Shown here piece after piece: positions 1 through 64,000 of a stretch of 64,000 bases of DNA; the first letter of the stretch is position 1; every line of letters begins with the position of its first letter. The translations under genes were made by a program, and so were the position numbers. The DNA lies in the NCBI GenBank assembly GCA_046563655.1, contig CM102286.1:11346001-11410000 (forward strand), in the 5' to 3' direction. This DNA comes from Yuukianura sp. NJ FZ-2021 (taxonomy: Eukaryota). The notes beneath the pieces were generated by a model. The model saw only the letters and a program-made list of their open reading frames with translations. It made no database searches and was not told the DNA's origin.

Positions 1-1070
1 TTCTGTTTGTTAAATGATTATTTTTTAATTAAACATCAAAATGCATCGTATTGATTTCATGATTTGATGCGGGTTACCTTAAATTCAATGCAGTGGAAGT
101 TGAAGTCCAGCGTTGATTTACAAAAGAAGAAGATGTTTTTTAAAGCAACAAATTACATTAGTATTCTTGTGTTTGTTTTATGTCCGTTTTCTTGTGTGTA
201 AGCTCGATTTCAACGGTGTGCACTATTCAAGTGTTATGACACCATCCCCCCTCCATATTGTAGCGCATCTCTTAACTTACAATTAGACAATAATAACATC
301 AATCTGTCGTCATTCCCAGACAAATTTAGCTGGCGGCAATTTGACCCCGAAAGAAAGAATAGGTCAGCTTGAAGTTTGAGATAAATGAAATGCAATTTAC
401 TAACTTAAACGACCTATTTGTTTATCGTCGTGGTTTCCAGTTTTTTTTACTTTCCCATGAAACCGCGGTGTGCGAAATGTAATTCTGCAGCTATCTCAAC
501 TACGATTTGTTCTACATAAATTGCTACTGAAATTGATTTCACTAACTGGCTTAATTATGTGTATAAGTGTAATTTACAATAATTTAATTAACCAAATTAA
601 TTTTTCTAAGAAAAAAATGATCAATTGAAAGCTTTTGCATTACGTGAGCCAACAAGGAAATAAATCTCTACCACATTTTCCCGTTTTCAATGTGGTGTAA
701 CTAACATAAGCTATGCTAAGCTACATACGTCAGCTATGCATTTTTTAAAAGTTGAAAGACTTTTTAACCCAGAATGACGTTGGGCCCTGTTTTACTGTGC
801 AGTTAAATATGTGTTGATACTATTGCGTTGAACTTGTTGGGGAGAACTTTCACAATATGGGGTGGCTCAGTGGCTGTAGTGGCTACGGTCTAAATTTTAT
901 TGCGGCTATTGCATCTTACTCTGATTGCTTAAAACCCGAGCCGCATTTCATTTAGACGTTAATCCGAAAGTTAGAGTTGATAAGCACGGTTGCAGTTAGA
1001 GATTAAAAATTGCAATAAACTGTGTTTTTAATTGGTTGCACAAAATCTTGGCAACCAAGATCAGCTAAAA

Positions 1071-2902
1071 ATGGGCCCGAATGCAACAATCTTAAATGAT
1101 ACTTGTGGTCCACAACTTCCCGGCACTTCGTGGAATTTTGTCATTGTAGCCGTTGTACTTCTAATTCTTACGTGTAACCTAACCTACGTGTAAGTTTTCA
1201 TCATTTTCCAAAATTTTGAAACTTCAAATATGCTCATAGTTGTTTTGCTCAATTTTATTTTAATTGCACAATGTAAATTAAGTTTTATTTCGCTCTAACT
1301 TACCATTTGTTGTTTTCTTTTTATGTTGTTTTCAGGTTCTTGACACAAAATCACAATTACTGGAAATCTCGAGGAGTTCCTGGGCCCACTCCGCTTCCAT
1401 TTTTTGGAACCTACTTGCACCAGTTCTTTGTTCCATTTCAAGTCAGCGAGGAGGAACGCTTCAAGAAATACGGAAAAATTTACGGGTAAGATTCCAAATT
1501 CAAATTGAAAATAGTCGAAGTTCAATTTAAAGCACCTTGTTGAAACAATTTTCTGGAAAAAGGAAATTTGCACGAACTTAAAAATTGAAATAGCTGAGTC
1601 ATGCAACCCTAATGTTTTAAAACTTTTATTTTTAGAATTTATGACGGAACTACTCCTGGGCTCATTGTCGGTGAACCTAAATTCATCCGCGAAATTATGG
1701 TTGGTACAACTGCGCTCGACATTTTCACGAACCGTCGCGCCGTCAAAACAACACATCCCATAATGTCAAAATTTCTTTCATCTTTGGAAGACGACGCCTG
1801 GAAACGCGTGCGATCCATCACAACTCCTACTTTTAGTTCCGGAAAATTGCGATCCATTATTCCAATTATGACGTCATCGGCCACGCCCATGCTTGAGACC
1901 CTCTCTGCCGCTGCACAGTCGCAGTCCCCGGTAGATTTGAAATTACTTTTTGGAACTTACACTATGGACATTATTGCCCGAAGCGCTTTTGCCACCGTAC
2001 CAGACGCCTATTTTGTAAAACAGGCTAGTCGACTCTTTACTTTTCCCTTCTGGAGAAAGTTCCTGGATTACGTTATTCATATGCGGATTCTTGAGGCTTT
2101 TTCGTTCACAGTTTTGCCACCTGATCCAATGGAATTTTTTCGACAAATCACACAACGCGCTATTGCTGACCGAGTTGCCCAGAATGTCGAAATTCCGGAC
2201 TTCCTGCAACTTTTAATGAAAGCGAATTCGGAGAATGTCATCGGCAGTAAGCGGTTGACGGAAGATGAAATTCTGTCACAATCCGTGTTGTTCTTTTCCG
2301 TTGGATATGAAACTTCATCCCAATTGCTCACGTATACTGCTTACCTCTTGGCACTTCATCCCGAAATTCAGGAACGGACTCACTCGGAAGTTGTGGAGGC
2401 ATTGGAACAAAATGGCGGTAAGGTTGACGCAGGGATTTTGGCAAAACTGGATTATACTAAGGCTGTGATTGACGAGAGTCTTCGGATCTACAACCCGGTA
2501 CTTCGAATGGAAAGACGGGCGGGAAAGGATTTTGAATTGGCCGGAACGGGAATCACAGTACCGAAAGGAATGATCGTGGGAATACCGGTTTGGGCGATTC
2601 ATCATTCTGAGGAATTTTACCCGGATCCGTTTGTATTCAAGCCTGAACGCTTTCTACCGGAGAACAGAGGCGACATTGCTCCCTCAACATACTTGCCATT
2701 TGGTGACGGTCCAAGAAATTGTATTGGAAGTCGGTTTGCTCTTTTGGAATGTCAATTGGCACTGGTCAAAATTTTGAGGGAATTTAAATTTGTGAAATGT
2801 GAAAAAACGAAGGAGCCTCTGGAATTTTTTCCAACTGGAAGGCCACTTCTTGGGCCTAAAGAGATTTATGTTGGAGTTGAAAAAAGAGTTTTGGTTTCTT
2901 GA
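1071..2902 (+). CDS. Cytochrome P450, CYP3 clan (3 exons: ~1071-1189, ~1337-1486, ~1636-2902)
   Basis: N-terminal TM anchor (FVIVAVVLLILT), GVPGPTPLPFFG hinge, WKRVR helix C, GYETS helix I, ESLR (ExxR), PERF and heme motif FGDGPRNCIG; GT-AG introns. Confidence 0.95.
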
Positions 2903-3231
2903 ACATACACGGTTTACTTTGAATATTATTAAATGTAGTGACAATCGTAGTTATGAATTTCAACTAAATGTTTGATTGAGTTGTAGTTTCAATAAAATTT
3001 AAAATTTTAACAACTTTTCTAACCAGGAATTAAATTTAAACTATCTAGTGTTCCATTATTTGTTTCAAAAAACTTAAAAAAGTATTTACAGACTTTTATA
3101 ATAAAAACTTAAAAAGTCACTATGTAATCTATGTAAAAATTTTCCACAAGTAGTATAAAAGCATACTGTTTTAATATTGCATACTATGTATTATATATTT
3201 ATATACCGTTAAAAAAGCAAGTACAGTTTTG

Positions 3232-3851
3232 TTAAATTTTCAATTCTGGAAACCAAATACTACAATCCAAAATAGCTTCTGCGCTATTATCTGCTGCATG
3301 ACAGACGTTTCTTCCCACGTGAATACAAAAGTCACCACGAATTGTTCCAGGCAACGACAATTCCGTCACTAACTCACTAATAAGTTTCCGTCCACAGGCT
3401 ACGGCGTTAGGTCCTTCCCAAACCTTAGAAATAATACTAGTTAATTATAATAATTAATAAAAACTTGTTTCCAAAATAGTTGGAATTCAGCATAGAGTAT
3501 AATTTTACCATTGGAACCGCCGGACCAGCAGTCATGATTTTGAGTAGCAATGGAAAGTAGGTTGCGTGTAGTTCTTCGTGGTACATTGCCGTGATTTGTT
3601 CTTCGGTAGCCTATGTTTAGACACGTTTAGACTTTTTTAGAATTCTTTATCCAGAAAATTAACAAAATATTGTATGTTTAATAAAAAAAAAATTATTGCT
3701 CAAACATTTCAAAAAATAAAGATTTCTCAAATACCTGCACAAATTTTAATGCCAGTAAGCTCAGTCCTTTGTTTTCAAATTTTTGAATAACTTTTCCAAT
3801 TAGACGGCGTTGAACTCCGTCTGGTTTTACCATGATGAAAGTTTGTTCCAT
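3232..3851 (-). CDS. Nucleoside diphosphate kinase (NDK/NME family), divergent, 3 exons
   Basis: [26 protein letters not shown] start; later exons VWEGPNAV and [21 protein letters not shown] (catalytic His region). Confidence 0.88.
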
Positions 3852-4275
3852 TTCCTGAAACGGACGTAGATTAGCGGCAGAAGATCTCAAAGCTCAAGGT
3901 CAACCACTACAAACAAAGTACTGTTTTCGAAACCTCTTCCAATCAAATGTTCTCAAACCACAAGAAATTGAAATAAAAAAAAAGTGGTGATAATGTCCAC
4001 AGTAAAGGTTTGCAAAAAAAGTGCCAAATGCAAAGTGCATCACTAGCACAAACAAACTTAACTCTTCAACTTACAAAGAAACACTGAGAGAATTGATCTG
4101 ACTTTTAGAACCAAAACCATAAGAGGACATAATCGGATCCGGAGCTTAGTCTTGCTTTATATTATTATTGTTGTTATTATTATTCTGTTATTTATTTCTT
4201 AATTTTATTTGTTTAGTTATCGTTTTATACTTAAGTGAAAGTGCAGCACTGGAGCATGAGTGTTATATAAAAGCG

Positions 4276-7164
4276 TCACATTTTGGCTTTTGTTGCAGAA
4301 GAGCCATAACTCTTGTCGTAAGGTGTTTGCTTAACGTTGAATGAAGCATACCTTCTTCTGAGGACCAAGTACAGCGCAACTCCAACCAACAGTAAAATTA
4401 TACACAAAGCAGCAACTACAATTTGCCAGGCATTTGATTTCGTGTGAGGACTCATGTAATTTGGGTCGGCGTAGTCCATGATTGGCAGATTCGCCACATT
4501 TGAAACTTCAGTCCAATTGTGATTACTATAGCTTTCTAGGACGAAAGAAAGACTTATGAATGAATCCGAACTTTTCGTTCGGTCCCAAAGGTCAACTGGA
4601 ATTTCCACGGTTGCGTTCTGTGGTGTCCCCGCGGGCATGCGCAGTAGACTTCCGGACACAATCTGCTCGTGTCCTACCACAATTTCATCAGATATGTTGA
4701 AAGTGTTGAAAATCCTTAGCTGAAGTGCATCATCCTCTGCAGTACCGTTGTTACTATCGTCGTATCCAGTTGAAGTCCAGGTCAAAACACACCATCGTTT
4801 CTCGATATCACATATATTGGCGCTTAAATCTTGAACTGGAGATGACCTGGCGCCAATACCGGAAGGTGCCACTCGAAACGACCCGGCACTGGCGTATCGT
4901 TCAAACGCATACGGCACTGGCGACATGTCAGCGTCGTTGAGTTTGAAAGGATCTCCCTTCCCAGACAGGATTTTAGTAGTTCCATCTTCGGCTGAAGTGG
5001 CACGCACGTCGACGTCATACCGTTTGAATGGTTCAATGAGGTCATTTCTGATGAATCTGTTTTTAAACGACAAAAATGCATAACATTTAATACTTCCAAC
5101 TCTTGACAACTATTTTCAATTTTTTGGGAGTCTGCTTACCCTGAGTAGATGCCATCATCTTTTACTGCGTCTGCTCCTGTTCCGTCATCTAATAGTTGAA
5201 AAATGACCTTGGATCCGGACGATGTTGAAAGTTCTCCTTCAACTTTAGCTCCAACAATAGCATTATCGCCTTTGTACAAAGATGCTTCAAGGACGACTGG
5301 ATCACCCCCAAAGGTCACAATGCGTTTGCTAAGAGTCGCATCCAACCGAATTGTTTCCTCGGATTCAGAGTTCGCATGGGTCGTTACAAATACCGTACCG
5401 ACTTGTTCCGGTCTCTGTGTTCGTGGCACGTCGATTTCATCCGCCTGTCTCCTCCGCCTCACGTTGTTTACAGGCATTAGGTCATCGACCTTGTTCAACT
5501 TTATGCTCCAATTGCCAGCTTGGACTTGAAGGAGTTTGAAGAGGAGCTGGTGCAAGTCCATGTCCACCGTATAGTTGGTGACACCATATATGATTCCATC
5601 GGGAGCAGTCAGTTCTGCCTGTACTTCCGCTGGATTCGGCGTGCTGATGGCAATCACTGTGTCTTTTCCCATGCCTTCATCAAATACAAAAGACACTGGA
5701 ACGTCCAGCAGAATTGGTTTAGGAGGAAGCATAATCGACTTTGCTTTGGGAGCAAATTGACTTGAACTGGAAGCTACCAAACTCTGAGTCAATTTGTCTA
5801 AACTGTTAACATCTGAGGCGAAATAGGTTTGACCTCGTGTCAATTCACTGATCCCTTCCAGGCCCTCGTCAGCGTCATCTCCAAGAGCAATCGTATGAAT
5901 TTTGGTACAAATGTTAGTCAGATATGGTTGCACATCACGCAAAAGCGGGGCACGATTCTCTTCTCCGTCAGTGACAAGGATTATATCTGGACATCCTCTG
6001 CTAGTTGTTAGTGAATAGGATTCAATTACTTCCAGTGCCTTCAAAATTCCAGCTCCAATAGAAGTATTTGCAATTTGCGTGTCGGTTGTTGGGAGATTTG
6101 AAGTTAGACGCTGCCGAGAAAAGTCGGATTCGGAAATGTTCGTTGGACCGACAGCGACAAAAGCTTCTCCTCCGAAAGTGACAATTCCAAGGGAGTAGTC
6201 ACTCGGAAGAGATTTGATGAATCGTTTAGAAGCGGCAATCATATTTTGAATTCGTCCAAAATTTTGCATGCTCGGAGACACGTCTAAAGTGAGAATGCTC
6301 ATGTAGATTTTGTCTCGATTTGTTTCGGGCATGCTTGAATCGGATCCATTTTCATGACTTTTGGTAATATAAATTGGAATCACAGCGTCATGAAGACATT
6401 GATGACGTTTCAGTGGATTTAGTTCTTTGCAGGCCTTCACATGTTTCCCGCTGATTGGATAAATGTTGCTATGTCCAATACTGTCATAGAGACCGTATCG
6501 GTCATCAGTGTTCCACACTTCGACATTCGTGGCGTCAGTTTTAGCCAATTGGTCGCTTGGGTGTGTTTTGAAGTACGGTCCCGTTGGATCCAAACCTGGT
6601 GACGGCAAAATAAAAATTGAAATGATAATTAGAATTTTCTATTCTGATTATATTTTTTGTATGTCTGAAATTTTCAAAATTTTAGAAATTACCAATGATT
6701 TTGCCGAGTGTGCCTCGATTTTCGGCAATGCTGTTCCAACTTCTGCCAGTTTGTCCGCAGACATGTGCACCCAATCCATGTCCAATACATTCGATACTCG
6801 AAGGCTCTACTCCATCAATTTCAATCAATTCCTGCATTTCTTGTAGAACTTCCTGCGCAAGTATGGGTGTGAGGCGATGCGCAAGAGCATAAAATTGTGG
6901 AGACCGACTAAACCTTGTCCAATCAGCTACTACAACCATGCTCAAATCTTGACGCGTTCTGAACAGGCTATTTTTGAAATCAATTCCTCCTTTTACACTG
7001 TTCATATTCCAGTCGTGAATGTAAAACACTGTGACGTTTCCACCATGTCCCTGTTCTGGATTTGGAAAATTCAAAAATGTCACGATTTCGCCAAAAACAA
7101 ATTTTGATGAGAAACTGCACAGAAATAGAATTGTCAAAATGAACGGATTTCTAAAACTCCCCAT
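4276..7164 (-). CDS. Type I membrane protein: signal peptide + inactive pancreatic-lipase-like domain + CLCA-like vWA/beta-sheet/FN3-like region + TM (exons ~7164-6693, ~6595-5140, ~5056-4276)
   Basis: IGHGLGAHVCG (GHSLG with Ser>Gly), GLDPTGPYF, DATNVEVWNTD; vWA DVSPSM, TSIGAGILKAL, LVTDGEEN, IHTIALG; CLCA-type LLDDGTGADAVKDDGIYSG; TM WQIVVAALCIILLLVGVALYLVL; splice phases are compatible. Confidence 0.85.
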
Positions 7165-8881
7165 TTTAGCACCGTCCTAAATTCAAAATTTGAAAATTTT
7201 GAATTTTAATTTTCGTTAAAAAATAAATGAGAAATAAAAACCACGAGGTTGGAAATGCTGTAATTTCTTCCAGGAATTAAGCTCAACTGGACACAAGGAC
7301 AAGTCACACAATTGCTATTTATGTAAAAGAAGAAAAATGCAGAATTTGAGACGTATATTACAGCTTATGGCATCATCTTCACTACCTTTTAAGTGAACAA
7401 TTTGGATTTGTAAGGTTGTTCTTGATGGGATGATGAGATAATTTCCATGCTATTTCTGCGCAAAAAAAGGTGCAATTCCTTTAGCAATTTTGCAAAGTCG
7501 ATACAAGTGACGTCTAAATCGTGATTCAGTGTTAGTATGTAAGTAATCAAGAGAAGGACTCGAAAGGTGTGTTTTATGAATTATGAGACTGCAAAACAAT
7601 TTGGATCCTGCTGGATGTTCCTGCTGAGGGTCATCCATGAAATTGGAAAGTGTGATTCATTGTTGCAAAACATGATTTCATTGTTGCAGATTATTAATAG
7701 CAATTCATCAGCATATTTGGTATAAAAAATTATACTAAAATGCAAAGTGATTAAAGTGAACCCTGAAATATGCTATCCAAAAAAAATGCTGAATTGAACT
7801 TCACCATTTTAGTTTTTTTTTACTGGAAAACTTTATAGCCATATACCATACTAATCGAATTAATTTGTGCGCCTTTGATGCCAAAGACTCTGTAATTTAT
7901 TATGCAGCACCATATCTTCTCGCTTACCGTGCTAATTTGAAGGCTTAATTAAATGCAAAGTGTTTTTTTTTATTCATTTTTTTTTTTGCTTCTAGGGTTT
8001 GCAATTTATATTATTAAACATACAGAGTATGTTGGTACACCTAACACCATGCATGTCACTTGCAGGTTAAGTTTGTAGCATTCATAGTAGTTTTGCGATT
8101 TTATATTAATTATTTTTTAGATTCAAGTTTGGAAAAAACTTCTGTTATGCTCCTGCCTTACTTCAGAAAGTCTCAAAGTTTTCATGAAATGTTTCGGCGA
8201 CGATGTCAGAATGTGACATACTGAATACGAGAAATTCTGAGGGAGGTGTAAGCCGGCTCAGTTTGTATAGTTCGTGTTCGATGACAAATTCAAATCTCCG
8301 CGACGGGGCTGGGATTTTGCTTGTGGTGACTGACTACTGTTGCCTAGCAGATAACTGTTCCAATGGCGAGTTGGATATTGCATAATGGCGCGAGGCCAGC
8401 AAACCACAGAAACAATTCAAAGCAAACAACTTTTTTCAAACCAGGAGTTATGGCATGACCTTGTTAAAAAAAAACATGCAAAATTTGGATTTAAACAACC
8501 TTGACTGAAGTAAAAAGAAATGTAAAAAAAAAAGATGGGAAAGTCACGTCATCATCATAGATCACCAAAAAGAGAGTTGAACCTAATTTCAGATAAAATA
8601 GTTGAAGATGATACTTGAAACTGATTTCGAAATCGAAGTGGGTTTTCTAATCAGCATTAGCATGAATTTTTCAGTTCACCTAGTTTTCTGAAGTGACAGA
8701 TTCTAGACCCAACCTAAAAATAAGCGAAGTTGAGAAGAACAAAATTCCTAGTCAGTTAACCAAAAGCTTTGCAGTCATCAACAAATTCATTTTCCTACTT
8801 GCTGTCAAGTTTGAAAAAAGAAAAGCGTAGGCCAAAGTTTAAAGTCATATTTAAATACCTAAGAAAATCCTGTAAGTTATT

Positions 8882-11800
8882 ATGGGTTCATCGAATGAAA
8901 ATCACTCAATGCTCTGGAAGATTTTCCAGGAAAATTCAAAAGTCTGGCCTTTAAAAGTGGCGGTGGAAGATGAGCTGCAGCAGCCATACACATACGCTAA
9001 AGTCAAAGAGTTAGCTGAATCGTTTTCTGCTTCGCTCAATCTCGGAGGGACTCGGAATCCTTTCGTAGTTTCACTCCTCCCTCCAGGAATCAAGTACTTC
9101 GTTACCTCCCTTGCTACAATTGCAGCTCACAAAATTGTCGTAGTTCTACACGACACTTACTTAAACACTCAAGTCGAAAAATGCTTGAAGACTCTCGACT
9201 ATCCGACAGTACTCACTACGCAGGAGAAGTGGGACAGCTTGGACATGGCATCTGGACATGACTATCCAAATCTTTATTTCATTACAGAAGATCTCCAATT
9301 GGAAGTTCCTCAAACTCGCATTACGCATGTTCCAAAACGTGAGATCACATCCTTCTAAAGAAAGGACTATTTTTTAAAATTATGTACTTACGATTAACTT
9401 TTCTTTAAATGTCAGATCAAGAATTCACTGTTGCAGAAATTGAAAACGAAGTTCCATTGGAAGGAGTCGGTTATTGCTTGTTCACTTCTGGCTCAACCGG
9501 TACTCCAAAAGCCGTGCTCGTCCGAGAGAGTTCGATTCTCAGTTCCGTCCAGGGTCTCATCGATACCGATCCGTCGGTATTTAATGACTCTATGCGAGGT
9601 CTTTTCGGTCTCTCAACTGGAGTCATCCTCTCCCTGACAGATATTTGGTCCGTGTTCAAAACCGGTGGGACGCTGATTATTCCTCCAAAGGATATCAAAT
9701 TTGACATTGACCGCTACAGATCCTGGCTTACGGCTAGAAGTATCACAGCAGCTACTTTACCATTGCCACTCATGGAGCTCCTTCTCGCAAAAAACGTGGA
9801 TAAAATGACTTCTCTCCGGTGGGTCATTTTTGGTGGCGCGAGAATCAATGCCAACAAAATTCGGATGGAAGGCGCTCATTTTACCGCCTACAATGCGTAT
9901 GGCTCTACAGAAATACTTGTTGCTACTTTACGACCAATTTCAAAAGAAAGTCCTATCACAACGAGTGTGGGGAAACCGATTGGAGGGGTTAAGATATACA
10001 TTGTGGATGACAAGGGTCAAGAGGTCACGAGCCCGGAGGTCACGGGTAACATCTACATAGCCGGCAATGGGTTAATGGCAGGTTACTATGGACAACCGGA
10101 ACTGAACTCCAAAGTTCTTATTCAAAACCCATTTGATTCCACCATGAGTCCAGTATTCAAGTCAGGCGATCGTGGTTACTGGTCCAATACTGGTGACCTC
10201 CATGTCTCGGGTCGAGCGGACGACCAAATCAAAGTACACGGGATTCGTCTTGAGTTGGGGGAAGTTGAGACTGCGCTGTGCAGTTTTCCTGGAGTGTCGC
10301 AAGCTGCAGTCGTTGCAGTTGACACGACTTCAGACGGCGGCAAACAAATTTTTGGATTTTGCACTCTCCGGAGTGGGCAAGAAAAGCCAAAGTCTTCCGC
10401 CGTGGAAAAATTTTTGCTTCAGAATCTTCAGCGGCACGCAATGCCTCGGCTTGTGACATTCCTTGATAAGATGCCAATAAACCCTGCTGGAAAAATTGAC
10501 CGAGTGAAACTAAGAGAAATGTCGGTGATAAGTTGTAATTCGGAAGAAAATGACAATGAACCGATGGGACCTGTTTTGAACCACTGGATTCAAGTTGTTC
10601 GTTCCGTTTGGGCCGAAGTTCTTCATCTCTCGGAAGATCAAATTCAAAGTGGCGACAACTTTTTCTACCTCGGTGGGAACTCCGTTTTGGTTTTCTCTGT
10701 AATGGACAAACTGAAGCAAGTTGAACCCAAAATTCAAGACAAAAATCCATTACTTCTGTTCAAATTTCCTGTTCTGAAAAACTTTGCTGGTGCACTTTCG
10801 GATGATGGAGTCGCCAACATTGAAATTGACTTTAACGCCGAAATAATCATGTAAAGGATCAAAACATCATATAATCCTATTAACGAAGTATAATATTTTT
10901 AAAATGTATGTTAAAGTATATTTTGAATTTCAGAGATTTTTTGCCAAAATCAGTTCCCTCGGCTATTCTAATAACAGGGACGACTGGATTCTTAGGACCA
11001 TTGCTACTTGCGGAAGCACTGAAACAGACCGAAAACGTTGAAATCTTTACAATAATTAGGGCTCGAACTGATGAAGATTCAAGGAAACGACTTCTTGCAA
11101 AGTACAGTGTGCATTTGCCTGGACTGGACCGTGTTCACTGTATAGCTGGGGATTTGACTAAGACTAAATTTGGTTTGAACGATATAACTTATAGTATGTT
11201 GCTGCACAAGGTCAAGGTCATTTTCCATTCTGCTGCGGAAGTCAGCTTCATGAAAACTTACAGCCAACTTCGAGAATCAACAGTCACCATGACCAAGAAT
11301 GTTCTCAAATTTGCAATGGAAGGTAAACTTCTAACCAACATTTCCTTTTTCTACAATTCAAAAGTATTTAATATAGTTTATTATATAATAAACACGTATT
11401 GTATCTATTTTAAATTGGTTGGAATCCAACCACAAGCTAATTCGTTGAATCCCGAAAAATAATGACAATGTTGTTGTGGTTCTCAGGCTACCCGAAGGAA
11501 CTTCACTACATGTCAACTATTGGTGTTTTTGACAGCGTTGAGGACTTGTCGTCTCCTGTTTATATCGCGGCGGAGGATCGAATCCCGAAAGGAGTAAATC
11601 CATCTAAAATGCTCAACGGCTACTTTCAGTCCAAGTGGGTTTCGGAACAACTCGTCTGGAGTGCCGTGGATCATGGCCTCGTCGCTTCCATATACAGAAT
11701 TGGCCAAATTGGAGCACATACAGTTACCAAAGATGTGGATTCGTCGGATGCCCTTGCCGGATTCTTAGTGATTTGTCAAACGATGAAAAAATTCCCTCTG

Positions 11801-12232
11801 GTAACAATCAATCTTCCATTTGTGGATGGCGATGTGGCGGAAACTATATTGCGATTGAGCAGAATCCCGCATGCACGGGATGCCAGTGCAAAAGTGTTCC
11901 ACTTGATAGGGCAAGAGGTGGGACTGGAGGACTTTTTCGACGATGATGTATGCGGCGTCCCACTAAAGGACTGGGAGCTGGAGTTCCTAAACAGCGTTGC
12001 GTCTGCGCCTAAAACTGAAGACGAAGTCAACGCATGGCTCTTTCTCCAAATGATAAAACAAGCAGAGGAGCATCATACATCTTACAAACGCAGAAATTTG
12101 ATGAAAGATATTTCGTTTTCAACTAAGGAAACCCTTAAGGCGGGTGGAAATGGATTTCAAAAAATCCATCCTCGTCTATACGTCCAACTACTGTGTAATG
12201 CGCGTCAAAAGGAAGTTAACATTTCGAAGTAA
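8882..12232 (+). CDS. NRPS-like monomodular adenylation-thiolation-thioester reductase (Lys2/carboxylic acid reductase-like); exons ~8882-9338, 9416-10850, 10934-11322, 11487-12232
   Basis: A-domain FTSGSTGTPKAV, NAYGSTE, FKSGDRG, GRADDQIKVHGIRLELGEVE, PAGKIDR; carrier-domain NFFYLGGNS; reductase ITGTTGFLG, HSAAEVSF, GYFQSKWVSE; three GT-AG introns restore one frame. Confidence 0.92.
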
Positions 12233-13018
12233 ACTAGAAAAAACGTTTGAACGTTTAGACATGAAATTGTTCAACAGAAGTTCAGTAAAGCGCAAATTGG
12301 TTTGTACATTTTCGACTTACTGCAAATAGTAGGTAATGCCCAACTTTTGGAACAAAAATTTTCAGCAATTTAAGGATGCTTAATGAGAATTAATTCCTTA
12401 ATTGCTTAAAGAGTGACATTAAAAAAATTTGTTCGAAGGTCAATTGAGCTAACCTATACTGGATTTCGTCATATTCCAAAATAACCGTGTCAGAGCTGCT
12501 CCTGGTGGTGATAATGCCGCACTTCAGTATCAGTTTTACACCGATTGATTGGATTAGTGCTTGCATTAGATTTAATTAGTAGATTCCGGATAGTGACTCA
12601 TTGTTCCATTCCAGTAGAGGCGATTTGACAGTTTCAATTGTTGTGTTGCAAGTTACACCAAAATTAGTTACAACTTGTAACTAATATTCCTACTGGGTTG
12701 TTCGAATGTCATTTCAATTTTAACTTCATGGGTCAATAATAATTACGTACTCTAGCTTATCCTAAAGTTTTTGTATCAGAAGGAATTCTGCAGATTCCGA
12801 GAAAAATGGATATAACACAAACTATCAAATGCTTTTTCTCAAAATCAACAAAGCACAATAATGAAATTGAAACTAAGGAGAAAAACATTTTTTGTCCAAA
12901 TCAACTGAAAACTCCTTCGATTATACAACTATCACAAACTCATGATGAGGAATCCTAAGTTTTTATTGCGTTGTAATAAAAAAAAACTAATTACTTCGTC
13001 GAGGATAACTCAGCAATT

Positions 13019-16000
13019 TCAAAAACTCACATCCAAGTCGTCTGAACTAAACTCCTTTCCAACGGCTGAACGGACTCTACGATTTTTCGATCCAAACATT
13101 TTTCGACGCTGTAGAACGACATATCGGTTGTACTTTACATATTGCTGTGACAAAAATGGAATATAGAAAGCCCTGAAAAATGGATGCGACCTAGCAGAAC
13201 TAATGAAGTCTTGCTCCGAGATTATTTTCCATTCTTCCTTATTAGCTGCGTAATTTGGTTGATTAGGTGTAATTTGATCCTCGTCTATCGAATCCACTAG
13301 GAAGTCACACTCACTTAAGGGCACCTTGAGTCAGAATAGAAAAAAATGTACTAAAATAATACATAAATATAATAACTCTAGAGTTCTATTAATTGTTCAT
13401 TACATATCGTGTTGGTTCTTCTGTGTTAAGGTCGTTCATGTGATCTGGCAATCTCATGGTTCCTTTTGGATCAAATGCAGGATATAAATTAGGAAGTTGG
13501 CCCTTGAAGTCAGACTTGATGAAGCGAGTGTTCCATTTAGTGCTGGGTAGAAAAAAGGAAGAAGGGAAACGATACCACTCCTTTCCATAACAAAGCGTCA
13601 AATCCCTGTCGCCCACTTCAGTTTCAAATTTCTGAAGAGTTCCTTCCCGTTGTAAATTGAAAAACACATCAAAAGGTGCCCGGTACCCTGTTCAGACAAT
13701 CAAAAACTCCGATTATGAAATGAGGTTTTTATGGATCTTCCGTAATTTGTTGGGTTTTAGTTTGATAATTATGGAAAATCGCATGTTAAAGGAATTAGTA
13801 GTCTCTTCCAGCGTTAACAGACAAACATAAAGTTGTGTAACTCACCGTAATGTAATGCGACGATACGAGAACAACCAATCAAATTCGATGTGAAAATTAT
13901 GAGAAATCCAAGGCCACTGAGCCAAGTTTTCACGTCGCGAGCTTTCAACCATTTCCTGAAAGCTACCGGCGATATCGATGATGCATCCGCAACGAAATGG
14001 TATCCTCTTGTTAATATCCTCTGCATGGAATCAATTCCAATCGCCCCACATATAGGAATGAGTGGGAATATTGGGAACATAAATCGCTCTTCCTAGAATC
14101 ATAGCAATAGCAATATAATCCATGTTAACAAAAATGAAACCCACGCTTCATAAAACAACTTTTAGTATCTGAATAGTGAGTGTTCAATTTAGACAATTGT
14201 GCACAACTTTTACGTTTTACCTTATGAGGTTGAAGTATAAAAACAGTAAGCCAGACGAAGGTTGTTCCAATAATTAAGAATTTTTTCCTCAGAACGTAAT
14301 GGCTCTTCCAGCTAATCAACAGGAGTAAAGGAGAAGCGAGCGTCATAACAAACGCAATGTTAAAATTGAGAAAGCCGTTAATGATGTAGAATGTCCATGG
14401 CTCCGTTCCGTACAAATCGGGTCCCTTCGAAGACAGAACGTTGTACTTCACAATGTTCCAGGGCGCAATGACCAACTTGTTGTAGTGGGTCGAATCGATG
14501 TAAACTATTGGAATCTGAAAACAAAGGAAGGAGTAATTAACGACCCCAGCAAAACCTAAGCCATTTTGATTTAGCACTTGAACGAGGATTGAATTTGTAT
14601 TCCAATGTACAGGTTGCGATATTATCATAACATGTTTCATCTTTTCAACCAAAAAAATCAGACTGGATACGTTCCTCTCTCCATTTGTATAAAATTCCTT
14701 TGATCAAATTCAAGTTAGTTGTTGCGCGTTAATTTGTTTAATCCTATTGAATAATGGATCTTACTACAGTAGATAGCAAGTGAGGACAACGGGCCCATTT
14801 ATTTTTAGAACAGCCACGGGGGTTAGTCGGCCGCAATATTGGGGAGGGAAAAAACTCACAATGACAAAAAATGTCGTCAACAAAAAAGTCGACAACAAAA
14901 ATGTCGACAAAAAAAGATCGAAAACAAAAATGTCGACAAAAAATGTCGATAACAAAAAAGTCGACAACAAAAAACAAGTAGTGAAATTTTTGTATAGAAA
15001 ATTCTAACATTGACTCTAGCCTAGTGTCTAAGTGCTTGTAACTACTTCTCTACGGCCGCTGGTTCGAATACCAAACGGGTCAACGCTTGTGGTTAAGAAG
15101 TTACAAGTACTTAGATACAAGACTGGGGTCAATGTTATTATTTTTTTATTTATTTTTAGTTAAGGATTGAGTTCTTGGAAAAATATCTTTTCTCAAGAAA
15201 AACGTTTTTTCTTGAAAAGTTCTCAAAATAACATTTCTTTAGAAAAAAACGTTTTTGAAAAATTTCAAAATAGCATTTCAAACGTTGTCCAAGTAGTACT
15301 TAAACAGCGAGTTTTGAGACTAGCAATCATCAGTTCTGAAACCAGTCTCAATCCGCAATCATGACCATGGAGGGGTTTAGACCGTATATGGAAGTTTTAA
15401 CACCATTTAGCGACATGGAAGATGTCATCGCCATCAAGATTGCTGGACACTCAATTCTGCTAGCAGCTGAGGAGCTGCCGACCGTCGTTGAAAAGCTAGT
15501 TAAAGCATACATTGAAGCTGGGAGAATGATGAAGGATCTTCCACACTTTGAAAGAATCATGGCAAGGAACCGCAAGAATGGATTTCTGAAGTTATTCCGC
15601 GTTCTAGATCAACCACCAGCCTCGGAAATTCAAATAATGAAAGAAAAGCTTGATACACCTCTTCTTCCAATCCACTGCATTAAAAACGAGTCGGACCAAG
15701 TGTTTCTTATTCGAAGCGGTGGTCCTCTCACAGTGAACATTAGTGACATTCCTCTTCTGGTGGAGTCGCTTCTAAAGTGTGGCTGCTTTCCAACTTCTTA
15801 TCCGGAACGGAATCTAGACGAGCTTATTCATGAAACAAAACGTGAATTCCTGGAAAAGCTGCGCAAGGAAGGTCTCAACACTTGTGTCAACAAAATTAAG
15901 AAAATGATTGGAAAGCTCGCAGGAACAAAACCAGAAGACAAGAAAATGCATCCATACAAAAGCGAAAATCGTTTCAAAAGCATGTTTCGACAACGCAACT

Positions 16001-19000
16001 GCTGCTGTCCAACAATCGATGATACAATAATGCCGCGTTATAGAAAGCACATAGCGGACGTTACAAAGGACCAACAGGAGAGAATTAACAAACCAAGGAT
16101 TGTATCAGAAGGAGATTTTGGGGACAGACAACTCCAAAACCTCGAAACTTATCGATTAGCGCCATATTCTGCTAAAGTCAAGAGCATGATTATTCACCAT
16201 GGTGTACATGATCATTCCGCTTACGATATTTTCTGTTAACTGAATTTCTGTATAGTTTAGTATGACACTTTTACATTTGAATAAAATCCAGGATTTTAAA
16301 TTTTTTGTTACATTGGGAAACTATTTATTGAACTATTGTAAATTTAAACAAAACTTAAACACAAATTAATAAATCAATGTTGTATAAAACCAAATTATTG
16401 TTGTGCTCAAATTTATTTTCAATTGGGCGGAGGCTTCCACTCTTCCAGAAAAGTGTTATCCACACTAGACTCGCTCTCATTTTCATCTTCTTCTTCACCA
16501 TCACTCAAACTGGGAGTTTCTTCTTCTTCTTCGCTAGTGCTGGAATCCTCCACAATAAGGCTCGCTTCTGTTGGAAAAGGTATCCCCCAATATTTTAAAA
16601 GATGGCTACAGAGTACAAAGTATTCAAGCTGAAACGCTTGAACACCTCATGGCTACAGCGCTGGATTTATCCAGCCCAGTCCTGGGGAAGTCTTTGAGCC
16701 GTGTGAGCCAGCCCTTGGACGCCAGCCCTCGGACGCCAGCCCTCAATTCGCATGAATTTTTAACGTAATATAACAACTTCACTGCATAATACAATGGCCT
16801 CTATACATAATACAATGGCGTCTCTGCATAATACAATGGCCTCTCTGCATAATACAATGGCCTCTCTCCATAATACAATGGCCTCTCTGTATAATACAAT
16901 GGCCTTTCTGTATAATACAATGGCCTCTCTGTATAATACAATGGTCTCTCTGCATAATACAATGGCCTCTCTGCATATTACCATGGCCCAGTTGTATAAT
17001 ACAATAACCTCACTGCATAATACAACATTTTTTGTCAATTTTACATCCAACCACCACCACCACCACCACAACCCCAACGTGCCCACCCATGCAAAAGTAT
17101 AAATAGCGACGTTGGCTTGCTCATCTCTCAGTTTCATTTCAGACGTTGAGCTGTGAAGACGTGAAGATTCTGTTTACTATACATCATGGATACCAGTACA
17201 GCGTGCGATATTTGCTGCAGACAATTCTCACGAAGGGACGCATTGAGACGACACAAGTTAACTTGTCATAGTAGCGTCGCAGTATCGAAAATGCTTCAGG
17301 TATGCATGAATCAGCGGGAAAAATCTACTATGTTTCGACATGTACACTCTGGGAAAAAGTTTGACCCGCATTTGGTTGCACCGTTTACTATGTGCATCAG
17401 TGGAATGACTCAGAGCGGCAAAAGCACCCTTGTAAAGCAAATACTTCTACGACGAAACGAAATTGTCGAGACAAATATTGACAAGCCCTTGGAACGTATC
17501 ATGTATTGTTACACTGAGTTCCAGCCTACGCTGTTTGGAGAATTGAAGACCAAGATTCCAACTATACAATTTCATCGTGGACTTCCTGAAAAATGGCATG
17601 ACGGAACCGACAAGCCGTCAGTCGTCGTCCTTGACGATTTGATGCATGAAGCAGGCAAAAACGGAGAAGTTGGAGCTGCGTTCACAAGGACTTCGCATCA
17701 CCGCAACGTATCACTCATCATTCTTGTGCAAAACTTTTTTCACAGGAATATGAAAGAAATCACGTCAAACTGTCACTACATTGCTCTAATGAAGAATCCG
17801 CGAGACTCTCAATTTGTAGCTTGTCTTGGACGTCAAATGAATGGAGGAAAGAAGAATACAACCATGGAAGAAGCCTACAAGGAATGCATGTTAAAGCAAT
17901 ATGGATATCTATTCATCGATTTAACTCAACGACAAAATGATTTGTTTCGCATTAGAGATAATATATTTCCTGAAAATTGTCGAATCTATGCTAATGAATG
18001 AATGAATAAACACATTACACGATAAAAGTTCTATTTTCAAGTTTTTTATTTTGAAAATTCGGAATCTAACGAATGTACAGTCATAAAGGTGTATAATTCT
18101 ACGAAATTACGCTAGTGAGAAACTCTCCAAGTATTGGTAATGCGACAGCGAGAAGAGCTGGCAGGAACCCACCGTGCTGTATAAGTAGTTTTTTCTTGTC
18201 TTCAATCGATCCTTTAGCTTCTGCAACACGTTTAATCTTATATCGATGCGGTCTCAAGATATTTTTGACGGTGGCCTCAATAGGAATCTTGCCCTGGATT
18301 ACGTCCTGAACACATTTGTGTAACGCAAGAATTTGACCAGGAGACGCTGTGGAGAGAAGTGTCTCGCGTATAATAGGGGAGTGTTGGTTCATCTGGTGGA
18401 GAAATTGATAATGTCGTATGGGACCTGGTGATGGTTTAGCTCCTCCAGTTTGTCTATACTCTTCTTCCCCTTCTTCATCCCTTTCGTCTTCCTCGTTTTC
18501 CTCCTCTTCTTCTACTTCTTCTTCCCCTTCTTCATCCCCCTCGTCTTCCTCGTCATCTTCTTCTTCTTCATTTTCTACATCACTTTCCACGTGCGGGCGA
18601 TTTCTAGAAAGCTTTTTGGGTTCATCTCGACCGAGCAAGCCTCGGTGGCTGATCGGAAGCAGATATTTTGGAATGCCTGTCTGAATCATAAAGTCTACGA
18701 TGACAGGAATCATTTGTCTTGTCAACTTATATCTTCCATCCGCAAGTTTTCGTATTCCCTCCTCGAACTCGCTCCTGGGTATGTTGGCATCACCCAGACT
18801 AACGCTATTGTTCGCAAAGGTTGCTCCATTTGCTACAAAAAATTGTGCTAGCTGTTTTCCAACAGCTGAAAACTGGTCCAGAGTAAACGGTGGAGTTGTC
18901 GGTGCTGCTGTCGGAGTTTCATCTTTCGCTATTTGCGATTCTTTTTTAATTCTCTTGGAAAATGGCATCTCGAGCGCTTCATTCGGCTTTACCACAGTAT

Positions 19001-22000
19001 TTGACCAACCATTCGTTGGATTTTCTGACCAGGTCGTAATTCGGTCATATCTGTCTTCGGTTTTTCTGGCTGACTTTTCCGGTCCACCATCCCATCCGGT
19101 AAAGTGACTTGTAGCCATATCATTCAACCGCCTATCGTTTACAACGTTCACATTGACGTAGCCTTCCCTTTGCTTCCGTTGATTTTCCCAGTTCTGGCGT
19201 AATTCCGTTTGCATCATATGATTCTGAAGTTCGATTGGAATGTTGTTCCCAGAATCTCGCGAATTACGCTCATGAAGCTCCATTGGTCCACGGCTCTGAG
19301 ACATGTTCATTGTATGTTGCTGTAAGTATTGTACGGGTTTAGTATCAAGCAAAAAACCATCATGGATTTGCTTTTCTCCAAAATAACTTTTGCAAGGGCT
19401 GTTTTGCTGAGACTCATATGTCTCAAGCTGATCCAGGAGACTGTTGTAGTCGTCTTGGTGAACAAGAATGTATTTTTGCGCCATGACTGTTAGCCTAACC
19501 GCTCCAGATGGTAAAATCTTCACGTCTTCACAGCTCAACGTCTGAAATGAAACTGAGAGATGAGCAAGCCAACGTCGCTATTTATACTTTTGCATGGGTG
19601 GGCACGTTGGGGTTGTGGTGGTGGTGGTGGTGGTTGGATGTAAAATTGACAAAAAATGTTGTATTATGCAGTGAGGTTATTGTATTATACAACTGGGCCA
19701 TGGTAATATGCAGAGAGGCCATTGTATTATGCAGAGAGACCATTGTATTATACAGAGAGGCCATTGTATTATACAGAAAGGCCATTGTATTATACAGAGA
19801 GGCCATTGTATTATGGAGAGAGGCCATTGTATTATGCAGAGAGGCCATTGTATTATGCAGAGACGCCATTGTATTATGTATAGAGGCCATTGTATTATGC
19901 AGTGAAGTTGTTATATTACGTTAAAAATTCATGCGAATTGAGGGCTGGCGTCCGAGGGCTGGCGTCCAAGGGCTGGCTCACACGGCTCAAAGACTTCCCC
20001 AGGACTGGGCTGGATAAATCCAGCGCTGTAGCCATGAGGTGTTCAAGCGTTTCAGCTTGAATACTTTGTACTCTGTAGCCATCTTTTAAAATATTGGGGG
20101 ATACCTTTTCCAACAGAAGCGAGCCTTATTGTGGAGGATTCCAGCACTAGCGAAGAAGAAGAAGAAACTCCCAGTTTGAGTGATGGTGAAGAAGAAGATG
20201 AAAATGAGAGCGAGTCTAGTGTGGATAACACTTTTCTGGAAGAGTGGAAGCCTCCGCCCAATTGAAAATAAATTTGAGCACAACAATAATTTGGTTTTAT
20301 ACAACATTGATTTATTAATTTGTGTTTAAGTTTTGTTTAAATTTACAATAGTTCAATAAATAGTTTCCCAATGTAACAAAAAATTTAAAATCCTGGATTT
20401 TATTCAAATGTAAAAGTGTCATACTAAACTATACAGAAATTCAGTTAACAGAAAATATCGTAAGCGGAATGATCATGTACACCATGGTGAATAATCATGC
20501 TCTTGACTTTAGCAGAATATGGCGCTAATCGATAAGTTTCGAGGTTTTGGAGTTGTCTGTCCCCAAAATCTCCTTCTGATACAATCCTTGGTTTGTTAAT
20601 TCTCTCCTGTTGGTCCTTTGTAACGTCCGCTATGTGCTTTCTATAACGCGGCATTATTGTATCATCGATTGTTGGACAGCAGCAGTTGCGTTGTCGAAAC
20701 ATGCTTTTGAAACGATTTTCGCTTTTGTATGGATGCATTTTCTTGTCTTCTGGTTTTGTTCCTGCGAGCTTTCCAATCATTTTCTTAATTTTGTTGACAC
20801 AAGTGTTGAGACCTTCCTTGCGCAGCTTTTCCAGGAATTCACGTTTTGTTTCATGAATAAGCTCGTCTAGATTCCGTTCCGGATAAGAAGTTGGAAAGCA
20901 GCCACACTTTAGAAGCGACTCCACCAGAAGAGGAATGTCACTAATGTTCACTGTGAGAGGACCACCGCTTCGAATAAGAAACACTTGGTCCGACTCGTTT
21001 TTAATGCAGTGGATTGGAAGAAGAGGTGTATCAAGCTTTTCTTTCATTATTTGAATTTCCGAGGCTGGTGGTTGATCTAGAACGCGGAATAACTTCAGAA
21101 ATCCATTCTTGCGGTTCCTTGCCATGATTCTTTCAAAGTGTGGAAGATCCTTCATCATTCTCCCAGCTTCAATGTATGCTTTAACTAGCTTTTCAACGAC
21201 GGTCGGCAGCTCCTCAGCTGCTAGCAGAATTGAGTGTCCAGCAATCTTGATGGCGATGACATCTTCCATGTCGCTAAATGGTGTTAAAACTTCCATATAC
21301 GGTCTAAACCCCTCCATGGTCATGATTGCGGATTGAGACTGGTTTCAGAACTGATGATTGCTAGTCTCAAAACTCGCTGTTTAAGTACTACTTGGACAAC
21401 GTTTGAAATGCTATTTTGAAATTTTTCAAAAACGTTTTTTTCTAAAGAAATGTTATTTTGAGAACTTTTCAAGAAAAAACGTTTTTCTTGAGAAAAGATA
21501 TTTTTCCAAGAACTCAATCCTTAACTAAAAATAAATAAAAAAATAATAACATTGACCCCAGTCTTGTATCTAAGTACTTGTAACTTCTTAACCACAAGCG
21601 TTGACCCGTTTGGTATTCGAACCAGCGGCCGTAGAGAAGTAGTTACAAGCACTTAGACACTAGGCTAGAGTCAATGTTAGAATTTTCTATACAAAAATTT
21701 CACTACTTGTTTTTTGTTGTCGACTTTTTTGTTATCGACATTTTTTGTCGACATTTTTGTTTTCGATCTTTTTTTGTCGACATTTTTGTTGTCGACTTTT
21801 TTGTTGACGACATTTTTTGTCATTGTGAGTTTTTTCCCTCCCCAATATTGCGGCCGACTAACCCCCGTGGCTGTTCTAAAAATAAATGGGCCCGTTGTCC
21901 TCACTTGCTATCTACTACTACCCACCTGACAAAGCATTTTGTTCGCGAGATTCGAACAGTTTTGCTTCAAAGAAGCAATGAAACAAATTGTCATTATTAA

Positions 22001-23130
22001 CTTAAACTTACACGTTGCTTATTTTAGATTCTTACCAAAACAACGGCGAGTGAAATCATGCTCCAAGTAAGAAACATTCTTACTTTCCGCTGAACAATCA
22101 CGATATCCAGTGCAATTAACAATCTTGATAACAAAAATGAGTTTTTAATAAAAATCAAACATTCATACGTGATTCGTGCATCCACAAAATGTCAGTTATA
22201 AACTTACCCTGTTAGGGCTGCAAAAGGCCAACTTAATAGCGCGGAAACTGCAACAGTGAAGATAGACAGGTGATACGACTTGTCTATCCAAGCTCCTATC
22301 GCTAATGCTGTCATGTACCTGCGCAAGATGGGATAAAATTAAAATATTTCTAACTTCGATTGTTTAATTTCTGTAAAAAGTTTCCGTACGATGAAAAGGA
22401 CGATGGCAAAAGTGCAGAACTTGATATAAACATCCCGGGAGCGAAGAGTGACGTTACAAGTGCGATTCGGCATATGTTTCCTCCGAAATATTTTCGAATT
22501 GACCTATGCAGTTCGTACAATAAAACTTGTGGCATTATTTAATCTATGACTCAATCATAATGGAGGAAACAAACTATCTGATATTCATACCTGTAGAGGA
22601 ATACTTCGCTGCATGCCGATATAAACCCCAAGAAACATCGGACAAGAAAAAATACAAGAAGCGGGTTTGGCTTAAAAATATAGTCGTAGATTTTTGCGGG
22701 CACGGTATGAAACAGGAGATAAGTGTAGGAACGAAGCGCAAATTCCGGTGAATACTCCCATGTTTGAAATCCTTTACCATACAACAGAAAGTGAACCTGC
22801 AAAGAAGCCAATAAAATCATTAAGAACTGCTTTCAAGTTAAATCGCAGCAAAACATTTTGTGAAAAAAAAGACAGGCTCACAGGTTCCCAATAGTTAAAC
22901 GTTTCATCACAGTCTGAAATTGTAGTCCACAATGCGGCAGCAAATCGAGCAGAGACTAGTAACTTAAATGCAGCGTAAGGGGATGGCGACCAGCTATCTT
23001 CCCCTTCATCCACCGTTTTCAGGTTGGATACTTTTGGTACGCTTTTTGCTTTCCTAGCGGAACTGGTATCATTCTTCAGGCTAGACGTCCTCTCACTACT
23101 ACTTAGGAAAGAAATTTCATCTAGTTCCAT
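13019..23130 (-). CDS. ALG9: Alpha-1,2-mannosyltransferase ALG9 (multi-exon; one intron carries the 7.1-kb element; start approximate)
   Basis: ISDCDETFNYWEP, FQTWEYSPEFALRSY, PHKEERF, CYGKEWYRFPSSFFLP, FKGQLP. Exons ...SLAVVL (~22036) and IPIVYIDS... (~14515) join across the element. Confidence 0.93.
14862..14976 (+). repeat. Subterminal ~15-bp tandem repeat (AAAAATGTCGACAAC-like), mirrored at ~21708-21822
   Basis: Repeated GTCGAC-type palindromic cores separated by A-runs. Confidence 0.8.
15005..15147 (+). ncRNA. Putative Pol III tRNA-like/hairpin RNA in the TIR (second copy ~21537-21679, minus strand)
   Basis: A-box-like TAGCCTAGTG at 15017-15026, B-box-like GGTTCGAATACC at 15061-15072, 7-bp stem TTGACTC/GGGTCAA, ~40-bp fold-back arm, T7 run at 15141-15147. 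Confidence 0.5.
15361..16239 (+). CDS. Element-encoded 292-aa protein of unknown function (left TIR copy)
   Basis: Intronless ORF, TCAGTT initiator-like motif ~30 nt upstream, AATAAA at ~16280. Confidence 0.75.
   Translation: MTMEGFRPYMEVLTPFSDMEDVIAIKIAGHSILLAAEELPTVVEKLVKAYIEAGRMMKDLPHFERIMARNRKNGFLKLFRVLDQPPASEIQIMKEKLDTPLLPIHCIKNESDQVFLIRSGGPLTVNISDIPLLVESLLKCGCFPTSYPERNLDELIHETKREFLEKLRKEGLNTCVNKIKKMIGKLAGTKPEDKKMHPYKSENRFKSMFRQRNCCCPTIDDTIMPRYRKHIADVTKDQQERINKPRIVSEGDFGDRQLQNLETYRLAPYSAKVKSMIIHHGVHDHSAYDIFC
16782..17026 (+). repeat. 21-bp minisatellite (CATAATACAATGGCCTCTCTG), ~11 copies, mirrored at ~19658-19902
   Basis: Directly visible; produces 7-aa repeat ORFs in several frames. 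Confidence 0.95.
17098..17133 (+). promoter_or_regulatory. TATA box + initiator core promoter at the inner end of the TIR (mirror 19551-19586, minus strand)
   Basis: TATAAATA at 17098-17105 and TCAGTT at 17128-17133, canonical ~30-nt arthropod spacing, upstream of the ATG at 17186. Confidence 0.7.
17186..18001 (+). CDS. Polinton/A32-like (FtsK-HerA superfamily) DNA packaging ATPase with N-terminal C2H2 zinc finger
   Basis: CDICCRQFSRRDALRRHKLTCH; Walker A ISGMTQSGKST; Walker B VVVLDDLM; FTRTSHHRNVSLIILVQNFF; KNPRD; YGYLFIDL; AATAAA at 18005-18010. Confidence 0.9.
   Translation: MDTSTACDICCRQFSRRDALRRHKLTCHSSVAVSKMLQVCMNQREKSTMFRHVHSGKKFDPHLVAPFTMCISGMTQSGKSTLVKQILLRRNEIVETNIDKPLERIMYCYTEFQPTLFGELKTKIPTIQFHRGLPEKWHDGTDKPSVVVLDDLMHEAGKNGEVGAAFTRTSHHRNVSLIILVQNFFHRNMKEITSNCHYIALMKNPRDSQFVACLGRQMNGGKKNTTMEEAYKECMLKQYGYLFIDLTQRQNDLFRIRDNIFPENCRIYANE
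18099..19484 (-). CDS. Polinton-type putative virion core/membrane-active protein (~461 aa from ATG 19484) with acidic linker and C-terminal GGFLPALL amphipathic tail
   Basis: Intact ORF; C-terminus KKKLLIQHGGFLPALLAVALPILGEFL resembles the adenovirus pX tail and Polinton small ORFs; AATAAA on the minus strand at 18045-18050. Confidence 0.75.
   Translation of the reverse strand: MAQKYILVHQDDYNSLLDQLETYESQQNSPCKSYFGEKQIHDGFLLDTKPVQYLQQHTMNMSQSRGPMELHERNSRDSGNNIPIELQNHMMQTELRQNWENQRKQREGYVNVNVVNDRRLNDMATSHFTGWDGGPEKSARKTEDRYDRITTWSENPTNGWSNTVVKPNEALEMPFSKRIKKESQIAKDETPTAAPTTPPFTLDQFSAVGKQLAQFFVANGATFANNSVSLGDANIPRSEFEEGIRKLADGRYKLTRQMIPVIVDFMIQTGIPKYLLPISHRGLLGRDEPKKLSRNRPHVESDVENEEEEDDEEDEGDEEGEEEVEEEEENEEDERDEEGEEEYRQTGGAKPSPGPIRHYQFLHQMNQHSPIIRETLLSTASPGQILALHKCVQDVIQGKIPIEATVKNILRPHRYKIKRVAEAKGSIEDKKKLLIQHGGFLPALLAVALPILGEFLTSVIS
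19515..21916 (-). repeat. Right terminal inverted repeat (2402 bp)
   Basis: Mirror of 14768-17169. Confidence 0.95.
20445..21323 (-). CDS. Element-encoded 292-aa protein (identical right TIR copy)
   Basis: Translation identical to 15361-16239. Confidence 0.75.
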   Translation of the reverse strand: MTMEGFRPYMEVLTPFSDMEDVIAIKIAGHSILLAAEELPTVVEKLVKAYIEAGRMMKDLPHFERIMARNRKNGFLKLFRVLDQPPASEIQIMKEKLDTPLLPIHCIKNESDQVFLIRSGGPLTVNISDIPLLVESLLKCGCFPTSYPERNLDELIHETKREFLEKLRKEGLNTCVNKIKKMIGKLAGTKPEDKKMHPYKSENRFKSMFRQRNCCCPTIDDTIMPRYRKHIADVTKDQQERINKPRIVSEGDFGDRQLQNLETYRLAPYSAKVKSMIIHHGVHDHSAYDIFC

Positions 23131-24009
23131 GAGCTGTTGGGGCGTTCGTTTTGGTGCATACTGAGTTTTCTGCCCTTGATTTCTGGTAAACACAGAACCA
23201 ATACGTGACTATTAATTCAAATACATGCAAGAACTTCAACTATTGCAAATCATAATTGATGTACCTAATTACCTAATTAGGCACATCAATTACCTAATTA
23301 GTATTACCTAAATTTAATATTGCCTTTCGCTCGATTGTTACCCATTGTCAGACTCAGAAACAATACCCAAAAGTACTGTTTAAAAACAGCGAAAACTGAC
23401 GCGCCCAACAGCTGGTGCTGGTAGAACTACCTCACTTTCGTTCAAATCAAAATACTGTCTGAGAAATCCAACAATTGGTGGGACCTTTTGATCGGATTAC
23501 TAATTAGTGCTATTCTACCTAATCCTCAGATAAAACATTGATGAAAACATTTCGCAAAATGTATACACTAATACTCGAAATTCTTCTGAAAGTTCGGCAC
23601 TGGATAAAAGCGTTATAAAGAATTAATACAGGGAAAGCATATTAGAATTACAAAACGGGTCAACGGTCAAGCATTTTCTTGCTTTTTCTACCATTTACAA
23701 ATTTAACTTTAAACATACGTTAATCAATCACAAAGTAAATGCATGTTCCATTAGCGAAAGAAAACTTTGGATCAGCTCCGAAATCCCATTACGAAAAGGA
23801 AGTCTGCGAAATCAGAGGATTCGCGTACTTTACTGTCTGTCAGCGGATTAGCATAGCCCAAATTTGATTGTTTTCATAACATTTCAATTCAACGGAGGAC
23901 CATTCACCGCAGGTTTTTACCGTATTAGCCGCTACCGCACTACTTTTTTTTAATTGTTGCTTTGTGAATTTAAGTGTAGTTTTTCAGTTCATGCCGAAGA
24001 CCTCCAATC

Positions 24010-27000
24010 ATGGCAGGGAAAGCAAAGCGGGTAACGGCTAAACAATTGGGTCATGGCAAGCATGGACTTATGTCTATTCACGAAGACAAGGTGCCAGGGG
24101 TCATGGCAATTCCGTTTAAATTAGACGATAACGACATTGAATTGGATGGCGACAAATCGTGTGGCCATAACAGTGGTGGTGATGGAAAGCTAAAAAGGGA
24201 TGGGACGAAGTTGGACCTTCCACACGTTCATTATTACACCCGGGTTCAACATTTCTCTTTACATCGAAAGCCGGATTACAATGAAAAAGCGTATCGGGAA
24301 CTTAAGCCAGGTTCTTCGAAGATGTCAATCTCTGTCGATCCATGTCCTAGATCTCAAACGTCGAAGCTAAACTTACGAAAATTTGATGCTGCTGAAAACC
24401 TTCAGAGAAATACGAAGAAGAAGCTTGGATTATATCTAACGAACAAGACCGTTTCGTTTAGAGTCAGAAATCAAAGCACCAGTATTTCGCTTCCCGTCGG
24501 CAGTAATAGGAAACCTAAGACACAAAATGGAGACCGAACAAAAGAGACCTCGGACCAAGGACCCTCTCGTGAACTATTGACGGCTTACAATTGGAATAAC
24601 TTCACAGGCATCTTCTCGGATCAAGTACTTTCTGCAATTGCAAAATCTTGGAGAAAAACGGTTAAACCATTTACCCAAGAGGACATCGGCACAGTTCTTC
24701 GCGAGCTTAATATAACAATGAAGCAGTTCCAGTCTTTGTCAGTTGTAACCGGCATGGAACATTCTGTAGAAATTGGGTACCTCCACGGCGTTTCTTGTCG
24801 CGCAATTATGCCAGGTTTGTGTAGTTTGTGTTTCACAGCTCTGAGTTCTGGGTAAATTATTTTTTACTATTCGGTACTGTTTGAATTTCAGATTTGCTTA
24901 AGATGGCGGCATTCACCGCGTGGCAAGAGGGTTCATCACCCAAGTCTATATACTACTTGAGCGAGGCTCAAAATTTTTTCACCCGTCGTGAAGTGATGGA
25001 AAAGCACTCGGCATACTTTGTGTAAATATTTATATTCTTGTACATATTATTATGTTGTTAGTAATGAATTGGATATGCTTCTGACGTTAGTTTTCATTTT
25101 GTTGGTTTTTTTGCAGAAGGAAATCTTACGAACGATCCCGCGAGAAGTATAGTGCTGTATCTCCTCTCGAAGACAAGAAAGATGAACTGTTCAGGATTCA
25201 GTCTGAAGCACTCAGGTCTTTTGCTGGTTCACGTCAGACCTTTGAAAATAATCTCGCAAAATTGAACCCAGGTAATTTATTTGAATTATTAGCCATTAAC
25301 CAAACTTCAAGGAACAAAAATGTCATAAAATTGTTATTGCGGTATTGTGAATTTTATTAAAGTTGGAGTACTGTTTTTTTTAAAGAGTGGAACGTGATTC
25401 AGCTAACAAGATTGTTCCACCACAAGAATAGGTTTGGTGCATCCCAGAACAATGGATCGGACGCTTTTGCTATATTTATTTCGGCTTTCATAAACGTCGA
25501 TGTAAGCTTGATACGATTGTGAAGGATTACATGAATATCAAATCCATTCGTTGAATCTAATAATACTAAAGATATTGAATTTTTATTTCATCTCATTCAG
25601 TATTTTGATTTTAGGGGACTCGTTGTCCATTCGTAACATACCTGCCTCCGCCATTATGTGACGCTGGTGTTTCCAAACACAACATTGTGGAGAGTTTGCG
25701 AACATTGATGACGAAAAACAGGAAACTTAATGAGCATTACAAAGGTAGTCGCAACAAGTACTGGAGCTTGCGTTCGCAGCAGAACGTTGAATTGAAGGTT
25801 AGTTATGGTTCATAACTTATGAAGCTTGCATTTAGGTTAAAAAGACGGTGATTTAACTGAAGCCTTACTTCCGAAACGTTTTCTTTAGACTCTACTGGAT
25901 AGTGTTGAAGAGAATTGGATATACCCTTGGGAATTCCTTTTCTACGGAAACATCATGGACAAGGATATCGTCACCTACATAAGGACTTCCTTGAAGCCAA
26001 TACAAAAAATATTGTTGATGAACTTTACGCCGAGTCTCCAGGGCGTTCTGTACAAGTTAGTAGAAAACTACAATCTTCTCAAATCTGGATTGCAGAACAA
26101 CCTTCAACGATTCATTGAATGGATCACTGGAGCGTCTGCGCAAACATCGTCCGAAATCGCTTCTCTGATTACCCAGTACGGATCTGCACTCAATTTACAA
26201 TCCTACCCACGCTCCCCAACCATTCTTGTGTTGGACCAGGTACGGCTTATCCCAGTCAGAAGTCATTTGTTAAACAATTTGTTATTTAAGTAGTACGCCA
26301 TATTTATACATTGTTTTGTTATCAGGAGCTGGACTTAATACCTTGGGAGTCCATGGATTGTTTGAAAACTACGCCAGTCACAAGAGTGCCATCCATTTCC
26401 TTGATACATTCTCTTACATATTTAAGGACGTTGAAGAAAGAAAAATACGGAGAAACTATTGATTCAAGAAGTTGCGGATATGTGTTGAATCCGGATGGTT
26501 CCTTGAAAGGAGTGGAGGAAAGACTTGCTGGTTATTTTGGTGCCGTCGTTTCATGGTCTGGAGTGACTGGACGCAAACCATCTCTGGCGGATTTTGAAAA
26601 CTATTTCCAAAAGAAGGATCTTTATTTGTAAGTTTTGCAGTTTTGTTTTGATTTTCGGAAGCAGAAGTTTTCTGAACCTCAGTTTAAAAAGTTACGTTAC
26701 TTCCGGCAATTGTTGTGCAATGGCTTCATCGGAGCCTATCACAACGTTTGCTCCAAGACGTAATTGCCTGTTTCTCTTCTCAGATATTGCGGACATGGAA
26801 ATGGGACAGCTTACTTCTCGGAAAGTCGTATACAAAAAGTATCCTGTCGTGCTATTCCGTTACTAATGGGGTGTGGTAGCGTGCGTTACAAGCATCACGG
26901 CCCGAGATCTCTCTCGACCTCCATAGTGACTTCGCTGTTTTCGGCCACGGCGTAAGTGATCATCATTTTGTGTCCAAGTTTCATGAGTTCAAACAAAAAG

Positions 27001-27713
27001 TGAGATGGTATCAAACATAACATGATACATGAGTACATGTGTGTGCAGCTTTCAATTTTAAGCAAGGCGGCGTATGGACTATGAAGTACGTTTGTTGTAC
27101 GTATGAAGACGTCATATGTACAACATGCGTACACCGTACGTACTTCATAATGAAGTACGTATGGTGTACGTACGTACGTTCAAAATATTCAAAAAATGAG
27201 TATCTCAGTCCTAAAACCTAAAATTGCAGAGAAAAATTGTGAAACTGTCCATTCCAAAGTGTTTTTTTCCCTTAGTTTGCATTTTTCGGATATACTACCG
27301 TTGTAGATTCTAATTTTTTATTGAGAAAAAACCCAAGCTTTCGGACTTGGACTCAGTCCTTCGTCAGGGATAAACTTAGAACTAGGAAAATATTTTAAGG
27401 AAAATCAGGAAAGTTAAAAGGTTAAAGTTAAAAGGTGTTTTTTTTTCTGTTTTTCAGTGTCTGCTGTGTTGGATTTCTTTATGAGGTGACTGATTTGGAA
27501 TGTGACCGTGTCACTCTTGAGCTGCTGGAACATTGGGCTCCTGGGGCCAAAGGGAAACTCCCTGCAATAATTTCATTTGACCCAAATGCTAAACGAAACC
27601 GGGAGAGATGCCTCGCAAATGCTGTTCGCATAGCCAGGGGAGGTGCAACCCAGTTTTTGACTTCGGCCGGACTGGTCTGCTACGGTATTCCTGTTTTGAC
27701 TCAAGATAACTAG
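24010..27713 (+). CDS. ESPL1: Separase (peptidase C50), short form, multi-exon
   Basis: LVLDQ|ELDLIPWESM, VTRVPS, YVLNPDGSL, YCGHGNG (catalytic His), LMGCGS (catalytic Cys), LYEVTDLECDR, VCYGIP. Confidence 0.88.
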
Positions 27714-27982
27714 AATGGATAGACAAGGCTGATTATCGCTCAATTCTTCCAACTTATATTTCTTAATTATAGACGAAAGTCGTTTTGTAACGCCTTTTTA
27801 TACACCATTTCTACCTTTTTACTTATTACTGTAATTACATCCTTTTGGACATTTAATTGCGGTAATAATTTTTATTTGTTTACATTGCTTAACTTTGATG
27901 AATTGACTCTCTCCATGGTTTCCTCAATAAATTCAGCCTAAGAACCAGCAAGTTGTGTTTATTTGAGCGAATCCAGGCAGAA

Positions 27983-29532
27983 ATGCGGAACTGTGCAGGA
28001 GCGTTAATTCTGTTTTCGGTTTTCTTCGGATCTTGGGCTCTGGTTGGCTTTAACACTAGGTGAGGTCATGCATGACAAAATTTCTTAAGTTTTATTATTA
28101 ATTGCAGATCAGGATTCAAACTAGCGAAAAAACTACAGTTGAATGGGGAGGTATTAAAACAAAAATTATTTTCAGTAATAAGTTTTACACCTTTAGTATT
28201 CCGCGGCATTGTCTGCATGCTAAATTTTATTTCGAATTCGAATATTTAGATTGCTTGTTCAAAAAATTTGCAATATATCCTTGGGAGAATACATCTTGCG
28301 GCGAGTGTGTCAATAATGGTGTCAAATTAGCAAAGTTTGATGTGTCTGCTCCTTGTAAGGACTGAATTTAAAATTGGCAATATTGCGCATGCTAAATTTC
28401 GGTAACCCGAAATAATTGCATTCACTCTTTACCTCTTTTAGTGTCACAAAATTACAGAAACTGTTCACGACAGTGTCCACGTCCAACAATTTGTACTGAA
28501 TACAAATACAACCTTGGTAAATCTCCTTAATGTATTTCCCCAAATTGTTCTTAAAGCCTTGCAACAACATGTTTGCTTCCAGATGACGTTTTTCGGTCCG
28601 AGTGTTATCAGTGCGAGCATATGCAGAAGGAAGGTAAAACATCAATAAAACGCGACTATATTTCTTTGCAAAGGAAAATTTAGCTATTGATTTTGGCCAC
28701 TTTTTCCGCAGTTGTGAAATTTAGAGCTTTACGAAGTTACAAGATTTGCTCAGACGAATGCAAACAGTGTGCAAAAGATGCTGACTTGTCTACTGCAATT
28801 TACTGTTCGTTCAAGTGCAATGGCAATCCAACATTTTGCTACCCAACTGAGATGTGGTTTGGACATCACAAATGCTATCAGTCTAGCACAATGTACGGTA
28901 AGGGCTACGGTGAAATATGTTCAAACCAACATTGAATAGGATACAACTTGCAGAGAGGTTCAAATGATTGCATTCGTACAGTCGTTATTAGTAATTCCCA
29001 GTTCTAAGATGAGAAGATACACGGATTCTGATAATTTATACTAGTTTTATGTGTCGCGTACAGGCTGTACGTTTGCTCGTATCGATGAATCTGCGGTAAA
29101 GCCACGGTGCTCGGAATGCGCCTTTTCAGCTATGAACCGTCTGGATGCTCAGCAGTGTGCTTCAGAATGCAGCGGAAGTAACCGAAGCCATGCTTAATAC
29201 ATTGATCTACAAAGTTTGTGAAAAGAGTTGTAGGCATTAATAAATGTGTATTTTTCATAGTTCCAACATACCACGAAAATGATGCGTCTGGCAAGAAAGT
29301 CGTTCTGCAGTGTCAAATTGGAGCTTACCGTAAACCACCATTGGAATTTCTGGTGTTTGTTGTGGCGGAAATTAACGCAGTTAATACAATTTTGTTTTCG
29401 TTAGATGAAGTGTTCGAGCATAATATTCCGCCGAAGATCCTCCATTTCCTAAAGATAGAGACGCCGCTTAGCCGTTCGAAAGCGATCCACTTCTTGAAGT
29501 ATATTCCGACCTTTGCGCCTTCCTTAACATAA
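27983..29532 (+). CDS. Secreted cysteine-rich protein, paralog 1 (multi-exon, family unknown)
   Basis: Signal-peptide exon MRNCAGALILFSVFFGSWALVG; exons CSDECKQCAK...CSFKCNGNPTFCYP and CSECAF...AQQCASECSG; similar exon layout to the downstream paralog. Confidence 0.6.
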
Positions 29533-29905
29533 AAACTGGCGAAGATTGATTTCAGCACTAGATGCATCACTTAAAATCCTAACTGCTTTTCATTAAAAAA
29601 AATTCTTAAGCTGTCGTTATGTAGGAAAACTTCTACATATTTTTCCACGCTGTCTAATATGAAGCAAAATCTCGCACGAAGTGGAACTTTACTGTGTCAA
29701 TGCCCGTCCGTCCATTTTCTTTTTATTTATTCCAAGAACTCAGCTCAAATATTGAGAAAAACTTTTTAAAAATAAAAGTTATTGCTCTTTTGTGTAACAA
29801 TAAATGGAAATTTATGATTTTTTTTCAACATAGGCAAACATGACAGTATTTTTACTAGCATATAATCAGCGTGCTTTTCGAAGTTGAAAGAAAGCCAACT
29901 CAAGA

Positions 29906-31481
29906 ATGGCCTTCAAAGTTTTCGTATTTTACACGGGACTCATATTTACCGACGCATTGGTAAGAAAACTTCAATACGTTGAACAATGGAAACCTCGTTT
30001 ACTGTTCTGACTGAAAAACTCTAAATCCATTAGATTCACATTGAGTTGCACAACGAAGTCGTGTCATGGACAGGTTAGACCCTCAGAAACATGACTTCAG
30101 AATTTTCCTTGACGCTATGAAATTAATAAGTAAGTACCTTATGGTTTTGCTTATAAACAGATTGCATTCTGCGCAAGTCTCTGATTCCCACCGATGTCAA
30201 AAGTAAATGTTACCGTTGTAGCATGACCCCGTCTCTGGGCGTCCCGTTGAATTTACCAGGTTAAATCAAAATAGAAATGTAACTTACTATTTCTATAGTG
30301 AAACTAGAGACGCGGAAATGGCTATAATCTGACGAAAATTCTATAATTTCTATGTCGAAATTCATTTTTCCTCGCAATTTTAGGATGGAATCAAAAATAT
30401 GTCAACTGTTCGGAACATTGTGAATACATCACAATCTGCACAGAAGCGAAGTACTATACAAGTAAAACGCGTCGTCGCATTTTAAAAATTTTAACACCAA
30501 TTTAATTTGTCTGGCAATTTTATTTAGTGGTCGGGAACAATAAGGATCCACTATTGATTCCTGTGTGCTACCAATGTGAGAACAGAAAAACCGAAGGTAA
30601 ATACAGCCATAGGAATTTAGCGTTAGCATTCACTAGGTTTATTGTAACTTCAAATTGTCGTAATTTCTAGATATTTATTTTCAACTGGTTAGAGATGACG
30701 GACTTTGCTCAAAACAATGTGTCGAATGTGCCGGACAGCATGACATCTTGACGGCAACGGAATGCGCACGACAGTGTACTGGCCTTCCTACATTCTGCTA
30801 CCCCAGAGAACGCTGGTTTAATCACCTCAAATGCTACAGGGCTACTTCCTGGTACGGTAAGTAACAAACTGCTAAGAAGTTGCATATGTAAGAAATTGCA
30901 AATCTTTTGTATTTTAAGTATTTATAATATTAGGATGCGTTTATAAAGAGCCTAAACAGGGCAGCAAGTTGTCAAATTCTTGCAAAGAATGTGCCAAACA
31001 GGCTTTGACTCTGCCAGATGCTCAAGAATGTGCTGTTGAATGTGACGGTTTACCTACGTACACTATCAAATCTTCAGGAAATTCTTCCACTCTGGTGCAG
31101 TGCGTAGAACGTCCAGCAGGTAAGCCGCAAGTATCGAATTTTCAAAATAAGGCAAGGCACGTATAAATTTTGAACTAGGTACTACTTGTGTATTTTATAG
31201 CCGCTAACACGGATTTTTTCTATTACGACATTCCTCATTCAATTGCTCGCTTCATGCACGTTTCGAATCCAGCAGAAATTTATCCAGCGAAAGAGTTGGG
31301 CGAAATTTATCTAAGCAGTCGTATTGGAAGTAAATATTTAGAATTTTCCACGCAATACTGTTTCTAAAAAAAATAATTCATTTTTTTTCGTTTTTTTTTT
31401 TCAGAAATGATCTTTCGAAGGTTCAATATGTCACTCCTGACTTGGCCACGTCCCGCCGGATATGAGGAACTAACGTTGTGA
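29906..31481 (+). CDS. Secreted cysteine-rich protein, paralog 2 (end approximate)
   Basis: MAFKVFVFYTGLIFTDAL; CSKQCVECAG...ATECARQCTGLPTFCYP and CKECAK...AQECAVECDGLPTY. Confidence 0.6.
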
Positions 31482-31559
31482 CTTGTGAAATAAGCTTTTA
31501 CTTCAAATCGAATTTGGAATTAAATTTTGATTTTTACGAGAAATCACTCATAGTGGCCT

Positions 31560-32686
31560 TCAATTCTCCTCGTTTGATAATTCGCTTGATTACAGCTCCT
31601 GTTACATGCGGAAGCACTTGAGCTACTGTTGGAAGTGTCGTTTGTCGAGAGCTGTGTGCAGCAGGAGGTGACACGTCACGACGACGCAGCATCAGACATC
31701 CAGCTACTGATTGCTGATGAATTGTTGCGGTGGGGGAAATTGTGACAGGCGGAATGTGGGGACCTTGAAAATTATCTTGTCGGAAGCATGACTGAAGTTC
31801 TTCTTCAATTGAGAGTTCGTCGTCAGCGTCGTAACCTGACGAAGCCGAACTGCCATTGGTTATTATGCTGTCATTGGAATTTATGTTATTCAGACTGGCT
31901 TCTTGTTGAGCTTGGATTGCAAGTACATTGACCGTAGAAATGACTTCGGTTGCATCGTTATTCGGATCTAGCCGAATAAGTTAAAAAATTAAAACAAATT
32001 GCATAAAAAATACATTTTGATTGGATTAATTTAGACTTGCGCATCAGTGGCTGTGTTGACGACGCCGTTTCCGTCGCTGATGATGCCAAGACGACATCAG
32101 CAGTTGACAAAATTGCTGTCAAAGTGTTGTCTCGAAGCAAAAGTGGAGGTTTATTTGTTGGTTCAAGGTTATGAACGGAGAAGGAGGAGTTGAGGGAGGA
32201 GTTGGACAGTGTATCTACGATTGTCGCGTTTGTTGAGTTGGTTTGAAATGTTTCCTGACATGTTACGGTACACACCATCGCTTCTGTATGTGTAAATGTT
32301 CTCCGGTATGAATTCCCGTCGAAAGTGGTCATGAAGTAAACCTTGGAAGTGGACCAATCAGAGATGTCGTGCATTGATACACACTTCCTTCCAAATGATT
32401 CCAGCATGGAGTGCCCGAACGCCTGTGACAATTCTGACATCGGCAGTTCTGGCTCATCTTTTTTGGTGATGAGACTCTCTATGAGTGGCGTCGCCACAAT
32501 AGTATTTGACGATGCATCGGCCGTTGTTTGTGTGTAGGTTGTTACGGAAAGTGGAGGAGACATGAGGCGTTCCATTGCGACCATTTCAATTTTGGTCTGA
32601 TTCTCAGCGTCATGCTTCACTGCTTTGGGTTTTCGAAGGGCCAAAGTTCTCACAGGCTTCGGATTACTAAATCGCGCAAGCTCCAT
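31560..32686 (-). CDS. Ser/Thr-rich protein of unknown function (boundaries uncertain)
   Basis: 242-codon ORF plus a probable downstream coding exon; no recognisable motif. Confidence 0.4.
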
Positions 32687-33338
32687 GCTCGTCGAATAGT
32701 CGCTGTAAACGCCAATCTTCTCTTGATTATGATTAGGAATTAGGAATAAGGCTGATGGCTGCCTTCAAACATCACCACATTCGTTTTACAACAACAGTGA
32801 TCCAACCAACGACCTCTGACGGCGGTGTTCTGCCGTTCCGCTTGATGCGCATGCGTGGCGTCAAGCGCCACACTCTCTAGCCACCGAAGAACCGATGAGT
32901 AGGGTTTAGTTTTACTAAAATTTTATTCACAAAAAGGAAGCAATGTTTTTTTCAAAGTTATTCTAAATCCGTTTATTCGAATCCGTTGCCATGTTAACTA
33001 TACACAACGTAAGAACCCATGAATTTTGCATGCGAAGTAAAGTGAATAACATATTTCAGCATCATCTCATCGGTGCCGTGCTAAAAATTCGACTTGAACT
33101 ATTCAGTGTTCATTTAACAGGTCATGAAACAGTCAAATCTGTCAGATTCCAAACGATTTAAAACTTCATTCGAGGACCGTAACGTGTCTATTGTCCAAAC
33201 ACTTAAAACAGTAACCTTGGCCTGTAGGGAAGTTCAGATTCCACAACGTTACGAAACGTCCTGTCCCAACCTCTAAAACTGTTCAGTTGTATGAGTGGGA
33301 GTTTGGTAAAAAATATTGCAGCGGTAGCTCAAGTCTTA

Positions 33339-33760
33339 CTATTGCTGCTTCGAGCTAATCTTTTTCCTATGCAAACTGGGGCCTCCCTAGGGTACTAAAG
33401 GTTAGGTTACGTTAGTTAGGTTAAGTTTGACTTTTTTTTTGAAAATTTTTTTCAGAATCGTATTCAGCATCCCCAAATTAGTCTACAAACCGATTTTCAT
33501 CCATATTGGACAAAATTTTTTTAATTTTTTTCGAAATTTTGAAGAAAAAAAATGCTTTTTTGAAAATCAAATATTATTTCCGGAAACAATTTTTTTGATT
33601 TTTTTTTTGTTTTTTACTATCAGGGGTCTATAGGGCCTTCAGAGAAGAAATTTCATAATTTTCAAAAATGGGCCTGGATAATAAAATATTTCCGAAAATA
33701 TATGCATCTGATTTTTGCTAAGATCCCCATGCTGGACTTACGACCTCAAAGCAGCAATAG
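33339..33760. mobile_element. MITE (PIF/Harbinger-like) with internal TTAGG tract
   Basis: TIRs CTATTGCTGCTTCGAG / CTCAAAGCAGCAATAG; TTA on both flanks. Confidence 0.7.
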
Positions 33761-34140
33761 TTAGAGTCAAAATAAAAATTCAATAATTTTACCAATTTTT
33801 TTTCTTATGAAGTGGAACAGTTTTTTTGATTGGGAGGACAGCATTTCGAGAAAAATTTTTGTCCCCTTTGCTCTGAACTTCCCTATTGGCCTGCCTGGTG
33901 TGGACTGAAGCGATGTTTCCGAATATTCTGACGAAAAGTCATCATATTGAGGGGGTTTAGCCTCGTCATAATTAAGTTACCACCCAACTCTTCCCCCACC
34001 CACTCTCAATTGTTTCAAGTCAAGTGGCGGCTCAACTTCTGCAAAAAGGTTGACGTAAGGGAAAGGGTTACTGATTGTGTCTCAATGCAGCTACAATTTG
34101 AGGAAACGGGTACATACGATTCCATTTTAAGTTTACATAC

Positions 34141-34278
34141 CTAGGAAACGTTGTTGCGGCTAGGTCACTATTTTAACGAAAATTTCATTACGTTTGTTTT
34201 TAAAATTCCGTCCTTATTCCGGCCTACGACAAAATATTTCTTACTAACGTCAGTGAAACGAAAAGTATAAATTGGGCT
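34141..34278. mobile_element. Truncated, diverged copy of the 48277-48448 MITE
   Basis: Shares AAAATTTCATTACGTTTG and the end GAAACGAAAAGTATAAATTGGGCT. Confidence 0.75.
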
Positions 34279-35008
34279 TATAGCCCAGCCAAGTCATAAT
34301 CCAACAGACCAGTAAGTATCCTGCCTGTTTGTAATCCCTAATCTGAGTTTTTGAATATTATATCTTACGAGCAAAATTGTTCCATTCATTGTATGAGCTA
34401 AAAATTATAGCTCACTTGAAACAAAAAAATTAAGCGTAAAATGTAATAAAGTGTAATTGGGACAGGTTAATCAGCGCAGTAGCCGTGCAGTCACAGTATG
34501 CATGCATAGTTTTTTTTTATAGCCGGTACGAATGGCAAACACTGAAGTGGCTGGATACAAACAGGTACGACAATCCTAATTGTAGAGTAGGCATAGCCGG
34601 ATGGATATGACTTTATGTCTACCACATGCATATTGTCCCTCCCTGTCGGTTTCTGTTTCATCCACTCCCTCGGCTTCAACGCGTCGCGTCGTTTTCCTTG
34701 GCTTTCCCTCTCGCATCACTGCATACCGGCAACCGGCCCGGCCCATCCACATCTCACACACTACACTTCAAAATTCGACATTCAAATCCATAGGCAGCGA
34801 GATATAAGCAGTGGTGCATTGGAGTGAATAATACCGGAGTCAATCATTTGCATTCAGAATCAGGTTTGTTATATTCGGTGTTCAACGTTTAAATCGTTTC
34901 TCGCGTAGATTCAACCTTGTTGTATTTTTACTCTGTTTCCGATCAGTTTCGATCATCTTCCATCAACGGACAAGATAAACTTGAGAGCCATTGACATTCA
35001 AGATCAAC

Positions 35009-37718
35009 ATGGCTTCCAAATCGTCAAAGAGGGCTTCGGCGACTTCCTCGTCTTCAACCCCGCAAGTTCCATCATCTTCATCTTCAGGTATGCTACTTGT
35101 CGTGGTTGATTTGATTACATCGTGGCACTATGAAATGGTTGAGTTGAGGTTCTTACACGAGTTTTTGGTTGTTGTTGTTGTTGCGCAAGACAATTAATTC
35201 TTTAGCGGATTACCGAATTCCTACTTAGCTCAATGCTAAATTCTACGTATTTCCTTCCCATCAGAACATGCAATTGTATGACGCTAAAGTTAAAATTAAA
35301 TCTGTTCTGATTTCAGTGCAAAGCCCAATGACTCCCACAAGGATGTCTCGGATTCAAGAGAAGAACACTCTGGCGTCTCTTAACGACAGACTGGCTGCGT
35401 ATATTGACCGTAACCAGCAACTGGAAAATGAGAATGCTAATATGTCGAAGCAGGTTTGGGAATTATTGCATTTTGTTCAATCAGCAATGCATTTAACATT
35501 TATGCTCCAAGTTACAGCATTTAACGATACAAGGAATCATGAATCATTGTTTATTTCTATTTTGTATTTCTATCCAGTTATCTTCAAGCGAGGAACATCT
35601 CACCCGCACCGTAAATCGTATTACGAACCAATTTGACAAACAACTTTCAGACGCACGTCGGCTTGTTGATGAGACAGCAAAGGACAAGGCCAAACTGTCC
35701 TTTGACTATGATCAACTGAAACAAGATTTCACGGAAACAAAGAATAAGTGAGCATTTAAATAATTGTATACTAAACTAAATTACTTATTGTAACCCAGGA
35801 CCAGCGACTAAATGTTTAATGTTTTCTGCTTTCAGACTGGACAAAAAATTGAAAGAAAGCAGTGCTTTGCAGAAGCATACGAATCAACTCGAAAGCCAAA
35901 TATTAACTCTTCAGAATATCAGCCAAAAGGCCACTGGAGACAAGGATAAGCTCGCAGCGGAGAAAAAGGTTTTTTAGTGGTTTTTCTTTTAGTTGACATA
36001 TCTATTTCTTCTTCGTCAAATTCACAGTTCAACGCGGAAGTACAACGTTAATTGATAATGTTGGTTATGTTTTGGGTTTAGGAACTTGATGCCGAAGTTG
36101 CTCGCTTGGCCCGAGAAGTGGATAATTTGAAGAGACAGTTGGAGGGTGAAACATTGAGACGGATTGACGCTGAAAACAAACTGAAAAGCAAGAGTGAAGA
36201 GTTCAATTTCAAGATGCAGCAAAGTGAAGAGTATATTGAAGAAATGCGAACTCACAAGACAGTGGAAATCCAGGAAGTGGGTGGACAACTTCAACAGGTA
36301 TAGCAGATAAATAGTAGCGATCGGACTAATTAAGCAATAATAGAGTGACTCAAGTGAATAAGTTGAACTTTATGGTGGGACTATTTGGGTGTTCGTTTGT
36401 TTCGTATTTTGCTGATTCTTTTTGTTACATTTCAGGAGTACGACAAGAAGCTACAGCAAAGTGTCCAAGAACTTCGTGAAGAATACGAAAACCAACTGCG
36501 AGCAAATAAGGATGAATTGGATAACTTGTACGATCAGAAGGTTGCCGATCTAAAAGCTCAATTGAAACGTTATCAAACTTCGGCTGGTTCCAAGGCAGAT
36601 GAAATTAACGAACTGGTTCAACGTATGGAAGCTCTCACAGGACAGGTGAACAAGCTTGAAGTGGAACGTAATACACTTTCTGACAAAGTGAAAGGATTGA
36701 CCCGGAAAATCGACGAGGATCAAAGCAAATTTTTTAAGATATTGGTTGAGCGAGATGACATGATCGAGAGTCTCACAAAAGAAAAGGCTGATATGCGTAC
36801 GGAATATCAGGAATTGATGGATACAAAAGTTGGACTGGATAATGAACTGGCCATGTATCGGAAGCTTTTGGAAGGAGAAGAGCGGAGGTTAGTAGTTTCA
36901 GCGGGACCGAACCGGCTACTCGGTTGAATCGGAGGAATCTGGTAGTTTATTTCTATTTCTTTTGTTCCAGATTGAGCCTCTCTCCGCGTGTGAGCTTTAG
37001 AGGTGACCCGGAGGGAACTCCAGTAGGCTCCAGACGAACGCCTCTCAGAGGCGGAATGAAACGGAAACGTACTACCATCGACGAATCCGAGTCGAGCACT
37101 TACGAAACTCAACACGATGCCCTTGGCGGTGACATCCAAATTATGGAAGACGATCCTGAGGGAAAGTTTATAAAACTCTGGAATAAGGGGGATAAGGTAT
37201 GACTGTCATTTTGCTTGTCAACTGACGATGGATCGCGCGTAGCTTTCATTAGTGGGTTGAACTTAATATTAAACTTTTGTATCATACAGGAAGTTTCGTT
37301 GTCAGGATGGCAGTTGATTCGTCGCTGTGGAGATAATGAAACTGTTCATAAGTTTCATCGTTCTGTTAAATTGGACAAAAATGCTACTTTGACGGTCTAC
37401 TCTTCAGATGTTCAGGGTGTCATCAATGATCCGCCGTCCGTCATTGTCATGAAGAGTCTCAAATGGTTCACTGGTGACCAAATCGCAACCATCCTTGTGA
37501 ATTCATCCGATGAGGTATAAAACTCACACTTTAAATTCATTGAATCTTTTTAATTTAAAATATTTTTACTAATTTTCCAATAGGAAGTTGCAAGACGAGA
37601 GAGTCGCCGGGTCCATGCTTCTTCCCAGCGACGTCGTATCGGAGTTGGGGCAGCGTCTGAAGATTTATTTCAACAGGAGACAGACGGCACCCAACCTGAT
37701 CGCTGCGTCATCTGCTAA
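35009..37718 (+). CDS. Lam: Nuclear lamin (B-type-like)
   Basis: SPMTPTRMSRIQEK, LNDRLAAYID, YRKLLEGEERRL, KRKR NLS, lamin tail domain, C-terminal CaaX CVIC*. Confidence 0.96.
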
Positions 37719-38802
37719 ACTTTGGAAGTGTACAATTGTCCGATTTTTTTCCTTGAAATACTACAGTAACTTTGACGTATTTAGAAAAAAGAAGAGGCCA
37801 ATTTCAATGTTTATTTATCAAGAAAATGCAGCAGCCTTATTAATTTCCCTGTCTCTCTTTTCCAAATCAATTTTGTAATTCATAGTACCTTTACCAGTCC
37901 CATCAATTAATTCATACTCTCACAAAACCGTGTTCTTAATGACTATTTTCTGATAAGTTTCTTGCAATAGTTTTTGTGGATAAGATTTTTTTGTTTATAA
38001 GGTATCATTGGGATCAGTGTCACACCACACCACATTTAGCTGAACCCCACAGACAAAATAAACTTATACCATGATTCATTTGTTAATTCGTATTAGATAG
38101 TACTTCTGTTTAGTTTATCATTTCTCGGAATTGCAACCTAACCTTACTCAATTTAACAAAGAACAATAGTATAATTGCGAGGATTAAAAGTGTCTATAAA
38201 GTGGGAAGCTCTCAAGTCTTCAAAGCATTAACGTAGTAAGACCTAATCAATAACTCCATCTTATTTTTAAATCTAATCTTATTTTGATTTCTGCGAGAGA
38301 TGCGAAATCTGAACCGCCTTTTGACCCGCCATGACTGTCATTGTCATATTTGATTCTCCGGGCGTTCAAATAAGGCAAACCAGGTTCAACAATTCAATTC
38401 TACATAACGACGAATATTTGCACGACCTCGAAAGTGAAGATTTTCAAACTCACCGGTTGAATTAATGTAATTTCCGTTTTAACAGTAGAGTTAATTAGAC
38501 AAATGTGTTGTGTGAGATATGCTGACCAAGAAACGTTTGTCAGACGAGAAAAAAAAAACTCCTACTGTCCTGCTTCAGCTAATCACTAGTGGCGCTCCCT
38601 TGACAACGAAAATAGAACTGAGTTCTTTGTTTCAAAATTTGCACACCGCTACCTCCCTCCCGCTTCCTTCCCTTCCCTACTCGCCTCACTCATCATCTTG
38701 ACGTCGAACAGGCAAGACGTACACTTCTCCAAGAGTCAAAATTCTAATTTTTTCAAATCCTCGAATCTTCAAAATTTCAACTTAAATTCCAAAAGCAACA
38801 GG

Positions 38803-39715
38803 ATGAGTGCACCGGTTGAGAAGAAAGGACTGCAGTCGTCGTACTTCGACAATGGACCAGGTCCTGCTGGAGTCATGTTGCCACCCACCATTGGGTTCAT
38901 CGATCATGACAAGACCAGAAAACAAATGCCCGCCTACAGCCTTGGACTTAAGCTGCCATCCACTCTCATTGGCAGCGGTCTTGGTCCTGGTCCAGTTTAT
39001 TACATCCCAAAAGGAATGACAGCCAAAGGCCCCGACGGCTCACCAGCTTACACTCTCCGGATGAAGACCAAAGTTATCGGTAAGCTTACAAATCAAAGAA
39101 TACTAGTACAACTTAACGAAGCGCTACTAATGATGTGATACATTTTGTTGCGAATTCACAGAGACTTTCAATACTGCAACTCCTGGACCGGCAGCTTACA
39201 ATCCAGAGATCAATGTCAATCGTCGCAAGGCTCCTGAGTACTCGCTCTCTTCACGTCATCGTCTCATTGAGCGCGGCTATGCTTCGCCAGGACCGATCTA
39301 CCTTCTTCCATCGACACTTGGACCTGTGATTCCAGACAAACCTGCGTTTGGAGCCGCTTCAATGTGAGTGAGAAATGTCTAACGTCAGTGTTACATGTTT
39401 GACAGTTCACTTAATTTCCAATTTACTCGTTTTAGTAAAAGCCGAGCGGTTGAGAAAACGGAGGAGAAGCGCTCACCAGGCCCCATCTATGACATTGGTC
39501 GTCCCGATTTGATCAAGTGGAGGGCAGGAGAGGTCTCCATCAAGGGCAGTCGAAAAGAACTCAAGGCACACACATATGCCGCTGGACCTGGATCATACAA
39601 TGTAGCCGAATGCACACACAAAATCTGGCGACAACCTCCAGCCTTCAGTATTGGAATTCGACACTCTCCGTTTGCCGGAACGATGTTGACCGAATGTGAC
39701 AAGCTGCCGTACTGA
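38803..39715 (+). CDS. ODF3/SHIPPO-repeat (PGP repeat) protein
   Basis: GPGPA..LPPTIGF..HD.T...PAYSLG, GPGP.Y, TPGPAAY, SPGP.Y, PAFSIGIRHS. Confidence 0.88.
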
Positions 39716-40371
39716 ACCCACTCAAACGCATACTCAACAACAATATCATATCTTACTTATCGCTAATGGTACAAATCAAATTCCAAATTTTTAATGTGAC
39801 AATCTTGGCATCTTTACACCTTACTTCAAATAAATTTTAACCAGTACGACATGAAATGGCGACATTTTCAAAATAATAATTGTAACGCTTCAATACCAGA
39901 AATAGTAGTTTTAAGAATCAGGTATTTTCTTAATTTACTACAAACATCAGCTTATTGCGCTGACTGCGAGGTAAATGGACAGCAGTGATTGATTAAACTT
40001 GTTAGGAACCAGAAACTGTAAATTAATCAGACGTTAGATACAAGACAAAGTCGCTTTAAACTGGATTTAATTAATTGGATTACAGAGCAAACGGCAGCAG
40101 AAACTGAACATGTAAAATTCGTTAACTTAAATGATTAATTAATTGTAGCACTCCGTTGCGTCCAAAGGTCCTAATATTAGCACATTAATATTTAGGAAAT
40201 AAATTGCGACAAAATGCTATGATTTGTGATTGGTACTCATTATAGCACAACATTTAGTTGAAACTGAATGATTAGTTTGGACTACTCCAGAATCAGGTAA
40301 TTAATTTCCAAGTATTTTATAAGTTGTAGGTAGCCCATAAATATTTAAATATTTCACAAATAGTTCAGGAT

Positions 40372-43300
40372 TTAATTGTACTGCAACGGCGTTGGGGAAG
40401 GAGGAGTTGGAGGACGAACTGACAAATCTGGTTCTCCACATGTCGCAGCATGGGTAAGAAGAGCCATTCTTGTTTGAAGAATCGTTTCACAAATTGGACA
40501 CTGAAACTCGTTCACGTCAGAAGCAAAGGTTGTAGATCCAGCTGAGGCAGGGTACTGTTGCTGTTGAGGAATAAACACAAACTGTTCTACAATTAGTACT
40601 TTGACCAAAAGTATTTGAGCTTATTATAATACTAAAGTCCAATCGCGCGTCTAAAGACGTCTGATCACTAAAAAGAATTTCCTAAATTCAAAGCGACCAC
40701 GTCGCATTTGAAAACGTTTTAAGGCATTCCGCTCTGTTTGATAACGAAATTGACATAAATAGTCAAACGAAAAGGAAACCAGTTATGACTTACTTCATCA
40801 CTGCTGGGACGATGATTGGATGAGGCTGATCCTGTTGCGGTACTGGAAAATCACAATCAAACAATACTGCAACAAATTAATTTATAAATTCAAGACAAAT
40901 AACAACATCCGACCAATACAGAACACAAGGAGCGACATGAACTCGACGTAGCATAAGAACGCAAAAAGTGGTTCAATTTCAAAAGTGAACCATCGAGTAG
41001 TCGACAAAAAAGACGCGCAGACTCAAGACGGGACAGGACAATATTTCAGAAAAGTATGTTATGAAACGGAATCAGTTTCTACCTGCTCAAATGTTGATTC
41101 GCCAGTTGGAGATGAGTGCGGTGCAACTGCGCTAACTCTGCTTCCTTAGCCTCCAACTGCATTTGCAAAGTCGTCAATTCATCGGCCAGTCTCACTTTCT
41201 GTTCTCGCATCGCAATTTTATCTCGGCGTTCATCCTCGAAATCGTTTCTGTATTCTTCCATCTGTATTAAAAAATGTATTCATAAATATACCTACCAATG
41301 TCAATGTGAGTAAACAAAGTATCAGCAGTACAACCGGAAATAAACAGGAAACACTGAAGTACATTTTGGTCAAAAATGGCACTGCTCATAATAATTACGT
41401 AGTAATTGAGTCATAAAGTAGGTGTACCCCTAACTGCAACCTAGTAATAGTGATGAATACGTGAATACCTGGGCAAGAAAAATGTTCTTCTCAGCGATAT
41501 CTGCTTCTAACTCGGAAATCTTCTTCTGCGTGTCGTGTTCCATTTGAGCCATCTTCGCTTTAATATCTTCAAGCTCTGCCACTGTCGAATTCATTTTTGT
41601 CTCAAGTGAATCTGCGTGATTACGTATGAGCTGCGATTTCTCCAAAAGTAGTTTGATATCTTCCGATTTCGCAGCGGAAGCGTTTTGCAAATCAGTGTTC
41701 ATTCGAAGCTGGTCCTCAAATAATGCTTTCGTTTCTGCCAATTGCTGTACCAAAGCCATGTTCTCCCCCTTAACATCCTTGAGTTCCTCTTGATCTTTCA
41801 AGTGTAGATCGGCCAACTTCGAAATTGTTTGCTTTGAATCTTCAAAGGCATCTGAAAGGACGTCGCGTTCCGCCTGAAGACTACCCAAAGAACTGGCCGA
41901 TGCCTTGGCCTCACTTAGTTCACTTTCCATTTTTCTAAGGAGCTCCTTCAGTTCTTGGGTTTGTTGGATTTCCTCTTTAAGTAGCGACTCTTTCTCGTTC
42001 AATTGTCGTTCCAAGCGACGAATATCCAATTCCGTATCACCTCCGTCAAGACTCTACAGTACACACAGTGAAATGACGTCATATCAGCCTTTTCATATGT
42101 ATTTAACTGAAACCTTAAAAAAGTCATTAAGATGTAGAGGTTCCAATCGAGGTGTAACTCACATTGCGAGGAGTTCCTTCCACCACTTTTGCTTCCAATT
42201 CAGCTATTTTAACTCTCAGCTATGAACATAAACAAGAATAAAATAAAAATTTCAGATATGCTACTTACAATTCGTTCAATTACTAACCGTTTCAATTACT
42301 GATCGACTTCTGTCATATTTCAGCTCCTGTTCCTTCGCTTCAGCTTGGCTTCTCGCGATAACCATTTCCAATTCCTTGCAATTTTGCAAGAATTCCTTTT
42401 GCTTTTCATTCAATTCCCGCACGAACGCTGAACGTAAAACCACCCCGTCATTTTAATTTTCAATTCCTAATAATCATGCCCATCCGTTCGCTATCTATGG
42501 CTGTCGCTTTTTTAGTATGCTGTTTTTACCTCGCAGGCCAACGTTCTCTTCCAACAACTGAGTCACTTTATGGCTGGCTTCCTCAAAGCTGGTCGTAGAG
42601 TCGGTACTGCAAAAGGATACGCTTGAAATAACAGATTTCATGTTTCCTTCTTCCGTGTTTTCCTTTTCAGTCTCACGACAGCTAACTTTCAGGGTGTTGC
42701 TTGTATCTGCCGGTGTTAAGGAACTGCCGCTCGCTCCCTCAACAGCTTCCTTTATCGAAGACATTTCCTTCGTTGGGGTAGGGCATGCCTGGTTATCGAG
42801 AGCTGTTAGCAGCGCACTCTTTTGCATATTGCTCTGTTGTAGTTGTCCAAGCTAAATATGAGAAACAGACAATTTAGGTTAAAAATAAGCGAAATGTGGC
42901 TATAGGTTTTCCCTTTCGGCCCGAACTTCGGCCACAGTTCTACGCCCGTATAATCGGTAACACGCCTTTGCTAAGAATGAAATGCTCTGATTGAATTACC
43001 ACAAACTAATTGCTCCGAAAGGTAAATTCCCCAGATACACAAGTTACTGCAAAATTAATAACTTTACATTAATGTGTTTAGGTCATAAATCATAAGGTTA
43101 GAATAGGTTCAGTTAACAATCATGAGATTATGTTTGGTTAAGCAATTTCCTTTCGGATTATTAAGGAGCAATTCATTTAGAGCAATGGCATGAACCCAGT
43201 AATCTCTTCGTCGATCCACAGATTATAGCAGCCGGAATCGAGTCAATGAAATGAAAAAAATGTTACAGCTAAGTTACCCACCTGAAAAACGTTCAAGTTG

Positions 43301-43449
43301 TCGTCTTCCGGAGAGCTGTCATCTTGAGTCGTATGAACGCAATTACTTGGTAATATTATAAAGGACCCCTCCACCTCGTCGCCGACATCATTTTCCGGAA
43401 GTTCATCTGATCGGGGGCGACTGCTTCCTTCGTGTGTGAACCGATCCAT
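40372..43449 (-). CDS. NEMO/optineurin (kenny)-like coiled-coil protein
   Basis: N-terminal LIR-like EGSFIIL, LLEENVGLR, long coiled coil, UBAN-type YRNDFEDER, C-terminal zinc finger CPIC...H...C. Confidence 0.8.
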
Positions 43450-44329
43450 GGCGTTAACAGGGCTGTATTGTAATTTGCAACCAAACCGGGGAAGTGGTTA
43501 ATCAGTAACCCTCCAAATCTATTTATACAATGTATTTATACATGTAATATAAGAAATTAAAACCTTTGTGTACTGCTACTGACCTTCGGAAACCACTGGA
43601 AAAGATCTTTTCAGCGTTTTGACTTTCTGATTACACACTGCGATTGGCATTTAATGTTTAGTCATCGATGACTAATAAACCACACTAATACTTTGAAAAC
43701 TCTAAAAACAAATCTAAGTTTTGCGGAAGTTTATAAAATCTTTTTAATTGTAAGTCCAAACAAATGGGCTTGACTAGTCCGCGGAATTAACTGATACCTT
43801 GTTATGAATGCTTCAATACTATGAATTAGCTGATTCCTAGGTCCTCTGTATGAATCCTCGCTGAATTTTTGTTTGAAGTCTCGTCCGAATTTTTTTCCTC
43901 AAAACCCTTTCTGAATTTTGGGAAATAGAGGAACAAATTGAAAGCTATGCCTCCCTAAAAGTTTGCTCTAGACTAGACATGCTAGAAAACCTCACGTGCT
44001 CATGATAGTGATTAAGTTTACGGGTTAATGTAAACCGTGATGGTTTAGCCTTAGGTGTTTCTTTCAGCGTCGTGGTTACATGACATGATTGCTGTTGTTG
44101 TGGACGTAATTTCGGTTTACCCGAACCGGTACCTGGTATTTGGTTAATACTCCGTATATAGAATTGGAATTGGAATTACAATTGCAGTAAATCTTGCGTT
44201 TTCATCGTACGTTATAAAAGTTATGAGCTCTTCGAATAGAGTTCCTTTTCAACCTATCCCCGTTTTCAAATGATTAATAGCTACCTCTGTCTTTCTGTTC
44301 TCACTATTTCTACGAATTGTCGGGTTTTG

Positions 44330-45717
44330 TATGAGGGGAGATCGACTGCTTTTCAACACGATTTGCTGCAAACTATTTTTTAAAAACACAAGCAAAAATA
44401 ACTTGCAGAAAATCAAGGTGTCAAAAATTGTTTGTAGAAAATGTTAACATTTAACATTCTCTGCATGCTTTTTTCTTGTAGAAAATCGAGATGTCCAATA
44501 AAACTTGCGGAGAATCGAGATGTTCAAAAAAACTTGCGGAGAATCGAGATGTTCAGAAAAACTTGCGGAGAATCGAGATGTTCAAAAAAACTTGTGGAAA
44601 ATCGAGACGTTCAAAAGCTTGCAGCAAATTGTGATGTAATTTGAGATGCCACATGCGCAGTACGCTCTGAGTAGAGAATAGCAAAACGCAAGGAGTCGTG
44701 CGCCACCAAGTTTTGGTCTGTCGGCTAAATAATTTGAACTCAAATTATCAATGAAGCTCCTCATTGGGATGACCAGTGTTGTTAACTATTCTTTAATTAT
44801 ATTATATAATATATTATTATATAAATATCTAATCGAAACCAAACCTAAAACACTTATATTATAATAACAATATATTATAGCGATAATAATTGTTAAACTT
44901 CATCATAACGCTTATTTGTATAAATAATATATTATAATATGATATAAAATATCATAAATCTAATGATAATAATATTTATATAATAATAGGATTTTGGAAT
45001 GACCAGTTTTGTTCTTTGAAATATTTTTAAGTTATAATAAGAAGTCTCTTCAGAGAAGCCTTTGAATACTTAACTGAGAATACAACTATTATTATTAATA
45101 TCATATTATAAGATATTATTATACAAATACGCCTTTTAATGAAGTATGACAGTTATTATCCCCAAAATACATTGTTGATATTATATAAATGTTTTAGTTT
45201 AGGTTCCGATTAGATTAGATATTAATATAATAATATATTATATGATATAATTGAAGAATGGTTAACAACACTGGTCATCCCAATGAGGAGCTTCATTGAT
45301 AATTTGAGTTCAAATTATTTAGCCGACAGGCCAAAACTTGGTGGCGCACGACTCTTTGCGTGTTGCTATTCTCTGGTAAGAGCGTAATGCGCATGTGGCA
45401 TCTCAAATTACATGACGATTTGCTGCAAGCTTTTGAACGTCTCGATTTTCCACAAGTTTTTTTGAACGTCTCGATTCTCCGCAAGTTTTTTTGAACGTCT
45501 CGATTCTCCGCAAGTTTTTTTGAACGTCTCGATTCTCCGCAAGTTTTATTGGACGTCTCGATTTTCTACAAGGAAAAAGCATGCAGAAAATGTTAAATGT
45601 TAACATTTTCTACAAACAATTTTAAACATCTCGATTTTCTGCAAGTTATTTTTGGTTGTGTTTTTAAAAAAAAGTTTGCAGCAAATCGTGTTGAAAAGCA
45701 GTCGATCTCCCCTCATA
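44330..45717. mobile_element. Foldback-like non-autonomous element (~600-bp imperfect inverted arms, AT-rich centre)
   Basis: TATGAGGGGAGATCGACTGC...GCAGTCGATCTCCCCTCATA; internal ~28-bp tandem repeats (AAACTTGCGGAGAATCGAGA); GTTTTG(TA) on both flanks. Confidence 0.88.
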
Positions 45718-45914
45718 GTTTTGTACCCCGTCCGCTCATCTAGGTTGAAGTAAACTTTGAGTCCGGCCATTACACCGCCCAAATTGCATTGTATTGTACC
45801 CCCCCCCCCCCCCCATTAGAATCCTTGGCGGCAATTTCAAAAAAGCAACAAATCGCCCCCTCTACTGTTGATTTGTTGAGTTGCGCATAGATTTATGAAC
45901 TGTACCCCCCGTCC

Positions 45915-45952
45915 TTTATTAAATAGCGAAAGCTATTTAATAATCTGATTCA

Positions 45953-45996
<44 letters not shown>

Positions 45997-47071
45997 CACC
46001 TCAATTATCTCAGAAACTACTGGACGGATTTGATTCCGGTTTTCTCCTATCAACACCTCATGACCCCAACCTGGTCACTATTGAATATTATCCCCGTGGG
46101 GCAACTCCTTCCAGGTCAAAGGTCAAGGTCACCCGGTTCGATCCCCGGTAACCCGGAAAACGACCTCTACAAAAGTTGTTCATCTCGTCGAGACTAACAA
46201 CTTTTGTTTATATCACATGACCCCAAGTGACCTGCTTCCGGGTCAAAGGTCAACTTTTTTCATATTAACGTCCTCCTAGGTGGGATGCGGGGAGGAGCGC
46301 ACCCCACAGCGCCGGGTGACCCACCATCACACCCACGGGTGAGCCCAAGGTGGGTAAACAATAATTAAAGCTACATCAGGTTGTCCAGTAACTGGAACTT
46401 TTAAAATTTGTTTGAACAAAAAATTTTGACTTTCCATGGTAATTTTTTGCATGTGATGCAAATGGGATTGGTGCAGAATTGGTGCAGAAATTTGTTTGGA
46501 GTAAGATTTTTGGAAACCATGAGGAACTGGATAACCTCTTGTAGATTAATTGCAAATTGGTTGCTATAGCAACCTTGGGTGAGCCACACACACACCCGGG
46601 GAAACCTTCCCACATACCGGGGAAACCACGCCCCTCCCCGGGGAACCCACTCCCTCTCCCCCGGGGAACCCGCGCCCCTCCCCGGGGAACCCACTCCCTC
46701 TCCCCCGGGGAACCCACCCTCTCTCCCCCGGGGAACCCACTCCCTTTCCCCCGGGGAACCCACCCTCTCTTTCCCGGGGAACCCACCCCCTCTCCACCGG
46801 GGAACCCACCCCCTTTCTCTCGGGGAACGCACCCCTGCCTCTCCGGGGGTGAAGGGAAGGGGGCGAGAAAATCGGGGGAACCCACCCCCACGCTCCCTGG
46901 GGTGCGGAGCGAAAAAGTGGGGGGCACCCACCCCCACTTCTCCGGGGGGGGGCGGAAAAGTGGGGGGAACCCAGCCCCGCTCCCACTGGGGTAACTCCAC
47001 ATTCCTCACCTGGGGGAAACCGTCTTTTGGCTTGAGCTATTTCGTTATGCGCGGTTTACAACCGGTTTATT
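45915..47071 (+). mobile_element. DINE-1/Helentron-associated (HINE)-like element; second 3' end at ~54205-54289
   Basis: 5' hairpin TTATTAAATAGC-GAAA-GCTATTTAATAA, (TGTC)n microsatellite, ATCTCAGAAACTACTGGACGGATTTG core, 3' hairpin CGGTTTACAACCG followed by a T-rich end. Confidence 0.7.
46595..46990 (+). repeat. GC-rich ~21-bp tandem repeat (CCCCGGGGAACCCACTCCCTCT-like)
   Basis: Directly visible; source of the spurious Gly/Pro-rich ORFs. Confidence 0.9.
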
Positions 47072-47298
47072 GGTTATTCAGATATATAAGAATTAGTGTG
47101 GGTCTTAATAATATATGTAATTTGGAATTGGTTTTAAAATTTTGAATTGGCTACTGATATACTCAAAACTTCCACTTAAATTTCTAGCCTTTTGATAATT
47201 ACTTCATTTGTAGGTCCATGGGCGAATCCAGCGTTTGAGTCAAAATTATAAATTGAACATAAAGTTTTGAGTTACAATTTTATTCAATGTGGCAAGAC

Positions 47299-48690
47299 TC
47301 ATTTGCGTGCCGCAGTTTTAGTGATGAGCCAAAATTTGAAACCGGCCGACAACACAAATGATTCCGGTTCCCGTTTTTTGTCAAAGTACACCGAAACGAC
47401 TCCCTTGTACTCCACTCCAACTACTTTGTCGTCTTCTACCGATCGTTCCGACCGATTCAAACTTTTACTTGAAGCGGTATAGCTTGTAGCCACCGGAAAA
47501 TTCCGTACCGGAGCATCGTTCAATGTGTATGTCACATTCCCCGAAGTTTCAATCAAAACCGAACCCGAACTTCTGTCCTCATTTTCAAAAACTTGTTTCG
47601 GCGATTTCCCGCTCTCGCTGTTCATTGGTTCCAGGCTCACGTGACCTTTGACCCCAGTGACCTCTATTGCTCTGTCTCCATTTCGGCGTGTCTTGCCAAA
47701 CGTCCAGTCTCCATCTAACTCAAGCACTGTTTTTCTGCTTTCCTTTTGACCCGGTTAACCCTTGAAGCAAGGTCTTCATAGTCATAATCAAAATTTAGAA
47801 TAATTTTTTCCCGGAGGCCAACGGTGGTGGCAAATTTGAAAAATGCCTCCTTGTCGTCGTCTTTCGCGTGCAGTGTTCCCTTGAAACCCAGATCGAGTTC
47901 AGGCAAATCCAATATCTCATGTTCTTCATTGGAGCCCTAACTGCAAAATTTTGAAAAGTTTGAAATTTGGAATCTAATTATAATTAGAATCTTTTTCATA
48001 AAAGCTTTAGTTTTTAAATTTAAATACCAATTGGAAACCTACAGAATGATTTTGCGTGTTTTCTGGGTGAATTCCAAAGTGAGTCGAACTCCAAGCACTT
48101 CTGTATCTGGTTCGGGATGTCCAAAAGCGAATTGTCCATAGAGTACAACCTGCGTTTTCCGTGTGGCATTTCTTTTGACTCGATTTGAATCAAATTCTTC
48201 CGCAGGATAATTGACCTCTTCCAAAGCAAATGTCGAGTTGCCCCAACTAAATAAGCGTTGTCTCCCAGTAATGTTAAGCCCAATTTATACTTTTCGTTTC
48301 CCTGACGTTGCCCAGGAAAAAGTTTGTCGTAGTTCACGATTTTAATAAAAATTTCATTACGTTTGTATTTAAAATTCCGTTGTTATAGACGCCTACGACA
48401 AACTTTTTCCTGGGCAACGTCAGGGAAACGAAAAGTATAAATTGGGCTTTACTGTAAGTTTTCCGCTGAATGTTAACGGTGGCATTAAAAGTGCGCCTCT
48501 TTTGATTCTTTCTCTGGCGGAACTTAATCCGGCATTTGCAAATGTCAAAATTTCTGAAGTGACGTACTCGTGTTGTTGCGAAAATTTTCCTTCGACTTAA
48601 TTGTTATTGGGACTAACATTTTCAACAAGCATTCGATAAAAAGAATGAACACCCAAATACAAGTCAGAAAAACTGTAATCTTTTCTCAAA
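47299..48690 (-). pseudogene. Disabled copy of the 51926-53135 secreted-protein gene
   Basis: High similarity to the intact copy; MITE inserted in exon 1, TAA near 48598, 1-nt deletion near 47728, no ATG at the equivalent position. Confidence 0.88.
48277..48448. mobile_element. 172-bp MITE (PIF/Harbinger-like)
   Basis: ~55-bp TIRs AGCCCAATTTATAC...GTATAAATTGGGCT; TTA duplication; empty site visible in the paralog at ~52898. Confidence 0.92.
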
Positions 48691-48977
48691 AAGAAATTAA
48701 AAAAAAATTTGAATTTGAATAAAAATGTATTTTGAATTTGGCAACTTTTTTTTCCAAATTGGACTAAGAAGTTTCACTCTTTTACAAAAATTTTCAGATT
48801 CGACGCAGAAATATTTATAGAGAAATGAGAAATTTTAATTGGTTTTAATTTGGCTAAGTAACACAAAACTTCCGTTGAAAACGTTGACTTTATTGGTCGC
48901 AATTCACTGTAAGTTGGCAAATTGTAAACTGGTCGCAATTAGCAGTTTCAAAATCCAAAAATCAATCAATCATTAGT

Positions 48978-50573
48978 TTATTTGACACGGCCAAATCCAT
49001 CAATTAAAGTTCCATTTTTGTTAATATTATTGTCACAAAAGCATTGTGTCGTAAATTCACCAAGTGATTCACAATTGTATGTAATTTCAGGATATTCGGT
49101 GTATAGACAACACGGGATTTTGGATTTGTTACAATCCTTGTTCTTGTCACAGAGATGCGGCTGAAACAGCTCTAAACATTCCTGGCATTTACCATTTCGG
49201 CATTCGGTGCCATGTTCGTCTTCGCCTGTTTTGTAGCAACATTTCTTGTCGGATTTTCCGGAAGGACATGAGTGACCTAAATGGCGGGAATTAAACTCAA
49301 ATTCAGTTTGAACTTTTACCCAGTCCCACACTGCAGAAATAGGAAAAATTCGCCTCATTTTAGTGATTGGAAATGATATTTCAGTGCGCGTTACAAACGA
49401 GTGCGCTTTATACGCTGACAAACAGTGGAATACTCCAAATGCTCTTCCCACCGCCAACCTCCGCTCTCATACCGTTAGAACGGACACGGAAGAAAAGTGT
49501 CGAATTCGTCTCAAGACAAATTCAAATTACAGTTGAACCTCCCATTGCACAACACGCTATGATTGGTTGACGGTTTCGAGCGGACGACAGGAATGTCCAG
49601 TGCCTGAAACATTGGGCACAACCCAAATGTTTTGCTCTCCCAACAATTGTGATCACTTAAGCCTTGCAGTTTGCAAAAAATTTGCAAAAAGTCCAAAAAG
49701 TTTTGCAGTATACCACCATCAAGAAAGGCGGAGCCACATGTTGTGCAATGAGAAGTCCTGCTGTTTATCTACAATACCTGGTAGAATACACTTTTCGCAT
49801 CTGCCGTCCTCGCACTGCTTGAAGTCCTTGACGAGTTTCCCTCTCTTATTGACTTCTCCGCATGCGCAGAAGAAATAGTCTTTAGAAATCGGAGGACAAT
49901 TGAAACCAAGCAGACCTTCACGGTTGCGATTGAATGCACAGATGTCAGCTGCGCAATAGGATACTTCTCTATTTTCTGACAAAATGCACGGTGCTGATGG
50001 TGAGCTGTGATTCGAGAGTGAAGAGCAGCATGGAATTCTTTTGTGTGTTGTATAGCGACAGAGGTGATTATCGGCCGCGCATAGGGCGCACTTTCCCTGA
50101 GCAGAGCAGTAACCATAGGCTGCATTGTACCGTTTAGCGTAGTCCTGGTGGGTGCCGATGTACGCATCACAACATACATCGTTTTTATCGTTTTTTTTGC
50201 AGCTTGCTCCAGCCGGTTTGCACGGGGTACAAATACCCGCAGGGCACCCAGAATCTAACAAGTTGTACGTTTTACATTCAGTAACTCATATTGTACTCAA
50301 TTACATTTTATTATATCAATTATGTTCTTGAATATTTACATCCTGCGCCTATAGGAATAGCGCCTTGAATGTTGCTAATGCGCAGGCGGAGAAAGGCTTA
50401 TCGTTACAGTCCTTGCAGGCACATGTCAACGGTGAAAATCCACTGCCCCCTGGATCGACCCTATCGTAGCAGGAACTAATAGGTGACGTAATCTTGTCTG
50501 CGCAATGTTCGGCTTGGACCGAAACAACTCCGCCAAAAATGAAAGCAAATCGTATGACCGGGTAAACGTTCAT
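48978..50573 (-). CDS. Secreted Cys-rich protein with tandem C-C-CC-C-C modules (3' half possibly frameshifted)
   Basis: Signal peptide MNVYPVIRFAFIFGGVVSVQA; CKPAGASC...VCC...YC...KC, CAADNHLC...PCC, SCPSGKSDKKCCY...C..GKCQEC. Confidence 0.6.
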
Positions 50574-51139
50574 TTCTAATTCTTTTAGTCTTTAGCATTA
50601 AAATGCTAGTCTTTTACTACTCAATATTAAATCAATTCATGCTAGTTTTCTAGCTTTACTTCCAACTCATAACCGGAATAACTTAACCTGGAAAGTGTAA
50701 CAATACAATGTCAGTTTTGTCTTGTCTATCACATATATTTCTCATAAAATATGTGGTATTTTCAAACGGAGCGACTTCTGAGCTTTATAATCAACAGTTT
50801 ATTCACCTGTAGACCGAATTTAATTAACTGTTTCTACACCCGTGAACCCGCTTACATAATAGTTTCATGCCATTGACTTTATTGGTAGCAATTGACTACT
50901 AGAACCACTTTGACGAAGGTTAGAGGAGTTAAGTTTAAACAAATTTCGAATTTAATAATTTAGTAAAAGTAATTTAATAAGGAAACCACAAGGTTAATGC
51001 CATTTTAGTAAGTAAGCACAAGCAGTAAGAACGCATGAAGAGTTACAAAATCCAAACTTGTAGTTTCGATTTTTTGCTTTCCGATTTTAATGGCAGTCTT
51101 CTTATAGCAATGCACTCTAATGCAAGTTACAACACTGTT

Positions 51140-51560
51140 TCGTTTACCTTCAAGTGTTGTTTGCGCTTGCATAAACTCGCAGAGGTTATTGTAATTTTCT
51201 CCTTAAAAAGCAACAAAACTTTTTATTTCCCACAAAATTTCATCGCGTTTAGAAATTTCTTTACCATTGGATCCACAGATAGGTTCGTGATTCTTTGTAC
51301 AACCAGGAAAAACCTACCAACACATTAAATACAAAACTTTTTTAAAAACCTAAACCTTTTTAAATGTGTAATTCTATAAATATTTTAAGTTTTTTTTTCT
51401 TTTGAAGATACGAAATCTTTATAGTATTCCAAAGTTTCACGAATCCAACCTGCCCCTGTTGATTTTAACTTCCAAATGGTTGAGGAGACGACTGACTTTC
51501 ATAATGGTCTGACGGGAAACTGAAATCCATTTTTGAAATCTTGAAATGCACTTTTTCTCG
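51140..51560 (-). pseudogene. Kazal-like inhibitor exon fragments, copy B
   Basis: VFPGCTKNHEPICGSNG|ENYNNLCEF; in-frame TAA in the preceding exon. Confidence 0.65.
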
Positions 51561-51925
51561 TTGATCTTAAAATAATAATATCACTGTAGTAGATTGAGCT
51601 TCTTTGTTTCCCATAAAAAGTAACGACAATTTTTTTTTGACTTTGCGGATTTGTAAGGACCATTTGCAGCATGAAGCAGAAAGATCTTACAAGCTTTATC
51701 ATTTCGTCATTTATAAATTTGTAACGACTTTTAAACTCATTTTCTGCTGATCACTTATGACTTGTTCCTTGAAACAACTCCAGTCACGGCTTATCCTTCA
51801 ATAATCAATTCGTCACAGAAAATATACCGGAAAATGAAATATGAAATATATACAATAACCATACCATAACGCAAAACCTTTAAAAAAAACCCAATTGAAT
51901 TAGATTTTTATTGAATCTGGCGAGA

Positions 51926-53135
51926 CTATTTGCGTGCCGGAGTTTTACTGATGAGCCAAAATTTGAATCCGGCCGACAACCCAAATGAATCCGGTTCCCG
52001 TTTTTTGTCGAAGTAGGCCGAAACGACTCCATTGTACTCCACTCCAACTACTTTGTCGTCTTCTACCGATCGTTCCGACCGATCCGAACTTTTACTTGAA
52101 ACGGTATAGCTTTCAGCCACCGGAAAATTCAGCACCGGATCATCGTTCAATGTGTATGTCACATTCCCCGAAGTTTCAATCAAAACTGAACCCGAACTTC
52201 TGTCCTCATTTTCAAAAACTTGTCTTGGCGATTTCCCGCTCTCGCTGTTCATTGGTTCCAGGGTCACGTGACCTTTGACCCCAGTGACCTCTATTACTCT
52301 GTCTCCATTTCGGCGCGTCTCGTCAAACGTCCAGTCACCATCTAACTCAAGCACTGTTGTTTCTGCTTTCCTTTTGACCCGGTTGACCCTTGACCTTGAA
52401 GCAAGGTTATCATAGTCATAATCAGAATTTGGAATAATTTTTTCCCGGAGGCCAAGGTGGGAGGCAAATTTGAAAAAGACTTCGCCGTCATCGTTTTTGG
52501 CACTCATTGTTCCGTTGAAACGCAGATCGAGTTCAGGCAAATCCAACATCTCGTGGACTTTATTAGAATCCACACTGCAAAATTTTGAAAGTTTGAAATT
52601 TTGGTGGAAAGATTTTTGTAAAAACTTTAGTTTTTAAAAAATTTGGTCACCATTTGGAAACTTACGGAATGACTTTGCTTGTTTTCTGAGATAATTCCAA
52701 AGTGAGTCGGACTCCAAGCACTTCTGTATCTGGTTTGGGATGTCCAAAAGCGAATTGTCCGTACAGTACAATCGGCGTTTTCCGTTTGGCGTCTCTTTTG
52801 ACCCGATTTGAATCAAATTCTTCCGCGGGGTCATTGACCTCTTCCAAAGCAAATGTCGAGTTGACCCCGACTACATAAATGCTGTCTCCGGGTAATGTTA
52901 TGGTAAGTTTTCCGCTGAATGTTAACGGAGGCATTAAAGGGGCACCTCTTTTGAATCTCTTTCTGGCTGAAGCCAATTCGGCTCGGGCAAAAGTCGAAGT
53001 TTCTGAAGTGACGTACTCATCCTGTTGTGAAAATTTTCCTTCGAGTTGAATTGTCACGGGTTCTTTTTCACCAGAAACATTTTTTGACAAAATGGACACC
53101 AAAACACAACTCAGAAAAACTGTAAACTTTGGCAT
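51926..53135 (-). CDS. Secreted beta-rich protein with several furin-type sites (2 exons, family unknown)
   Basis: Signal peptide MPKFTVFLSCVLVSILSKNVSG; RFKR and two RVKR; GT-AG intron at ~52664-52575. Confidence 0.8.
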
Positions 53136-53639
53136 TCTTTTACAATTTTTCCAATTTTTTGAGCTTTTTAATTTTTTTTTTCAAATTGGAGGAACAAATT
53201 TCATGAATTCTCTAAAATTTTTGAATCCGATGCAGAAATATTTATAGAGAAACGAGAAATTGTAATTGGTTTTAATTTGGGTTAAGTAACACAACTTCCG
53301 TTGAAAACATTGACCTTATTGGTTAGCAATTAACTGCATATTTAACTAACCACTGTGACTAAGGTTAGTTGAAACCAATTTTTAGTAAATTTTGAAATTT
53401 AAGAAACCACCAAGCAGTTAAAGCCTGTTTAGTTAGTACGCAGTTTGGACACCACCCGGAATTTTCAAAAATCCATAACTGAATTTTTTTTTGTTGTTGT
53501 TCGACTTTAATGACATTCTCCACGGCTTGCAATGGTCAAACCTGAAAATCGAAAATTTTGAAAACTTAAGAAACGTAGACTACATCTACTGAGGAGGTTT
53601 TTTAACACACGCTTTTTCTAGTGCTAGATACACCAGTAT

Positions 53640-54150
53640 TTTGTTTACCTGTAAATGTCCTTTGCGCTTGTGTAAACTCGCAGAGATTATTGTAAGTTTT
53701 TCCCTAGAAATCGCCAAAAATTTTAGTTAATAAAAATTTTATGTTTTCCGTAAAAATTTAATCGTTTAGAATTTTTTTTTACCATTGGATCCACAAATTG
53801 GCTCATGATTCTTCGTACACCCAGGGAAAGCCTAAGAACATTGTAAAAACAAAACTTCTAAAACTCATTTTATGCAAAATATTTCATATTTATTTTGAAA
53901 ATGTGTTTAAGCTTCAAAATCTTTATTTTCAAAAATTTCATAATTCGAAAACCTGCTCCTGTTGATTTTGATTTCCGAAAGGTTGAGGAGACGAGTGACT
54001 TTCATCATCGTCTGATGGAAAACTGAATTTTTGTTGCGGTTGAGCTGCTTCTGCTACTGCGCCTGGAACCAGTTTGACATGTGCAATGTTTGAATCTGCG
54101 TCGGTCGATGCGTCAACGTACAGTTGTGGTTGTGTCGTTACAACTTGCGA
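53640..54150 (-). pseudogene. Kazal-like inhibitor exon fragments, copy A (5'-truncated by the repeat end)
   Basis: CTKNHEPICGSNG|KTYNNLCEF, with a 1-nt insertion relative to copy B. Confidence 0.65.
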
Positions 54151-54581
54151 CAACTGGTGGAGAATGTAGGGGAAACGGGGAAGAATACGGGGAAAAGAGT
54201 GAGTACCCACCCCCCACATTCCCCGCCTGGGGGAAAACCATCCATTGGCTTGACCTATTTCGTTATGCGCGGTTTACAACCGGTTTATTAGGTTAGGTTA
54301 GGTAACCTAACCTAACCTAACCGACAATAGAGGGGGCGATTTATTGCTTTTTTGAATTTGCCGCCGTGGATTATAATGTGGGGGTACAATACACTGCAAT
54401 TTGGGGGGTACAATGGCCGGACTCAAAGTTTACTTCAACCCTCATCTGTCCAAAGAAGTTTTTTTTCTAAAGTTTTTCGAAGTTCAGTAAAACAACTGCT
54501 TCCTTCTTCATTTCAATTTGGTGTGTTTTGGTTTCATCTCATAGTCTCTGAACATTGAAGCATTGGTTAAATTATTGGGAG

Positions 54582-55570
54582 ATGCATTATACGTGGAACG
54601 ACAACGATTTCATTGATGCGTACAATATTGCCATCCAGCTAGGCAGTAGGACATCTACTGGAAGCGCTGGTTCTCTGAATCCCAACGCCTCTCAAATCGA
54701 GACTCCAGCGAGACTTGATCAACTACATGAATTAGAAGAGATTGGAAGAGAGGATTACCACGATGAAATACGTAAGTGTCTAAAGCAGAATCTAAGTTTA
54801 AACAAACAGCGGTTGGAGAGTAGCAAAGGGGTCCGTTTTTCTTTTAGTGTGAGCTATGTTTATCAAATCAGGACACAGTGCACAGTCCCTGAGTTAGGTT
54901 AGGCTAGGTGTTGAAGGTGCACTGTGTCCTGATTTGATAACCTAACTCACACTAAAAGAAAAACGGACCCCATTGCTACTCTCCAACCCAAACAGCTAAC
55001 CGTCATAGTTAAACTGGAAAAGGTAGATACGATAACGCCCTAAGTATCATGCCATGAGAGGATGTTTACATTTACGGTTTACCGTATTCAATCAGCCCTG
55101 GAACTCACTAACCGCTTTACTCTCCTTTAGGCATTGAAGAATCCGAAGAAGCTAACCATTCAGGTATTGACCATCAACCTGTCAGCAGCAGTTGGGAGAC
55201 GAAGCCTTCAAGAAAAAAGAAGAAAGTGAGATTTCCAGCACAATCTGCCCCAGCCGGAACAAGGAAGGATAGGCTTCCTGAGCACTACGACTCTTCAGAA
55301 CGGGGAGACCATTTTTCTTCTGTCACATTTGAACAGGAGGAAGGAGACGAAATGCCACATTATTCAGGACTTAACGACACTAATTCTCAAGCTTCAAAAT
55401 GGACGTCAGCTTTTCCAAACCTCACTGCTCCTCCAATGCCGGAGTCATTTCCAGGAAACCTCATGTTCAAAAAAGGTGACATGTCATCGTTGTTAATGGC
55501 ATGGTATATGTGCGGATATCATTCAGGATACTATGATGCTTCACAAGATTTAAAAAAGGGCGGTAAATGA
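54582..55570 (+). CDS. SMN-like protein lacking a recognisable Tudor domain (exons 54582-54771, 55131-55570; ~209 aa)
   Basis: WNDNDFIDAYNIA (Gemin2-binding-like) and the YG box SSLLMAWYMCGYHSGYY preceded by PPMP. Confidence 0.8.
54811..54988. mobile_element. 178-bp MITE with GG..CC termini and 8-bp TSD
   Basis: ~70-bp TIRs GGTTGGAGAGTAGCAA...; perfect CAAACAGC duplication; central TTAGG. Confidence 0.92.
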
Positions 55571-55746
55571 GTAAATAAGCGTTACTTTAAATCGTATTTC
55601 TATGTCCAAATATGTTTACGTTCAGCTAACGTTCAAGCGCTTCTATTGGAGGAACTCAATAATATCAACTTGGCCTTATTTGTCTCAAGTTAAATGGTTT
55701 ATATCACTAACTTGGAGGTTTGATCCGGCGGAAAGTTGTCTACAAT

Positions 55747-57902
55747 TTATTGTTGATCAAAGATATTCTTTAAGGCGTTTATAAAATTGACAGAAAATGC
55801 TTCTTCTGAGAATCGATCCAGTGAATCACGTGCTCGTGACTGAATTTTACGTTTTTCATTAGGCGACATTTGGATGATTTGATGTAAGATTTCGGCGTAT
55901 TCCTCTTGCTTCGTGGCAAGAAATCCTGTCCTGGACTCTTCTAGAGTCTCGACGATGTCCATCATCGGTCCGCCAGATTTATGAGCTACCATGATTAGTC
56001 CTGCCGCCATACACTCAACGATCCCTGTGAAACAAATCAAAACGTTAACTATACGTTTACATCCATAACTCGAAAACAATGTGTTCTATTATGAAGAACG
56101 AGTCGAATGTCCAAATTAGTTTAATTAAACTCACCAATTCCGAAATGTTCATTCCACATTGTGTGAATCCCAATCAACCCTTTGCTCATTTCGGATTTTA
56201 GATCCTCAAAGGAAAGATTGAGTTTGAATTCCACGTTATTATCCAGTTGCATTTGAGTTGACATATAACGGAGGTGTGCCACACGACATTTATCTTCAAT
56301 GTTTCTGCAACTCCCAATCAATACAAGTCGAACTTTATCCCACACTTCTGGCTCTACAAGTTTCCGCAGTTCAGTCAATGCCTTCAACTGCAAAAGATGA
56401 TCCTTTTCTGGACGAAATTGAGCGACGGACACAACTTTGATAAGGGAGTCGTCCCTGTTGGAGTCTAGTGGAATCTTCATGAATTGTTCAACATCACATG
56501 GAGGAAACACTTTGTATGTTTTAGAAGGACGATGCCATAAGGCATTGATGTGGCTCTGTGTCCAACTCGAGTTCACCATAACCGCATCGCTGTATTGCCC
56601 GGCCATGGAATACACCCAAGCAAACAGACGATAGTACACGATCTTTAGTGTGGTGAGTAATCTGCTTCGAGCGACCATGAAGTTGTTGTTGTGAGATTCA
56701 ATTCCGCCGGACACGCGTTCAAGCATGTCTGTACTAATGGTTGGGTAGTGTACATATGCAGCGACCTTACATTGTCCAATACGATTGAAGATCGGAAAAG
56801 TGAAGGCATATCCCATAGTGTCGATATAAATATCTAAACAAAAAAGGTAATTATTTGTATTTCGTAAGAACACAGTGCTTTTTTCGCATAAAAAATTAAC
56901 AGATAAAGTTCTAGTAACGTGATGCATGCGATATTTGTGTACTTACCAGGAACAAAATTCGACAGTGCCTCCAACCCTAAGATAAGGGATCCCAAGCTTT
57001 GACAAAGAAGGGTTAGATGTGGATAGTGATGTGCCTCAACCCAACTGCGCTGTTTTAGAAATATGAACTCCACACTGTTCGCCGGAATGTGAATGTTGAA
57101 CCGCGAAGCGACATTGCCTAAGATGGTATCAGATGTAGCGTCGATATCTCCAGTGTAAACCACGTACCGATACCCTGGAAATCTAAATATCCGAATGGTC
57201 AAATTGTAGCTTTGAGCGGCGGTCGAGCCGGTTGTTGGGTTGAAGTAAACTTTGAGGTCCTCCGTTGTACCCCCCAAATTGCATTGTATTGTACCCCCAC
57301 ATTATAATCCGTGGCGGCAAATTCAAAAAAGCAACAAATCGCCCCCTCTATTGTTGGTTAGGTTAGGTTAGGTTAACATAACCTAAGGACGGGGGGTACA
57401 GTTCATAAATCTATGCGCAACTGAACAAATCAACAGTAGAGGGGGCGATTTGTTGTTTTTTTGAATTTGCCGCCACGGATTAAAATGTGGGGGTACAATA
57501 CAATGAAATTTGGGGGGTACAACGGAGGACCTCAAAGTTTACTTCGACCGGTTGATGAAATTATTCATTTGACAGTGAAACCAAAAATGATTTACCTACT
57601 CTGTAAAGTCCTTATTCCACACCAGAGTACACGTTCTCCACCTCCACCAGCGTTGCAATATGGATGAAAGAATGCAACTGAAGTTCGAGGATCTTTTTCC
57701 TTCTGACGACTCTTCCTTCGCTTTGAATTCTGCCAAAAATTTAGCGTTAGATAGCAAAATCACCCATGAAACAATACGAGTAGTTGTGATTCCTACGTAC
57801 AAAGTATTTTTTAACCAGTAGCGTGCCAAGTATAGTCCCAACAATTATTGGTATCCATAATATTAGATAAACCCACAAATTGCTCCCTTCAGAGGACTTC
57901 AT
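55747..57902 (-). CDS. ALG11: Alpha-1,2-mannosyltransferase ALG11
   Basis: [58 protein letters not shown]. Confidence 0.95.
57238..57549. mobile_element. 312-bp MITE (GGTTGAAG family) in an ALG11 intron
   Basis: ~115-bp TIRs; flanks GGTTGTTG / GGTTGATG; internal TTAGG tract. Confidence 0.9.
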
Positions 57903-60542
57903 CCTGGTAACTCCGTAAGAATGTCGCCTTAAACAAGAACAAAGTATTTAGACGATTTGAACGTTAAACATAAGGTGAATTTAAGTCAAGTCCCTGACGC
58001 AGTATGAAATTGACAAATTGGATTGGGAAATGAACTTCCGAAAGTTTTAAATGTCACTTGGAACTACAAATGTGGAGTGACTAAAGCACAGAATCAACGG
58101 AATTTTTGTGCAGAACAATGGGCTATGATAAGAAAAGATTGAATTGGACCCTTTGTACACACAAATTGTAACCACCGACAGTACATTTATGAGTGTGACG
58201 CAAATATGTTTGTAATTGTAACCGCATAACCTTTGACCTCATATGGTTATACTTCATACGACTAAAAAACTCCCCCACTGATTTTGAAAAACTTTCGTAG
58301 GAGTCGTTTTTTTACGTTGCCTTGAGTGCTTCTGTTTCTGGACTCATTCGCATTTTCGAGTCAAGTTCAAGATCTTCAAAAAAACTGGGAGAGCGCGGCG
58401 ACATAGAAAGCTTTCTTTTCCTCCAAACGTTCCTAAAACGTTTATAGCATCATAAGGCTAGAAAATATGTCATGTTGTTTCCCATAAAATCGATGTTTCT
58501 TTTTATTTATTTGTATTTATTAAGGTCATCATAAGAAAAGTTAGGTCATTTGAGGTCGTTCATTTGAAGCCTATACCAATGCAATGTGAAAGCGTTAGGT
58601 ATGGATGGCCCCATCTAAATCGCTCACGTCATTCCTTACAAGTCCACGCTTTGCAGGTGAATTTAAATGATAATCCTAAAACGCTTGTAAAAAGGCTTAT
58701 GAAAGCAAAAAAAAAAAACGGCTTGACGAGATTACAGATTCAGAAATACATATCTTCGTAGGTTGGACTATTCTCTCACTAACAGGCCACTTTATTAACG
58801 CCAAAGTAAAAGTAATTCTGGGAATACAGAATTAGATCTGATAATAATTTTGGTGAAATACTGTTCGGACTGTGCATCGTGATTGGGGAACATTTGCATC
58901 ACTAATTACAGTATGGTGAACATAAAAAATTATGAAGTACTGAAACCGAGTTTGGCTTTATAAAACCATACTTATAACAGTATCGTAGTCGAAACAAAAT
59001 TTTGGCATTTGTGTCGCGCTTCCTACCGTAGTTAACAAAGTCTTGGGAATTACTACGTTCTGTGACTTGTTACTTTGAGAACTCTGTAGTACATGAAAGT
59101 TCAAGTTCAACGCTGTATGCTGGAAAGGAAACGAGGCATTGACCAAGCAAATCTACAGAACGCGGTTGTGTACCGCTCAAGGTGGCGGGACAACAACACT
59201 GATACATCAAATTAGGTAATATTTTTGCCATGCCAAAAAAACAGCAACATAATGCAATGGCGCCCAATTACACCGGCCATTACATTTTCAGCGTTTTACT
59301 CTAAATGCCACTAGTTCTCGTGTCCCTACACGTTAACGGCAAAACTTCATTGCATCGAACTCGCCTTGTTTTGATTTTATATGATTATTATAATTTTAAT
59401 ATATTCTATATAATTTTATAATTTTGTTTCACACGACAAAAGCGAAACTTGTAAACCTCACGAACGAACGGATGTGACTGAGAGGCAGAAAAAAGTGCCG
59501 ATATTTGATTAACAAAAAATTCTTCCCTTGTATTCATGTTTCATGTATTTGGAATGAATGGGAAGGGACAAAGGAGATGCGAAACAAAAGGAAGAATTCA
59601 AGGCAGATAGGTGTGATCTGTCTTAAAGTGTTTATCTCTATGTCTCCCAATTCAACTTTAAACTGTCTTCAAGACGAGTACCACCAAGGGGATAAGTGCT
59701 TAGGTAACCTCCACGACATCGACGGGAGTGGTATACGAATGTATTGGTCACAAAACTGTGAATAATTGCACTCAAAAGTGGCTCTTAACGAGATTTTTGC
59801 TGATTTGTGAAATGAAGCGATCTATAACTAAGGACGTTGACGACCAGTAGCACTGGGAATTAAGTAAGTTAAACTTTTGTGCTTTTTTGGATCAATCGCA
59901 AGCGCCGCTTCCTTTGGAAATCTTTTTACGACTGCAAAGTTAGTTGACATCAAAATGTTTAATTTTATGATGACTCGGGGGGTGTGAAACCTCAAAGTTG
60001 AAGCTAGGAATCACACTTCAAGTTGTACCCAGCGACTTTAGCCAATCAGTCGCACAGGTTGAATTCCTACTCTTGAATTTGCAAATAGACAAACTACTGG
60101 ACATTGAACACTCTGAGAGAATCCGACACAACGAAAGCAGCTTTTTATGATGAGATTTTTTAGTATGAGACTCTCATACTAAATTTTTGTACAAACTCTC
60201 ATAATGAGAGTTTTTTTTTACAAAAATCCACTTTTTACATTAAACAAGGCTGTGGTTACAGCGTATACCTTCGGTTTACATCAACCCGTTATTGTCCGGA
60301 TTTAAATGTAATACACACATTTAAGTAACGCCTTTTATACATTTGGATCTGCGTCGCGTCTGTCCACTAGCTAATCGTTTATATTTATTATTTATGCATA
60401 CTAAAAATTAATACCATTAAATATGTACTACGGATGAATTCCACGCCCTTACTATTTTTTTTAAATAATTTTAGGACGAGGAGGTGATTCGTTATTTGGA
60501 TGTTAGTAAACGTTTTTCCTGAATCATCCGAGTTTCGCCGAA

Positions 60543-62285
60543 ATGATGGCCACGAGACACTGGCTCTTGCGTTTGAGCCTTGCAGGCAATGCTTTTGTCA
60601 TCTTCTATTTTGCCGTTTACTACACAACGAAGCCTGTACCCGCAGGGACCACATTAAATTTAAACGCTGGTGACTTGTTGAGGACCTACAGCTCAAGCAA
60701 GGGAATGTCACACAATGAGCGCCCTCCACCAATTGAAGATATCATGCCTCAGCACACTCCGCAAATGACGACGTCCAGAATTCCACTTAAAAAGGACTCC
60801 GAACTCCGAGAAGTCGGAGCGGAACCCCTCCAGGGGCAACAGTTGAAGTTGCCCGATAACCTTAACGATGATAACAAGAAGCAGTTTGAAAGCGATAGCG
60901 ATTCTGACGGCTCGCTGAGTCGGAAGTTGACATTACAGGAAAGTATAGCAAGTCGGGAGGTTGCGCATATGGATTTCGGATCGGTAGATCCGGTTCCTGA
61001 GGAAAAGGTGGCCGGGGGTATTGAAAACGAAGTAGTGAAAGTGGACGATCAGTACTTCGGTATTTCGGAGCGTGTAAAACAGTTTCCATGTGACGACTCC
61101 ACTCCACAGACGCTTTTTAGCCAAAGGGGGCCTTTTTGGGTACTGTATAACTATTTTAAACCTCGCAAATATTTTAGATGTGACGAGTCAATAACCTACA
61201 CAACACACGCCGATTTCACGTTTTTGGATAACTTGATTCCACTACTCCAGAGATGGGAAGGTCCAGTTTCCCTGGCACTGTATTCACCAGGGACTGACTT
61301 CAACAGTACCCTCCAAAGAATTATGTACCTCCGAGAATGCATTAATGGTTCCTCATATGTTAGAGATTATGTGAGCTTCCATTTATTTTTCGACTACAAA
61401 CACACTCCAAAAATGAAAGTGCCTAGCAACCCTGCTGAAATCCCAGTGAATTGCAGTCGCTTTAAAGAAACAGATACGCAGTTCGGTGAGCATCTTTCCA
61501 CGTATCGAAAAGAACGGAAACTACCTTACCCGGTGAATGTCGCCCGAAATGTCGCTCGAGAAATGTCAACGACACACTACATCCTTCCTTCTGACATTGA
61601 GCTTTATCCAAGCCCTAACCTTATTCCTGACTTTTTAGACATGATCAGAAGGAACGATACGCCGGAATTACAAAGGCCAAATCCAAATAAACTGTACGTT
61701 CTGTCCATCTTTGAGATTGAGGCAAATGTGACAGCATTGCCTCAGGATAAGACAGAATTAGTTTATATGCTTCGCAACAACTCAGCAATACCATTCCATA
61801 AGTACGTCTGTTCAAATTGTCACAGAATCCCCAAAGCCAAGGAGTGGATTGACTTCCCAGTGTTTCCTGGCTTAAATATTTTTCATATTGGCAAGCGATA
61901 TAAGCCTTACCATCACTGGGAGCCCATATTTATTGGAACCAAACGAGATCCATTTTACGACGAAAGACTTACTTGGGAAGGCAGGAGCGACAAAATGACG
62001 CAGGTAAATGACGTTAACGAAAACTAGGCGGAGAACAACGCTTCTTCCTTACACATTTAAGAGTAATTTTTTTTTAAATTCTTGAAGGGCTATATTCTAT
62101 GCGTCCTCGACTATGAGTTCCACATCCTGGACAATGCTTTTTTAATTCATCGTCCTGGTATCAAGAGAACTGTGACAATTCCGTCCAAAACTCCAGTCGT
62201 CTCACGCCAAAACACAGTAATCGCAAAAATAATACTTCCTGAGTTGAAGCAGCTTTTTGGAACAAGACCCGGTTGCTACGTATGA
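60543..62285 (+). CDS. Beta-1,4-glucuronyltransferase 1-like (GT49) type II membrane protein
   Basis: N-terminal TM, YPVNVARNVAR, LPSDIELYP, WEPIFIG, FYDERLTWEGRSDKMTQ. Confidence 0.88.
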
Positions 62286-62719
62286 TAAGAGAACAACGCT
62301 TCAGGCACGATGCACTTAACTACAACACTCCTCCGTCTCGGAAACTTTAACTATTTAGAAAGACAAAATGTGTCAAATATATCAAAGCAGTATCTACAGT
62401 AAAGAGTAAAAGTTCTGGACACGTAAATGAGCTTATTTTTTCCGTTTCCACCTAAAACTCCCGTCTTCCGGCGTGAAGTCTGCGTACATCTAATCCTAAA
62501 GATTACGACGACGGATGCATTGACGACCATTTGAAAACAAGAAACTGCGTTTTTTTTCTGTTCAAGCCGATGGTGCAGTGCGGCAAAATTTATATATTTA
62601 TTATTAGGCAATTCTATGTTGACGCACCTAAGTACAGGAAAATAAGAAACGAAGGCATTGTGGTGAAACTCGGGATTTTGAGACAGCCTTCTCCAAAATA
62701 TGTTCTGACGCCATGAGCT

Positions 62720-64000
62720 TTAGTGGGCGTTTGCATTGAATGGGCGCTTAGAAGGCGGTATCAGATGAACTGGCAACGTTTCAGGTAAGTCGTGTCCATC
62801 TAACTTCACACTGATTAAATGCAGCGCCAGAGCGAACTCATCATTGTCAAGCATTCCATCCTTGTCGACATCCGCCAGCTTCCAAACCTGCAATAAATGA
62901 TAATAAAAATCGCAATGAAGCTTTGTTCAAGAGGTTTAAGCCGATTAAATTAAGAGATCCTTCAATTCCGTTTATCTCATCGCGGGAAGATGTGAAGACT
63001 TGATTGAATTTCGTTCAAAAACCTTACCTTTGCCAACACTGTGTTTGGTAACTTTGACTTTTGCATCTCCTGTTTTGCCGCAGCACCCGACACCTTTCCA
63101 TCGGGACCACAGAGGCTTTCGAACACCCCGTCGTATTTCTCCTTGTCTTTATGAACGATCCATTCGGATTCCCCGCGACCTGCCTCGGCTCCTTCGAATT
63201 GCTTGAATCCAAATGGTGTCGTGGTGTCCTGATGTCCGGAGAAAACTCCTCCCTTGACATTGGTGGTCCCCTTACTTGCTGAAGTTATGTCTTCTAGTGG
63301 TATTTTTGCCATCAACTTGGCAATATCCAAGGCCAACATGGAATCAACTGCTTCAATTAACTTCGGCTTCATGATGTTGAATTTGGTAAAGTCTTGGTTC
63401 ATAAGTTCCGCCTAGGAAAAATTACAAATCACATGAGACTTTGACGACTAGTGTTTCTATTTACATCTTTTGCGGTACAATGTTACTGCAAAGCATTTCC
63501 TCAGAAATCTGAGAATCGATATCATTTAGTATGTATTTTAGTGTTTAGTGATGTAGCAACCTGCATCTTCTTAATGTCGGGGAAGTCTCCCGATGATATT
63601 TGGTGTTCTCTTTGGATCTGCGTGTAAATCTGATCTAATCCCTTGATCAGATCTTTCTTCTTGGAATCCTTACCGAAAACTGACGGCATGTCTTTACGCA
63701 GGGTACTTATAATATAGGCATGTACCTGAAAAATAATAAAATCCATATCACCTTAATAACAAAATGTAAATCAAACCTTCCTTTGAGAAGGTTTACCTTT
63801 GCAAGCCTAGCCCGTTTGATCAAATCATTGAGCTTGCGTAGTGCCGCATTGCGTGGAAGTTGTGACAAGTCCTGGAAAAGATCCTGCTCCTCCGCTTCGA
63901 ATAACCTGGAAACAAAGTGCTTTTGTACTACTCATCTTATCTCGTGGTAGTATTTGTATTTCAGAATTTCGTTACGCACTTTCTGTTTGAATCGTATCTC
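62720..64000 (-). CDS. EHD1: EH domain-containing protein (EHD1/Past1), 3' part only
   Basis: [71 protein letters not shown]. Confidence 0.93.

Follow-up and report, generated by a model that had tools for sequence, protein, structure and literature searches.

A probable non-autonomous Polinton derivative with gene-bearing inverted repeats in an animal Alg9-like gene

What is a 7-kb virus-like element inside the intron of a gene in an animal genome, if it has kept a packaging motor and a core-protein gene and seems to borrow the enzymes that copy and insert it? We analysed such an element in a 64-kb window (the whole stretch of Yuukianura sp. NJ FZ-2021 DNA considered here) and conclude that it is probably a recent, non-autonomous Polinton/Maverick derivative of the adintovirus type that keeps its cis-acting ends and two virion-morphogenesis genes. 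The cis elements kept from the family would be the AG..CT termini, seven 15-bp subterminal repeats per end and a 5-6-bp target duplication, and the retained genes, a zinc-finger A32-type packaging ATPase and ORF461, would both belong to the virion-morphogenesis module. Full-size relatives with the same termini would supply replication and integration in trans.

A unit insertion between host exons

The element is a 7149-bp insertion at window positions 14768-21916. It starts with AGTAGATAGC and ends with GCTATCTACT, and it is preceded by ..CTTACTAC and followed by ACTACCCACC. Its ends, AGTAG...CTACT, are of the AG..CT type, and a 5-bp target duplication, ACTAC, lies at 14763-14767 and 21917-21921, becoming a 6-bp TACTAC (from 14762 on the left) if the last T of the element is counted as target. 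The host gene, an Alg9-like mannosyltransferase, lies on the minus strand. Matches to the Pfam Glyco_transf_22 (GT22) profile place exons upstream of the insertion in gene sense at 22350-23208 (profile 2-139, comprising 2-39 at 22774-23208, 33-100 at 22551-22832 and 94-139 at 22350-22538) and an exon downstream at 14125-14703 (profile 210-311). Two short frames at 22024-22338, a possible home of profile positions 139-210, gave no match at E<=0.001. Because pieces of the host profile flank the element on either side, the insertion lies between exons, and clean ends with a duplication on both sides indicate that it was the 7-kb unit that integrated, not a longer element that later decayed at the site. 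An earlier sequence-only reading had described the insertion, its ends and its integration as a unit in these terms, and all three descriptions hold.

That reading had also advised a search for an empty Alg9 allele. A 32-kb contig from run X3 agrees with the left flank to about 95% as far as 14730, 37 nt before the insertion point, and continues for 17.4 kb with no match to arm or centre. This comparison, which covered the left flank, suggests an empty allele.

Identical arms that carry a gene and end in a promoter

Two-thirds of the element is inverted repeat. A repeat search and string comparison showed that the left arm (14768-17169, plus strand, beginning AGTAG) and the right arm (19515-21916, minus strand, ending CTACT) are each 2402 nt long and 100% complementary, as first described, with 2345 nt between them; by string comparison the repeat does not continue further inward. 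No further copy of the element was found in the remainder of the 64-kb window. Assemblers and some long-read libraries are known to fail on perfect palindromic arms of 2.4 kb, and a second arm could arise in assembly as a fold-back or duplication error, a concern that the sequence-only reading had raised against itself. We consider such an error extremely unlikely, as the host gene continues on either side of the element with the 5-6-bp duplication and the inverted inner junction (19514 to 17169, on opposite strands) is present in contigs of all four runs compared, from two independent studies. The contig from the independent study that joins centre to inverted arm has 189 nt on the shorter side of the junction.

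Each arm contains several further features. A subterminal array of 7.3 copies of the 15-bp AT-rich unit AAAAATGTCGACAAC lies at 14867-14973 (mirror copy 21711-21817), 100-206 nt from the element end, and may be where integrase, or proteins of replication or packaging, bind. Further inward is a long imperfect hairpin (15005-15140, mirror copy 21544-21679) with a DNA fold of -30.2 kcal/mol (z -7.5), a value matched by none of 200 shuffles; it gave only a sub-threshold match in Rfam and is possibly a nested small palindromic repeat. Upstream of the promoter described below, 11.6 copies of the 21-bp tandem repeat CTGCATAATACAATGGCCTCT occupy 16782-17025 (mirror copy 19659-19902), a candidate enhancer.

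The arms also carry an orphan gene, ORF292, which reads inward from 15361-16239 on the plus strand, with its second copy at 20445-21323 on the minus strand. Searches found no Pfam domain, no relative among 1.84 billion representatives and no PDB match. Its open frame of 299 codons was reached by none of 2000 shuffles (maximum 210), and ORF length together with codon-position GC makes it coding-like. An ATCAGTT motif lies 26 nt ahead of the ATG, and AATAAA follows the gene.

At the inner end of the left arm, TATAAATA at 17098-17105 and a TCAGTT initiator at 17128-17133 form a putative core promoter (17098-17133, plus strand), and an identical TATA and initiator pair at the inner end of the right arm (19551-19586, minus strand) faces ORF461. 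The arm ends 36 nt past the initiator, and the ATG of ORF461 lies 30 nt inside the unique centre. As the repeat in each arm runs about 36 nt beyond the initiator and so takes in the promoter, one copy would serve the ATPase and the other ORF461. The nearest relatives have the same promoter style upstream of their ATPases, and we infer that the left-arm copy drives the ATPase here. New in this element is that a TATA and initiator promoter closes each arm, its identical copies being predicted to drive both central genes. The arms are long because each carries ORF292, the 21-bp array and the native ATPase promoter. The two central genes converge at 18005-18050, where AATAAA (18005-18010) follows the ATPase and a minus-strand AATAAA (TTTATT, 18045-18050) follows ORF461. 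The promoter and polyA signals ascribed earlier to the element are thus located for both genes, and its three kinds of ORF (ORF292 once per arm, the ATPase and ORF461) are all open, as had been claimed.

A packaging ATPase and a fusion protein

The first central gene (17186-18001, plus strand) encodes a 271-residue ATPase of the A32/FtsK-HerA type, which matches Pfam PF04665 (A32-like) at 25.8 bits against a cutoff of 22.8 and has intact Walker A (G73, G78, K79) and Walker B (D150, D151) residues at invariant columns, confirming that a packaging ATPase is kept. Residues 6-30 give a weak match to a C2H2 zinc finger. Among its 74 homologues (best 74% identity), some carry the same finger. A quick tree placed the ATPase in a five-row clade (SH-aLRT 99) with that of locus L003, in which an integrase gene adjoins the ATPase, and it clusters with metagenomic ATPases neighbouring pPolB, rve integrase and adenain genes. 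Synonymous divergence (dS) from the nearest relatives is saturated.

The second gene, ORF461 (18099-19484, minus strand), was delimited from the ORF list and alignments to relatives, and joins two proteins that relatives encode beside the ATPase. Residues 1-295 (18600-19484) correspond to a complete "A" protein, and its counterparts at four loci (L001, L002, L021 and L003) align with it over the whole length; in L001 and L002 the A protein is fused in frame with the ATPase. An acidic linker (296-344) and QTGG (345-348) are followed by a basic "B" module (349-439, with QHGG at 436-439) and a hydrophobic tail (440-461). By sequence comparison the C-terminal module appears to belong to a pX/mu-like family, whereas the A protein is of unknown family. 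Five of 26 aligned module-B members matched Pfam Adeno_PX (best E 7.7e-05), and the window's own module alone had no Adeno_PX match. The virion-type protein of the earlier reading is partly supported, through the family to which the C-terminal module of ORF461 belongs and not through the window copy by itself.

Adintovirus accessory proteins are described as carrying pX-like C-terminal domains (PMC8502044), and adenovirus pMu as being cut at two AVP sites into three fragments (PMC7998265). ORF461 resembles adenovirus pX/pMu in having a basic middle between two candidate protease sites and a further C-terminal fragment, with motifs standing here in place of cleavage sites, and could be a small polyprotein that is processed by an adenain-type protease from a helper. 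The stretch between QTGG and QHGG has 15 K+R against 6 D+E, and a Q-x-G-G-type motif lies within the last 45 residues of 23 of the 26 module-B members. The count of two such motifs in ORF461 was reached by 4478 of 20000 shuffles, which leaves only their placement as suggestive. Their P4 residue is Q, in contrast to the M, I or L of the AVP site examples MRGG and IVGL-G in a study that calls QRGF-G non-consensus (PMC4246237). The basic module lies between QTGG and QHGG, with a hydrophobic 22-residue tail behind it; it differs from adenovirus pX in being, at about 90 residues, far larger than mu and in being fused to another protein, and the window's own copy has no Pfam match.

Genes missing from the element and present in its relatives

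Polymerase, integrase, protease and capsid Pfam domains were absent from the five element ORFs scanned and from the rest of the window. That pPolB, rve integrase, adenain and a capsid gene are lacking, as first reported, agrees with our sequence searches, by which capsid proteins are hard to find; ORF292 or ORF461 may have a cryptic structural role. As replication and integration genes were among those not detected, the element is non-autonomous and needs these functions in trans, which upholds the dependence proposed before.

In related loci these genes accompany the ATPase. Scanning the long ORFs of 16 related loci of at least 5.5 kb (five more such loci were left out), we found rve and/or DNA_pol_B_2 near the ATPase in 13, and one locus (L023) had a weak Peptidase_C5 match (E 0.0014, under the curated cutoff). 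Module B gave 51 domain matches across 80 loci; most of these come directly after the ATPase and share its strand, and four relatives have the module upstream and divergent. Here it is downstream and convergent, a gene order unlike that of every relative seen, so the element's origin requires more than one rearrangement.

Parts of the element are repeated in two organisms

Contig depth revealed that every part of the element lies several-fold above the flanks, with the termini highest. Flank and centre depths were 95-210 and 1920-2148 in X1, 47.5 and 171-206 in X3, and 4.4-7.3 and 113-118 in X4, the independent study, and the terminal bin reached 12324, 13218, 1375 and 118 in X1-X4; adding up contig depths does not yield a copy number. 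From the terminus inward the contigs agree for roughly 85-90 nt and differ beyond that point (loose ends 14852/14858), a pattern that other elements with these ends would produce. In a second organism, organism B, divergence from the window is about 1% in the centre (14 differences in 1156 nt and 11 in 1178 nt) and about 3.4% in the flanks. By contig depth each module is repeated, in two organisms.

The greater sharing of the termini, and the fact that only part of a morphogenesis module is carried, would also fit one segment of a multipartite Polinton whose replication and capsid genes lie on sister segments with the same ends, all needed together. We give this next to no credence: related loci long enough to judge combine the ATPase and pX-like gene with pPolB and/or integrase on one molecule, the cited passages of the Polinton papers do not mention a multipartite Polinton, and an ordinary pair of helper and defective element fits the same data.

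A further alternative is that the 7-kb structure exists only here, as a full-size element that was deleted in part or rearranged on the spot, and that the depth comes wholly from full-size relatives that carry the cassette of promoter, ATPase, ORF461 and promoter. No second complete 7-kb copy appeared among the contigs compared. The ORF292 stretch of the arms is at or under the depth of the centre (1250-2200 against about 2000 in X1), not double, and divergence of other copies sets in at 15351 and at 16389-16582. Elements with different arms, possibly full-size, may therefore contribute much of the centre depth. The integration of the 7-kb unit itself argues against this alternative, as do X1 contigs matching the ORF292 region exactly at a depth of 664 against a single-haplotype flank of 95-105, and we judge it very unlikely.

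Possible selection for a helper-dependent lifestyle

The element might instead be an adapted satellite, a selected parasite of a full-size Polinton or adintovirus, preferentially packaged in helper capsids by means of its own ATPase, its core/pX polyprotein and cognate subterminal repeats in both arms. Both kept genes are of the packaging/core part, intact and each provided with a full promoter copy, and the ATPase bears a finger of DNA-binding type. The seven AT-rich repeats about 100-200 nt from either end are reminiscent of adenovirus, whose ATPase IVa2 is described as binding seven AT-rich A-repeats at 220-400 bp (PMC5033970). The low divergence of the centre in organism B and the existence of short, TIR-bounded, ATPase-keeping elements in a distant ATPase clade (L047 and L080) point the same way. 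However, the insertion looks very recent, and intact ORFs, expected then irrespective of use, are uninformative on selection, also for the maintained replicon that the sequence-only reading had read from the tidy architecture; recent spread explains the lower centre divergence equally well; and the finger also occurs in relatives of full-size or undefined context. Because homology to the ATPase was the basis for retrieving loci, the presence among them of short elements that retain it reflects ascertainment, and both examples are decayed. Overall we regard an adapted satellite as rather unlikely, and a recent non-autonomous derivative remains our preferred reading.

Comparison with known elements

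For such a derivative, the identity of the arms may reflect very recent insertion, the templating of one end by the other in protein-primed replication, or both. Subgenomic DNAs in adenovirus incomplete particles are likewise small, linear and helper-dependent and have at both ends long inverted copies of the packaging-signal end, with origin and packaging repeats. To our knowledge they arise and vanish within infections and are not integrated transposing units, whereas the element sits integrated between the copies of a target duplication, and its loop carries two expressed-looking genes.

Polintons/Mavericks (polintoviruses; animal adintoviruses) share with the element AG..CT ends, TIRs, a short target duplication, an A32-type ATPase and a pX-like accessory protein adjoining it. 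They are about 15-25 kb long against 7.1 kb here, and pPolB and integrase, by one account defining a Polinton (PMC5499653), are missing from the element, as are a detectable protease and capsid gene; its A and B proteins, moreover, are fused and convergent to the ATPase. The sequence-only reading contrasted the long arms with the usual sub-kb TIRs, a contrast now outdated: gene-bearing TIRs of about 2 kb, giving two gene copies per insertion, have been reported from butterfly polintons, along with polymorphic insertions and polB-less derivatives (preprint 10.1101/2025.02.07.637071). As described there, those elements are at least 12 kb long, keep hexon, penton, integrase and other genes, and have core genes (hexon, adenain) in their TIRs, in contrast to an orphan TIR gene and just two remaining morphogenesis genes here.

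Transpovirons, described as virus-dependent, gene-loss derivatives of Polinton-like viruses, are also linear DNAs of about 7 kb with TIRs (PMC5499653). According to that account the morphogenesis module is gone from them while a helicase/inactivated-polymerase gene remains. The element is the reverse, with part of that module and no replication gene, and it lies in an animal genome, not in association with giant viruses of protists. Comparable in content are two short elements in metagenome contigs, L047 (about 3.9 kb) and L080 (at least 4.2 kb). Each holds a zinc-finger A32-type ATPase, and neither polymerase nor integrase, between inverted repeats of about 270 nt in L047 and about 640 nt in L080; their ATPases are distant (31-33% identity), their arms only about 87% alike, and the ATPase is frameshifted in L080 and C-terminally short (232 aa) in L047. 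L080 also has a module-B fragment.

Structure of the insertion and its arms

The sequence-only reading described the insertion as built on two giant inverted repeats, and a repeat search confirmed two arms at 14768–17169 and 19515–21916 that are 2402 nt long, 100% complementary and separated by 2345 nt. Direct string comparison gave exact arm identity, with the repeat ending at 17169/19515. The element starts with AGTAGATAGC and ends with GCTATCTACT, and is flanked by CTTACTAC on the left and ACTACCCACC on the right. It has AG..CT ends and TIRs, and the ambiguity in its target duplication had been described correctly: the duplication is 5 bp (ACTAC) with perfect TIRs or 6 bp (TACTAC) on the alternative assignment, in which the final T is given to the target. 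A published account of Polintons gives a target duplication of 6 bp (PMC3014272). No further pieces of the element were found in the rest of the 64-kb window.

The proposed location in ALG9 also held. The Pfam profile Glyco_transf_22 (Alg9-like) matches the minus strand on both sides of the insertion, with profile positions 2–39, 33–100 and 94–139 to the right and positions 210–311 to the left (14125–14703), placing the insertion between exons of an Alg9-like gene. The right-arm copy of ORF292 (20445–21323, minus strand) and ORF461 (18099–19484, minus strand) lie in the sense orientation of this gene, and the minus-strand genes of the element place polyadenylation signals in its intron. Host transcripts could be truncated as a result, which would fit the apparent presence of the element on one haplotype only.

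From the outside inward, each arm carries the terminus, 15-bp repeats, a hairpin, ORF292 pointing inward, 21-bp repeats, an ACC run, and a TATA box with an initiator. The 15-bp unit is AT-rich and present in 7.3 copies per arm, 100–206 nt from the end, and the 21-bp unit forms a tandem array of 11.6 copies per arm. At the inner end of the left arm, the core promoter comprises TATAAATA (17098–17105) and a TCAGTT initiator (17128–17133), the latter 36 nt from the arm end; the ATG of the ATPase lies 17 nt into the unique centre and that of ORF461 30 nt in. As this promoter sits at the inner end of each identical arm, two identical copies face different genes. The ATPase gene (17186–18001, plus strand) and ORF461 are convergent, with a 97-bp spacer holding one polyadenylation signal per strand. 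Repeats, a TATA box and an initiator also precede the ATPase gene in its four closest zinc-finger relatives, which marks the inner end of the arm as the native ATPase promoter. Promoter sharing through the arms is new in this analysis, and no other feature of the element is as distinctive.

The hairpin is near-perfect, spans ~135 nt (15005–15140, mirrored at 21544–21679) and has a DNA fold z of −7.5. Rfam and tRNA scans of the element returned two sub-threshold matches and no tRNA, the sole Rfam match of the hairpin being far under threshold. Read depth in the bin over the hairpin (15018–15242) exceeds that in the bins inward of it, so the hairpin may represent a distinct small palindromic repeat lying within the arm.

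A packaging ATPase of Polinton-like ancestry

The assignment of the plus-strand central gene to the A32/FtsK-HerA-type packaging ATPases was borne out by a Pfam Pox_A32 match over cutoff (PF04665, E 8.9e-06, 25.8 bits against a cutoff of 22.8), by Walker A and B residues that fall in invariant alignment columns and are present in the element's own protein, and by 74 homologues in a large protein collection (best 74% identity), some of which are annotated as A32 with a zinc finger. The Pfam scan also detected a weak C2H2 finger at the ATPase N-terminus. A viral contig collection yielded no relatives of the ATPase, whether queried with the single protein or with the alignment.

Scanning metagenome contigs with the ATPase alignment gave 80 loci. 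We scanned the long ORFs of 16 related loci of at least 5.5 kb, leaving out five more of that size (one a duplicate of locus L031, the others with no other ORF of at least 220 aa), and found rve and/or DNA_pol_B_2 near the ATPase in 13. Integrase (rve) was present in 11 of the 16 and in the shorter loci L003 and L008, adjoining the ATPase in L003; pPolB was found in L018, and L023 had an additional weak adenovirus-protease match under the Pfam cutoff. A frequent gene order, all on one strand, is pPolB, ATPase, module B (a basic pX/mu-like protein) and integrase, as in L031. A quick tree, with SH-aLRT as its one support measure, places the window's ATPase within a five-row clade with L001, L002, L016 and L003 (SH-aLRT 99). 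The protein that we call A is joined in frame to the ATPase C-terminus in the two intact relatives closest to the element, forming a single ORF (L001, 144–1724, 527 aa; L002, 790–2313, 508 aa), and this natural fusion hints that the ATPase and A protein may act together.

The dN/dS check proposed for the ATPase was informative on the lineage but not on the mini-element itself: against L001, L002, L003 and L014, pN was 0.20–0.31 and pS 0.76–0.91, which is saturated. These values show old purifying selection on the ATPase lineage and imply nothing for the mini-element's own history.

Other accessory genes adjoin the ATPase in some relatives. In L021, a Polinton-like locus with an rve integrase, a BIR and RING (inhibitor-of-apoptosis-type) gene lies directly beside the ATPase (8631–9476, minus strand). 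A protein with a PI-PLC-X, phospholipase-C-type domain is encoded immediately 3' of the ATPase in L018 (788–1546) and L019 (4382–5248), in the slot that the pX-like gene occupies in other relatives; by analogy with PLA2X of adintoviruses, it may be another membrane-active accessory protein.

ORF461 and ORF292

Searches of a word-indexed protein database with the whole of ORF461 gave 8000 candidates, swamped by its acidic tract, and with module A alone (residues 185–295) 130 candidates; none was significant in either search. Homology was instead detected by local searches within the fetched metagenome loci. Residues 1–295 align end to end with the A protein of L001, L002, L021 and L003, and residues 349–461 belong to the B family, whose members are typically proteins of 110–140 residues, with 51 domain matches across the 80 loci. 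ORF461 is thus a fusion of the A and B proteins. In most loci the B gene follows the ATPase directly on its strand; in L027, L046, L060 and L080 it is upstream and divergent.

The further claim that the element keeps a virion-type protein is partly supported: Pfam Adeno_PX (PF05829) was matched by 5 of 26 aligned B members (best E 7.7e-05), whereas the window's own module B matched no Pfam family at E≤1. The window's module B aligns throughout with the Adeno_PX-matching members, including the invariant Q and G-G that, in this family, accompany a basic stretch and precede a hydrophobic FLPxLL tail. A module-B profile had no matches among PDB sequences. Domains described as pX-like are present at the C-termini of adintovirus accessory proteins according to Starrett et al. 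(PMC8502044).

An (M/I/L/N/Q)-x-(G/A)-G motif occurs in the last 45 residues of 23 of the 26 B members, and ORF461 has exactly two: QTGG, where module B follows the acidic linker, and QHGG, just ahead of the tail. The adenovirus mu precursor is described as having a basic middle flanked by two protease sites (PMC7998265), and module B of ORF461 likewise lies between two motifs. The motif count in ORF461 was dropped as a statistic, since 4478 of 20,000 shuffles reach two. A Q in the P4 position is, moreover, described as outside the consensus of the adenovirus protease (PMC4246237). For both reasons, cleavage of ORF461 by a helper's protease is a putative step.

ORF292, present once per arm (15361–16239, plus strand; 20445–21323, minus strand), had no Pfam match, no relative among 1.84 billion representatives and no PDB sequence match. 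It had no tblastn match in the 80 metagenome loci and does not resemble the ORFs that precede the ATPase in L014 and L008. Even so, it looks protein-coding: it has 299 open codons compared to a maximum of 210 in 2000 shuffles, shares the GC1>GC3>GC2 pattern of the ATPase and ORF461 genes, and has a codon usage that correlates with those of the other two element genes and the host exons. Neither ORF292 nor ORF461 gave a Pfam, PDB-sequence or phmmer signal for a capsid, a class of protein that often escapes sequence searches.

The element in public sequencing runs

Five public runs, all of DNA, contain the stretch: one sample of organism A supplied four, and the fifth belongs to an independent study of organism B. 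The comparison took in the centre, a single arm and the flank to its left, using assembled contigs. A joint from 17169 to 19514 on opposite strands was present in all four runs compared, with shorter sides of 30, 51, 30 and 189 nt, the 30-nt sides being unitig overlaps only. The inner end of the arm is therefore truly present in inverted copy next to the centre, in the independent study as well. Two other joints, 13092>15607 and 15282>18032, were disregarded for their short sides (23 and 21).

Per-contig depths, which are summed contig depths and not copy numbers, were 95–210 over the flank, 1920–2148 over the centre and 12324 in the terminal bin in run X1; 47.5, 171–206 and 1375 in X3; and 4.4–7.3, 113–118 and 118 in X4, the organism B run. 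The terminal bin reached 13218 in X2. In both organisms every module of the element is repeated, most strongly the termini: terminal bin depth is 6–60 times that of the flanks, and in both organisms contigs diverge past ~85–90 nt (loose ends at 14852/14858). No autonomous element came to light in these contigs. Depth over the ORF292 region is under that of the centre (1250–2200 in X1). As arm depth does not reach twice centre depth, the centre must often sit between other arms, and the elements concerned may be full-size. Depth shows repeated modules, not the complete 7-kb layout as multi-copy.

Contigs of other copies depart from the window sequence at 15351, 10 nt before the ORF292 ATG, and at 16389–16582, a pattern suggesting that ORF292 varies as a cassette while the terminal module outside it and the promoter module inside it are shared. 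An X4 contig goes back 473 nt over 15413–15885 (depth 88.5, side 133), which marks the arm cassette as locally duplicated or rearranged in organism B. The acidic tract of ORF461 has an in-frame 12-nt insertion, at 18504, in copies from both organisms (X1, X4). At 18204, about a quarter of X2 depth has 4 extra nt that would throw module B out of frame, so the family includes broken members. Organism B differs from the window by ~1% in the centre and ~3.4% in the flanks.

The suggested search for an empty ALG9 allele gave one candidate. A 32-kb contig in X3 matches the left flank at ~95% up to 14730 and continues for 17.4 kb that match neither arm nor centre, although the right flank lay outside the compared stretch. 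We infer that this contig is probably an empty allele on a diverged haplotype.

Classification and origin of the layout

A published definition of Polintons requires both pPolB and integrase (PMC5499653). In line with the sequence-only reading, neither was detected: the five scanned element ORFs had no integrase or pPolB domain match, with no DNA_pol_B_2 or other polymerase domain detected by a scan that readily found pPolB in the relatives. No rve integrase was found in the element or elsewhere in the window, and no Polinton hallmark genes occur elsewhere in the 64 kb. The element is therefore outside the Polinton definition, yet plainly Polinton-derived, and must work as a helper-dependent unit. 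Transpovirons are defined in the same source by a Tlr1-like SF1 helicase fused to an inactivated pDNAP domain, whereas no helicase or polymerase domain was detected in the element. In the literature searched, the term 'non-autonomous polinton' occurred once, for Tlr1, and polymorphic polB-less variants and 2-kb TIRs were described only in a recent insect preprint (10.1101/2025.02.07.637071).

The gene order is unlike that of every relative seen. The fused A-B gene is convergent to the ATPase, whereas in most relatives module B is on the ATPase strand and A either comes after B or forms one protein with the ATPase. Because canonical pPolB and integrase genes flank the ATPase-B pair on opposite sides in relatives, one internal deletion of the canonical layout cannot produce the element. 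One end could have been copied onto the other during replication, for which adenovirus subgenomic DNAs provide a precedent. Alternatively, a direct parent would already have had 2.4-kb arms with a promoter at each inner end and would have lost its middle; ~2-kb gene-bearing TIRs are described in butterfly polintons (10.1101/2025.02.07.637071). Two short TIR-bounded ATPase elements, L047 (~3.9 kb) and L080 (at least 4.2 kb), differ in being decayed and in belonging to a distant clade, and since they were found via the ATPase they give no evidence of its preferential retention.

We consider it likely that the element is a recent non-autonomous derivative, a reading that leaves open the role of its two virion genes. 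It is improbable, in our estimate, that it is instead an adapted Polinton/adintovirus satellite that brings along a sequence-specific, zinc-finger packaging motor and a core/pX polyprotein. In such a satellite, the motor and polyprotein would be expressed under the duplicated promoters, matching repeats at both ends would serve packaging, and the 7-kb mini-genome would be a competitor for the capsids, polymerase, integrase and protease that a full-size helper makes; if true, it would be a eukaryotic, integrating counterpart of capsid-hijacking phage satellites. The remaining probability is shared by readings of the element as a one-off, as a genome segment or as an artefact.

Polintons/Mavericks are regarded as both viruses and transposons, but to our knowledge little of their life cycle has been put to the test. 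A derivative that is small and apparently young, and that has kept exactly a packaging ATPase and a pX-like core protein, each under the same promoter, would be a compact handle on Polinton biology. It would help to ask what cis sequence is enough for an element to replicate, integrate and be packaged, whether the A and B proteins encoded beside the ATPase work with the motor, and whether Polintons have helper-dependent parasites. Even as a merely defective copy, it documents how long TIRs can become and that two genes can share a promoter through them.

Other features of the window

At 46376–47145, open frames of 149–211 codons occur in five of six frames over ~700 nt, an overlap that suggests low-complexity or repeat sequence; the single frame scanned (46376–47005, minus strand) had no Pfam matches. 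Two N-glycan mannosyltransferase genes, ALG11-like (56121–57301) and Alg9-like (14125–23208), lie on the same strand ~33 kb apart, a proximity that is probably coincidental.

What the first reader, a model, noticed from the sequence alone, without database searches (positions are those of the whole stretch)
15005..15147. tRNA-like Pol III hairpin gene in the TIR, reminiscent of adenovirus VA RNA
Seen: TTGACTC (15010-15016) can pair with GGGTCAA (15077-15083), enclosing 74 nt. The A-box-like TAGCCTAGTG begins at position 8 and TTCGAAT begins at position 54, which is tRNA spacing. No convincing anticodon arm is present. A 3' extension (~15096-15137) is complementary to the first ~40 nt, and 4 of the 6 arm differences are G:U pairs on this strand. 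A T7 run follows. Known: adenovirus VA RNAs and gammaherpesvirus tRNA-miRNA genes are Pol III structured RNAs that are Dicer substrates or decoys, and Polintons are related to adenoviruses. Inference: a virus-encoded small RNA, present in two copies, that may antagonise or exploit RNAi. I am not aware of one described from Polintons.
Basis: partly seen in the sequence, partly recalled or inferred. Interest (0 to 1): 0.75.

Follow-up and report, generated by a model that had tools for sequence, protein, structure and literature searches.

The report
Hairpin RNA gene in Polinton-like ends
Each end of a small virus-like jumping element carries what looks like a self-contained gene for a 135-letter hairpin RNA read by RNA polymerase III, a kind of gene known from some animal viruses, though nothing yet shows that the RNA is made.

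Summary
Bases 15005-15137 fold into one long hairpin (-67 kcal/mol, z -9.8). It has a near-consensus A box (15017-27) and B box (15061-71) at tRNA spacing, and a T7 run three bases after the stem. An identical copy lies at 21547-21679 on the minus strand.

The two copies sit 237 nt inside the perfect 2402-nt inverted ends of a 7.1-kb element. The element has a 5-bp target duplication and lies in an intron of an Alg9-like gene. It encodes an A32-type packaging ATPase whose relatives lie beside rve integrases. I read it as a short, non-autonomous Polinton/Maverick-like element.

The hairpin is not a tRNA, a VA RNA or any Rfam family.

Contigs of four DNA runs from two organisms show the whole end-piece as a multi-copy family. 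The hairpin is no more abundant than its flanks, and no contig skips it. That argues against an abundant host SINE/MITE dropped in passively.

I found no RNA data and could not retrieve diverged copies, so transcription and covariation are untested.

Best reading, confidence about 0.5: an element-borne type-2 Pol III unit making a short-hairpin-like RNA. It would be a new variant of a known kind.

The parts
14763..14767 (.). Left copy of the 5-bp target-site duplication ACTAC
   Evidence: Read from the flanks printed. The same 5 bases follow the right end at 21917-21921.
14768..17169 (+). Left terminal inverted repeat (2402 nt) of the 7149-bp element; the end starts AG
   Evidence: pair I1: 100% complementary to 19515-21916.
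14867..14974 (+). Subterminal array of 15-nt repeats (AAAAATGTCGACAAC, 7.3 copies) between the element end and the hairpin
15005..15137 (+). Hairpin of the predicted RNA: 55 pairs, 10 of them G:U. The lower stem is 15005-15043 / 15099-15137; the apical part is 15045-15097.
   Evidence: A covariance model of it scores 177.4 bits on this strand and 87.7 bits on the other.
15017..15027 (+). A-box-like motif TAGCCTAGTGT (positions 8-18 from 15010)
   Evidence: The consensus it is compared with is recalled.
15061..15071 (+). B-box-like motif GGTTCGAATAC (positions 52-62 from 15010), in the apical stem-loop
   Evidence: The consensus it is compared with is recalled.
15141..15147 (+). T7 run, the predicted Pol III terminator, 3 nt after the stem
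15180..15279 (+). 45-nt repeats with an AAAACGTTTTT motif, between the hairpin gene and the 292-aa ORF; probably the ORF's promoter region
   Evidence: The adjoining stretch 15246-15286 is similar to the region upstream of the weakly related ORF in L002 (score 34, 0 of 300 shuffles as good; coordinates recomputed from that alignment's 0-based offsets).
15361..16239 (+). 292-aa ORF inside the inverted repeat (second copy 20445-21323 on the - strand); orphan
   Evidence: No Pfam family. No homologue in two large protein searches. Weak BLASTP match, E 1e-4, to L002:2589-3728(-).
17186..18001 (+). 271-aa C2H2 zinc finger plus A32-type (FtsK/HerA-like) packaging ATPase
   Evidence: Pfam Pox_A32, 25.8 bits against a cut-off of 22.8. 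74 homologues, up to 74% identity.
18099..19484 (-). 461-aa ORF with an acidic tract, conserved in related elements
   Evidence: tblastn matches in L001, L002, L003, L009 and L021, with E from 6e-15 to 5e-6.
19515..21916 (-). Right terminal inverted repeat
21547..21679 (-). Second, identical copy of the hairpin. Mirror coordinates: A box 21657-21667, B box 21613-21623, T7 21537-21543.
21917..21921 (.). Right copy of the target-site duplication ACTAC

Best explanation
The hairpin is a small gene that belongs to the element itself. It is a type-2 (tRNA-style, internal promoter) RNA polymerase III transcription unit, one in each inverted end, and both read inward.

Inferred mechanism:
1. TFIIIC binds the A and B boxes.
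2. Pol III starts about where the stem begins, near 15005-15010.
3. Pol III stops in the T7 run.
4. The product is an RNA of about 135-140 nt that folds into a single 55-pair hairpin with a short U-rich 3' tail. This resembles a polymerase-III-driven short-hairpin RNA.

The promoter boxes are probably what remains of a tRNA-derived sequence. The rest of the tRNA has decayed, and the first 39 nt are present again as an inverted copy.

The hairpin RNA would most likely act on the host's small-RNA machinery, either as a decoy or as a source of small RNAs. This would parallel adenovirus VA RNAs or the Pol III pre-miRNAs of bovine leukemia virus.

Shown: the hairpin, the boxes, their spacing, the terminator, and membership of the multi-copy end-piece in two organisms.
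Inferred: transcription, the RNA's ends, and any function.
For: 1. The hairpin is far more stable than shuffles on the + strand (-67 kcal/mol, z -9.84). It is 16 kcal/mol better than the - strand. All 10 G:U pairs favour the + strand, and the covariance model scores 177 against 88 bits.

2. The A and B boxes each match 10 of 11 positions of the recalled consensus, at tRNA positions 8-18 and 52-62. The combined pattern is found twice (the two copies) against 0.01 expected in the window, and in 0 of 35 related loci.

3. The stem starts 5 nt before position 1 of the tRNA-like numbering. No T4 lies inside 15005-15140, and a T7 run follows 3 nt after the stem. The predicted transcript is therefore nearly exactly the hairpin.

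4. The boxes are kept while the tRNA itself is gone: ARAGORN finds 0, there is no Rfam tRNA match at E<=10, and the 74-nt fold has z -0.64. This is the pattern expected if promoter function, not tRNA function, was retained.

5. The best Rfam look-alike is RUF6-5, at 31.6 bits and E 1.2e-4 for the 251 nt searched. RUF6 is itself a Pol III RNA with A and B boxes (PMC11208047, passages read).

6. The hairpin is an integral part of the end-piece:
- Summed contig depth jumps at 14757. In X1 the host intron reads about 250-450 and the element 2,000-26,000.
- The hairpin bins (X1 10,014 and 9,616) are no higher than their neighbours (11,182-11,795 before, 8,255-8,328 after). The same holds in X2 and X4; in X3 the bins after the hairpin are as deep but the two before it are shallower (627 and 946 against 1,729 and 1,616).
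- None of the 6 listed joints skips the hairpin.
- The tool warns that summed depth is not a copy number.

7. One 794-nt contig (X2 record 9) matches only 15006-15132, with 20 differences. The hairpin therefore exists as a discrete unit where the flanks are not alike at 80%.
Against: - There is no evidence of transcription. No RNA run was available.
- No diverged copy could be retrieved, so there is no covariation test.
- The copies seen are mostly near-identical, so keeping the boxes may reflect youth rather than selection.
- The G:U bias in the arms alone (4 against 1) is not significant. The six apical G:U pairs were chosen by folding the + strand.
- A T4 run (14997-15000 on the + strand, read as TTTT on the - strand) also follows the hairpin on the other strand.
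- T runs are common in this AT-rich end-piece.
- None of the 35 related loci holds a similar hairpin, a tRNA or the box pattern. Most of these are short contigs that do not reach an element end.
- The hairpin-only contig fits a mobile MITE equally well.
- In all contigs covering 15005 the base is G, not T (16, 17, 9 and 6 contigs in X1-X4). In those copies the outermost pair of the stem would not form.
Confidence: 0.5

Rival explanations
1. Passive relic. A tRNA-derived repeat (SINE head, tRNA pseudogene or foldback MITE) landed in, or was captured by, the end-piece of an ancestral element. It is now copied along with it and has no role for the element. It may or may not still be transcribed.
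For: - The unit is a perfect MITE shape: 39-nt inverted arms, 133 bp long. TA (15005-15006) and TA (15136-15137) flank ACATTGAC...GTCAATGT.
- One 794-nt contig shares only 15006-15132 with the stretch.
- Polinton ends commonly hold repeats; here they are at 14867-14974 and 16782-17025.
- No related locus has the hairpin.
Against: - Hairpin bins are not deeper than the surrounding end-piece in X1, X2 or X4; in X3 they exceed the two bins before the hairpin but not those after it. No contig shows an end-piece without the hairpin.
- There is no further copy in the other 57 kb of the window.
- There is no A-rich or simple-repeat SINE tail. A Pol III terminator follows directly instead.
- The TA/TA is itself part of the palindrome, and other copies read G at 15005, so it is not a clear target duplication.
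- Both boxes stay 10 of 11 while the rest of the tRNA is unrecognisable.
Confidence: 0.3
2. A DNA-level element rather than an RNA gene. The B and A boxes would recruit TFIIIC, with or without Pol III, at both ends as a chromatin boundary. That boundary would shield the element's Pol II genes or tune the adjacent 292-aa ORF promoter. Alternatively, the palindrome forms a cruciform used in end replication or integration.
For: - The two copies bracket the element symmetrically. Each lies 213 nt upstream of, and in the same direction as, the 292-aa ORF.
- Assembled Pol III complexes are reported to influence neighbouring Pol II transcription (PMC4228148; only the abstract start in the listing was seen).
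- Boundary activity of tRNA genes and B-box clusters is recalled knowledge.
- Both strands fold well as a palindrome.
Against: - A boundary needs neither a 55-pair hairpin nor a terminator placed exactly after it.
- A cruciform needs no A/B boxes at tRNA spacing.
- The stem's imperfections are mostly G:U, which helps RNA and not DNA pairing.
Confidence: 0.12
3. A chance palindrome with chance box-like motifs, or an assembly artefact.
For: The 100% identity of 2402-nt arms could in principle come from assembly.
Against: - 0 of 200 shuffles fold as well.
- The box pattern is expected 0.01 times per window.
- The same sequence is present in independent contigs of 4 runs from 2 studies and 2 organisms.
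- The element has a 5-bp target duplication inside an intron of an Alg9-like gene whose exons lie on both sides.
Confidence: 0.03

Closest known systems
Adenovirus VA RNA I/II (recalled knowledge; the Rfam library was searched)
   Same: A virus-borne RNA of about 160 nt, made by Pol III from internal A and B boxes, folding into a long imperfect hairpin and ending in a U run. The carrier belongs to the same broad virus realm as Polintons.
   Different: - No sequence or structure match: VA is not among the 4 Rfam matches at E<=10.
- VA genes are internal and single-stranded in orientation, not in the inverted ends.
- VA has a structured central domain. Here there is one simple stem with the B box at the tip.
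- Expression is unknown here.
Bovine leukemia virus Pol III pre-miRNA genes (PMC12498455; only the listing and abstract start were seen)
   Same: Hairpin RNAs made directly by Pol III from internal type-2 promoters in an integrated viral genome, independent of Pol II.
   Different: - By recall, the BLV hairpins are short (about 55-60 nt) and clustered.
- This one is a 133-nt hairpin present once per end, in a DNA element of a different realm.
- No small RNAs have been shown here.
Murine gammaherpesvirus 68 tRNA-miRNA genes (TMERs; recalled)
   Same: tRNA-like A and B boxes drive a viral Pol III transcript that contains a hairpin.
   Different: TMERs are a folded tRNA-like part followed by separate pre-miRNA hairpins. 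Here the 74-nt tRNA-like part does not fold better than shuffles (z -0.64), and the 3' part has no hairpin of its own (z -0.11). The whole RNA is one hairpin.
Plasmodium RUF6 ncRNA (Rfam RF01581; PMC11208047, passages read)
   Same: The best Rfam look-alike (31.6 bits, E 1.2e-4 for the 251 nt searched). It is a hairpin of about 150 nt with the B box near the tip, an A box in the 5' arm and a U run, and it is transcribed by Pol III.
   Different: - The score is far below the family's gathering score of 70.
- No shared sequence beyond the boxes, an unrelated organism and an unrelated genomic context. This is an analogue of architecture, not a relative.
tRNA-derived SINEs and foldback MITEs
   Same: A tRNA-derived A/B-box head (SINE), or a short unit with long inverted arms (MITE).
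   Different: - No A-rich or simple-repeat tail and no clear target duplication.
- Not more abundant than the surrounding end-piece, and not found elsewhere in the window.

Membership tests
tRNA gene | Cloverleaf with D, anticodon and T arms, recognisable by tRNA finders | tested here: not met
   ARAGORN finds 0 genes in the window. Rfam has no match at gathering score. The tRNA model is not among the 4 matches at E<=10 in 14950-15200. The 74-nt fold has z -0.64.
tRNA gene | Internal A and B boxes at about +8 and +52 | tested here: met
   15017-15027 and 15061-15071. The pattern is found 2 times against 0.01 expected. The consensus motifs are recalled.
Adenovirus VA RNA (Rfam) | Match to the family's covariance model | tested here: not met
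   cmscan of all 4227 families gives no VA match at gathering score or at E<=10.
Adenovirus VA RNA (Rfam) | Abundant Pol III transcript in infected cells | not testable with these tools
   No RNA run was listed for this sequence.
Plasmodium RUF6 | Score at or above the Rfam gathering score (70 bits) | tested here: not met
   31.6 bits.
Gammaherpesvirus tRNA-miRNA (TMER) type | A self-folding tRNA-like module followed by separate pre-miRNA stem-loops | tested here: not met
   15010-15083 alone gives z -0.64, and 15084-15140 alone gives z -0.11.
tRNA-derived SINE | A-rich or simple-repeat 3' tail and flanking target duplications | tested here: not met
   The unit ends in a T7 run, and no direct repeat flanks it.
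tRNA-derived SINE / MITE | Many dispersed copies independent of the carrier element | tested here: inconclusive
   Hairpin bins are not deeper than their neighbours in X1, X2 and X4; in X3 they exceed the two bins before the hairpin. No joint skips the hairpin. One contig of the 32 listed pieces matches the hairpin alone, and 645 pieces were not shown. There is no other copy in the window.
MITE | Terminal inverted repeats with a target-site duplication | tested here: inconclusive
   The 39-nt arms are present. TA/TA at the edges is itself palindromic, and 15005 reads G in all other contigs.
Polinton/Maverick (the carrier element) | Terminal inverted repeats, short target duplication, AG...CT ends (the 6-bp duplication and the ends are recalled from Kapitonov and Jurka 2006, not read here) | tested here: met
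   2402-nt inverted repeats. The ends are AG...CT, and the direct repeat ACTAC is 5 bp, not 6.
Polinton/Maverick (the carrier element) | A32/FtsK-type packaging ATPase | tested here: met
   Pfam Pox_A32, 25.8 bits against a cut-off of 22.8. The ATPase of relatives L003 and L009 lies beside an rve integrase.
Polinton/Maverick (the carrier element) | Protein-primed DNA polymerase B, rve integrase, capsid proteins and protease in the same element | tested here: not met
   The three long distinct ORFs of the element, each 271 aa or more, were scanned against Pfam. Only the ATPase has a family. The element is therefore a short, presumably non-autonomous derivative.

The most novel reading that the evidence does not exclude
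Polinton/Maverick-lineage elements of this host carry their own polymerase-III gene for a short-hairpin-like RNA in each inverted end. It would be a functional counterpart of adenovirus VA RNA. It would be made independently of the element's Pol II genes and would either saturate or feed the host's Dicer/Argonaute pathway, so that the element escapes or tunes silencing. This would be the first non-coding RNA gene assigned to this class of virus-like transposons. My searches found none in print: 'Polinton' with 'Pol III' gave 10 papers, none on this by title; 'Polinton' with 'tRNA-like' gave 6, none on this; 'adintovirus' with 'VA RNA' gave 0.
Probability: 0.3. Interest if true: 0.8.

Novelty: new variant of a known kind. 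Interest (0 to 1): 0.5.

Why it matters
Viruses that persist in animal nuclei have repeatedly evolved small Pol III RNAs to deal with host RNA-sensing and silencing pathways. Examples are adenoviruses, herpesviruses and bovine leukemia virus.

Polintons/Mavericks are the transposon-like relatives of adenoviruses. They are thought of as carrying protein genes only. A Pol III hairpin gene built into their inverted ends would show that this strategy also exists in the integrated, transposon-like branch. It would also offer a simple, testable handle on how such elements interact with RNA interference in invertebrate hosts.

If it is only a captured tRNA-derived repeat, it is an ordinary passenger and of little consequence.

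Tried and rejected
**Expression.** No RNA holder was listed by the look-up of sequencing runs. This says nothing either way.

**Whole genome.** None is held for this window, so the genomic copies could not be collected.

**Looking for the hairpin elsewhere**
- Exact 30-mer and 18-mer in viral contigs: 0 and 0.
- 22-mer in genome contigs: 0.
- blastn of the hairpin against the first 34 related loci: only two 13-nt chance matches.
- Covariance model R1 over the window and all 35 loci: only the window's own two copies, plus one E 7.8 hit.
- A/B-box pattern in 35 loci: 0.
- ARAGORN: 0 tRNAs in 35 loci.
- Rfam at gathering score: 0 matches in 14 of the 35 loci, the longer ones.

**Relatives through the ATPase**
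- Viral contigs: none, with either the single protein or the alignment.
- Genome contigs: one distant locus, L035, at 41% identity.

**Candidate look-alikes rejected**
- The 140-nt hairpin at L019:1730-1869 is not similar to ours: 426 and 58 of 500 shuffles score as well. It also has internal T runs.
- An A-box-like TAGCTCAGTGT at the end of contig L002 gave no significant alignment to the hairpin.

**Other**
- A target search with the hairpin arms in the window found only 13-nt matches, E 0.1.
- Earlier-findings look-ups by place, by sequence and with the six-word query returned nothing; the one-word query 'Polinton' returned 31 findings, none on a Pol III or hairpin gene.
- PMC6431247 and PMC2836005 were searched for Polinton target-duplication statements and held none.
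- No supplementary files were consulted.
Full report
**1. What is in the sequence**

- From 15005 to 15137 the + strand folds into one long hairpin of 55 pairs, at -67.0 kcal/mol. Shuffles average -30.3 (z -9.84), and 0 of 200 fold as well.
- The opposite strand also folds, as any palindrome must, but less well: -50.6 kcal/mol, z -7.85.
- The lower stem is 15005-15043 against 15099-15137. It is 39 nt with six differences. Four are G:U on the + strand, one is C.A and one is A.A.
- The apical part, 15045-15097, pairs only with the help of six further G:U pairs.
- A covariance model built from the hairpin scores 177.4 bits on the + strand and 87.7 bits on the - strand.
- The strand bias is real in energy terms. 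As a test of selection it is weak. Within the arms it is 4 against 1 (6/32 by binomial, my arithmetic). The apical pairs were picked by folding that same strand.

**2. Promoter-like signals**

- Counting from 15010, TAGCCTAGTGT lies at positions 8-18 and GGTTCGAATAC at positions 52-62.
- Each differs at one place from the recalled A-box and B-box consensus of tRNA-type (type 2) Pol III promoters.
- A pattern joining the two motifs at tRNA spacing occurs twice in the 64-kb window, which are the two copies. Shuffles give 0.01 expected. It occurs in none of 35 related loci.
- No run of four T interrupts 15005-15140, and a T7 run follows three bases after the stem.
- The predicted primary transcript is thus almost exactly the hairpin plus a short U-rich tail.
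- Caveats: a T4 run also follows on the other strand, and T runs are frequent in this AT-rich region.

**3. What it is not**

- Not a tRNA. ARAGORN finds none. Rfam gives nothing at gathering scores. At E<=10 the tRNA model is not among the four matches. The 74-nt 'tRNA-like' part alone folds no better than shuffles (z -0.64).
- Not built like the gammaherpesvirus tRNA-miRNA genes. The 3' part has no hairpin of its own (z -0.11).
- Not a VA RNA by the Rfam model.
- The best Rfam look-alike is Plasmodium RUF6-5, at 31.6 bits against a gathering score of 70 and E 1.2e-4 for the 251 nt searched. RUF6 is a Pol III RNA with conserved A and B boxes (PMC11208047, passages read). The resemblance is one of architecture: a hairpin with the B box near the tip and a U run. 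It is not kinship.

**4. The carrier**

- The hairpin lies 237 nt inside a 2402-nt inverted repeat that is 100% complementary: 14768-17169 and 19515-21916. This is why a second identical copy sits at 21547-21679 on the - strand.
- The 7149-bp unit ends in AG...CT and is flanked by the direct repeat ACTAC.
- It lies between two exons of an Alg9-like mannosyltransferase gene on the - strand. The rest of the window holds ordinary eukaryotic genes.
- The element has three long distinct ORFs:
  - a 292-aa orphan inside each inverted repeat. It has no Pfam family, no homologue in two large searches, and only a weak E 1e-4 match to an ORF next to the closest ATPase relative;
  - a C2H2 plus A32-type packaging ATPase with 74 homologues at up to 74% identity, mostly on short metagenome contigs;
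  - a 461-aa acidic protein with relatives in five related loci.
- In two related loci an rve integrase lies next to the ATPase, as in Polintons/Mavericks.
- The window's element has no polymerase, integrase or capsid gene. I therefore read it as a short, presumably non-autonomous member of that lineage.

**5. Is the hairpin a host repeat that fell into the end-piece?**

Five DNA runs hold the stretch. They come from two studies and two coded organisms, and no RNA run was listed. I laid the contigs of four of them on 14400-15900 at 80% likeness.

| Region | Summed contig depth, X1 | X3 | X4 |
|---|---|---|---|
| Host intron | about 250-450 | 47.5 (23.3 in the last intron bin) | 5-14 |
| Hairpin bins (15012-15113) | 10,014 and 9,616 | 1,729 and 1,616 | 141 and 206 |
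| Bins before the hairpin (14910-15011) | 11,182-11,795 | 627 and 946 | 58 and 90 |
| Bins after (15216-15317) | 8,255-8,328 | 1,830 and 1,246 | 86 and 130 |

- Depth rises 10-100-fold exactly at the element's end. In X1 and X2 the hairpin bins match both neighbours, and in X3 and X4 they exceed the two bins before the hairpin. Nowhere do they stand out from the end-piece as a whole.
- The tool warns that summed depth is not a copy number. I use it only for the comparison of neighbouring bins.
- 204, 303, 99 and 58 contigs were laid in X1-X4. Many are 80-95% alike, so the end-piece is a diverged multi-copy family.
- None of the six listed joints skips the hairpin.
- None of the 24 loose ends shown (of 160) lies at its edges.
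- One 794-nt contig (X2 record 9) matches only 15006-15132, with 20 differences. This is either a solo copy or a relative whose flanks have diverged beyond 80%.
- In all contigs covering 15005 the base is G, not T, so the outermost pair is peculiar to the window's copy.

Together this makes 'abundant host SINE/MITE dropped in passively' unlikely. It does not exclude an old capture.

**6. Relatives elsewhere**

I could not obtain a second, diverged hairpin.
- Exact words of it are absent from the viral and prokaryote-genome collections.
- 34 metagenome loci and one MAG locus that encode ATPase relatives share only the ATPase coding part with the element.
- Those loci hold no match to the hairpin model, no tRNA and no A/B-box pattern. 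Of these, 14 (the longer ones) were also scanned against Rfam and hold no family.
- Most of these contigs are 1-5 kb and need not reach an element end, so this is a weak negative.
- Covariation, the strongest computational test, therefore remains undone.

**7. Reading**

- Most likely (about 0.5): the unit is a working type-2 Pol III gene that belongs to the element and yields a short-hairpin-like RNA of about 135-140 nt. The steps from DNA motif to transcript are inferred. The function, decoy for or source of small RNAs, is inferred by analogy with VA RNAs (recalled) and the Pol III pre-miRNAs of bovine leukemia virus (PMC12498455, listing only).
- Rivals:
  - a passive tRNA-derived relic or MITE, about 0.3;
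  - a DNA-level TFIIIC boundary or cruciform, about 0.12;
  - chance or artefact, about 0.03.

**8. Novelty**

- Virus-borne Pol III hairpin RNAs are a known kind.
- I found none described for Polintons/Mavericks/adintoviruses. 'Polinton' with 'Pol III' gave 10 papers, none on this by title or abstract start. 'Polinton' with 'tRNA-like' gave 6, none on this. 'Adintovirus' with 'VA RNA' gave 0. A five-term search on Pol III, MITE, hairpin and the two boxes gave 0.
- The library lacks most subscription journals, so absence from print is not proven.
- I rate it a new variant of a known kind, with moderate interest that depends on showing the RNA.

Noticed in passing
window 14768-21916: The carrier is a 7.1-kb element with perfect 2402-nt inverted ends, each holding a complete 292-aa orphan ORF. 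It keeps only a packaging ATPase and one other conserved gene. It may be a 'mini' Polinton-like derivative that depends on full-length relatives. It sits in an intron of an Alg9-like gene.
   Followed up: partly
window 14867-14974 and 16782-17025 (mirrored in the right end): There are two repeat arrays inside each inverted end: 7.3 copies of a 15-nt unit containing GTCGAC near the tip, and 11.6 copies of a 21-nt unit at the inner edge. Contigs in two runs skip 112 nt of the first array, so its copy number varies.
   Followed up: no
window 15246-15286 and L002:3732-3773: A palindromic AAAACGTTTTTG...TTCAAAATA motif upstream of the 292-aa ORF recurs upstream of the weakly related ORF in the closest metagenome relative, in the opposite orientation (score 34, 0 of 300 shuffles as good; coordinates recomputed from that alignment's 0-based offsets). 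It may be a conserved promoter element of this lineage.
   Followed up: partly
L019:1730-1869: A relative whose ATPase fragment is 82% identical carries another strong hairpin of about 140 nt (-74 kcal/mol on one strand, -63.5 on the other). Its sequence is unrelated and it has internal T runs. Long hairpins may recur in this lineage, or this may be coincidence.
   Followed up: partly
L002:3790-3868 (contig end): An A-box-like TAGCTCAGTGT followed 10 nt later by TGGTTCACG lies on the strand opposite the 380-aa ORF, right at the contig end. It is too short, and cut off, to judge, and it gave no significant alignment to the hairpin.
   Followed up: partly
window 14496-15011, as seen in run X4: In the second organism a 198-nt contig of the end-piece differs from the window at 1 base. 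Its best contig for the adjacent host intron differs at 11 of 259. The element is thus more alike between the two organisms than the intron beside it. That could mean recent activity, transfer, or just a fast-evolving intron.
   Followed up: no
window 14808-14858: This bin near the element tip has 2-3 times the summed contig depth of the rest of the end-piece in all four runs (for example 26,364 in X1). The tip sequence may be shared by more families than the rest.
   Followed up: no
window 44330-45717; 54303-54441, 57237-57549, 45808-45916: There are other inverted-repeat structures in the window. One is a foldback with 520-nt arms, 94% alike. Another is a short repeat family of about 110-140 nt present at three or more places. 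They are unrelated to the hairpin by blastn.
   Followed up: no
window 8882-12232: Adjacent ORFs with AMP-binding, phosphopantetheine-binding and NAD_binding_4 (reductase) domains form an NRPS-like carboxylate-reductase architecture in an otherwise eukaryote-looking gene neighbourhood.
   Followed up: no
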